64,000 bases of DNA, from assembly GCA_017499595.2 (NCBI GenBank), contig CM039008.1:124001-188000 (forward strand), written 5' to 3'. The DNA is from Psilocybe cubensis (Eukaryota). The notes under the pieces are model-generated. The model worked only from the letters and a program-made list of their open reading frames with translations, did not search any database and had not been told where the DNA came from. Numbering within the stretch: position 1 is the stretch's first letter; every line of letters begins with the position of its first letter. Both the position numbers and the translations under genes were made by a program. Positions 1 to 64,000 of this stretch are shown one piece after another.

Positions 1-3000
1 GCTCAGGGTTGAGACACGAAGAGCGGATGGATGACGAGGACGAGGCGGTGGTGGAAGATGATAAGATTGCAGATGCACATGACGACACCCCGCGCAAGCG
101 CAACACGCTCTCACAGACACGTGATACTGCGCATATGAGGACGGCGTCGGTCGACTCGGACGCGTCGGTGTATACGCAGAACAGTAGATTGTCGGCGGCG
201 TCTGTTGTGATGGCTATGGAGGCTGCGTTGGGTGTTGGTGCTGCCGAGGAGAAGAATGGAAAGCCGGCACATGCGAGGCCGGCGCCGTTGACGCTTGTCA
301 AGTCGAATTCGTACGATAACGCTGGACTTGACACTGCGACTGCGACTGCGAAGGATCAAAATACAGCAGGAAATGGGGAAGCGGTGCGTTCGCCGCTGCT
401 GAACACGACATGGGGATCACCGCTGTCGTCGCCTGACTATGCGTCCGTTACGTCGCCGAAGAGCAGCGCGGCGCTGTACACGCCTGTACCAGGGAGCGTG
501 AACGTGCACCGGGTGGACGAGGGCGAGGGTATGGGTGATGATGATGAGAGAGAAAGAGCGGGTGTGCGGAGCCCCGCTGCGATGGTCTCGCCTACGCTCG
601 GTGGGTTCGCGAGTCAGATGCGCATGCGCCTTGAGGAGGAGCGGCGGTCGCCTCTGCCGAAAGCAGACGATGCGGAGGAGAGCACTGTTCAGCTGGAGAG
701 GGATACGGATAGGTCGGGGTTAGGCCATCGGATTGTAGTTGAGGATGAGGACGAGCTGCCGTCTCGTATTTTGAACAGCACTATGTCGTCGTCGGAGGAG
801 CATGATCACGACCAAGAGCAAGATGGAGATGGGAGTTTGTTGGCGTCTTCATCTGCGGGTAAACACCTTGCGCCGTTGGGCGTTGCCAACCGGACGCCGT
901 CGCCGTCGATTGGGGAGGGTAACTCGGATATGGACGAAGGTGATGTGAGCACGCTCGAGAGCCGGCTGAAGAGTCTTGAGAGCGAGGATAAGGAGCAGGA
1001 GAAAAGCAAGGGCACGGATACTCCGCCTCCTGCGACACACCTGCGCCCGTCGTTGAGAGAGCTCAGGGAGGGCGGGATGGTGATCGACCCTGGCACGAAT
1101 CAGCGACGAAGCTTGTTTATGCCCCATCCGAACGCGCCCAAGGCGCCTGTAGGCGTCGAGCCCCAAGGACCGATGTATATTGCCCAGGGACCGCCACAGA
1201 TGCGCGGTGTGCCTCCGCCTGGACATCCACAGCATCCACAGCAGCAGTGGAATGGTCCACATCCACCTCCACATCTTGGCTATGGACCACCTCCACCCCA
1301 ACCGCGCCCACATCTTTTCGCTGTCATCCGAATGGCGCTCTCTCTTCCTCCGGCTCCGCCACGCGGCTCGCAACAGCAACCACAGCAGCAGCAGCGCCCT
1401 GGACCGACGATGCCACTCCGTGGACCTACGATTTATGGGCGCACCGAAGTTGACCTGTCCGCTGCGATGGGCCCCGTGCCGATTGTATGGAGTGTTGAAC
1501 CACCTGGTGCAGGCGGCGCGAGCAAGCCGCCTCCTGGATCTCAACAGCAGCAAATGCAGATGCGGAGCAAGAGTATGGGTCCAGGTGGGCCTCCTCCCCC
1601 TGCGCGTGGTGGTGTTGTCTCGCCACCGCCGTCGACGCCTGCGTCGCCTGTCGGTGGTGCGCCCCCTGGAGGTGTTATACCCCGTGCGAACTTCTTCCCG
1701 AAGGCGCCTGGGCTGCGTCCGCGCTCGAGGAGTTTCTCTGGGTTCAATTATAGTAAAGGAGGGTCGACGCTTGAGGCGGTTGTGCCTGTTATGACAGAGG
1801 GCGAGGGTAGGCGGTGCGTGATTTTTCTTTCGTTTTCTTTCTTATTTCTGTGATTTGTTTCTAATTATGATTTATTGTGGACGTTATACACAGCCGGGAC
1901 ACTACATCTGCCACGCCTGCATCGGACATACTTTCTGCGAACGCGATCAAGCGGTCACTTGTCAAAACGACGAGTCTTTCTGCGCTGCGCTCTGCAGCTG
2001 GCGGTACGTCCTCGTCTTCTGCATCTTCTTCACCTCTCGCAGGACCTGGATCTGGAGCTGGGCCTGTACGTCCTGCGTCTTCACAACCTACATCCACATC
2101 CACATCCAGTCCATCTTCCCCTTCCTCATCACCATCTTCAAAACCGTCGCCACTTCATCCGTCCTCGACACCCAACTCGCCGCCTAGCTCCACGTCGAGT
2201 TTATCACCTGCACTGAAACCAACCATCGCTTCCTCGGCGCCGTTAAGACCATCGCCGTTGTCATTGTCGAGTATCAAAGCTGCGTCGCCCACACCTCCGC
2301 CGTCTGCTTCATCGCCTTCAATCGCCAACTCGAATGCGTCGGCGAAGGTTCCACCATCTCCTTTAGGTTCGAAACCGCCTTTGTCGCCATTAGGCTCGAA
2401 GCCTCCTTTATCGCCTGGCTTGAATCCTGGGACGGCAGGGGTAGCGGGGCAGAAACCGCCTAGCAGTCCGCTTGCGCAGAGCGTGTTTACGTTTTCGGGA
2501 GCAGGAGGGGATCGGGATAGTGTTATTGATAAGGACGGAGGTAAGGGTGAAGATGGGTTGAATTCACGCGCTGCGTCGCCTTCTGCACAACAGCAACAGC
2601 AACAGGGGCAAGGCCAGTCCTTTCGTGCTCAACAAAATCAGGGCCAGTCTGGGCAGCAAGGGCAAGGACAAGGGCAGGCGGTGAGGAGTATGTCACTAGG
2701 CGCGTCGGGATCTGCAAATGCACTTTCATCTTCAACATCGTCATCTACCACGTCTACATCCAATTCAACTTCGACTTTGGGATCAACCTCCCCTCCTCTT
2801 CAAAATGCGACAATCTCACCACCCTTTGCTAATGCACCGGGCCGGACGGCGAGTTTGCAAGCTTTACCTGTGTCGAGAAGTTTTAGTGCGGATAGGAGGG
2901 AGAGGGAGAGGGATAGTGATGTGATGTCTGTTACGAGTGCGCGGAGTGCCTTGCCTGCTTTTGGTGCCGCCGGTGGTGCGGGTGCAGGTACGTCGAGTTC

Positions 3001-5115
3001 AAATTCGAATGCGAGTGCTCCAGGTACGGGTGGTGGTGGTGTGGTGAGACAGACGTCGTTACGGTCCAAATTGTCACTTCCGAATCTGCGTCGAAAGCCA
3101 CAGACAGCAACCTCGCCGCCTTTCTCTTCCAACGCCTCCAACGCCAACGCCAACTCCTCGAATTACAACAACAACAACAACAATGCGTACACCTACGCCC
3201 ACGCGCGAGCAGACGATGACGCTGAAGAGACGCTTCAGATGCTGCAAGTGCAGGATATGGAGTTTGAGCTTGTGCGGCCGACGAATTTCGGGTTTGGGTT
3301 TGGGAGGCGGGATGGGGAGGCTGCGAGGGGAAGTGAGGATTCGGGGGTGTTGGGTATGAGTGGGCTCGGTGCGGGTGGTGGTGGTGGTGGTGGCCAGCGC
3401 GATAACGAGAAAGAGCGGGAGAGGGGGTTTTCGATTGATGATGCGGGTAGTTCTGGTGGTGGGAACGGTGGTGGATTCTTGCGCGCTGCGAGCCCTGCGT
3501 TCTCCATCTCTTCAGGTGCAGGGAAGAGGTCAAAATCGCCTGTTGGCGAGCTCTTCGCGTCGTCGTCGTCCTCCTCGCCACAACACGGAAGCTGGCCGCC
3601 AGCTCCGTCCTCCGCGTCGTCGATGTCTATATCGCGCAAGCAGGCGGAGGAGAGTATGAGCGTGGCGGATATGGACGCGCATAGGCAGCGCGAGGCGCGG
3701 TGGATGGGGATCCTGGCCTCGTCGGCGACGCCGTCGTTCGAAGCGCTCCCTCCGTCTGGGTCTGGTGCGTCGCCGCTTTCGTCATCTACGTCGTCGTCTG
3801 TGCTTGGATCTGCGACATCGTTCAACCCCCCGTCTCTCATCGCCTCTTCGTCGTCGTCATCCTCCTCCTCCGGCACCCTTTCGGCTACCGGCGGGTCATC
3901 CTCGAATGCGAATGCGAGTGCGGACGCGGCGCTGAGGCGGTCGAAGAAAGTGAGGAGGTTGTTGTTGGACGGTGTGCCTTCCTCCGTGAGATACCTCGTC
4001 TGGTCGTTTTTGACGGATGGGAAGGGGAGGTGTGTGCCGGGTGTGTATAGGCAGCTGTGTGCGCGGGGATGGGGTGGTGGCGGTGGCGGTGGGGGGTCGT
4101 CGTCGTCGCGCGCGGGTGAGAGGGGGAGGGGGAGGGTGAGAGAGGAGATGGAGAGGGATGTGAGGGATGTTGTGAGGGTTTTGGTTGGGGGTGGGGAGGG
4201 TGGGGACTCTGATAGAGGTAATGGAGAAGATGGGGATGGGGAGGGTGAAGATGGAGATGGAGGTGGGGAGAGACGAAGGGTTGAGAAGGAGAGGAGGGAG
4301 AGAGAGCGCGAGGCGCTTTGTTTGTTGCAGGCGTATTTGAACATGGTGCCTGATGTTGTATATGAGCGCGGTAAGTTACTTTTTTTTTTTTTTGGCTTGT
4401 GGATTGATAACTGTTGAACTGTGAATTGACAATTGTTCGACGAAAACGACAGGTCTGACAGAGATCGTTGCGCACCTCTTACTACTCGCACCGGAGGAAG
4501 ACGCGTTTTGGATCTTTGTGTCGGTTATGGATGCGCATCTGAGGCCGTATTTTGCGACGGGGCGGGTTGTGCTGGCTCCTGTGTCGTCGTCGTTGGGTTC
4601 AGCTTCGTTGGGGTCTTTGGCTTCAAATCATACCGCAGCTTTAGGGGCGGCGGTAACAGAGACGACGACGACGCAGATGGAAGTCGACGCGGGGCTGCTT
4701 GTTAAAGCGCTCGAAGCGAACGATCCGGTGCTTGCGAAGAAGCTGTTTGGATCTGGGAATGGATCTGGGGAAGGGGGGTTGGGTGTGCGTCCTGCGCGGG
4801 TGTGTGGGCCTTGGTGCGTTTGCTTTTATTTTTGCCTTTGGTTTTGTTCTCGCCTCTGATGAAACTAATTTTTTTTTTTTTTCAAATAAAATAATAATAA
4901 TAATAATCATGCACAGGTTCTCTTCGCTCTTCGTCTCTGCGCTCCCGCCTGCGCATCTCGCGCGCATCTGGGATATATTCCTATTTGACGGTGTGCCGTT
5001 CCTGATACGTACGGCGCTTGCGTTGCTCGTTTGTGCGCGTGGTGCGTTGTTGGGATGTACGTCGGAGCGGGCGGTGTTGGAGGTGCTTGGTGTGCTGCCT
5101 GGGCATTTGCGGGTT

Positions 5116-5153
<38 letters not shown>

Positions 5154-5557
5154 ACACCAGCACCAGAACCAGCAACAACACCCGCACCAGCAACAGCACC
5201 AGCAAGTAAGAGTGCCGCTCTCCATGGCGCCCGACGCGTTCCTCGCGCTTGCGCTGGGTATGAAGCTGAAAGACGATGAAGTGCGTAAAGTCCGCGTGAA
5301 ACTTGAGGCGGCGATGAGGAGGCAGACTGCTGCTGTTGCTCACAATTCTCTCTCTCTTTCTGGTGGTGGTGGTGGGGGAGGTGGGTTGGTTGCGGGAGGG
5401 GGAGGTGGAGGTGGAGGAGGTGGTGGGGCAGGAGGGGGGGGGAGGGGGAGGGGGAGGGATGTTTGGATTTGGAGGTGGAGGTGGAAAGGCCAAGCCGCGC
5501 GTGGCGAGTGTGAGTGTTGGTGGGATAGGTGTCATTTCGTTGCCCAAGATGTCGTGA
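1..5557 (+). CDS. Rab-GAP/TBC-domain protein, 5'-partial, multi-exon, with long low-complexity Ser/Pro/Gly/Gln-rich regions
   Basis: ORFs 9-1853, 1877-4417, 4518-4859 and 4699-5664 are joined across AT-rich GT..AG introns (~1813-1893, 4371-4452, ~4814-4916). TBC-like motifs: KKVRRLLLDGVPSSVRYLVW, LLQAYLNMVPDVVYE, EEDAFWIF, LARIWDIFLFDGVPFLIRTALALL. The frame of the last ~40 codons is uncertain (poly-G run near 5435). Confidence 0.85.
5117..5205 (+). repeat. CAG/CAA/CAC poly-Gln(His) coding microsatellite inside the TBC gene
   Basis: cagcagcagcaacagcaacagcaacag... encodes QQQQQQQQQQQQQHQHQNQQQHPHQQQHQQ. Confidence 0.9.
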
Positions 5558-6639
5558 TTCTCTCCCTCTCCATCCATCCATCCATCCAACCCTTCGTCCA
5601 TGTACTGCATTGCGTTGCACCCGTCGCTCGTCGCTCGTCGATCGCGGTTTCTGGGCGAACTTAAAAGCTTTCTACGTTTTTTTCTATTTTTTTGTTTGTG
5701 TTCTTTATTTCGTTGGATTATATATATACTTTGTTGATTATGATTTATTTCATAGTTGGTTATTGTTATAAAGTTTGTGATATAGGCGCTAGGCGCGGAT
5801 GCGCCGGGGTTCTTAATTCTAATTTTTTTATTGTTTATTGTTTATTCTCTTTTATCGTTTTTTTTTTTACTTTTCTCTTTTTTATATCGTTTTTTCTTGT
5901 TCTTTATTTGTGTTTTGAGGTCTTTTCTTATATCTTTAACGTTTAACATCAAGCTATCGCTATCCCAATTCGTTACAAGAATCCAACTGGACTCGGACTC
6001 GGTACAGTGTTCAACTATTCCCGATTTCAAAAGTTTTTGTTTTCGGTTTTGGTGTTGGTTTATTGCATCTATAACAACTTTACTCGATTTCTCGTTCAAT
6101 TTTTTCAATTTTCCTCATGTCTCATACCATTGTGCATTGTGCATTGGTTGTCGGATTTATATATCATTATCTTTATCACTTGTGACTTCAATTTTCACGG
6201 TTTTTTATATTTTTTGTGTGTTTTTTTGTGTGTGCAATTGTGCAATTGTTTGGCGTTTGGCATTTGTGGGTTGATTTTGTGCATAATATATTGATATGTT
6301 AATGTTTTCCGGGTTTTCCGTCATTTTACAGCGGTAGTCTCGAATCCAGCGGTCCAGCGGTTTGAGGTCCTGAGGAGGAGGAGCACTCCCGCGCGGTTCC
6401 TGCCTTCATGCTTCCTCCCCCCTCCCCCCTCCCCCCCGCCTCCTAGGGGAAACCCATAACTATAGTATAAGTTATAAGTTATATCCTTTCCGGGAAATAA
6501 CATTGATGATTCTTCTCCGAGTAGACTCTTTGCCATTCGCACTTTGGGTAGGGGTAGGGGTAACTCCATGCCCCTGAAGGAAGTCGTGTGCTATATTTAA
6601 CTCGTTAACTCGTTAATCTGCTGGCGGTGTCAATATTTT

Positions 6640-6677
6640 CGATTGTCGATTGTCGATTGTCGATTGTCGATTGTCGA
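6640..6677. repeat. Heptamer tandem repeat (CGATTGT)x5
   Basis: cgattgtcgattgtcgattgtcgattgtcgattgtcga, intergenic, upstream of the P450. Confidence 0.9.
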
Positions 6678-7188
6678 ATGTGGAATGCATGAGAACGCAT
6701 TGGACCCTCGGCCCAATGGTTCGAATTCCGTGTATATGTGTGCAGTTGCGTTGTGTTGTGCGTGGAGGATCATGCATGATTTCACAGGATTTCACGGAGC
6801 ACGGGTGTGGCGGCTTTGAGCACCCTCCCCCCCTCTTCGACGATTACGGGATTCAGGGATTCAGGAAAAGGGCAAGGGTGCCGTCGGGTGTGTTAACAGG
6901 TTACAGTGTGTGGGCCGTCACTCAGATCCAGCGCAGCTGCGACGTAACGTACCTGCCTATACCATAAATACATGGAGAGGGAAGGTCTTTCGTTGCACGT
7001 TACTTCTTCCTCCCTTCCCCTTCCCCATCCCATTCCCTTGAGCACTTCCATTCTCCACACACTTCGATTCTTCCACACACTCAAGCTAACACACACACTC
7101 ACACACCCACAGACAGACGAGCAACCAAACACAGACAGATAGAACACAAACACACACAGATAGACAACAGATAGAACCGCACAGATTC

Positions 7189-9940
7189 ATGATCGCCCTG
7201 CTCCTCAAGATCGGCACTCTCTACGTCCTATGGCGGATTTTCAGGGCGTACGTTGTGAGATCGCCGCTGGATAATATACCGGGGCCGCCTTCGAAGTCTT
7301 GGAAAGGTGCGTGTGTCGTTCGCGTGTCGTTCGCAGGTTTTCGGCTCGGGGGCCGTCGGTTCATGGTCGGTCGGTTCGTTGGTTGGTGGCGGTGGGGCAG
7401 GGGCTGGGGTATTATGGTGCTGGTGTTAACTGTGATGCTCGCGGCTTATAGGTGTCTTCCCTGACATATTCAACCCGGACGCGTGGGATTTCCATAGGAA
7501 GATGGCTGAGACGTGTGAGTGTACAGTTCACGTTGTTGGGTGATAATTTCGAAACCTCGAGCTGATGCAGAGCGACTTTGCAGATGGAAGTGTAATCAGG
7601 ATCAAAGGCCTTCTCGGGGTACACACACATTCCCCTCTCCGAAAGGATGCCTCATACCAATGTCCTGTGTAGGAAAACCTGCTATACGTGTTCGATCCCA
7701 AGGCGATGCACCAGATCCTCGTCAAAGTGCGTATTCGTATTCGTATTCGTGTTCGCCTCCAATTTACCTTTTCTTGGTAAAATGACGCATCTTCGAAAAG
7801 GACCAGGATATATACGAAGAAACTGCGTCGTTTATCGCGTACGTGTCTTCTCACAAAAATGTACATGATGTGGATTGACTGACTGATTGGATATAACTGT
7901 AGTGGGAACAGGCTCATTTTTGGGCATGGGCTGTTAAGCACCACCGGTGTGTTTATTATCCCGCTATTCGAACTTTGAACTGAGGGGTTGGTTTGCGTGT
8001 AGGCGAGCAGCATCGTAAACAGCGAAGAATGCTCAATCCCGTGTTCTCCATCGCACACATGCGACAAATGGGTGTGTGGTGTATGCCGCTTCATGGGGCG
8101 CCGTGCTAACGTGTGACGGGTGCAAAGTTCCCATTTTCTACCACGTCACGTATAAATTGCGAGATGCACTGCTGAACAGAGTCACAAATGCGCCTGTGGA
8201 GGTACTTCCCACCCACTTCTTTTTTGTAAAACTATCTGGCTGATATGAATTTGGTTTTGTAAGATGGACTTGCTGCTGTGGATGAACCGGACGGCACTTG
8301 AACTTGTCGGGCAGAGCGGGTTAGGCTACTCATTCGACTCGCTCGAAGAGGACGCTGCGACACATCGGTACAGCACATCCGCCAAACAGCTCGTGTAAGT
8401 CTGTCTATCTCTTTCCTTTCCCTCCACCCATCTCACTCAGTACCAAATCAAATCAAATAATAACGAATATCCAGTCCTCTGCTGCTCAAACACCAGTTCC
8501 CACGGACGTACCTCCTCCCTATCCTCGTCAAAATCGGCTCCGCTCAGTTCAGGAGGAGAGTGCTCAACATGCTCCCCATCAAAACGCTCCATAAGCTGCG
8601 CGATATAATTGACACCATGCACGGGACATCTGTCGAGATTCTCGAGTCCAAGAAGAAGGCGCTGGAGGAGGGAGACGAGGCGGTTGCGCATCAGGTTGGG
8701 CAGGGGAAGGATATTTTGAGTATTTTGCGTGAGTGTTTTTGTTTTTGTTTTGTTTTTTTTTTTGTGGTGGGAGGTGGGAAGTGGGGAATTGGTGATGGGT
8801 GATGGGTGCTGATAATGAGTAGTTAGAGCTAATATGGAAGCGTCGGAGGATGAGAAGTTGTCGGATGAAGCTGTCCTCGCTCAGATATCGTACGTTAACT
8901 GCTCCAGAGTCCAGCATATCTTACTATTCATTTACACCCGCTTACACTGTTTCTCTCAGGACGTTGATATTCGCTGCAATGGATACGACTTCCGGCGCAC
9001 TCTCCCGCCTATTTCACCTCCTAGCTACGAACCCTGACGTGCAGAGCAAGTTGCGCGCTGAGATTGTCGAGTCTAGAAAGCGGTTTGATGGGGATTTGCC
9101 GTATGATCAATTGGTCGCGTTACCGTATCTTGACGCGGTCGTTCGGGAGACGCTAAGACTGTAAGCAGTTCTATTACGCTGGAGTTGATTTTTCAACATT
9201 TACAGATTTGTAACCAATGCAAATGCAGGTACGGACCAGTCTCCGTCGTAATGAGAGCGTGCGTGTCCATCCACTCCCCACTTGACAACAACCCTTACAA
9301 TTAAAAATGTCAACCTCCAGCACGCGAGAAGACGTCGTCCTCCCACTTTCGAATCCCATCACCGGGATAAACGGTGAACAAATACCAGAAATATTCATTC
9401 CGCAGAATACCAAGGTGATAGTTGGAATGCGGGCGTCAAATACGAACGCTGAGTTATGGGGACCTGACTCCTTCGAATGGAAACCTGAGCGATGGTTGAA
9501 GCCTTTGCCGAAAGGCGTTGTGGATGCGCATTTACCTGGGATTTATTCAAATTTGTGAGTCTCGTTGATGATCAATTGGGTCGTCATTCTAAAGTGCCTT
9601 GTAATGTAGAATGAGCTTCCTTGGTGGAGGCAGATCTTGCATGTAAGCTAAAAGCGCTAAACTGTATATCCACATACTAAATCGCGCATATCAAACAGTG
9701 GATTCAAATTCGCCCAACTAGAAATGAGCAAGTCCATCTCTCCACTCACCCCTTCCCAAACGACTAATGCCCTTTGTTAACATAGAGGTCGTTCTATCTG
9801 TCCTACTCGAATCAATGCAGTTCTCGCCTTCGGATAAGAAGATATTTTGGCAGATGAATGGGATTGCTTCGCCGACTGTGGATCATGTTACGAACCTTAA
9901 TAACCAGCTTCCTCTCATTGTAGAACGTTTGAAAAAGTGA
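7189..9940 (+). CDS. Cytochrome P450, many short introns (resembles agaricomycete CYP5150-type enzymes; family not confirmed)
   Basis: N-terminal hydrophobic anchor followed by PLDNIPGPPS; I-helix TLIFAAMDTTS; K-helix VVRETLRL; WKPERW; heme motif MSFLGGGRSC(I)GFKFAQLEM split by an intron; stop TGA ending 9940. Confidence 0.93.
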
Positions 9941-10912
9941 CATTGCTTCTGTACTTTGAGATAATTAACCTTATTACCTTCGCTTTCATTAAAGCCTTTC
10001 TCAACGTGTGTTTGAGGTGGATTTTTTCCATGTAATATCGAGGGGCACTCCTCAAGAAGTGCCTATTCAATGCTACCCACAGCATCTATACATTAAAAGT
10101 CATTTGAATGTCGAGATTCGTTCCTTACCTGGGGTTGGGTCGGTCACGTACAACATCAACCATGACGTACAGACAAAATCGCGGAAGGATTACAGAGGTC
10201 TGGATGGTTTGCATGCAGTTTGGTCGGGATAGAGTCCTATACCTCGAGCGGTAATAGGAGAAATAGTGACCACCAACATCAAAGTAAGGCCTATGTGATT
10301 CCAGTACATCAGCCTGAGAGATCGGGCATGCTCCTGAATTGATTCCCTCCCGAGAGGAGTTATTACGGTGTCGAATTTTATAGACCATATAAGGTATCCC
10401 TGTCTTGATAGCTTCCGATTCTGTCTCCGACTCTGCTCCTCGTACCATCTCGTATCATCTCAGATGTGTGTGTTGACTCTGAACAAGTATGATATCTACA
10501 AAATCGTTTTGCCCAACTTGTCAGTTATTCCTTTGTCCATTCGAATTAAGATTTGGCTCTGTACTTACACTGTGTTATCATACAGTATAGATTTTGCGTT
10601 GAAGAGTTATCTCTACTCTGGTCTTTACTAACTAGAGGAGTACTGGGTCCGGGGTAACTTCGCAATACTAGGGATCGTCGGGCACGGCTCCTCTTCATAC
10701 CCCCGTCCATTGTAAATACCTGCAGTTCTATTCTAGCCCTTGTCAATCTGAGCCTTGGTCCGCAAACAAGCATATAAAATCCCAGAACGCACCAAAACAA
10801 ATGCCCGGACCCATCATCCCAGCCTACCCGTCTCGCTTGTGCGTTTGTTTTCAATTTCGCCTAACCGACCTCATCCTCGGACTCCTTGGGCACACCGGCT
10901 CAGAACCTCATT

Positions 10913-12952
10913 ATGATTGGCTTCATTTTCAACGCGTTTGTTCTGTTCTCCATCTCGTGGGCTGGCTGGCTGGTGTTCAAGGGGGCTTCCGAGAGGTCCC
11001 GGGACGGTCTCAAAGACTACAGAGGCGCACTGAGTGGTGAGTTTGGTCTGCGTTAGATCATGCGCATGAATGCCTCACCTCGCATAGGCATTATAGCGAC
11101 GCTTTCCAACCCTTCCGAGGTCAAGGAGCTTCTGGCTGCATCGCAGGCGACAGTTGGAGGATGGTGGGAAAAAGGTGCGTTCGGCTATTTTAGGCTGATG
11201 AACATCCGTTCTCACGCGTTCGTCCAGGGATTGCCTTTTACAATGACCTCGACGATGAAAAGCGGGCAGAATATTCGCTACGAATGACCGAGATGTACTG
11301 TAAGCTCTCTCTTTCTTGTGGGAATTATACATTGTTGACAGGTTCCATGTGTAGATGGGACGATTATTCAACTCAATTTGTTTTTGACTTACGCACTCAT
11401 TGAAGCACGAATTCGCGCCGAGCCGCTTGTGGAGTCTGGAAAGGGTTCGTCGTTATCTTATTGACTAGTTGGAAAGTCTGATATACTATATATACAGTTT
11501 CAATCTCAAATGCACTCAATCGTGAGACATGGGATGCAGTGTCGAAGTCCGTCGTGGCTGGTATCCAGCAGGGACCCATTGGTCAAGCGGTTCAAGGCGA
11601 GTATCCCTAAACTATCTTACTACGCATTTTTCTCACATGGTATCCTGCAGTGTATGCTAAATCTGGGGTGTGGACGATCCTGGAGGAACAAATTGCTGAA
11701 GGGCGCAAGTTGTTCGAGAGCACAGCCGACCGTGCTGTCAACGTGATTGTCCGAGTGAGTACACTCCAGTTTCTAGATTTATCATCCTAAAATATTTCTT
11801 GTGGACCTAGACGGCAGGTCCAGAGCGCGTCAAAGCATTTGAGGCATTTACAGAGGATCTGTTTAAAACGTTACTTGGGGTTTGTGTTTTCAATGAATTC
11901 AACACGCGTCGACTTATCAAGATTGCTAATGACAGGAGATGTCTATCTATGCATACGATCCGAGCGCCATGCACCAACTTGTTGTAAAGGTAAGGGAAGC
12001 CATTTTGTATATTGCCTATGTACCAGTGCTAAATAGGATGTTGTCAGGACGGGAATGTCTATATTGAAGACGTCGCGGTTGACACGTCCAGAAGGTACGC
12101 GTTCATTCGTGCTACAGAAGATCTGCTTCACTTGGTAACTGTTCTAATCATAGGGAACCTTCGCAATCAAGACAACTCGCCGCCAAAAGCCCGTTATCCA
12201 TCCCCCTGCCAGACACCGAGACCGAGGAGGAGAGTGACAGCATTTCCGCAATCGATATCCGAGTCGAAGAAGTGGATGAAGAAGACACTTCCGAGAGTTC
12301 AGAGATCGAATATGACAAGGTGGAGAAAATCTTGGGGCTGAGTCGCATTGAAGAGGTTGTCGAAGAGGAAGTCGAGGACGACTCTTGTCCGACAAATGGT
12401 GGCAACGATGATGTCGTTGTCGCACAGGCACCTCTCCATAGCACCGAGGACGAATCTTTATCGGAGAAGCAGGTTCCGGGCAAGAACGATGACTTAGTAA
12501 GCTCTGGACAGAGTGGCAGTCGTCGAAGCAGCAAATCAGAGAACTACACCTTGGTAGAAGGAGTGGACTTGCCAAGCACTGATACTGGTATCGTCGTTAG
12601 CAAACCGCCGGTCGATGTCGATGTGGTATTTCAGGGAAGATTTGTCGAGGAGGAGATCAAGCAGAAAGGGAGGGAGGTCAGCGTTGCGGTTGCTGAGGTG
12701 ACGGAGGAGGTGGATCTGGGATACGTCGATAGAGCACTAGCGGTGGTAGAGGAGAAGAGCAGAGCGCGGGAGATCTTGGAGGAGCGGCGCCTTGAGGCTG
12801 TGGATATTCACATCCGGAGTTCCGAGTCTGACTTGGACAATGCTTCAGATTTGAAGACAGTTCCCGCTACAAAGTCACCGGTACGGAAGAGAAAGAGGTT
12901 GATAAGTGCTGTTTTTGGGAAGGTTTTGGGAAAGAAGAGTAAGACTTCTTGA
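10913..12952 (+). CDS. Hypothetical multi-exon protein with N-terminal hydrophobic segment and acidic/charged C-terminal region
   Basis: ATG 10913 MIGFIFNAFVLFSISWAGWLVFKG... stays in frame across several GT..AG introns; long terminal ORF 12272-12952. Middle exons were not fully resolved. Confidence 0.6.
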
Positions 12953-13683
12953 TCCACTATCGGACGTTTCATGAGTTGGGAAACTGTTGTAACATATTGT
13001 ATTGCACGTAATGGTAAATAATCAATTCAGGATATTTGCACCATAGGCCAGAGCTGCCTTGAATTTGATCTGTATGTCTTTGCTCCATATTTCTCAATTT
13101 GAAGAAATCTTTTGGGCAGGGTAAAAAACCTCCTGTCAGATAGAGTAATGACCTGCTGATACTGCTGTAGTCAGGATGCAATTGTAAAGTGGCAAAGGGT
13201 TGTACCCGTGCAAAGTATCTAGTCCTGAGATATGAACAAACGTGATATTATTGGTGTTTTGGAATACCGTTATCACGTCTCGTGAAAAGACCAATACAGT
13301 AATCCTTGACACCTGATCGCACGCCCAAGAAAATTGACACAGAACCTATTTAGATACAGTTTGTTCCTTAATGTGTGAGTCTAAACGCTGATGGATATCG
13401 ATGTCTCCAATTCAACTGCTGGCAAAAAATGCCTTCAAGTTTCATTAGGAAAGTCAAATTCTGTATTATGCGCGCCATATAGTTCTATGATCCTCGTGAC
13501 ATAAAGGTTTGTTGACAGTTGCGTGAATAAACGAACTAGGCTTTGGTATAGGGTAATTTTATTTGAAGGAGTATATTTAAAGTTATGAAAATCCGCAGGC
13601 CATAATATAAAAGCGTTAGTGTAAGTCCGGCCGATGTCTTCAAAGACCACTTCATTCTCTACTTTCTCATTCTATAAGCATCA

Positions 13684-26510: not shown

Positions 26511-26698
26511 TTGCTAGAGTCAACAGCTGTATCGCAAGTTCAACATTAATTAGATTTTGTTGTAACTCGGCTGTATAAAAAATTTCATATGATACATATA
26601 ATATGACTGAACACACGAGACAAAGAATTTATAAATCGGAAAAACAAAGAAATGGGATCAAGAGAGATAAATTGTGCTTGCCATTAATGTCAATTGAG

Positions 26699-28073
26699 TT
26701 ATCCCACTAAATACCAAGACGACGAATATGCTACAAGCACATCACCATATGCCTCCTTGCACATCGGAAAGGCGTCCATAAAATATGGACACCATGCCTC
26801 GTCCCAGCTCGGTCCACGGTCGCTCCAATTCTCTCCACCCAACGATACATGGCGTATAACTAAGAGTTTGACTCTGATTCTTTTAAGACGGCAAAACCCC
26901 GCGAGTGAAAACAGGTACCTATCCCACTCTGAAATCTCACGTCTTTCTTCAACCGCCGCTTTTAGATCGTCCGCCGGTGGTGGGAAAGGTGCGCGCAGAT
27001 AGCTGTGTATGGTTATATTCAAAGTGACCGTCTCAAGAAGTGGTGGTGCCTTTTCTCCAAGGAACGTGACAGGCGACACCTGTGGGTTCTTGTTGTCTAT
27101 CGTCCTATGATACGTGATATTAAGCTCCTTGAGAAAGTGCAGCAGCCTGAACTCAATAGCAGGCTTCTCGGATGCTTCACCTAGTATCCAAGATGTAATG
27201 ATCATTTGACCCGAGTATCTGTTACAGAAATGGCAACGTACTTGGGAAGAGTCGGTTTGCGTCATGAAGGATCAAGGTCTCCAAAACTTTTGTGCTGTTT
27301 ACCACACTTACAGCGAGGGCGGGAGATGATACACATATGGTGAATTTCTTCAGGTATGAGAACGTATCTGGTGCTAGTAGATTCTGCCCACATATAGCAA
27401 TCGTCAGGTCTTCGAATGTAATCTTGTTCACAGACCCTCCTGTGATTGACAGTGACTTCAAAGAAACTGAATGACATTTTTTGATTGGGTCGTTTCTATC
27501 AGGTATAATTGACCTATTGAGGTTAAAATCTTCAACATTTGATCCAAGGATTATACCAATAGGTACGTAAAATGAGTCTTCGAGATGTAGGGAGTTGATA
27601 TAGGACGTTTCGATCATCGACCTAATTGAACGCTCCAAGGGTTTTCCATTGGACCATGTGCTCGAGGTCAGCACCAGTCTGCGAACAGGAGTATTCAGCA
27701 ATACCGGTTCCCGAAATAAATGGTCGAAAATCGTAGTAAGTGATTGTGTGACTATTGAAGACCTATAATCCCCCTGATAGGGCGACAATCTGATAGAAAG
27801 CGACGCAATAAAGGTGTCGACCCCGGGAAGTGTCGGTACGCGTGTAGAGCCAGCGATAAGATCTGCTAGTTCCTGTATGCGATGCACATCGCCTTTCCCG
27901 AGAGCAGTCGGTTGTTGCTGAAAAATTACTGTGGAAAAGGTTTCCCTGTGTGCAACACTCCGATAGCGATGCGATTGAAGTGCGATAGATGATGCCCCTA
28001 AGGGATGCGACTGCAAAATCTGAGCTGCATTGTGCATGATTTGGTCGACTATCTCCATAGGGAGGATAATCAT
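26699..28073 (-). CDS. F-box-like protein with LRR/RNI-like C-terminal region, copy 1 (one intron ~27183-27241)
   Basis: N-terminal LPMEIVDQIM F-box-like motif; LxxLxL repeats; colinear with the 32273-33658 paralogue through to the C-terminal AFPMxKxAYGDVxVAYSSxW. Confidence 0.7.
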
Positions 28074-28374
28074 GATGCTAATGAGTAGTTATAGCCAAGA
28101 TGAAAGCAAGAATACGCCCGTTTTATAGCCCATGATTATAACGAGGCGGTGTTTGATTACCAATCACAGAAAGCTTTTCATCACTGGAAAATGTCAGTGC
28201 AATGTCAGTGCGGTCAGTGCATGCCAGGCATGCCACAGTAATGTCAGTGCAGACTGAAGTGATTTCAGTGCAATGTCAGTGCATGTTTCCAATAATATAT
28301 AAGTTGGTCAAGGTGTGTAAGTACATGCCTGTGCGTGCAGGGTTATGTTATTGCATTGGTTAGTTCATCGTGAC

Positions 28375-29944
28375 TATGGCTGCCCAAGTGGGGAAATATT
28401 CCCCGTAAACTTATTTACGTATTTTTCTTACTGCGTGATTTTGTAAAAAAAAAAGTTGGAGCGCGGAAACATTTTTTGAGTGCGCAGATTGTTTTCTAGC
28501 TTAGCCGTAAATATATTTGACTGCGCGGAAACATATTTTGGGCATATTTTGCTAGCGCACATAAATTTCTACTGCCCTTAATTATACTTAATGCATAAAC
28601 ACTGTGCGCGTAGATACATTTTGTGCCGCAAACAAATCTTTCGAGGCGCGGAAAACATTGTTCAATTGCACTACTTCTAGCCTAAAGTGACCAGCCGTTA
28701 TGCCGAGATTATGTAAAATGATCTAAAATGGCACCTCGGCACACCGAAACGAATTCAAGCTCCACCTTTCGGATTTTTGAAGAAAGTGATATCAAGGATT
28801 CTGTAATGCAATTCTAACCCACATTCATTTAATTACAAATTGATTACTATATAATCTACACTCTTTTGAAATATATTAATGTTGCTTTAATCAAGGAATG
28901 TGAGATAATCGCCTTGAAATCGCCTGTGTCGCTTTCTTGCACAGACACTGATGCGCAATTATGATGGCAGTTGCTAATATTTTACTTTGTACACAATGGT
29001 TGTGGGCAATATTTTGACTTATTCTCGTGGATTTCCATGTAATACATATTTCAACATGCTTTTCCAATGTTACTTTCCCATTTTCGACTCTACCAATGCA
29101 CAAATGCGCTCAAGAATACACTGATTGATGCCTTTCCCACGATTGATGGGGTTTTTTTCACACAATGCTTGAGATGTCTGAAATGGCGCACAAGCTGCGC
29201 TGCTAATGGGGAGACCCCAAATCTACCTGATATGTTCTAATACTACATATGAAGTACTACACAAATTGTTATATCGTCCTACGAGGCAGTAATAGATAGA
29301 ATAGCGATGTATTTTGTCACCGCTGGCGCTCATACATATTTTCAAAGAAAATAGGACCCAGTAATTATGTTTCCTACATTTTTTTGACGTATTTTATTGG
29401 AATATAGGCTTCGGGCTTCCCTAATTGGGTAACCCCGGACTCTATATACGAGAAAAATACGTCAAAAAATAACAGGAAACATAATTACCGATACATATTT
29501 TTCTATCAAATATGTATCAGTGCCAGCAGTGTGTGTAGGTTTATCGGAACTTGAACTCGTTTAAGGTGTGCCGAGGTGCCATTTTAGATCATTTTACATA
29601 ATCTCGGCATAACGGCTGGTCACTTTAGGCAAGAATCAATGGTTGTGAACAATGTTTTCCGCGCATTGAAAGGTTTGTTCAGCGCACAAAATGTACTTAC
29701 GCGCATATAATTTACACGAAAAATATAATTTGGAGCAGAAATAGTGCACTCAAGCTTGCAAATTATGCGAAAAATATGTTTCCGCGCAGTCAATTTTATT
29801 TACGGACTCGTCAAATTTACCTTGAAATCAATCTGGGCACCAAACAAATGTTTCCGCGCGCAAATTTTGTTTTATACTTGACGCACTTGTCAAAAATAAG
29901 GAAATTATATTTACGGGGAATATTTCCCCACTTGGGCAGCCATA
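28375..29944. mobile_element. Non-autonomous TIR element, IS3EU-like (TAT..ATA termini, 6-bp TSD)
   Basis: Perfect terminal IR TATGGCTGCCCAAGTGGGGAAATATTCCCCGTAAA; imperfect IR extends ~370 bp (28690-28745 matches 29565-29625 inverted); flanked by CGTGAC at 28369-28374 and 29945-29950; empty site seen in host copy 2 near 46247. Confidence 0.88.
29318..29531. mobile_element. ~214-bp hairpin MITE with CAC..GTG ends and 3-bp TGT duplication (CACTA/CMC-like)
   Basis: CACCGCTGGCGCT...AGTGCCAGCAGTG; arms gtaattatgtttcct/aggaaacataattac and ttttttgacgtatttt/aaaatacgtcaaaaaa; TGT on both sides. Confidence 0.72.
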
Positions 29945-32272
29945 CGTGACAGTGTGGTGGCAAAATTTGTGCTTGTCAAATTGGGGCGTGAGAAATTTAA
30001 CTTAGGGGGGAGGATTAAAGCATACGGTCTCGGAGTTTCTGGGTCAGACATGGCTAAATAACATGTCAGTGCAAAGTCAGTGCATGTGTCAGTGCATCAA
30101 CTCTCGGCAGTCAATGTAAATATAATTCTAGGAGGATAGTAGATCTCTAAACACATATAATATATTCAAATCCATCTAAGTAGCCCTGCACTGAACGTTG
30201 TTTTATTGTATATAAGTACAGACTTCAATTGTTTCACAAATTCTAAGTAATTTCAGTGCATTTCAGTGCATAGTCATTATATTGTCAGCACATGTAAGTG
30301 CAGAAGTGCACATACATGCACTGACATGCACTGACATTTCTTGTTGCTAAGCCGCCTTTGCACTGCGGAATCAGTAGCTCATGAAACTGATCATTATCGA
30401 TAATGGTTTCACAGTTCGCAGCAGTTTTTATCTTTCAACAATAAGTGGTTATCAATATCAGTTTTCTCGTGACTACAAGGTCTCTGTTGCTGCCAAAGTA
30501 GCGTAGTATTCTCAATCATACAAGAATTTAGTAACACACATTCGAAGCCTAATGACAATGTTGTACAAATCCACGTAAGAATTGACATGTTAGAATCTAG
30601 TTTGAAACCACAAATTCATCGCAGCTCTTGACAGAAACCGGTACATCGAATACTCCAAAGCCTGTGTATATATTATAGGTGAGTTTCAGCAGGAAGAGAA
30701 TAAGTTGCGGAACGACTCTAACCCTGTGCTCCAGATGCCGAGGCACAATGCCACCTAACACACGAATTAGGCTCGAAGTAGGCCACCGAACCGGCTCTCA
30801 TTATAGTAGGGGGACCACCTGGCGTAACCATATCCTCATACTGTATCTCTCCTGCGCCACAAGATATAAGCATAAACGCACATGGAGTCAATCAGTAAAC
30901 CTTACATACCTTCAAGGATATGTATTACGCCGAAGCCTGGATACCTCATTACAAGCTGCGTTCCTTGGTGGCTAGTGAACAGCACGGGCAGGAGGTAGCG
31001 TGTCGCATCGCTCGCGTGTTCGTGATTTACAATGTCAGGGCGGGTGACGGACTTGGGAACGATAGGGTGGAGATTACCCTCATATTCGCTACGTGGGATG
31101 TGCTATTGCAATGTTAATATGGTAATGCTATAGCATGGTCTCGCACTACTCACTGCGGGCATCGTCTAACACGTAGAAGAAGCTGGCATTCACGGTGCGT
31201 TTTAGATTTCGCCTGAGACGGTCGTTTATATACAGGAGGGATATTGAAATAAGTATATCTACTAGTATCAACGATTAGATGTGCCCTATCACCACCTGCC
31301 GATTTTGATTTAACTATTGAGCAATTGAATGAGCAAAAGGTTATTAACCATTTTTCATATTCTGATTATCATCAATTGTATTCAAAGCTTTAGTTTAAAC
31401 GACGGAGTCATTAATTGCGGGCCGGTTCTGTTACAGTTCACTATTACTTTGATGTTGCTTCTGAAATAATTTACCTCCGCAGCATAAAGTATACCATTTC
31501 TTTAAGCCAGGGTACTCTTGCTTAATGTGAAGCAATTTTTCCTTCCCGTTTTAGGTTGAATCTGTATAGTCTTAAATCACAATTGCAGACCAAACAATAA
31601 TGCATGAGCATATCCCGACCTAATCGTTATCATTAAGATACAGTTTTTGACGCCATATTTTCTCCCATTCTTCCATTCTATCCAAATTTGCATATAATTC
31701 CCCGCCAACAGGTCTGGATGCCGCGCCAGTTCTACCTTTAAATTGAAGGCACGCGCCTCAAGGTCCGTGCGCTATCCAATTCAAGTGGAGCCTAAAAATC
31801 AACTTTAGCCGAAGTGTTCCGCCAGCACTCCGTGGTTTGTTTTGATTTGAAGCGTATCCGACACTTTGATCTTGAGGCAGCATACTATAAGTCTAATTTC
31901 TCTAGCAGCTCATTTATTAGCCAATAAAATGCTTTCGATTGTGAAGACACATCCAGATTTCTCGCGATCCGCCAAATCACCTACACAGGCTCTGAATCAA
32001 TAGCAAACCGCAGTCCATACAAAAATCATACACGCTAAAGCATGAACATTCTTTGGAGCACAGCAGAATCAAAAAATGTATATATTAGATTGCAAAAGTC
32101 GGGATCAACCATCACATTATTCAATTTCTTCTGGTCGTGGAAATACTGTGTATACTGGCTTTCGTATCTCCTAAGTCCTGGCTCCTGTGAGAAACACAGA
32201 CACTATTTTTGCTACAAATTATTTTATGAAAATTACATTCGTATTCCCCAAGTCTTCCCTAACAACTTTGTG

Positions 32273-33658
32273 TCATCCCGCTACAGCCCAAGCCGATGAA
32301 TAAGCCACAGTTACATCACCATATGCTCCTTTGGACATCGGAAACGCGGCTGTGAAATACGGGCTCCAAGCTATGTCCCAGCTCGGGTACCACTGATCCT
32401 CTCCATAAAAATAAACAAGACGCCGAACCATCAACTTGACGCTGACCGTTTTAAGATTGTAGAAAATTGTTGGGGAAGATAAATGTTCATCCCATTGAGA
32501 TATCTCCTGTCTTTCCTGTACCGCTGCTACGAGGTCGTCGTCCGGTGATGGGAAGGGAGCATGAAGGTAGCTGGTCATGGTTATGTCCAAGGCGAATCTC
32601 TCGAGAAGTGGAAGTGCTTCTTGTCCAAGGAAGGCGACAGGTGACATTTGTGGATTATCGTTGTCTATTGTCCTCGAGTATGCGATGTTGAGCTCTTTTA
32701 GATGCGACAAGTATGCGAAATAAATACGAGGTGTTCCGTCCTCGTCACCTGCTATAAATTTTGACCCATTCATTCGTACACAGCAAATTAACCATATAGT
32801 TAATGCAAGAGATAACGTACAGGAGAATAGACATTCTGCTTTGCGAAGTGTCAAAGACTCCAATGTCTTTGTGCTGTTCACTAAATCTGCAGCAAGGTCT
32901 GGAGACGTCACAGTTATTGAGAGCGTTGTCAAATGACAAAACATATGATGTGCTGTCAAATCTTGTCCGCCTATAATCAAGATCATATCTTCGAATGCCA
33001 TATTGCTCGCATACCCTCCTGTAATTGCCAAGGATTTTAAAGGTACCGCGGCGTAACCCTCAGTGTAGAACCTCCGGTCCAGAAAAATACTGCCGTGAAA
33101 GGTTAAATGCTCGATGTTTGATCCAAGGATGATGTCAACGGGCAAGTAAGAAGGGTCGCTCACGTGGAGGTTGTTGAGGTATGATGCTGTGATCAACGAT
33201 CTGAGGGCAACATCTAGTGCTGCATCCTCGGGCCACGTACAGGCCTCCAGCTTTAGTGTGCGAAGTGGAACAGACAGCATTGCCGCGTCGCGGAATAGAT
33301 TATTGATGATTATAATTAGGGACCGCGAAACCTCGGACATGCCTCTCATGCTTCCATAATAGGACGACAGCTTCAGCGAAAATGAGGAGATAAACGTGTG
33401 TAACCCACGTAAAGTTGGGAATTGCCTGGAATCTGTGATAAGGCTGGCCAGCCCGTGTATGCGATGCATATCGCCTTCTTTTCGACGAGGCGGCTTTTCT
33501 AGAAACATGACTGAGGAGAAAGTTGCCGTATGCGCAACAGTGCGATAATGATGTGATAAAAGTGCAATAGAAGATGTTCCATTTGGATGTGATGGAGACT
33601 CCTGAACCGCTAGCTGTATAATGTAATCAATAATCTCAATAGGGAGGAAACCCGACAT
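32273..33658 (-). CDS. F-box-like protein with LRR/RNI-like region, copy 2 (probable in-frame intron ~32753-32820)
   Basis: MSGFLPIEIIDYIIQLA; full-length paralogue of 26699-28073; GTACGT..TAG intron at the equivalent position. Confidence 0.75.
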   Translation of the reverse strand: MSGFLPIEIIDYIIQLAVQESPSHPNGTSSIALLSHHYRTVAHTATFSSVMFLEKPPRRKEGDMHRIHGLASLITDSRQFPTLRGLHTFISSFSLKLSSYYGSMRGMSEVSRSLIIIINNLFRDAAMLSVPLRTLKLEACTWPEDAALDVALRSLITASYLNNLHVSDPSYLPVDIILGSNIEHLTFHGSIFLDRRFYTEGYAAVPLKSLAITGGYASNMAFEDMILIIGGQDLTAHHMFCHLTTLSITVTSPDLAADLVNSTKTLESLTLRKAECLFSCTLSLALTIWLICCVRMNGSKFIAGDEDGTPRIYFAYLSHLKELNIAYSRTIDNDNPQMSPVAFLGQEALPLLERFALDITMTSYLHAPFPSPDDDLVAAVQERQEISQWDEHLSSPTIFYNLKTVSVKLMVRRLVYFYGEDQWYPSWDIAWSPYFTAAFPMSKGAYGDVTVAYSSAWAVAG

Positions 33659-34294
33659 GATGTACGCGCGTGTGTGTATTGTTGCTACCAGAGTTGTACC
33701 ACTTTATAACCTTGCAGCTCTAATTCCCAGGAATTGACATGATGTGACAGTGTCGGATCATATTGAAACTCACCTCCGCACCGTGTCCAACAGTAAGATC
33801 TATAAATACAGAAACTTATTTCTGGAATGTGAAAATTTAGCGCTTTGAATTGGCTGCTACTATTGAGGTTGAATCAAGCTCTGGTGGTCTGGTCATATCC
33901 ACAGAAGATCCAGCTTGGCTAATGATTACATTCAAGACATTAAATCCAGTCCCATTCAAAACTTGTAGCCAGTATTGTATTTTTATTCGTCTTGAGGGGT
34001 TCATCGAAGCAGATCACAGCTCTTGACAGATATCGGGACAACGGAGTGCCAAAACACCGACACCGACGTCAATGTGCGACTTAGCGGCTCACAGACGCGT
34101 TGATTTTCTTTTCTCGGCTTGAATTACGTGTATGGGGATGTACTGGGATAGGTGGACGTTGGTTAGATTACAATCCTATACTACTGCAGTATACAATCAA
34201 CCACCCAGCAGCACCACATCAAATATACTTTACAAAGTTTTCCAAAATTCAAATTCAAATTATCCTTTCATCCTGTACCCTTTCTTTCGTTCAA

Positions 34295-34752
34295 TTAAAG
34301 CTTGGTTCCATCGCCGAATGCAATGACGAGTTCAGCACCTCCGGGGTCGGTGCGGACACCACCAAGGGTGGCTGGGCGACTCGGGTTTGTTCCGTAGCAG
34401 TCGGTGACAAGCTGGTTGAAGGTGCTCACACACGACGCGTTGCTGGCAAAGTTTCCAAAGAACCCGGCGGATTGGAATCCGAAAATAAGACGACCAGCGG
34501 AGGAGATACCAGGACCCGCAGCGTACTCGTTGCAGAATTGACTGGCGTCTGCGCGGCTGTGTGGCAGGATTGATTAATTACAGTCAAACAGTATATTTCA
34601 TTGTAAGAGTATGCTTACAGGTCGGCCAAAGGGCCGTAGTTAGCAACGACTGGCGTGGCGGATGTCCAGCACCTGGACGTGGTTTGAGCTGCGACACCGC
34701 TCAGGGAGGCGGCGGCCATTGCCAATGTAGCGAAGACAGTCGAGAATTTCAT
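34295..34752 (-). CDS. Small secreted 4-Cys protein, copy 1 (~130 aa, intron 34557-34618)
   Basis: MKFSTVFATLAMAAASLSGVAA|QTTSRCWTSATPVVANYGPLADLRADASQFCNEY...SCVSTFNQLVTDCYGTNPSRPATLGGVRTDPGGAELVIAFGDGTKL*. Confidence 0.88.
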
Positions 34753-35943
34753 GTTTAACCTGATCATTCGTCGATGATAATAAGCTAGGCGTCGCACAGA
34801 ATAATAAATGAGGAAGCTTACTTTGTTGGTTATCAAGTTCAAGTTGGACTGATGGTGAAAGACCTCAATGGATTCACCTTTATATGTTTTTCCTTCCCAG
34901 TATACGCGTGTATTCTCAGTAGCTTTTCAATTGATTCCCGACTTAGGATAAATTTGTTTGGCAACTCTTTTGCTTCTAGCGAGGTTGTGCAATTCCGAAT
35001 GTATTGGTAAAACTTGACCTTTACACTTGGACTATATACATTGTATTGTGTATTCAACTACAACCAGACTAACAGAATCGATTCACGCTTTGTGCACTGC
35101 CAGCGTCAAAAATATACTCAATAACAACAGAAACTCGTTTCTCTTTCGGTTCCGAAGTAATCATGTATACCACTGCGTGTCAATCGTAGCCCTGTAGATC
35201 AAACAAAATGGCGCTAGTGTTTAAAGACCTCGAAGCGTATACCACTATTTCGTCCTTACGGAACGTCGATCTGCAGCTGACATTCATTACCGACAGGATC
35301 TAGTCTTCTGTATATGTACTATGCCTCTTGCAGCATTTACTTTGTACTTTTTTGGAAACACCCATTCCATATGCTACTAAAGACGGACTGTTCCACGATT
35401 GGTCACAACATAGGTTGTTTCTAAGAATAGAGTAGGAACATGTGTTCTTGTTCACAGCTATTTAGTGTTATGGAAGCAGCGTGAGAACAGGCGAAGGGTA
35501 GTGCAGACAAAATATCTCTCTATTTGGATAATAGTATACTAATCTTTTGGGCGTTAAGCAGACTGGCACCCACGATGCAAAAAGGACCGAGATTTATGTC
35601 AATGGGTCCATGACAAACTAATCTTCCACTTGAGAAGAAAGGGAATTTCAGCCAGTGAATGAAATGAAAAAAATGCTTGAAAACGCCTTGGAGACATATG
35701 ATGGTGTTTAATCCATGGATCGACTCTCCAGTAGACTCAAAGGCTTACCAAGGCTATGTGTCTTCCATGATGATGGGACTGCTTCTATGACATAACAGTG
35801 AACCTAGACTTAAAATGAGTCCTAGACGGAGTAATACAGTCATGATTGTCTAAGCGCCGCTAGAAGATCTTAGAACCCATCGAACGTGTGTTCTGGCCGG
35901 TTACCAAACAAAAAATTACAGAATCCAACGGGCTACCAAACCG

Positions 35944-35950
35944 TATAAAA
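35944..35950 (+). promoter_or_regulatory. Probable TATA box of secreted protein copy 2
   Basis: TATAAAA ~30 nt before a 5'-UTR segment (CATCAGTCCAACTTGAAC) conserved with copy 1, followed by a 5'-UTR intron (GTAAGC..TAG). Confidence 0.55.
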
Positions 35951-36074
35951 GGGAGTCTGTTAACGTCGTTCACCATCAGTCCAACTTGAACTCGATAACT
36001 CACAAGGTAAGCTTTCTCCTTCTCATCATACGTGACAACCAGCTCATTAACTACATCGAAAAATTAGCTTAAAC

Positions 36075-36535
36075 ATGAAATTCTCGACTGTCCTCGCTAC
36101 TCTTGCAATGGCCGCCACCTCCTTGAGCGGTGTCGCAGCTCAGACCACATCGAGGTGTTGGACATCCGCCACACCAGTTGCTGCTAACTATGGACCTCTG
36201 GCAGACTTGTAGGTTTCGTTATTCATGCATCCACACTTAATCATGTATTAACATGCTATTCCCTTCCCCTCAGACGCATTGATGCCGGAATTTTCTGCAA
36301 CGAATACGCTGCGGGCCCTGGTATCTCCTCTGCTGGCCGCCTTATTTTCGGATTCCAATCCGCTGGGTTCTTTGGAAACTTTGCTAGCAACTCGTCGTGC
36401 TTGAGCACATTCAACCAACTCGTCACTGATTGCTACGGTACCAACCCGAGTCGCCCAGCTACCCTTGGCGGTGTCCGCACCGACCCTGGAGGCGCTGAAC
36501 TCATCATTGCATTCGGTGATGGCACTAAGCTTTAA
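36075..36535 (+). CDS. Small secreted 4-Cys protein, copy 2 (intron 36209-36273)
   Basis: MKFSTVLATLAMAATSLSGVAAQTTSRCWTSATPVAANYGPLADLRIDAGIFCNEY...GDGTKL*; near-identical protein to copy 1 with diverged introns. Confidence 0.88.
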
Positions 36536-37079
36536 TTAAACGAAACAAACGGTGACTACCAACATGGAATTTTGACTTGGAATTATGGGAAATTTGTAAA
36601 GTAAATCAATATTGTGATGTTGGGTGGTTGATTGTATACTTTAGTAGTATAAAATTGTAATCTAAAGGTCCCCCCGCGTCTCAACAAACATTAACCTGTG
36701 CAAATTCGTGCTCAAGGCCAACCCGCGAAGGACAGCAGTTCAAATTATCACTTCCAAAAAGTACAAACAATCGATGCAATACCGTACTTCCGGATGACTG
36801 TGTTTTTTCCATAGTTTACTGCAATCCATATGGGTGGTTGCACTTCTGCGTGACTTACTCTTTGAACACACAGTAAGGTGGGATATCAATATGTTGTTCC
36901 ATGAGAACTTAAACATCCTCCATTAGGAAAGTGTAAAGATGTATGGAAAGAAGTGAGGAGCTTACGATGAGGTGCATTGTAGGAAATATGATATGTACCT
37001 GTGAGCTGATCAGTGATCAATCTCATCTCCGCAGATGTTTTTTTTTACCTGAAATTTGGATTGAACGACAAGGATTTGC

Positions 37080-37700
37080 GTTCAAAGTCGAAGTTCCCAC
37101 AGTGGCCCGTGCGCGAGTACCGTGGGACAATGTTCAAGCGGAGTCTTAAACGACAACTTTGCGAACTCGGTGCGGTCAATGTTCGGTTGGTTCTTAAATC
37201 AAGAAAAGGCCCCCGTCGATATTGCTATTAATTTTATGCTTCATCCCCGATCTGTGGGTAGCCTGTGGCCCAATTTGTAGGTGCACTTTCCATCCTCTGT
37301 TTCGATTGCCGAACTTTAAAGGACATGCTGACCTATTAGGTTGCTTCAGGACAAGAATAAGGAGCAGAATCAACCAACTACCTGGTCCATACCACTTCCA
37401 AAATACACGATACCAAGTCATTTACCTCGAGCAACCTTCCACACAAAGCGATCTCGCCCTCCGGACCCGCCACATAGAGCGAAACATCCCAACAGGAGAT
37501 GGTATAGGATAGTAGACTGCCGTAGGTCTTCCCTATATGGTATGTACTCGTTTTATCTTGTCCCTCCCCATTTCCAACTTCCCCTCACTTTCTTTACCAC
37601 ACACCTCGTCCCTAATCTGACGCAATCCATGTACCCGTTGAACCAGCCACACCACTTTGATCTCATGTATCTTCCACATTTATAAACACTCTCACTAATA
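37080..37700 (+). pseudogene. Degenerate gene-like segment, paralogous to 41575-42260
   Basis: Shared blocks ttcccaca.tgg, ccgtgggaca.tgttcaa.cggagtc, gctgacctatt, gcaaccttcca, and GTATGT...gtccctcccca.ttcc.acttccc; no continuous ORF. Confidence 0.4.
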
Positions 37701-39081
37701 CACGTCCTCTCCGTGCTTCTGAAGTCTTCCCATCAAATCTCGAAGGTCCATGTGGGGTACGCAAGACGTCTGAGAACGGAATTGGTCAAGACAGACAAGT
37801 CCAAAACAGCTAAGACGAGATATTATTAGACACGCTATTAATATCTCCCGGCCGCCTCAACACAAACGACTCCGTAGTGGCTGAATACAGAATGGGGTTT
37901 TCAATGAGCAGGCGTAATTAGCATGTTAGTTTAGGATATACTATATTGTGTATAAAATTTTCGATCACTCAGGTACAGAAAGGTATATAAAGCCTCCCTG
38001 TACAGAGTGGTGGGAGTAGTTTACCTGAACTCAAAATCTATCCTTCGTCTCAAAACTCGTATTTATTGAGCTTAGAAAGCTCTTCGTCGATTATCGGATT
38101 GTATATTGTAATCGTATAATATACAATCAATCCCCGACAACTACTGAAATCCCTCACTCACACAGTTTCGTCTGTGTGATTTCGCTAACCGTCGACCGGC
38201 ACTTTTCAAGTCGACCCTCGTTGAACTCGTTACAGTCCATTCCAACATCGATTCACTCTACGCCCTCGTTACCACACACCATCTCGACCATCGTTTCCTT
38301 TTCTCTCGACGGATTAAAGATACAACTCTGCTTTGTCCTTTACTTCTATAGCGTATCAATGTGGTCATTCTGAAATGGGGGATTCTTGCTCTGAGGAAGG
38401 TTGTCGCTGGTGGGCGGGCGAACGCAAGGACGGTTGTTTGATGGGAAGGTATGACCCTATTAAAATTAATGACACGTACATCGTTGCTGATTTTTCACCA
38501 GCTTTCCTATGCTTTTAACGCAGTTGAATCTATAGCGAGGCATATGTCTGTTGATACTATGTATGCGCATGGGGATGGGATGTATACCTTTGAAGGGTGA
38601 AGGTTTCTATGGTATGATACCCCCAGATGTATACCGACTTAACCTTGTCATCTCTCACTGAAGTCACGTTTATTCAGTGCTCTAGAGGACGATAGCTACT
38701 GCACCACGCGGTAAAATCATTCAGAGATTTGCTAGGTACAGGCATATACGTCACAGCAAAGCCTGTGGTACCTTTACTACCCCGGAACTCGACTTAAACA
38801 ACTGGGCGTTTCGACCTGTAGCGTTGGAATAGAGGCGGGTACCAGAGAACGGGCGCGCGAAAGCGTGGTGGTTGACGGGTGGGTATGACATTAGAAAGTT
38901 CACGACCATATACAACATCGCTTACATCGTCTATAGCGAGGTACATGCCCCTGCATCATATGTAAGCGCAAGAAGAAACGTGTATATTCTTTCAAGCTAC
39001 GCGAGACAAAGCATTGAAATTTCAAACATAATCTTTCAAACGGTTCATGCAATATACATCTTCAAATCCACGGCGAGCTTG

Positions 39082-39719
39082 CTATTGCTCCAATGCGACG
39101 AAATCATCGACGGATGTAATAGATACAGGGACATGCGCCACAGCGAATCCTGAGGGAAGCGACGTGAGTCTCATTTAACGGACTACGACTTGAAGCTTAA
39201 ATAATGAATGGTCACTGACCCTTGACACCATTAGGCGATTTGCACGTCCAGCGGATGAGCGAGCCTTCTTCGACGTGCAGGATGCCTCCCTCGCGGAGCA
39301 CAGTCGTATTCCCCGGGTTCTTCCGATCCTCATACTCAATCTCCCCTAACCAAAAAAAAAATGCGCTCATTAGCCTCACAACACATCTACCCTCAGAAAC
39401 CAGAAAGGAAGGAACAATTTACCCTCAGTGACATAGTAGATGCAAGGGCCCGGGTACGTCGCCGTCATCTCCGCACCATTCTGGACATCCAAGACGGCAG
39501 GGAGGAGGTAGCTCTCTTTCCCTTTTGGCGGGTCATGATGCTCGACGGTCGGGTGGTTGAACGCCTTGGGCAGGTATTCATGTGGGCTTTGGATGTATTG
39601 CTCTTTGGCGACGTGCTACAATGAAATCATCATTTGTCAGGAGAGGAGGTTCAGAGTTGGAGAAGTAGGGCGAGGAGCGCTAGGAATATGGAGAGGTGCA
39701 AGGGACTCACGAATGGCAT
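39082..39719 (-). CDS. Small cupin-like protein, paralogue C (4 exons)
   Basis: ATG CCA TTC|GTGAGT; HVAKEQY...HPTVEHHD...YLLPAV...YPGPCIYYVTEG|EIEYED...GGILHVEEGSLIRWTCKSPNGVK|GFAVAHVPVSITSVDDFVALEQ*. Confidence 0.85.
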
Positions 39720-41574
39720 CGTGTGATTAATGATTGGAAATGGTTCAGAGATACGTGAGATATAGGGTTTGGATGGGATTTCATATCGATCCACATGTTT
39801 TATAGCGGACTTAGGAAACATCTAATGGTACTTCTGTGAAGGAGCATTTGTTCACGCAGGACGATACCATCGGAGACACACCGCCCATTGGTCAGTATCA
39901 AAAATGCTCAGCGGATCCTCAGTCATGATACCGCTGCGTGTACAGCCAGCTGATAAACGAGAGACCAATCATCATACGGCGCCTTCCTGTTGGAAATAGG
40001 GCTCGTGAGTCCCTCAATGGAAGCTCAAAATAGATGGCTGATTCGTTTGTGTTGATGGATTAGATTAGGGGTAAAAGTTTATCATCTATTCACTCGTCGT
40101 ATGTTCCGAACTGGTGTAAGTTCAGGGTTGTTACAATCTTTGGTGATCTAGGGCGGGGAAGTGACTGTTTCGGCAGACTGTATTCAGGGTGGCCATTTTT
40201 GAGGCTCGATTATATGTGACAGGGTCTCCCTGAAAAACCCTTGTGGGCATGTTATGCCTGAACAGATGTCTTAGTTACCTCTGCTAAATGAAGGTGAGGT
40301 TTGTAATTTCTTCTCTTTCACAAACAGTGATCAATAAACGCAGAACAACAAACATATTCATTGATAGAATATTTTAATAGAGGGTCAGGGAATGGCTACA
40401 TTAACACAAAATATCCTGTTGATATCTATTCCAGAGGCTTTAGACTCATAACTTGAAATGATTCCAATGGAGGCCGAATCGTTTTTAGTTCCGACTTTAT
40501 CTATGGGACTTCTGTCTCCCATGCATCGACGGGCGGTTGAACCCCCCTCCTCCGAATCCATCATCACCAGTATCAGGGAACTCGAATTTCGCTCTACCAG
40601 CCATCCGGGCGGATGAGGTGTTTGAGATGCACCGATTGTGCACCCCGCCCGGCGCTCGCGTAGAGGATCAGGGAATGGATCGCGGCGTCGACGTGTTCTT
40701 TAACAACACTTGCGACACCATACGCCATTTTTGACGCATCCTGCACGTGGTGACCCCCCGAGGATTGGCTTGGCGGGTTGGACGATGGAGATGAGGGAGG
40801 TGGGATGTCCGACTAAAATTTTCCTCCTCTGGTGTGTAGGTAGATAGCCATCCATCGCCTCGCGAGCGCGCGAGGCGCTTATATCAACTCTATAATAGAT
40901 GTTAACATTGTGTTGAAGGATATATTGATAGAAGGGAGACTTACTTGGGTAGTTGGGATAAACCTCCTGGAAAGATGCTTGTCTTTGACTAGCTGTTGTA
41001 TCCAAGTAACTGTTTAACGGTCGATGCATTACGACGGTGCAAAAATGAGTTGCTTAGACTGGATGTGGTGGTATGCTCGATACTGGGGTGCGAGAGGGTG
41101 CGAGTATGAATGTGAATGTAGTCGGTTTTGTGCTGGTATTTATACCTTTATAACTCCCCTGTGGCACGGTGATTCGAAAGGCACTGGCACTGGACTGCGA
41201 TGGAATGTCTACGAATTAGGAAATGTGGGCCTGTCGAAATCCGCCAACAGAGATGTCTTGGGGCCACTCATTTTCATTATTCATTTCGTGATTGGGCCAC
41301 CATTGTTCAGTATTTTCCGTTATAGTCTGGGGTCACATCAGAGAATTGCGGTCGCTCTTATGGCATTGTCATACGTACCTTCATTGTTCGAAGCTACGAA
41401 TCCGGTGGTCCACACAATACATAACTTCCTCACTGTCCTATTGCAAATGAGTGAAACGAGTGATTAAGTGGGCCACTCCTCAACTAAATCAGTATGCAAA
41501 GTACTATATTGAAGCCGTAATCGCTCCCCTTGTGCCTCTTCTCATACGCTTCTACACCGACGCTCTCACAACAG

Positions 41575-42260
41575 ATTTCCAAGTTCAATTTCCCACAATG
41601 GTCTGTGCTCATGCAAACCGTGGGACATTGTTCAAACGGAGTCCTAAAGGACAACTCGGTCGTTCGATGAACGCTGCTGCCCTTGTGGTTGATTCTTAAA
41701 ATTAAAGAGAAAACCCAGTCCTTTGGGGATCTACATCAAGATTACCTGAGACACATATCTGCCATTCGAAATTTTGGGGAGCCATCGCTGGCCTGTCATT
41801 CATCTCTGGCCCTCCTTGGTAGGCAGGCGCTCCATCCTTATTTCGATTGACGAATGTCGACAATCAGGCTGACCTATTTGGGAATCGTCAAGGCCATTGG
41901 CCTGAAATTCCCCCAAGCGACCTGCTCCACGGCCCTTCCAAACCCATTCATGCAACCTTCCATACACAGCTATCCATCCGACATATTAGAAAGATCATTC
42001 GTATAGTAGGAAAGAGACCCTCAGGGATGGGAGATGGTTCACTATCTGCGCTGGTCCGAAACGGGTATGTGATCCTTTGACTTAGTCCCTCCCCACTTCC
42101 GACTTCCCAATACTATCACTCAGTATCCCTTCCGGATCGGTCTTCATCGAATCACGCGTGGATCCAATTACACCTTTGAATACGGCCTCCTATCGCGTGG
42201 AGAGAAATCATAACGATCTCCGTTATTTGGCCCAACCCCTTTACCTACCTACAACGTTCC
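41575..42260 (+). pseudogene. Degenerate gene-like segment, paralogous to 37080-37700
   Basis: Nucleotide similarity to 37080-37700 with a shared GTATGT donor; frames are broken. Confidence 0.4.
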
Positions 42261-42676
42261 TGTGGCTCCATGGCATCATTCATCGACATTACACATACAT
42301 CGTCACACGGCATTTCACTCTGTTTCACGGATGCGGTGAGTATCCCTGTTGCTTTGGTGTGTCTTACTTTATCCTTGTTTACCAGAGCCCTGACTGCTTG
42401 TCGTTCTGGGGGGAGAGTGACTAGAAACAGAAGGACGGGCGGATGGTGCTTTTGGAGCGCAGGTATGATACCGCTAAGGCCAAGGACAAGCGCCACGTCG
42501 CTGATATCACACTCAATTTTTAGTGCAGCCATGTGGCTACCTCCATAGCCAAGTAGGCCTACCTTGACATGATGTATGCGCATGCCGATGACAGATATAT
42601 CCTTACAGAAAACGCTAGGCTCGTTGCGAATTTCTCCGTTGGGTATTTTTCATTAAATGCAGGTTATGTGCGATAG

Positions 42677-43252
42677 CTACTGGTCCGTGACGACGAAATC
42701 GTTGATGAATTTGACAGACACTGGGACATATGCTACACCAAATCCTGTATCGAGCGAAGTGAGCTGCAAAGCAGCAAAAGTAGTAAAATGTTTTCTGACC
42801 TTTGACACCAGTAGGTGATTTGCACATCCATCGGATAAGCGAGCCTTCCTCTACATGAATCACATCTCCCTTTCGCAGGACAGTAATATTCCCAGGGATT
42901 TTTGTGTCCTCATACTGTATTTCTCCTGTTAAAATGAAATAACCAACATCAACGTGCAGATATATGCCCAGGACACGGGAAGGGGACAAGTTTACCCTCG
43001 GTGACATAGTATATGCAAGGGCCGGGGTACCTCGCTGTGATTTCCGCCCCATTCTGCATTGCAAGGACGTCTGGGAGGAGGTAACTCTCCGTTCCATCTG
43101 CATGGTCATTGTGCTGAATTTTCGGGTGATGATACGCATTGGGCATATATTCATGTTTGTTTTCTACATAATGTTCCTTGGGAATGTGCTGGAACGATCT
43201 TCATTGTCAGAGCTGCAACGTGCGGAGGTGTTGAAGGACTCACGACGGGCAT
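42677..43252 (-). CDS. Small cupin-like protein, paralogue D (4 exons)
   Basis: ATG CCC GTC|GTGAGT; HPKIQHNDHADGTESYLLPDV...YPGPCIYYVTEG|EIQYED...GDVIHVEEGSLIRWMCKSPTGVK|GFGVAYVPVSVKFINDFVVTDQ*. Confidence 0.85.
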
Positions 43253-44839
43253 TGCACAAGCTTTGATAGTTCTTGGGAAATCCTGATATTGACCCACATG
43301 ATATATAGCTGAAGTGTGTTCAGCTGAAGTCGGGAATGTTGGGGCGTTTCGTGATATTGGGCAGTGTGATATAGTCAGCTGCTCAAGTCAAACATAATGA
43401 AGTTGTGTTTCACAGGAGTTGAATGTCAAATGTTCTTGATCTAGGATATGTTTACTGATGACTCAATTCAAAAACACAGTGCTCAATAGCTATTAACATC
43501 CTTGAGTATATTTTCAACTCATATTCGGCTGCGTATGCAGTCAGCTGATACTGGATAGACACAAGGGTATACGCCACCCTTCTCATGATACCCGATTTTT
43601 TTTCGATGTATAATCACCCTTTCAGAACATAATTCTTGCAAAGAAAATTCTTGATACATTAATAGAGGGTTGAGGGATGCTTAAACCGTGATGTAACGAC
43701 GTCGCGCTGTGAGCGCGTGCGCATGACGAAGTCCGCGTTCCCACGGCCTGCCGCGCACGGCATTGTCGAACAATTGACTTTACCCACGGTCTTACAGGTT
43801 GAACGGTACTCATACAATCTCATACAATTCGACTCGACATCCCTCAAGACGGTCTTGGTAGTCAATTGAATGCTATATTTACCACGAATATGCTAGAAAT
43901 CAACCACTTCTCTCTGTCGTGAAGCAGTCGGCCCCATTTCCATGTCATAGGTCATTTCCCACGCTCATTTTCAGGCAAGCGCGGTCGACTTCGTCGAATT
44001 TTGCAAGATAGCGCATGTACACTGCTTTCAATCGTTTACATAAACTTTTATACTCAGAAATATACGCCATTTCTCTAAGTTCACAATGAACCGTAAAGCA
44101 ACATAGGGAATGAGAACATAATATTGATTTGGGTGGATGCTCTCTCATGCCTGATGCCTGTCATAACTTGTCGATCTTGTGCTCCTGACATTGTCATGTG
44201 TGAGCAAAAGAGCATTGGGAAGCGGTGGCGGCGGAGAAGACTAGGAGGATCAAAGGTCGCGAAGATGGCAATGGAGGCCACTATACTACAGTAGTATATT
44301 GGCCCATTTAATCATTCCAGTGCCTAGAACAAGTGGCGATACCGTTCCAGTCTTCCTTATATTTACGCCACCCCACATGAATCAAGTCAACGCTCCGACG
44401 TGGACATTTATCCTGAAATCAATTTCAAAGCTCTGTGAAATCTTCATGATCGTTCACGGAGAGACTGGTTTATTTATGCGCAATTAGGGACAGGGTCAAA
44501 GAAACAAGGTGGTGTGATGAGCCCTAGAGGCGAGTTACGGAAGTCGTGGGTAGAGCCGTACACCGGGACTCTACAATGTAACTAATCCTTTTACTTATCG
44601 TCATTTTGCGCGATTACTTGGCGTTAGTGCGATTGCTCGAGCATAGGTGTGGCGGGAAGTGTAACACTCTGCCGAATAGGAGTGCTCAGCTGATGAGACG
44701 TCTAGGACCCGGTCAAAAGCATAGGGAACATATATTACTTTGAGAGTGAGCAAAGAAGGAGTGTTCTATAAAAGAGAGATTCCAGAGGCTAAACTTTCAC
44801 CGAGCTTTAATTTTCAAGGCTTCCAGGTTTATAGCTACA

Positions 44840-45412
44840 ATGCCAAAGGTTTGTCGCTTGACACGTCCGGTTGGTTGCACTCACCCCAAATTTTACGTGT
44901 TATATCAACAGCACGTCCCAGTACACCACTACGACAGCAATCCCTACGAGCTCGTTCCGAAGGGAATTATACACCCGGATGTAGAACACCACGACCATCC
45001 AGAGGATGCAGAACACTATCTCCTCCCTGTAGTATTTGCTCTCGAGGAAGGGGCAGTTGCGCATATCAAGTATCCCGGACCGGGGGTATACTTTTTTTCC
45101 CAGGGTTCGCTGCCCTCCCTAATTTTTTGATCCAAATTAATACTTGCTATTATTTCCGCTATAGGGGAAATAGAGTACGAGGATACCGCAAAGCCAGGGC
45201 ATCATACTCTTTTGAAGCCAGGATCCGTGCTTCACATTGAGGATGGGTCAGTCATTCGTTGGCGGTGCAAATCGCCTTCCGGCGTGAAAGGTACAAGTGT
45301 TTTACGTTCCGCCACTACTCGCATGTGTCTGACATTATTGTCAACAGGGTTTGCTGCTTTCTACGTCCCAGTTTCTGTTAAGAGTTTGGACGAATTTGTG
45401 GTCCCGGAGTAA
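44840..45412 (+). CDS. Small cupin-like protein, paralogue E (4 exons)
   Basis: TATAAAA at 44767; ATG CCA AAG|GT; HPDVEHHDH...YLLPVVF...YPGPGVYFFSQG|EIEYED...GSVLHIEDGSVIRWRC...|GFAAFYVPVSVKSLDEFVVPE*. Confidence 0.85.
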
Positions 45413-46799
45413 TTTCGTGTAGTTGACATGAGTCGGTAATAGTTACCGCATGTACCATCATGAATATATACTTACACCAGGATATACGACGTATATAGCA
45501 GTTGGGTGTCAATTTAGTATCCCGGGTTCATGAAGTCAAGCAAGATCCAGTGTAGATGACATTATAGTATTTTAAGCCGTTACACATGTGCTATATCTAA
45601 GTTATGCATAGATCATATGAAGTAGATAACCAGAATAAGAGTCGATTCTAAGAACATCAAAGAACGCGAGTGTAGATGTCATTTTACGCCACACCTTATT
45701 GTATCTGTCTTTTCCCACTGTGTGATAGTCCCCTGAATATATCTGACTACGACAAGCGAGATTACCTCTCAAGAAATACCAATTTTAGAACTCCCTTCAC
45801 TTCTACGACCGATGGACTAGAAATAGCAATCCAAACCAATGACAGACTTCCACGGGGCCGTGGACTTTGACCCCAACAGGATTTCCTCTCAGTTAAATAA
45901 TTATGACAAAAGGATAGCACTACCATTATATTCAGAACCCCTAAATTCTTGTCAAACAACGATAATTGACGAGAGCAGAATCCAATCATCCATGTTCAGC
46001 TGAGTGTATTGAGTATCTAGACAGGGCCCATTTACTTACCGGAAGGGCACTGGAAAATGTCAGTGCAATGTCAGTGCGGTCAGTGCATGTCAGTGCATAC
46101 CACAGTAATGTCAGTGCAATGTCAGTGCAGACTGCAGTGATGTCAGTGCAATGTCAGTGCATGTTTCCAATAATCTATAAGTTGGTCATGGTGTGTCAGT
46201 ACATGCCTGTGCGTGCAGGGTTATGTTAGTGCATTGGTTAGTTCATCGTGATGGTGTGGTGGCAAAATTTGAACTTGTTAAATTGGGGCCGTGAGAAAGT
46301 TAACTTGGGGATGATTAAAGCATACGGTCTCGGAGTTTCTGGGTCAGGCATAGCTAAATAACAAGATATAGAAGTAAATATATATTCTCTACATTTTCAA
46401 GTAACAATCTGGTGTACTAAATCAAGCATAGATGTGGGAAGAATGAATGAATTGTATTGGAATCATTAATTAGGCGCCTCAGAGTATTCCACATCAGTAA
46501 AAGTACAACCCTACTTTCGGGCACTTTCATCGCTTTCTAAAGTGACGAAAGTGACAAAAGTGCGAAAGTGTTCAGGCTTGCAGCAAGCCAGCCCCCATTT
46601 TCATGCACAAGTCATTTCATCTTTCGAAAGATGCAAATGTGGCAAAAGTGGGCCTGAAAGATATCATACTTTGTGCAAGCTATCTAGCTCATGGGAAGAT
46701 TCGAGCACCTTTCACGATGACCTTGAATGTCTTTTGGTAAAATAATTTTGATTGAAAATATGCGCTTTGCGCACTAGTAGATGGGATCGTACTAATTAA

Positions 46800-49125
46800 C
46801 TAATCACTGTCATTATCGTTATCGAGAATAGAAAAGTCGGAAAGAGGTTCCTCGATGGCATCGGGGGCGGCTGGTGCTACTGGCTGGATTGTAATACTCT
46901 TGTGCCTACGTGTAGCCTTCATCGCACCCTGAATAATTTTCTCCCACCGCTTATCTGTAAGTTTCATAACTACACGCAGCAGATTGGACGTAGCTTTGCT
47001 TTCCTGAACCAATCCGGGTAGGAGTGTGGGATAGTTCTTTGGATCGCGTGTCAGATTGTCTCCCCAGTTGTCCTTTGAAAAGTCTCCCAATGGCCGCTGA
47101 ATCTTCAGATGTTCGCCAGTAAGCCAGTGAGAGATAGCATGATGGGACTGACCGTAAAGTGTTAATAATGGTTGATAGCATGTAAAAGTTGTTGTAGATC
47201 ACGTACCGCCTGAATAGCCATTATCAGCGCGCCTATCGGTTTGTCATCACGTCGAGCACTAGAATGGATTGCGGATATGCTGGAGTAATGGTAGGCGAGT
47301 GTCGATAATATGAGTGGATGCTGAAATATGCCCTAGTATATTAGAAAGAAAGACATCGGTTACAAATCTGATGCAAACGATTATAAATACTAGAAACAAA
47401 GGCTTGCCGTTGCGTTGATTTGGTCCTCCCCCTCCTCATAGCTTAAATAGTAGAAAGGACGACATTTGTAGTCGCCTGAGAGTGCCCATTTGCACCACTC
47501 TGCAATTCCAGATTTTGACCTATCTTCCATAGCTGGAATAATTGACTTCTCGAAACAAGTTACAGCTGTTTGTGCGAGTTTTGTACGCCAGTTATAGATA
47601 TTATTTTCAACCTATCAATGGATCAGTCAAGTCCGCCCAAGATAATTACAGACGCACCAATTTGGTCACTACAGTCTTTAACCACCCTTCCAACGGTACT
47701 TCAGGAAACACTTTATGCCAAAGATCTAGTATTTGCTGCTCTGATGGACGCTCCCAAGGATTTATAATGCCAATTAGTTCACGGAGCATCGGAGAGAATT
47801 GCTCATCGTATGACAATCTCAGTTCAGACGGAAGATCGACTTTAGCACGAATTTCTTGTTTCCGTTTGAGCCTTGCATCCAATGAAGCGGGGGAAATATA
47901 AGTTGGTACAGATGTTGTGGCTACAACTTTGGCCAAGGAACGACCCGTAGACCCAGGATGTGGAGAGAACTATCAGAAGATAAGAGTAGTCAACGTGAGT
48001 CCAATTATTAGAGCTGCATTAGGTAATACACTACCTTTCCACGGGGATTTGATGCGTTGGCGCGCCTTTCAACCACCTCCCTTTCATCATCACTAATTCC
48101 ATCCATAACCTCTACATCATCATCTTCTTCCTCGTTTACCTCCATATCACTGGCACCACTAGTACCACTAGCATTGGAACTAGGAGGAAGGCTTTCTATA
48201 TCGGGTACAAGATCAAAACGTTCTTCGTATGTTTCTTCATTCCAATCATCACGTATGCCGCCAATGTTCGACTTTTTTAATTTCGCAGGTTTGCTTGAAA
48301 ACATATGGTAAGAATCCATGTATGCGGCAGTCAATTTAACCCAAATACCTAGACTGTGTCACTCGCCCTTTCCGTTTGTTTCCTACCGATGGTTCTTGGG
48401 TATTTTCCGTCAATCGATAAGCATTCACCTGGTTTCTAAGCTTTCCTCGTTTGTCCTTCCGACTTCCCTTTGACTTTGTTTGGGACAGCTCAGTGTCATC
48501 GTCCAAACCTCCGCTGTCATCCAGGTCTGAGTCTTCAGACTCAACTTGACTATTATCAACGTATTCTTCATCAGTGCCACCACCCGATGAAATGTCACCC
48601 GACGTCAAAGGTGTGCCGCTAATTTCGTCGTAATCTTCACTCATTTCAATCAGCCTCTGTATACCTTGTGTATAGACACATACCTGGTAGACTCGAAGCG
48701 TTAGATTCTTGATGGGGTAAAGATTCAATGGAGCCTTTGGACGAGTGAGTTCTTGAGTTGGATATTACTTCCATACTATCACTGAAACAATCTTTTTTTA
48801 AATTTTCCTCTTCTTGAAGAAGCTGATCCTCGATGGCTGCCGCCTTTTGGATTGAAGTTTTGCGACGTGAGGCCAGTTTTTGCTGTTCGGCTTGTTGAGT
48901 TTTCTTTTCCTTTGCTACTTCTTCAGATGTTCGCTTGGGCCGTGGAGCATCCACAATCCCTGGGTTTTGATTGCGTACAAGACGAAGAGTTGAGCGACGG
49001 TCAGTGTTTTGCTCAGTAGCAGAGTGGAGTGGCTCATCTGATTGTGTCACTGTTGCATTGTTGACCCTTCTAGATGAACGTTGATTTGGACCTGAAAGGA
49101 CTACAGGGTTCTTCTTTGGGGGCAT
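46800..49125 (-). CDS. Plavaka-element accessory protein, multi-exon; acidic/basic N-terminus, C-terminal domain resembling DUF6532
   Basis: ORFs 48646-49125, 48336-48728, 48008-48334, 47646-47936 and 46800-47090 linked by introns; C-terminal IFQHPLILSTLAYHY...PIGALIMAIQA...YWRT...FSKDNWG. Confidence 0.65.
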
Positions 49126-49684
49126 TGATTAGGTGTTTCAAGCAATAAAGATGATGTTTACGATGTGAGCTGGTCAAATTTCAGATACCCGGTTTAGTTG
49201 TTGTGACATTGTCATTGTTTTTTTTTCAGGTCTTTGCTGGCACTTCAAACACACGTCCTAACGGTTTGAGTACAGCACCGTGGATGCTCTGGAGTTCGAG
49301 TCCTAGACATGGAAATACCGTATGACAAGCAATTCAGCAAATTTTTATTTGTAAACTAATCATAGTTTTGTCTTGATACAGTTTTTAATAGGATGCGGCG
49401 AAAGGGGAGGAATTGTGGGTCTGAAAGGTATATAGTAGTCGTCCTCTTCATGTTCTTGTTGGTAGTTGTAATGCCAGTCCAAGCTTCCACTTTCTGACCT
49501 GTTTTCTTCGGAATCGGATACATAGTTGTCAGATGTATTCCAGTCATCGTATGGCGGCATATGGTGCTATATTGCAAAGAGTAAATCGGTGAGTAAGGGT
49601 AAGGAAGCAAACGTGACATGCAATGTTAATGTAACGCCGTCCCGTCGATTTCTTTCTTTTTCCGCAACTTACTTATTGATTTTA

Positions 49685-52600
49685 ATGCCTTCAAGAACTC
49701 GCAAAACTTTCCGAGCTGCTACTTTTCACTGCTCATATCCTGGATGTATCAAAACCTCAACAACATCGTGGGGAATACAGCAGCATTATACAAAAAAACA
49801 TGTTGTTCCCGCCGCTCTCAAAGCTCAGCCTATAGTATCTCAATCTCCAACAAATTGCTCCTCTTCTTCACGTTCTCCCTCTCCAACACCACAACCCTGG
49901 TCCAACAACTTTTCACCTCGTCGCTTACCTCGCCGAACACCATCTGGGTCACCAAGCTTAAATCCAAGAAGTCCAAACCCATTGCCTAAGGCTACGCGTA
50001 TTGATGTCCATCCAACAATTAATGGTTTGTTCTTTGTAGCTTTTTTTCTCCAAAAAATCTAGCTATAACTATATATGAATTGTCCAGGACGGCCGTGTGA
50101 TCTGGCTGGCAACTATCTCCCACCAAAAACCAAACCACCACCCGTCGCATCTCACAACATTGATGATTTTACGCCTTTTGCAACTCGGATGGAATTCGAA
50201 ATGGCTGAATTTTTATTTGTTGAAGAGGAAATGTCTGCAGCCAGAATAGATCGCCTTTCACAAATTTTAGGTGCCAATTATCCTAACCAAGACCCGCCGT
50301 TTGCGAATCACTCCGATCTCTATGCTTGCATTGATAGCATCAGACAAGGCAACATTCCCTGGACCTCGTTTTCAGTTACCTACAATGGAAAGCTACCGGA
50401 AGATGGTCCGATTCCTGATTGGATGAAACAAACATACGAAGTGTGGTTTCGAAATCCACTTCACGTTCTAGAGCAACAAATAGCCAATCCAACTTATGTG
50501 CAAAACATCGATTATGCTCCAAAGCGGTATTACAGGAATGGTAAACGCAGGTACCGAAATCTTATGTCGGGACAGTGGGTATGGCAGCAGGCAGTATGTT
50601 CGTTTATTATACTCTTTGACATTTTTTATTTACTCGACGGTACAGAACAAAATTGCGCAAGACATCAAATGTCACGGATCTATGTTTTGCCCAGTGGTTA
50701 TTGGAAGTGACAAGACTACTGTCTCTGTGGCAACTGGACAGAATGACTTCTACCCACTGTATATGTCATTAGGAAATATTCATAACAAAATGCGACGAGC
50801 GCATAAAGATGGGGTCTCGCTAGTTGGATTTCTGGCTATTCCTAAAAGTATGTTCTTTTTTTATTAATGAACAGACATCTTTGCTTATACAGTTTTTCTT
50901 TAAAGCATCGCAGGAGTATAGTGATAGAGCTGACTTCCGAAAATTTCGTCGGCAATTGTTTCATACATCTCTAGAACACATCTTATCATCGCTTCGACCT
51001 CACATGTCTACGCCACGTGTAACCTTGTGTGGTGATGGCCATTACCGCCGCGTTATATATGGAATTGGCCCTTACATCGCAGACTATCCTGAGCAAGCTT
51101 TGCTTGCATGCATAGTTCAAGGCTGGTGTCCAAGGGGGGTCTAATTTGCAGGATTATTATTTCTACATGTAGCTAATTTTCTCTAAAGTACAGATGCACC
51201 TCTCATCCCGATGATTTAGATGTACCTAGTCCTCGTCGGTCACACGCGCATACTGAAACCCTTATGGATGGCTGTACATTAATAGAACTGTGGGATGATT
51301 ATGGAATAGTGGGCGATCTACATGTGAGTGATTTTTCGCAAAATGTTCCACAAAATCTGAAGTTACTAACTAGTTTTTTAATAGCCTTTTACTTTGTCTT
51401 TTCCCCGAGCTGATATACATGAGCTTCTTGCCCCCGACCTACTTCACCAAATTATTAAGGGCACTTTTAAGGACCATTTGGTGGATTGGGTAACACAGTA
51501 TATTAACCAACACCACGAGCCGCCACTGGCAAAGAAAATTTTAGCAGACATTGATCGATGGTATAAATTTTTGACTTGACTTGGCGGGTGAATGTTGAGT
51601 ACTAATATTCAAAGAATTTTTTGCAGCATTGCAGTTACCCCTTCGTTTCCTGGTCTTTGTCATTTCTATCAGGGACGTGGATTTAAACAGTGGACAGGCG
51701 ATGATTCAAAGGGCTTGATGAAGGTGATTTCAAGCTAATTTAAACCACATGTAAAGTCAAGAGCACTCAACTGTTATATTAGGTATACTTGCCCGCAATT
51801 GCAGGCCATGTTCCTGATCAAATGGTTCAAGCTGTGTCCGCCTTCTTAGACTTTTGTTACCTTGTACGACGCAATGTTATCGATGACAGTGCTCTTGATC
51901 AAATTGAGGCTGCTCTATCACTCTTTCACCGCCATCGTGAAATTTTTCGAGATCTGAACGTGCGACCTGAGGGATTTTCACTCCCGCGCCAGCATTCACT
52001 TACTCATTATCCTACGTTGATTCGCCTTTTTGGAGCACCAAATGGACTTTGTTCTTCAATCACAGAAAATAAGCACATAAAGGCTGTCAAAAAGCCTTAT
52101 CGACGGTCTAGTCGCTACAAGGCACTTGGCCAAATGCTTATAACCAACCAACGGATCGACAAACTTCGAGCGGCAAGAGTCTTCTTTACCAAACACAGTA
52201 TGCTAAATGGCGGCCCAGGGTGTTACATTCCCGAAAGCATATTGAAGAATACATCAAGTCCTTCTAAAACACTACCGGCGGGTCAAAGGGTTAGTGAAGA
52301 GTGTGGCGAGATTTTTGAACCGGAATCGCAATCAGAGATTACACTTGCAAAATCTCATGGTGTGTTTTTCCAACATTCTATGGCGCATATATTCAACTAA
52401 TATTCTGTAGTACGTGGTGTTCCGCTAGCAATTGAAGCGTTTGCAGTCCACGTCAGACAACCACGCCTTCAAGAACTCACTCGACACTTTCTTTATGATC
52501 AACTTGTTTCTGCAAATGCCGACCTTCAGTTACATATCCCCTCCAACGATACCCTTCCTAGTCTTGCCGGTTGCACTTTTCGACTATTTACTTCTGCCCG

Positions 52601-53102
52601 AGCCGTCTACTTTGCACCAAGCGATCTCTCTGGATCAAATGGTCTTTACTACGAAATGATTCGCTCAACACCGTCGTGGCACAACGGTCCTGCCAGACGT
52701 GACTGTGTGTTTATTGGTAACTCAGACTCTGACGAGGATGGGTTTGCTGGTTTGCATGTGGCACGTGTATTTCTTTTTTTCTCATTCAAGTATGCTGGTA
52801 CTATATACCCATGTGCATTGGTCCAATGGTTTTCACACATTGGAGACAAGCCATGTCCAATTACTGGAATGTGGAAGGTCAAACCAGACCTAGAGAGACG
52901 AGACCAACGACATGGACAACGACGGCGGATGAATGTTGTTCACCTTGATTCTATTTATCGAGGTGCACACCTGATTGGGGATCCGGGAAAGGACTTCATT
53001 CCTGTTGACAAAGAGTTTGATTTTTCAAAATCTCTTGATGCTTTTCGTTCTTTCTATGTTAACAAGTATGTAGATCACCACGCACATGAAATCGCTTTTT
53101 AG
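49685..53102 (+). CDS. Plavaka transposase, multi-exon, with N-terminal C2H2 zinc finger
   Basis: CSYPGC...QQHYTKKH; SDKTTVSVATGQNDFYPLYMSLGNIHN..RRAH; KFRRQLFHTSL; PYIADYPEQ; PDLLHQIIKGTFKDHL; QWTGDDSKGLMK; GLCSSITENKHIKAVK; C-terminal FYVNKYVDHHAHEIAF*. Confidence 0.9.
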
Positions 53103-54945
53103 ATACCAAGAATACACTCGTTTTTGATGCCTTATTATTGAGAAATTAAGTAAAGCAAATGAAGATGCGAAAGTGTATAAAAAGTTGCAACAGAAGTGGC
53201 AAGCATCCGAAACCAAAAGTGGAAGATGCAAAAGCGAAAGCAAAAGTTGCAAAAGTCCTGAAAAGTCCCAGCGTAAGTGATTTACCCGCAAGCGCTAGAG
53301 GGTGTAGTTTTACTGATGCAGTGTATAACTGATCCTGTTTGACAATGATTTGGGATCATCCTTGGCTGCAGGCGCAATAATGCTTTGGTATTGGCCTTGG
53401 CTTGGGGTGCGGATTTCTAGTAAGTATTTCAATGTCCCCATGTCACAGCTGAAAGGGAAAGGGAATTACAAAGTCCCATTGAAGCACCCTAGTCAAGGCG
53501 GGTCTTGGGAACAGCTGATGGACCAGAGGAAACTCATACAGTCTACTTACCTAAAATTGTGTTCTTCATTTGAAATAAAAGATAACATGATTATAAGGTA
53601 AAAACTATGTCAGTGCATCGTCAGTGCACCATTAATGAAGGTCAGTGTATGTCAGTGCATGTGAGTGCACCGTCAGTGCATGTAAGTGCACCGCCAGTGC
53701 ATGTCAGTGCAAAGTCAGTGCAATTGCTTGGCGGTCAGTGCATGTGTCAGTGCATCAACTCTTGGTATTCAGTATAGAGATAATTCTAGGAGGATAGTAG
53801 ATTTCTAGACACTTATAATACATTCAAAATCCGTCTAAGTAATCCTGCACTGAACACAGTTTCATTTTATATAAGTACAGACTTCAACTTTTTCACAAAT
53901 CCTAAGTGATGTCAGTGCATGTCAGTGCATAGACATTATATTGTCAGCGCATGTCAGTGCCGACGTGCACTTACATGCACTGACATGCACTGACATTTCT
54001 TGTTGCCCTTACCGGAAGAACCTCTCACCAGCGCCGGATTTCAGATTATCATACTTCTATGATAGTATTAGCACATGGTGTATATAGGTAGGTACAAATC
54101 AAATTCCCAGATCCGGCCATGTAGATGGGAAGTTAACGAGCTAGGAAACAGTAAATATCCTATAATGCCTTATTATAAGGACGAAAATAGAAGGACGGTG
54201 GTTGCTTTAAGGAATAACATAGCGCTAACCCCCCATCCGTCGACCTTGCAGCCTCGCTCACCCTCTTGCATTCGCCCCTCATTCTCCGGGAAGATCCTCT
54301 TCTTGGTTTGCAGTCGTATTTACAATGACCCTAATAGTAGATAACAAAAAAGGGTCCACTCCTGATATGTATTGCCGCGTACAAGACCCTGTATTGATTC
54401 ATATCAGATGATCATGTACAGTTGAATCCCAAATCTAACTGAACGAAGTGCTTAAATTGTCCGAGCGTGGGTAGAGCCTCGAGCGTAGAGTCATTTACTA
54501 AAGAATTTAAGTTTAATCTGTGTTCAAAGGCGCACATTGATGTTATCTGAACACCAACTTGTCGAAAGAATCTCGTTATGACGGGCTGATTCATCACAGA
54601 ATCAATGGATTGTTTATTAAGGTCTTCTCCAAGCTATGAAGAATCGTGTGCGAAGTTGAATATTTGAAACAAAATGAGGATTCTGTATCCCTAAAACACC
54701 TCCACAGTCGTTTATTTACTGCCTGTAGGAATGATGGAAGGATATGTAAGCAAACTAACGACACACATATCTGGAAAATCAAGCTCGATACAATGGGAGT
54801 CAATAGAAAATCATCGTGATAATACCACAAAAATAGGGGAGCAGATGTATAAAAGAGTCAACTAGCTTTCCAACATTGTTGTCATTTAGTAAGAAAAAGA
54901 CCCACCATCTAAAACAACCCCAGAAATAATTGAAAACACGTAACA

Positions 54946-55586
54946 ATGCCTAGAGTACGTCACTCGCTCCTCTTCCGACTTTCACTGATATCCCCACCCA
55001 CCCACCACTTCATCTTCGTATACTCTGTCCTCTGACAGCACATTCCCAACGAGCACTATACTAGCAACCCGAACGTGGTCGTTCCCAATGCGACCAATTT
55101 CCCCGACATCGAGCACCGCGAGCATTCAAGTGACACAACTCACTACCTCCTCCCCGCTGTGTTCAACATAGAGCAAGGCGCCGAGTTTACATGGAAGTAC
55201 CTTGGCCCGGGGGTTGTTCATTTCACTGATGGTGTGTCTTCCGATTTCTACTCTCCCCGCGCCGTATTTTGTGCTTGTGCTTCTTTTGGGATCTGCTTGG
55301 CTGATATGTAGATAATACTGATGTGTCTAGGCAAAATCGTATTTGAGGACACCGCGAAGCCTGGAGTTGAGACAGTGCTTAAAGCAGGTTCAGTTCTTCA
55401 CGGAGAAGAAGGCGCTATTACCCACTGGCACTGCAACTCCTCCGCCGGATCCAAAGGTTAGTATTGGTTTACCAGAAAGTCACATTTTCTTATGACTCAC
55501 ATTGCCACGGAATGTGCAAAGGATTCGCGGTATTCCATGTACCGGTGTCTGTCAAGAGCATTGACGAATTTATCATTCGCGCATAA
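54946..55586 (+). CDS. Small cupin-like protein, paralogue F (4 exons)
   Basis: TATAAAA at 54848; ATG CCT AGA|GT; FPDIEHREH...YLLPAVF...YLGPGVVHFTDG|KIVFED...GSVLHGEEGAITHWHC...|GFAVFHVPVSVKSIDEFIIRA*. Confidence 0.85.
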
Positions 55587-56226
55587 TACGCTGTTGTGAT
55601 CTTTGCACGTTCGATGATGGCATTTCGTCCAGGTGAACGTGTAGATACAAGCAATTTTTGGAAACTACAAGCCTTAATAGCTTAAATGCTTATCACTTTG
55701 GAATAGTTGTAAAGATCATTGCAAACACACCTGAGCAACGACAGTTCCTTCATTTACTGGGAAAAAATCAGAGTATTGAAACCAAAACAGTGTTTTGGGC
55801 CCTTTCAATTTTTTGGTAAATAAGGCATAAATCCGCATGGGGACCTTTCTTTTTACTTATGTCGTAGAATTTAAGGGCCTCGACCAGGGCCGCTGCCGTT
55901 TTCGGCGATCATGATCGAAAGTTGATCGTATTCGCGTCATAGTCGTGTGCCGTTGCCCCTCCGCGAGCGATGTCCATTTTGAGCAATCACCGGTGATGGC
56001 CCTTCCTCGTGAGTGATGCGCCGGAGATAACGGCCACAGCGACGCGCGTCGCTTCCGTCGTCATCAAGAGTGCACAGCGCGCTGTTTTGCGTTTCCTGCT
56101 CGTAAACCTGCTCTCGTGCTTCGTCAAAGTTATGTATATTTGCATTTAGAACAGAGTAGAGTAATATGATATTAAAAGTATAGTAAAATAGCAATAGGAA
56201 CAAACAAAAGATAACACAAACGAAGA

Positions 56227-58603
56227 TCAAATGATGATCTTGCGGCGGCGCTGCTCGCATTCACCTCGAATTTGCTGTGCTTTTCGGATAGCTTTTAGCA
56301 GGGGCGTAAAGCCCTTGGAGTGCTCTGGATATGCGAGCATGAATGCCGATTTATCTCGCTTGTAGCTACAAATGAAAGCCAGCCACAAAATTAGTTGTTA
56401 AGAACTCTCAGAATGAACAAATCACAGACATACTGGTCAATAAACTCCAGAGCAACCGTCTGGCGCTGTCCATACTTCTGTGACTCGCCAGAGTCCTTAT
56501 GCCACTGAGGATCCCATAACTTCATTGGGACATAAAGAGATCGGACAGGATCTGCTTCTTCCCAATCTTTTGCCACTTGTTCAAAAGCCCTTGCAAGAAG
56601 CTTTCGGGGAAGGCCTGGAATAAGGTGACGACGTGAATCGACACCTTTCTTACTGTCGTCAAAGCGAATCAAACCAGTGAGGTGGTGGGGTGAAGTAAAA
56701 ACAGCCGGAGTGGGCATTTCAGACTCCAAGTCAACTGATGTGCAGTTACTTGAGCCGGAGAAACCTTGCACGGAATGAGGTACCGTGATTTCCTATGTAG
56801 CACATTGATATAGCACTTTAGATAGAATAATAATAACAAAAATTTTCATACCGTAGTGTGTTGTTCTTGTAGTTCCTTGAGACGAGAATGGATGGTGTCA
56901 ATTTGTTGAGCAACTTGGCGAGTAAATCCAGCAACAATTTCGGCCGGGGGTGCAGCATTCAATACCAACTTGTGATCTACGTTCAGATCATCTGCTACAT
57001 TTTTGGGGCAAAGGGCGTTGCTGTGATCTTCTTCGTAAGTGTATAGCTCATCTAAAAGATACCTGATTAAGGTATCCCGCTTAGATTTCAAAAAGAAACT
57101 ATTAGTGACATTCAACGAGCATTCTTGAGTGTTACTCACATGCTCTCCAGTTGCCCATCCACCCCACCATCGTATCCGAGCCAATGTCCATCGCTCTCCA
57201 AGCGGTGCAAACATAAATCTGTACTGTGCACCGCCCCGTCTAAAGCAGTGCGTTGTAAAAAATGCTGCACCGTGAATACCAGACTCAGAGGCCATTTGAT
57301 TGATTTTCTTTTGAGCAATTTCGGCTGTCATTGCTCGAGAGGGCTGGACAGATATGCCGTTTGTTCCTATTATTGGAAATATAAAGTCGTCGGGCTGGAG
57401 TGGTCTACCAAGAAGGATGGCCTCGTAAAACTCAAGCCAGTCCAGGAGGTGTGTATACATATCAATTTCCGGCGTTTTTGGTTGTTGATAAATCATATAT
57501 GTGTGGCCTGCAGTGCATCGTTTTGATCAGAATACATGGATTAGATTTTAATCAATTAGTATCTTACCGCTTAGCTGATGTTCCCCATTCTTTTCCCGCT
57601 TTTGCCAGTTTTTCCGGTTTCGTAGATTAAGCCTAAAAAAATGGTGGCCGTTACTAGTGCGTTGACGACCCATAGGAAACTCGAAGTGCTTGTACTGGAG
57701 AGAAGTGGCCTCGCCAACCCTAAAAAAGAATTATCACGTCAGGTGAGTATACAGATTAATGTGACCGTAATTAGTAGCAGACGTACCTCATCCATATTGT
57801 AAACGCAGATGTAGATAATGCATTAAACAAAAGGTGATTACACCTTGCCGTGATTTCCTTTCGCTGATTCAGCAACTTGCGCGATGAATCAATTGAAGGG
57901 CATTTATGTTTAAAATTGCGAAGTAGATATTGCATATCTTGAATTGATATTGCGCGTGAGTGTTTTCTTTCGCCTTCGCCGTCTTTTTGTTTGCAAGCGG
58001 CTACTTGATCCTCGACTTCTGCAGATCGCACTGGATTTCCTACCCATTCTTTGCTATGAACATCAAAATGCCACTTTCCACGATATTTGTCACCGCTCCT
58101 ACCAAAAAATAGTAAGCTGACATTGATACACAGATCTTAAACTAACACACGTACATCTGGTCATAGTGCCGAAGAAATGCAGCATGAATGGCAGATGCCG
58201 TTGATTTGCCACGATTATGCGTGTAGCACTTGAATGCGATAAACATAGAAATGGCAAGGGGGGTGCATTCAATAGGAAAACTGTCAAATGCTTCTCGAAA
58301 CTGAGCAGGCATGCAAAATTCAGTACTATTGAGTGATTGAATGCTTTCCTCGCCTTCTGTTGACAAATTTTGAGCAGCATTATCATTCCCACACCATTCC
58401 CCTTCTGCCCGACTTTCCTCAAGAACAAAGTTCTCTAGAAATTGTCTTCCACGTCGAATATGTCCGAAATAGTTTTCGGTGGTTGCTGCAGCCTTTCCGT
58501 GCTGCTTGATTCCATCTGTTGCGGTTTTTCGAATGTCAGCATAGCTTGGAGGTATATTTACGGCTGATTTTGGCTTGATAGATATTTTAGCAGACTTTGG
58601 CAT
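56227..58603 (-). CDS. Crypton-like tyrosine recombinase, multi-exon
   Basis: Box I FTIWMR|VGEATSL (RxxExxxL); LRNRKNWQK; FIFP; box II FTTHCFRRGGAQY (HxxR); RWWGGW; TLIRYLL (candidate catalytic Tyr); N-terminal GNPVRSAEV; C-terminal KDWEEADP...PMKLW...KYGQRQTVALEF domain; no RT/RNase H nearby. Confidence 0.85.
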
Positions 58604-58933
58604 GGTGAAAGTATGATTGTAGTATCTACAGAGTACACCTGCATTGCAAAGATTATGCTACGCCGGTAAACGGAATCAGTTTGAAACATTTGTTTTAAGG
58701 TCTAATTTAGGGGCTTCTTAATTGGGAAACGGAAACCTGGCTAATGAGCGAGATACTGTTTTTTTTGCAGATTACAACGGCGAACTGAGAACACACTTTA
58801 TGGTACTACGTAACTACTAATTATTACACAGAATGTACGGCAAGACTGGTTAAAAGAAGAAGTAAGGAATGATAAAAATTGGGAGTAAAATGACATTAGC
58901 CGTAAGCCTAGAAGTCAACGTGAAATTGGAAAG

Positions 58934-60768
58934 TTATGCAGCAAGAACCTATTTCATGGATGAAGCGAATAGAAACCATAATCCATAATCAACTTACTGG
59001 CGTATAGAGCTCTAACTGACCATCAAATGAAACTCGTGGATGCTCTGCATAGAATTTTGCAACTTTTTGACTCGAAAATGCCTGTAAAATTGGCTCGGGA
59101 ATCCATATCAACATTTGAATGGTTGTCGAAAGGCCCTCGATCGAGGAAGGGTGTGTGCCAGCATGCCTAACAACGGAAGTTGCTGCCTCAGCAGCGAGGG
59201 CATTGATCCACATTGTCAACCGAATGTTAACAAATGTTTTGGATGATTTTGCACGTGTCATGAAGCGAATGTTAGATTTTAAAGCTGACACGTCATTTTG
59301 AGTATGCTCGACAGGAGAAAATGACGATAGCTAGTATATTCACAACGGATACATGTAAGCAAAACAATACAGTAAAAATGAGCAGACAAGCATACCTGTA
59401 TAAATTTACGAATGAAATATCCGTCCCATATATTGCTCACAAATCTAGAAGCAATTGTTGGGCCCCAACCAAATAACCGGCCACAAGTAGCAGCCAGCTT
59501 TGAGTTATCAGGTACCTCCGGAATAAACCATTGGTTACTATGTGCCAAACTACCCGGTTGTGACTCCGAAGTAAGAGGATGACTATACAGCTTGAGCACT
59601 TTTGGGTCCGGAAATGCATCGGAAACATTAGCTGCAACCTTTGGATGCTTCCTACCAATACGCCCACTATAATCATGCTCAAGTTCATTGCACAAAGAAA
59701 TGTGCCACTCTTTCAAAAATATTTTTAGCATGTTTTCGTCATACTCATGGGCAGCATCAAATAACTGCTGAGCTAGCGGGCCCGATGCAAGTGCCGAAGC
59801 CGTAATTGGTCCACAACCCTTGAGTCCGATCTAGATAATGTAGATTTTCAGATTAGCAAGAGAATCTATACTTCATATAATAATCACGTACTGTATCATA
59901 GTCACCGCCACAAACTACCGCCAAAAAAAGAAGTGCAGCCGGCGAAAATGCATTAGGGTTAGGCTGCGCAGCTAAAGCACCTGCAGTATAGACCTCAACA
60001 ATGTCCTTTTCCTTCGCATCTTTTACATTCCTATATATGAATTAGAAATAGCTTGAACTAATAAAACACAAAAAACCAACATTCGCAAAATTTGTGGAGC
60101 ACCAAAAAGAAATGCATCACTGTCTACTGTAAGAACAGCATCAACAGCGTGAATTCTATTCATATATGCAAGCTCGGCCTCCGCCTCCCCTGGAGCCTGC
60201 AAATTAGATATCAATATAAATACACTAAATCAAGAATTGTAACAACATACCGTATGGTAGTGAAACCCAAACCCGTTAATTAACTCTTTGAATGCTTTGG
60301 TCATCCAATGAGGCATCGTTCGAACACGGCGTCCCCTTTTGGTTTTCGGACGGTTTGCGCCATCAAATACAAACACAGCGCTTATAGCGCATCGTGAAAG
60401 CATTGCCAAACGGAAGAAAAGAGTGCGTAGTTCGGGATTCTGTCCTGCCTGAGCATGAGAATGCCCAGCAAAAATTGCCTGTGTGGAGTAGAACCATGGA
60501 CTATTATGCACACGGCGCACCATACATTCAATAATAAGCACAAAAAAACGCCAGAAAAGTCTAATCCACCTACCTTGCATCAATGCCAATGACTAAAACT
60601 CCAGTACCATGCCGTCTGCTTACAACACCTTCTTGTACGGACATTTCTAATAGTGATTTTCTCTGTGCAACGGGCTCAAGCATCTAAATCGGCAGTCAAT
60701 TCAAAGATTAGATCAGTATCACACAACAGCATGCTGTAACGTACCTTCCATAACTTATTGATACCCAT
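58934..60768 (-). CDS. XPG/Rad2-family (GEN1/Yen1-like) structure-specific nuclease, multi-exon
   Basis: MGINKLWK|...VIGIDAS; NPELRTLFFRL; VFVFDGANRPKTKRG; APGEAEAELAYMN; VDAVLTVDSDAFLFGA; H3TH GGDYDT|IGLKGCG; FPDPKVLKLYSHPLTS. Acidic active-site residues present. Confidence 0.9.
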
Positions 60769-62187
60769 GATGAATAGAGATTTTGAGAGAATAAGAAGAC
60801 AACGGTAATTGAATGCGCTTAGAAGAAATGATGAGTGTCAAAAACAAGTATTGTCGTACCAGACATTTCACCCAATGTTTCGGTGACCGCACCATAAATC
60901 CGTGACTTTGGTCTGCTACCCAACCTTTGGCTATGTCTAGCTTTTGTCCAGTCAGTACTATTGAGTTTGTCAGTTTATATCAGAGTATAGAAAGTCGGAT
61001 TTACGGTATCAAATTTTTGAGGGAGGTCTATATTCTTTAGTACAAGGAATGCAAACCAGTCAACAAAACGGACCCAAACTGCGAACCGCAGACTCAACGT
61101 CAGGTGATACCGTGATATCTAAAAATAGGTTCATTGACTTCACCATTCCGCAGATTTTGTCAACCGTTGCACGCTTGTGTCCTTCTCAGCATTGAAATAA
61201 TTATACACTAGTAGCTGTATAATTCACTAAATTCACTAAATTTCTTAAATTTCTTAAATTCTTCCCAAACGGAGACCAGGGATCTCAATGACAGATGTTG
61301 TACTGCATATCAGTGCTGTTTCCGATTTTTGTTGGAAGATCAAGATGTTATATTAGTACCCAGTAATTTTGTAAGGCATTAACAGAGATTCTTTACTTAA
61401 AATTTAATATCCCGAGAATTGTACATTGAATGTGTTATTTTTGAAAGAAGTCTGCTAGTTTATTCATCATGTATTCCTATCATATTTCCCTCACGTTCAC
61501 CTCAACTTCACATATCTCACGCCCCCTTTCTTGTTTGGTCATTTTTCCACACCATGTTCTTATTCATGGGGCGCATGATGGAAGTCCCGTTTATACTGGC
61601 ATTGCACTTGGGGATACGGAATTGGATACAGTTTTATGACGGGCTTTTGTAACAAAACGGATCTTTTTATTGCCTTCTTTGCTCAGTTGGAACCTAGCGC
61701 TTTCAACGCCTCTCGACCTCACACCTACACCCCATCCTGTCAACCCACCCAATGCGGTTTGGACATATTCTAATGCCTTACCTTTTGCCTTTTTTGTCAC
61801 TTGCCGCGCCTATAGCTAGTCCATCAGCTTGTGCAAGCCTCAATCTAGTCGCTGATTTGGCCAATTGGGTTTGGGATAAGTGCCCACTGTTATGGCACCA
61901 CCGTCCGATCTTTTTTGGTGTCTTGTCCCGGCCTCCAGGGACATCATAAGGCTGCCGTTAGATCCACATCGTGGATTTTCAGAATTTAAGACGGCACGTT
62001 AAAATCGACCGATTAACTAGACTTACTTCTTCAAGGTAAGCAGAAGGTCTGTGCGTGTGAACCTAATGAACCTCCGCGCGGCCGGAATACTTGTGCCGAG
62101 ATTGCACTTGTCGTTTTGCTCATTAAAATGCCGTAAAGCAGGCGTGGCGTCAGCACAACAGGGCAACGCAGGTTACGACCACATCTC

Positions 62188-64000
62188 ATGGGTTGTTGTA
62201 TCTCTGTTATCTCACCTAGCTCAACCAAATCTAAGAGAACTTCTCAACCTCTCGAAAACCCCACTTTTCGACGACCTTCATCCATCTGTCAAGTATGTTG
62301 GGAAACAGTATTCTCTGTACAGCTTGGCTTGTTATGCAAGCCGCTAGTTCGCACCGATGCTGACGAACCACCAAGAGGAGGCCTTTCTTACACAATTACA
62401 ATGGAAGATATCAAAAAGAATGCTTTTTCTGAATGCCAATGGTGCATGTTCATTCTCACACTTATACAGGAAGACACTCGTAGATCAGGGAGTGGTACAC
62501 TCGACATTATCATGGGTATCAGACCTCAAAACGGCTACCTAGGATCGCCAAAGAACACACAAGCGCTTTGCATATACATCAACAACTTTCTAAGCTTTGA
62601 AGGATTTTTATATGCTGATGCAGGTATTCGGCGCAGTTCCTTACTTATATAATCCATATTCACCGGATTGAGTCAGACAGTCCATCAGCAGAGTATATTA
62701 CTGCTAGAAGTCGTATCATCGAGGTCGGGTCTTCTCAGGCCCTCTCACTATGCAAAAAGCACCTGGACGAGTGTGTACGCTCTCATAAACGTTGTTCTCC
62801 ACGCGTCGACCCATGTCCTCCATTACCCACCCGCGTGATAGATTGCAGCGACGCCAACAATCCCCGACTTGTGGAGACAACAAACCTAGAAGGCTCGTAC
62901 TGCACACTAAGCTACGTCTGGGGTGAAGCCCAACCTCACAGTACCAATAAAAACAACATCAAGGCATATACTGACAAAATTGACACTACGCGTCTCCCCA
63001 AGACCATACTTAATGCGATCCACACCACCACTGCACTGGGTTTGCGTTACCTCTGGATAGACTCCCTATGCATAATTCAAGACTCTGAAGACGACAAGTT
63101 GCTTGAGATCGCGCGCATGGGGCACATTTACCGCAATGCATATGTTACCATCATTGCTGCGAGTGCTCAACGCGTAAGCACAGGATTCTTGGAGCCACGC
63201 CCGCCCGTTCCACCTGCCCAGTTTCCGCGTGACATTTCCATGCCGTTCCCCTGCTTCCCAGAAGAAGAAGGAAATCGTACCCCTTTCACCCTCGGAACCG
63301 TGCGCATGTCCCCTACATCATTTTACGCAGAGTCAGAGGATACGTTCGACAAATGGTCCGACTACTTCCCAGGAATGGAGCCCGTAAACGAGCGCGCGTG
63401 GTGTCTGCAGGAATACGCTATGTCTCCACGCGCACTCGTCTTCGCGTCCCATACGGTACAGTTTCACTGTCGTACTGGGGGCGCGCAGAATGTCGGCGGG
63501 TCATATGGTGACCACCCAGACCGCGAAAATCTGCTTCCTGCCTCCTTCTTCGCACAAGAAGGTTCAAAAGATGTGAAAACGGTGACCCGAGGCTCGCCAG
63601 CCTGGGTATCCGCGCGGTTCGCATGGCACTCTGCGGTAGAGGGATATACGCGCCGTGCGCTTACGAAACCCGAGGACAAATTTGTGGCTTTTGCCGGTGT
63701 TGCAGAGGCATTCCAGCCTGTTTGGGGCGGGGTCTACCTTGCAGGACTGTGGCAGGACACACTCCTCTCCGATTTACTTTGGTCAAAGTTTGCTGATATG
63801 GATATGCCACGTCCAAAAGTTTACCGTGCACCATCATGGTCGTGGGCATCTATAGACGGATCTATCATTCCTGGAAAGCTATATGATAAAGAGTTGCATG
63901 AAGGGGATACTCTTGCCAGTGTTATCGACTGCAAAGTGGAGCTAAAATACAGTGAGCACCCGTTTGGAGAGGTTAATAGGGGTGTTCTGGTTCTTCGTGC
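62188..64000 (+). CDS. HET-domain protein, copy 2, 3'-partial (intron 62624-62676)
   Basis: MGCCIS...RPSSICQVCWETVFSVQLGLL; LPTRVIDC; YCTLSYVWG; YLWIDSLCIIQD; RAWCLQE; YRAPSWSWAS; colinear with 22403-24553, same intron position. Confidence 0.92.

Follow-up and report, generated by a model that had tools for sequence, protein, structure and literature searches.

A probable mobile Crypton-like element of Psilocybe cubensis that pairs a tyrosine recombinase with a GEN1-like nuclease

The window (the whole stretch analysed here: 64,000 nucleotides of Psilocybe cubensis contig CM039008.1, positions 124,001 to 188,000) carries two adjacent minus-strand genes, encoding a GEN1-like nuclease and a Crypton-like tyrosine recombinase, within a segment that has the following features (window coordinates):

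55855..62020, minus strand, whole element, very probably mobile, 6,166 bp with one copy of the 5-bp repeat counted (from the empty-allele joint 55854->62021)
55855..55875, minus strand, conserved 3' terminus, CTTAAATTC-N7-TAAGT (the same motif ends related elements)
55860..56226, minus strand, 3' non-coding region of 367 nt, from recombinase stop to terminal TAAGT (read from the sequence)
56227..58603, minus strand, Crypton-like tyrosine recombinase gene, 668 aa (splice model, identical to P0001)
58603-58155, 58098-57787, 57719-57568, 57507-57140, 57079-56852, 56792-56434, 56365-56227, minus strand, recombinase exons
58604..58988, no strand, spacer of 385 nt from nuclease stop to recombinase ATG (gene models)
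58989..60768, minus strand, GEN1-like nuclease gene, 471 aa (splice model; Pfam XPG_I, E 2.6e-15)
60768-60745, 60683-60574, 60500-60251, 60196-60081, 60030-59892, 59830-59396, 59330-58989, minus strand, nuclease exons
60769..62020, minus strand, non-coding 5' leader of 1,252 nt upstream of the nuclease ATG (no ORF longer than 74 aa)
61941..62020, minus strand, 5' terminal region, CTAGTTAATC... (same layout after TAAGT in L005:79, L035:4731, L003 and L004)
62021..62025, minus strand, flank copy of the 5-bp core TAAGT (ACTTA on the plus strand), just beyond the element's 5' end (boundary sequences)

Both genes are real, and the initial annotation placed their coding ends exactly (nuclease ATG at 60768, recombinase stop at 56227), but it took them to be uninterrupted, when each contains six GT..AG introns (50-73 nt in the nuclease, 56-68 nt in the recombinase), and put them about 330 bp apart, when the spacer measures 385 nt (58604-58988). 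P0276 (51% identity) and P0129 (48%) match the nuclease splice model over its full length, apart from a single 1-aa gap near the exon 4/5 junction, and the recombinase model equals P0001 (hypothetical protein JR316_0011232 [Psilocybe cubensis]) letter for letter. The two are separate genes and not one, because the recombinase start (MPK...) is kept inside fused gene models. The pair had also been called AT-richer; its G+C content (0.41-0.44) is indeed below that at the window start (0.47-0.59) but equals that of the transposon-rich neighbours at 44-56 kb (0.42-0.44), so that composition does not single it out. The neighbouring genes that had been named fared less well: the "HET gene" on the right is a weak HET match (E 0.0044) below the Pfam cut-off, and the ORFs of the "cupin" paralogue on the other side gave no Pfam match.

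The recombinase is Crypton-like and has the R-K-H-R-W-Y catalytic set: as had been anticipated for most of these positions, R254 (with E257), K290, H391, R394, W419/W422 and Y434 are all present, and in the family alignments H, W and Y are invariant and R and K reach 90% conservation or more. A fold search identified Cre as the nearest solved fold (Cre chains at ranks 1-27, the first 23 at E <= 0.001), with TM-scores of only 0.2/0.4 and a model whose pLDDT is below 50 over residues 395-445, where the catalytic W and Y sit; a sequence search of the PDB found nothing. The Pfam families DUF3435, Phage_integrase and GCR1_C match the recombinase or its relatives only below threshold. DUF3435 reaches E 0.012 on the window recombinase (15 bits against a cut-off of 25.8) and matches weakly in 9 of 24 family members (best E 0.0013). 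A conserved domain that follows the recombinase at its C-terminal side may be GCR1_C-like, with weak Pfam matches in 2 of 24 relatives (E 0.01) and PF12550 in the fused model P0340; the C-terminal exons of the window recombinase gave no Pfam match. In the protein Atlas, P0001 lies near NDC10_II/GCR1_C clusters, and 56% of the members of a neighbour cluster carry GCR1_C, which serves as a lead only.

The nuclease is closer to GEN1 than to FEN1, EXO1 or XPG. All seven acidic residues are kept, in line with the initial annotation (D43, D91, E132, E134, D153, D155 and D210; in the human enzyme D30, E75, E134, E136, D155, D157 and D208, according to passages of PMC5039027), and are followed by a GLKGCG motif of the H2TH type. 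XPG_I is recognised with confidence (E 2.6e-15), XPG_N in a single exon at only E 0.0097. A nuclease profile searched against the PDB matched C. thermophilum GEN1 best (3e-90), ahead of XPG (1e-41) and FEN1 (1e-25), and the window's H2TH exon matched C. thermophilum GEN1 alone. The model of the relative P0129 (pLDDT 90) superimposes about 445 columns on fungal GEN1 (E 3e-22, TMt ~0.8), with human GEN1 next, but only about 340 on XPG. This relative, 48% identical to the window nuclease, is also the source of a chromodomain-like part (three strands plus helices modelled at 354-433); in the window nuclease's own last exon Pfam found no GEN1_C, and that exon by itself finds no GEN1 in the PDB.

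The nuclease is a short, fast-evolving GEN1 paralogue and not the housekeeping enzyme. The latter is a separate 791-aa protein on another contig, "Flap endonuclease GEN-like protein 1 [Psilocybe cubensis]" (P0355, with XPG_N, XPG_I and GEN1_C), to which the window nuclease is 34% identical. A tree with Ascomycota GEN1 as its root groups all 25 recombinase-linked nucleases with 28 short relatives in a single clade (SH-aLRT 99), and every canonical GEN1 falls outside it; this and the other trees are fast IQ-TREE runs supported by SH-aLRT values alone, and their locus proteins were assembled from chained tblastn pieces. The separate clade and the location of P0355 rule out a single-copy syntenic GEN1/Yen1 orthologue.

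The limits of the element are defined by an empty allele found in two further contig sets (X8, one 9,283-nt contig; X9, one 3,772-nt contig) and one raw-read run (X12, 13 reads with 11 starts). In all three exactly 55855-62020 is missing: the joint 55854->62021 skips 6166 letters, five letters fit either side and none lie between. In gene orientation the empty allele reads GAAG-TAAGT-AAAAAG, so that one copy is kept of the 5-bp direct repeat TAAGT that bounds both ends of the element. An empty site by itself reads alike for insertion and for precise excision or deletion. Element-interior contigs are also present in X8 and X9, one of them spanning 55899-58600 with 24 differences. In X8, loose ends at 55854 and 62024 may point to other flanks, with a consensus agreement of only 0.6. 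None of the reads and contigs listed in the comparison with X8, X9 and X12 crosses a circle junction (62020->55855), and no extra read depth over the element was seen in the runs examined. A repeat search over 52-63 kb found neither terminal inverted repeats nor long direct repeats at 55855/62020, and ORFs, Pfam and tblastx reveal two genes only, with no reverse transcriptase or DDE transposase. The introns retained in both genes argue for a DNA route of movement. The element is present once in the 64-kb window.

The ends follow a layout common to distantly related elements. At the 3' end the last 8 nt are ACATAAGT, which contains the element's own copy of TAAGT (55855-55859). The motif (TTAAAT-type, then ACATAAGT) also ends elements in related loci L001, L005, L030, L031, L034, L035 and L039, and variants of it end 13 further loci. 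In 418,518 nt searched it matched 22 times on the recombinase strand, 20 of these 369-1785 nt beyond the recombinase, against 2 times on the opposite strand, and 12 of the 14 loci whose downstream sequence reaches 2000 nt or more contain it. Copies of the same family (L030/L031/L035, L001/L034 and L002/L004) diverge directly after ACATAAGT. The 367 nt of non-coding sequence at this end fit a short class of related elements that end 369-573 nt past the recombinase. At the 5' end an inverted TTAAAT-like motif begins 14 nt in, followed by a copy of CTTAAATTC at +31 and a TCCACGA block; these motifs are probably recombinase-binding sites. TAAGT alone is common to the 5' junctions, where the preceding bases are AAG (window), ATG (L003), CCA (L004) and ACA (L005, L035), and the repeat is identical in the window, L004, L005 and L035. 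The leader as a whole (60769..62020) has no tblastx similarity to related loci.

The two-gene unit recurs across mushroom-forming fungi. Of the metagenome loci, 20 extend 2000 nt or more upstream of the recombinase, and 15 of these have the nuclease there on the same strand; when 1000 nt suffices, the count is 29 of 43 (30 with HMM), and in none of 14 loci does the nuclease lie downstream; these linkage counts, like those of the terminal motif, are not independent, because the 80 environmental loci fall into approximately 20-25 families. Named genomes yielded 10 pairs from the same species on contigs of equal length, including nuclease CVT26_012441 and recombinase CVT26_012439 on one 48,691-nt contig of Gymnopilus dilepis, and 7 fused XPG_I-recombinase gene models occur among the 120 recombinase relatives listed. 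Within single metagenomes, related pairs exist as multiple copies, 77-99% identical, in unrelated flanks. The empty site, the nuclease tree and this linkage support the mobile-element reading that the initial annotation had proposed for the cassette, and we consider it very probable that 55855-62020 is a Crypton-type DNA transposon, still intact and mobile until recently.

The nuclease has been travelling with the recombinase since the base of the element family. The 9 nuclease-less rows of the recombinase tree are scattered and require 6 changes, and pairwise distances of the two proteins are correlated (Spearman 0.48, reached by 0 of 2000 permutations). Purifying selection on the nuclease is as strong as on the recombinase (dN/dS 0.12-0.51 and 0.15-0.47, respectively; 5 copy pairs with finite dS). 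We therefore regard it as highly probable that the nuclease is an ancestral, functional gene of the element. It is dispensable in cis: where upstream sequence is plentiful, 5 of 20 loci lack it, and in the L002/L003/L004 family at least 2 copies that differ in their flanks but share their termini have none, even when searched with an HMM.

Four kinds of known system resemble the element in part. Like CryptonF (Crypton-Cn1 type; Kojima & Jurka 2011, passages of PMC3212892), it has a tyrosine recombinase as its only recombination enzyme, introns, no terminal inverted repeats, LTRs or reverse transcriptase, and short (4-6 bp) terminal direct repeats matching the target, here the 5-bp TAAGT; such repeats are described as the recombination substrates of Cryptons in passages of PMC3212892 and PMC13465315. 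A GCR1_C-like C-terminal domain, suggested by the matches in relatives, may be a further point in common. Unlike CryptonF, the window element adds a conserved second gene, the GEN1-type nuclease, and elements of its type have a conserved TAAGT core with the ACATAAGT terminus, include members with cargo and occur, a few relatives excepted, in Agaricomycetes. Second genes listed for Cryptons in the passages of PMC13465315 are a DDE transposase, a C48 peptidase and an HTH protein, and "nuclease" has 0 occurrences in PMC3212892; no earlier description of a recombinase paired with a GEN1-like nuclease was found in the literature. The nuclease shares XPG_N and XPG_I, seven acidic residues and H2TH with GEN1/Yen1 (C. 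thermophilum GEN1, 5cnq/6grb; human GEN1, 5t9j), as well as the chromodomain-like end in the modelled relative P0129, but element nucleases have 350-560 aa and no long C-terminal tail (canonical enzymes, 600-1000 aa), are multi-copy inside a mobile element and form a clade outside canonical GEN1.

Starships are likewise fungal DNA elements mobilised by a recombinase, with short direct repeats at a specific target and possible cargo, and the window recombinase is distantly like the DUF3435 of their captains. They are tens to hundreds of kb long, whereas window-type elements are 5-9 kb; their captain is the first gene, whereas the recombinase is here the last; and passages of PMC11162782 describe Starship recombinases as generally lacking in Basidiomycota, to which the hosts of window-type elements belong. 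Assignment to the Starships was rejected on the DUF3435 score below the Pfam cut-off, the recombinase in last position and the 6.2-kb length. Temperate phages (lambdoid Rap/RusA beside Int) and poxviruses (A22) encode their own junction resolvases. There, too, a mobile or viral genome brings a branched-DNA resolvase independent of its host's, but the folds are unrelated (RusA and RuvC-like, versus FEN/XPG here) and those enzymes serve replication and packaging, not integration.

In the mechanism that we propose, the element would excise as a circle with joined ends ...ACA-TAAGT-CTAG..., and a genomic TAAGT would be the partner with which the recombinase exchanges strands inside the TAAGT core, after the Crypton model that Goodwin reportedly set out in 2003. 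The element's GEN1-like nuclease would then process the four-way junction or a related branched intermediate. Host GEN1/Yen1 is restricted in the cell cycle through its long C-terminal tail; with a nuclease of its own to process the junction, the element would not have to wait for it. Action of the nuclease on the recombination junction is a role to which we give a little under an even chance.

A mobile Crypton with an ancestral GEN1-like nuclease serving the recombination junction is the best explanation overall, and a likely one. The nuclease could instead be a long-kept passenger of a mobile element, retained perhaps because an unregulated nuclease for junctions or flaps benefits element or host otherwise, through donor-site repair, replication-stress survival or interference with rival elements. 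Relatives certainly have cargo in this position ahead of the recombinase: the L022/L031/L035 element includes a gene for the small subunit of ribonucleotide reductase (E 5e-56), L001 and L039 have TBP-domain ORFs, and nuclease-less lineages keep the same ends and still exist in several copies. Unlike that cargo, the nuclease spans the whole recombinase tree with scattered absences, its position and strand never vary, and it has diverged in step with the recombinase under equal constraint; we consider a mere passenger unlikely. Alternatively, the nuclease could act in replication, trimming 5' flaps or resolving concatemers or tandem arrays formed by a circle that replicates after excision, much as in copy-number amplification or the resolution of viral concatemers. 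GEN1 enzymes also cut 5' flaps (passages of PMC5039027), a gene for dNTP supply (the RNR small chain) occurs in one family of relatives, some elements are head-to-tail neighbours (the 3'-end motif at L001:1480 abuts the start of the next element) and in the P0077 gene model the recombinase precedes the nuclease. Set against this, neither the window's element nor the related loci scanned contain a polymerase, helicase or Rep, and the runs examined hold neither excess read depth nor circle reads over the element, which makes replication quite an unlikely function.

Staggered cuts also leave flanking repeats of 5 bp, and the active site of the nuclease is intact; it might thus cut the target itself, and the repeat be a true target-site duplication. 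The repeat is always TAAGT in the four elements compared above, however, and belongs to the conserved terminus ACATAAGT in 20 loci, so that such a cut seems very improbable; we know of no structure-selective GEN1-type nuclease that cuts plain duplex at a sequence. It is hardly credible that there is no element at all, only a domesticated recombinase and a GEN1 paralogue as chance neighbours whose presence or absence reflects ordinary deletion. Both genes are intron-rich and intact, like host genes, and the window holds only one copy, but the deletion would have to coincide exactly with a conserved terminal motif and a 5-bp repeat, and the related pairs are multi-copy (77-99% identical) in unrelated flanks within single metagenomes. 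The exact empty site, the conserved ends and the multi-copy relatives largely refute two host genes with ordinary deletion.

To our knowledge, Crypton movement is still a model only, and no eukaryotic Crypton has been reconstituted. An intact element known to the base pair, with its empty site, 5-bp core, conserved ends and two-gene enzyme set, allows that model to be tested directly in yeast or a non-pathogenic fungus. Should the GEN1 paralogue prove necessary, tyrosine-recombinase elements would have a novel route to finishing recombination in chromatin, and the paralogue would be a naturally unregulated, compact eukaryotic junction resolvase. More tentatively, and with doubt outweighing confidence, we suggest a large, old, still active Crypton superfamily of mushroom-forming fungi that captured a host GEN1 once, early in Agaricomycotina, removed its regulatory tail and made it a second transposition enzyme, the first strand exchange at TAAGT being followed by a resolvase step; if true, no earlier eukaryotic transposon would combine two enzymes, a recombinase and a resolvase, in its mechanism. 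On this reading the elements can also carry host-like genes (RNR small subunit, TBP-domain proteins), and intron starts would offer ready-made targets, as the core (G/A)TAAGT coincides with the fungal 5' splice-site consensus. With 809 representative clusters of nuclease relatives (E <= 0.001) and 393 recombinase relatives, the element family explains much of the hitherto puzzling "PIN domain-like" and "XPG-I domain-containing" expansions in mushroom genomes, as well as "Ndc10 domain-containing" and "Tyr recombinase domain-containing" proteins, and flags "XPG-I" proteins of 1,150-1,400 aa as merged models of two adjacent transposon genes. The cargo in relatives suggests that small cargo-moving elements exist in Basidiomycota, where Starships are reported to be scarce (passages of PMC11162782).

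The block at positions 55855-62020 of the window is a mobile element of 6,166 bp. When the reads and contigs of four sequencing runs were aligned to window 53000-64000, position 55854 was found joined straight to 62021 in a 9,283-nt contig (contig set X8), a 3,772-nt contig (X9) and 13 raw reads with 11 starts (read set X12), skipping exactly 6,166 bases, with five letters that fit both sides and none inserted. ACTTA lies at 55855-55859 and is repeated at 62021-62025; in gene orientation the filled site reads gaag-TAAGT then CTAGTTAATC ... CTTAAATTCTACGACA-TAAGT then aaaaag, and the empty allele, which the initial annotation had suggested seeking, reads GAAG-TAAGT-AAAAAG, with a single TAAGT left. 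Contigs from the element interior are also found in X8 and X9 (e.g., 55899-58600, with 24 differences), so these samples carry the element on a different haplotype or elsewhere in the genome. Loose ends at 55854 and 62024, with a consensus agreement of only 0.6, give a hint of different flanks. In X12, lower-identity reads cover 58872-61440 (the nuclease half and 5' leader) at about one third to one half of the flank depth, and 55936-58871 (the recombinase half) has reads only on its 370 most conserved nt; thus X12 is without this copy but has relatives, closer to the window element in the nuclease half than in the recombinase half. No circle-junction reads were present among the joints listed for the four runs over 53000-64000. 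A separate joint leads from 60721 back to 57782 with an identical 32 extra letters in X8 and X9 contigs and in 18 X12 reads, and the X8 contig that carries it has a depth of 103 versus approximately 42 for the flanks, suggesting that a relative with another arrangement exists in multiple copies.

The element carries two genes in tandem, with structures predicted by splice models based on GT..AG sites, identity to the database protein P0001 and end-to-end alignment to relatives:

55855-62020, minus strand: the element, nuclease gene then recombinase gene
60768-58989, minus strand: nuclease gene, 471 aa, 7 exons, six GT..AG introns of 50-73 nt (splice model)
Between the two genes: spacer of 385 nt
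58603-56227, minus strand: recombinase gene, 668 aa, 7 exons, introns of 56-68 nt (splice model)

The recombinase model is the same as P0001 ('hypothetical protein JR316_0011232 [Psilocybe cubensis]') over all 668 residues. The window nuclease is absent as an annotated protein from the protein searches; its model can be aligned over its whole length with annotated relatives (51% identical to P0276 over 471 aa, 48% identical to P0129), the sole flaw being a gap of one amino acid near the exon 4/5 junction. The two coordinates of the initial annotation are the exact coding ends of the gene pair, but its description of the genes as uninterrupted is contradicted by the six GT..AG introns of the nuclease gene and the likewise divided recombinase gene. 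In base composition the pair, described there as AT-richer than the TBC/P450 genes, is not distinct from its neighbours. No extra conserved open reading frame was detected in the 5' leader, spacer or 3' region by tblastx against related loci.

Alignment of flanks, another check proposed at the outset, shows conserved ends: among related metagenome loci, copies of one family (L030/L031/L035, L001/L034 and L002/L004) diverge exactly past ACATAAGT. In 418,518 nt, a 3'-end motif made up of TTAAA or GTAAA, a gap of 5-13 nt and [AG][CG]N-TAAGT is found on the recombinase strand 22 times and on the opposite strand twice; 20 of the 22 sit 369-1,785 nt past the recombinase, and the motif is present in 12 of the 14 loci that extend 2,000 nt or more downstream. 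The end of the window element, 372 nt past the recombinase stop, is one of these occurrences. The 5' junctions have TAAGT alone in common, the preceding three bases being variable. Past TAAGT the element opens with C[TA][AG]GTT..., and a TTAAAT-like motif in inverted orientation lies 14 nt inside. By blastn, the window ends have no match in the related loci, with which they share only short motifs. Complete relatives measure 5.4 kb (L004), 7.5 kb (L005) and 9.2 kb (L035). No tRNA or known RNA was found as a target in window 50-64 kb, and a terminal hairpin or cruciform as GEN1 substrate was dropped as a candidate, DNA folds of four 5' and four 3' ends having z scores of -2.1 to +1.4. The common fungal 5' splice-site consensus is (G/A)TAAGT, and the recombination core with its preceding G or A, at 55855-55859 and 62021-62025 as well as at related termini, is this same string. 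The short terminal direct repeats of Cryptons are described as recombination substrates rather than target-site duplications (PMC3212892, PMC13465315); the TAAGT of the window element and its relatives follows the Crypton pattern.

The pairing of the two genes recurs elsewhere. There are 393 recombinase relatives, and the names of the 120 listed are all Agaricomycetes, or none is given. XPG_I is found in seven of these 120 (1,158-1,397 aa), six with nuclease then recombinase as in the window and one, P0077, reversed. Because the recombinase's own MPK... start is visible within them, the fused models are merged predictions of two adjoining genes, and none of 148 new nuclease matches from a full HMMER scan has a recombinase part, so such models are a minority; the scan was needed since a shared-word nuclease search returned only seven Mycena GEN1 proteins. 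Proteins of 1,150-1,400 aa named 'Flap endonuclease GEN 1' or 'XPG-I domain-containing' are likely artefacts of this merging. P0077 (Steccherinum ochraceum, 1158 aa) has the order expected across two tandem copies, and P0340 (Mycena kentingensis, 733 aa) is a gene model that merges parts of both element genes (XPG_I and GCR1_C).

Scanning of metagenome contigs (anonymous and environmental) with the recombinase alignment yielded 80 loci, which represent about 20-25 sequence families, so that the following counts are not independent: a nuclease precedes the recombinase on its strand, at a distance of 345-1,190 nt, in 15 of 20 loci with at least 2,000 nt before the inferred recombinase start, and does so in 29 of 43 (30 by HMM) with at least 1,000 nt upstream; none follows the recombinase in the 14 loci with 2,500 nt or more of downstream sequence. 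Gymnopilus dilepis has nuclease CVT26_012441 and recombinase CVT26_012439 on one contig of 48,691 nt, and in nine further species the two are on contigs of identical size. Recombinase homologues elsewhere are thus linked to such a nuclease; lack of this link would have counted against the initial annotation.

The recombinase possesses the RxxE, HxxR, W and Tyr residues originally noticed (R254/E257, H391, R394, W419/W422 and Y434) as well as K290, and these positions vary little or not at all across two family alignments. Pfam matches among 24 family members are all below threshold (DUF3435 in nine, Phage_integrase in six, GCR1_C in two), and the recombinase profile has no match in the PDB by sequence. 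A structural model (pLDDT 72.6, catalytic tail below 50) returned Cre chains at ranks 1 to 27 of a fold search, the first 23 at E ≤ 0.001 and with poor global superposition, followed by XerH, the integron and lambda integrases and Flp. The protein Atlas position near the NDC10_II/GCR1_C clusters is a lead only.

The nuclease (Pfam XPG_I, E 2.6e-15) retains, as proposed, its acidic residues, all seven of the Rad2/XPG active site (D43, D91, E132, E134, D153, D155 and D210; human list for comparison from PMC5039027). Its family profile matches C. thermophilum GEN1 at 3e-90 and, more weakly, XPG (1e-41), human GEN1 (1e-37), FEN1 (1e-25) and EXO1 (1e-20), and the H2TH exon of the window searched alone matches only C. 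thermophilum GEN1. A fold search with the AlphaFold model of P0129 from Gymnopilus (pLDDT 90, pTM 0.90) ranked fungal GEN1 at the top, with E 3e-22, a TMt of about 0.8 and an alignment of about 445 columns, then human GEN1, then XPG/Rad2 across only about 340 columns; the length of the first match suggests that P0129 also has the chromodomain-like end, of which Pfam and sequence searches found none in the window's own last exon.

The nuclease is not the housekeeping GEN1, an identity on which the initial proposal would have foundered: the 'Flap endonuclease GEN-like protein 1' of P. cubensis is a different protein of 791 aa, with GEN1_C, encoded on another contig and 34% identical to the window nuclease. 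At E ≤ 0.001 the full HMMER scan yielded 809 representative clusters, the longer matches forming two classes, one of 600-1,000 aa with GEN1_C and one of 350-560 aa with only XPG_N/XPG_I at Pfam thresholds. In the suggested tree of the nuclease with GEN1 (77 rows, a quick run rooted on six Ascomycota GEN1 proteins, also made unrooted), all 25 recombinase-linked and 28 short nucleases form one clade (SH-aLRT 99), outside which lie the canonical Agaricomycotina GEN1 proteins, including that of P. cubensis, with Mixia branching below. The groupings of this tree and of a quick recombinase tree agree, and nuclease and recombinase pairwise distances are correlated (Spearman 0.48, reached by none of 2,000 permutations). 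In the recombinase tree, nine nuclease-less rows are scattered, with six changes needed, suggesting that an ancestor with both genes lost the nuclease repeatedly. Diverged copies compared in pairs (five with finite dS, rough codon alignment of tblastn pieces) have a dN/dS of 0.12-0.51 in the nuclease and 0.15-0.47 in the recombinase. Judged by sequence, the nuclease is an old gene of the element. P. cubensis also has at least one further short nuclease paralogue (P0325, 422 aa, 31% identical) and one further recombinase paralogue (P0002, 624 aa, 59% identical); thus other, older element lineages coexist in its genome.

Some relatives carry further genes. The gene at L035:6112-7495 (+), for a ribonucleotide reductase small subunit (Pfam E 5e-56), upstream of the L035 nuclease and within the boundaries of the 9.2-kb element (L035:4723-13922), is cargo of a Crypton-like element; it occurs in three copies, 87-97% identical (L035, L022:1202-2216 and L031:2856-3386). 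TBP-domain open reading frames are found upstream of the nuclease at L039:328-783 (+; E 7e-7) and, in a derivative that lost the nuclease, at L001:2643-2960 (+); L001 also gives a weak Ras-family match at 7266-7916 (-). The 1.46-kb stretch L001:30-1487 begins past ...TATTAAGT, contains a number of TAAAT-type motifs and terminates in GTAAATTCGTCG-ACATAAGT, immediately adjacent to the 5' end of the next element. It has no similarity to the other loci and could be either a non-autonomous miniature element derived from a longer one or the last part of a copy in tandem. At a distance of 3 kb from the window element there is a Plavaka (KDZ) transposase (50069-51141, +, Pfam E 7e-29 and 1e-30) among open reading frames from 49526 to 53102, followed at 53600-54000 by direct and inverted GTCAGTGCAT repeats with a read depth 5-20x that of the flanks, probably the end of a high-copy transposon.

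The element combines two intact, co-inherited and constrained genes with a shared TAAGT core, conserved ends and exact presence/absence. In the mechanism proposed, it would excise to a circle, the recombinase would swap strands of the joined ends with those of a genomic TAAGT inside this core, and the short GEN1 paralogue would cut the four-way or branched intermediate. We infer this last role, for which the best argument is that the nuclease belongs to the junction-resolving branch of its superfamily and is the fixed partner of a junction-making enzyme. The strongest point against its being strictly required is that the nuclease-less lineages (L002/L003/L004) keep the same ends in several copies; these may depend on a nuclease provided in trans or do without one. 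Less probably, the nuclease is cargo or processes flaps or concatemers in replication; that it cuts the target is improbable.

As to precedent for such a pairing, a search confined to the main text of published papers found no Crypton or other tyrosine-recombinase element linked to an XPG/GEN1/Yen1 nuclease. The known second genes of Cryptons listed in a 2026 paper are those of a DDE transposase, a C48 peptidase and an HTH protein (PMC13465315). Unlike these, the element of P. cubensis has as its second gene a GEN1-type nuclease.
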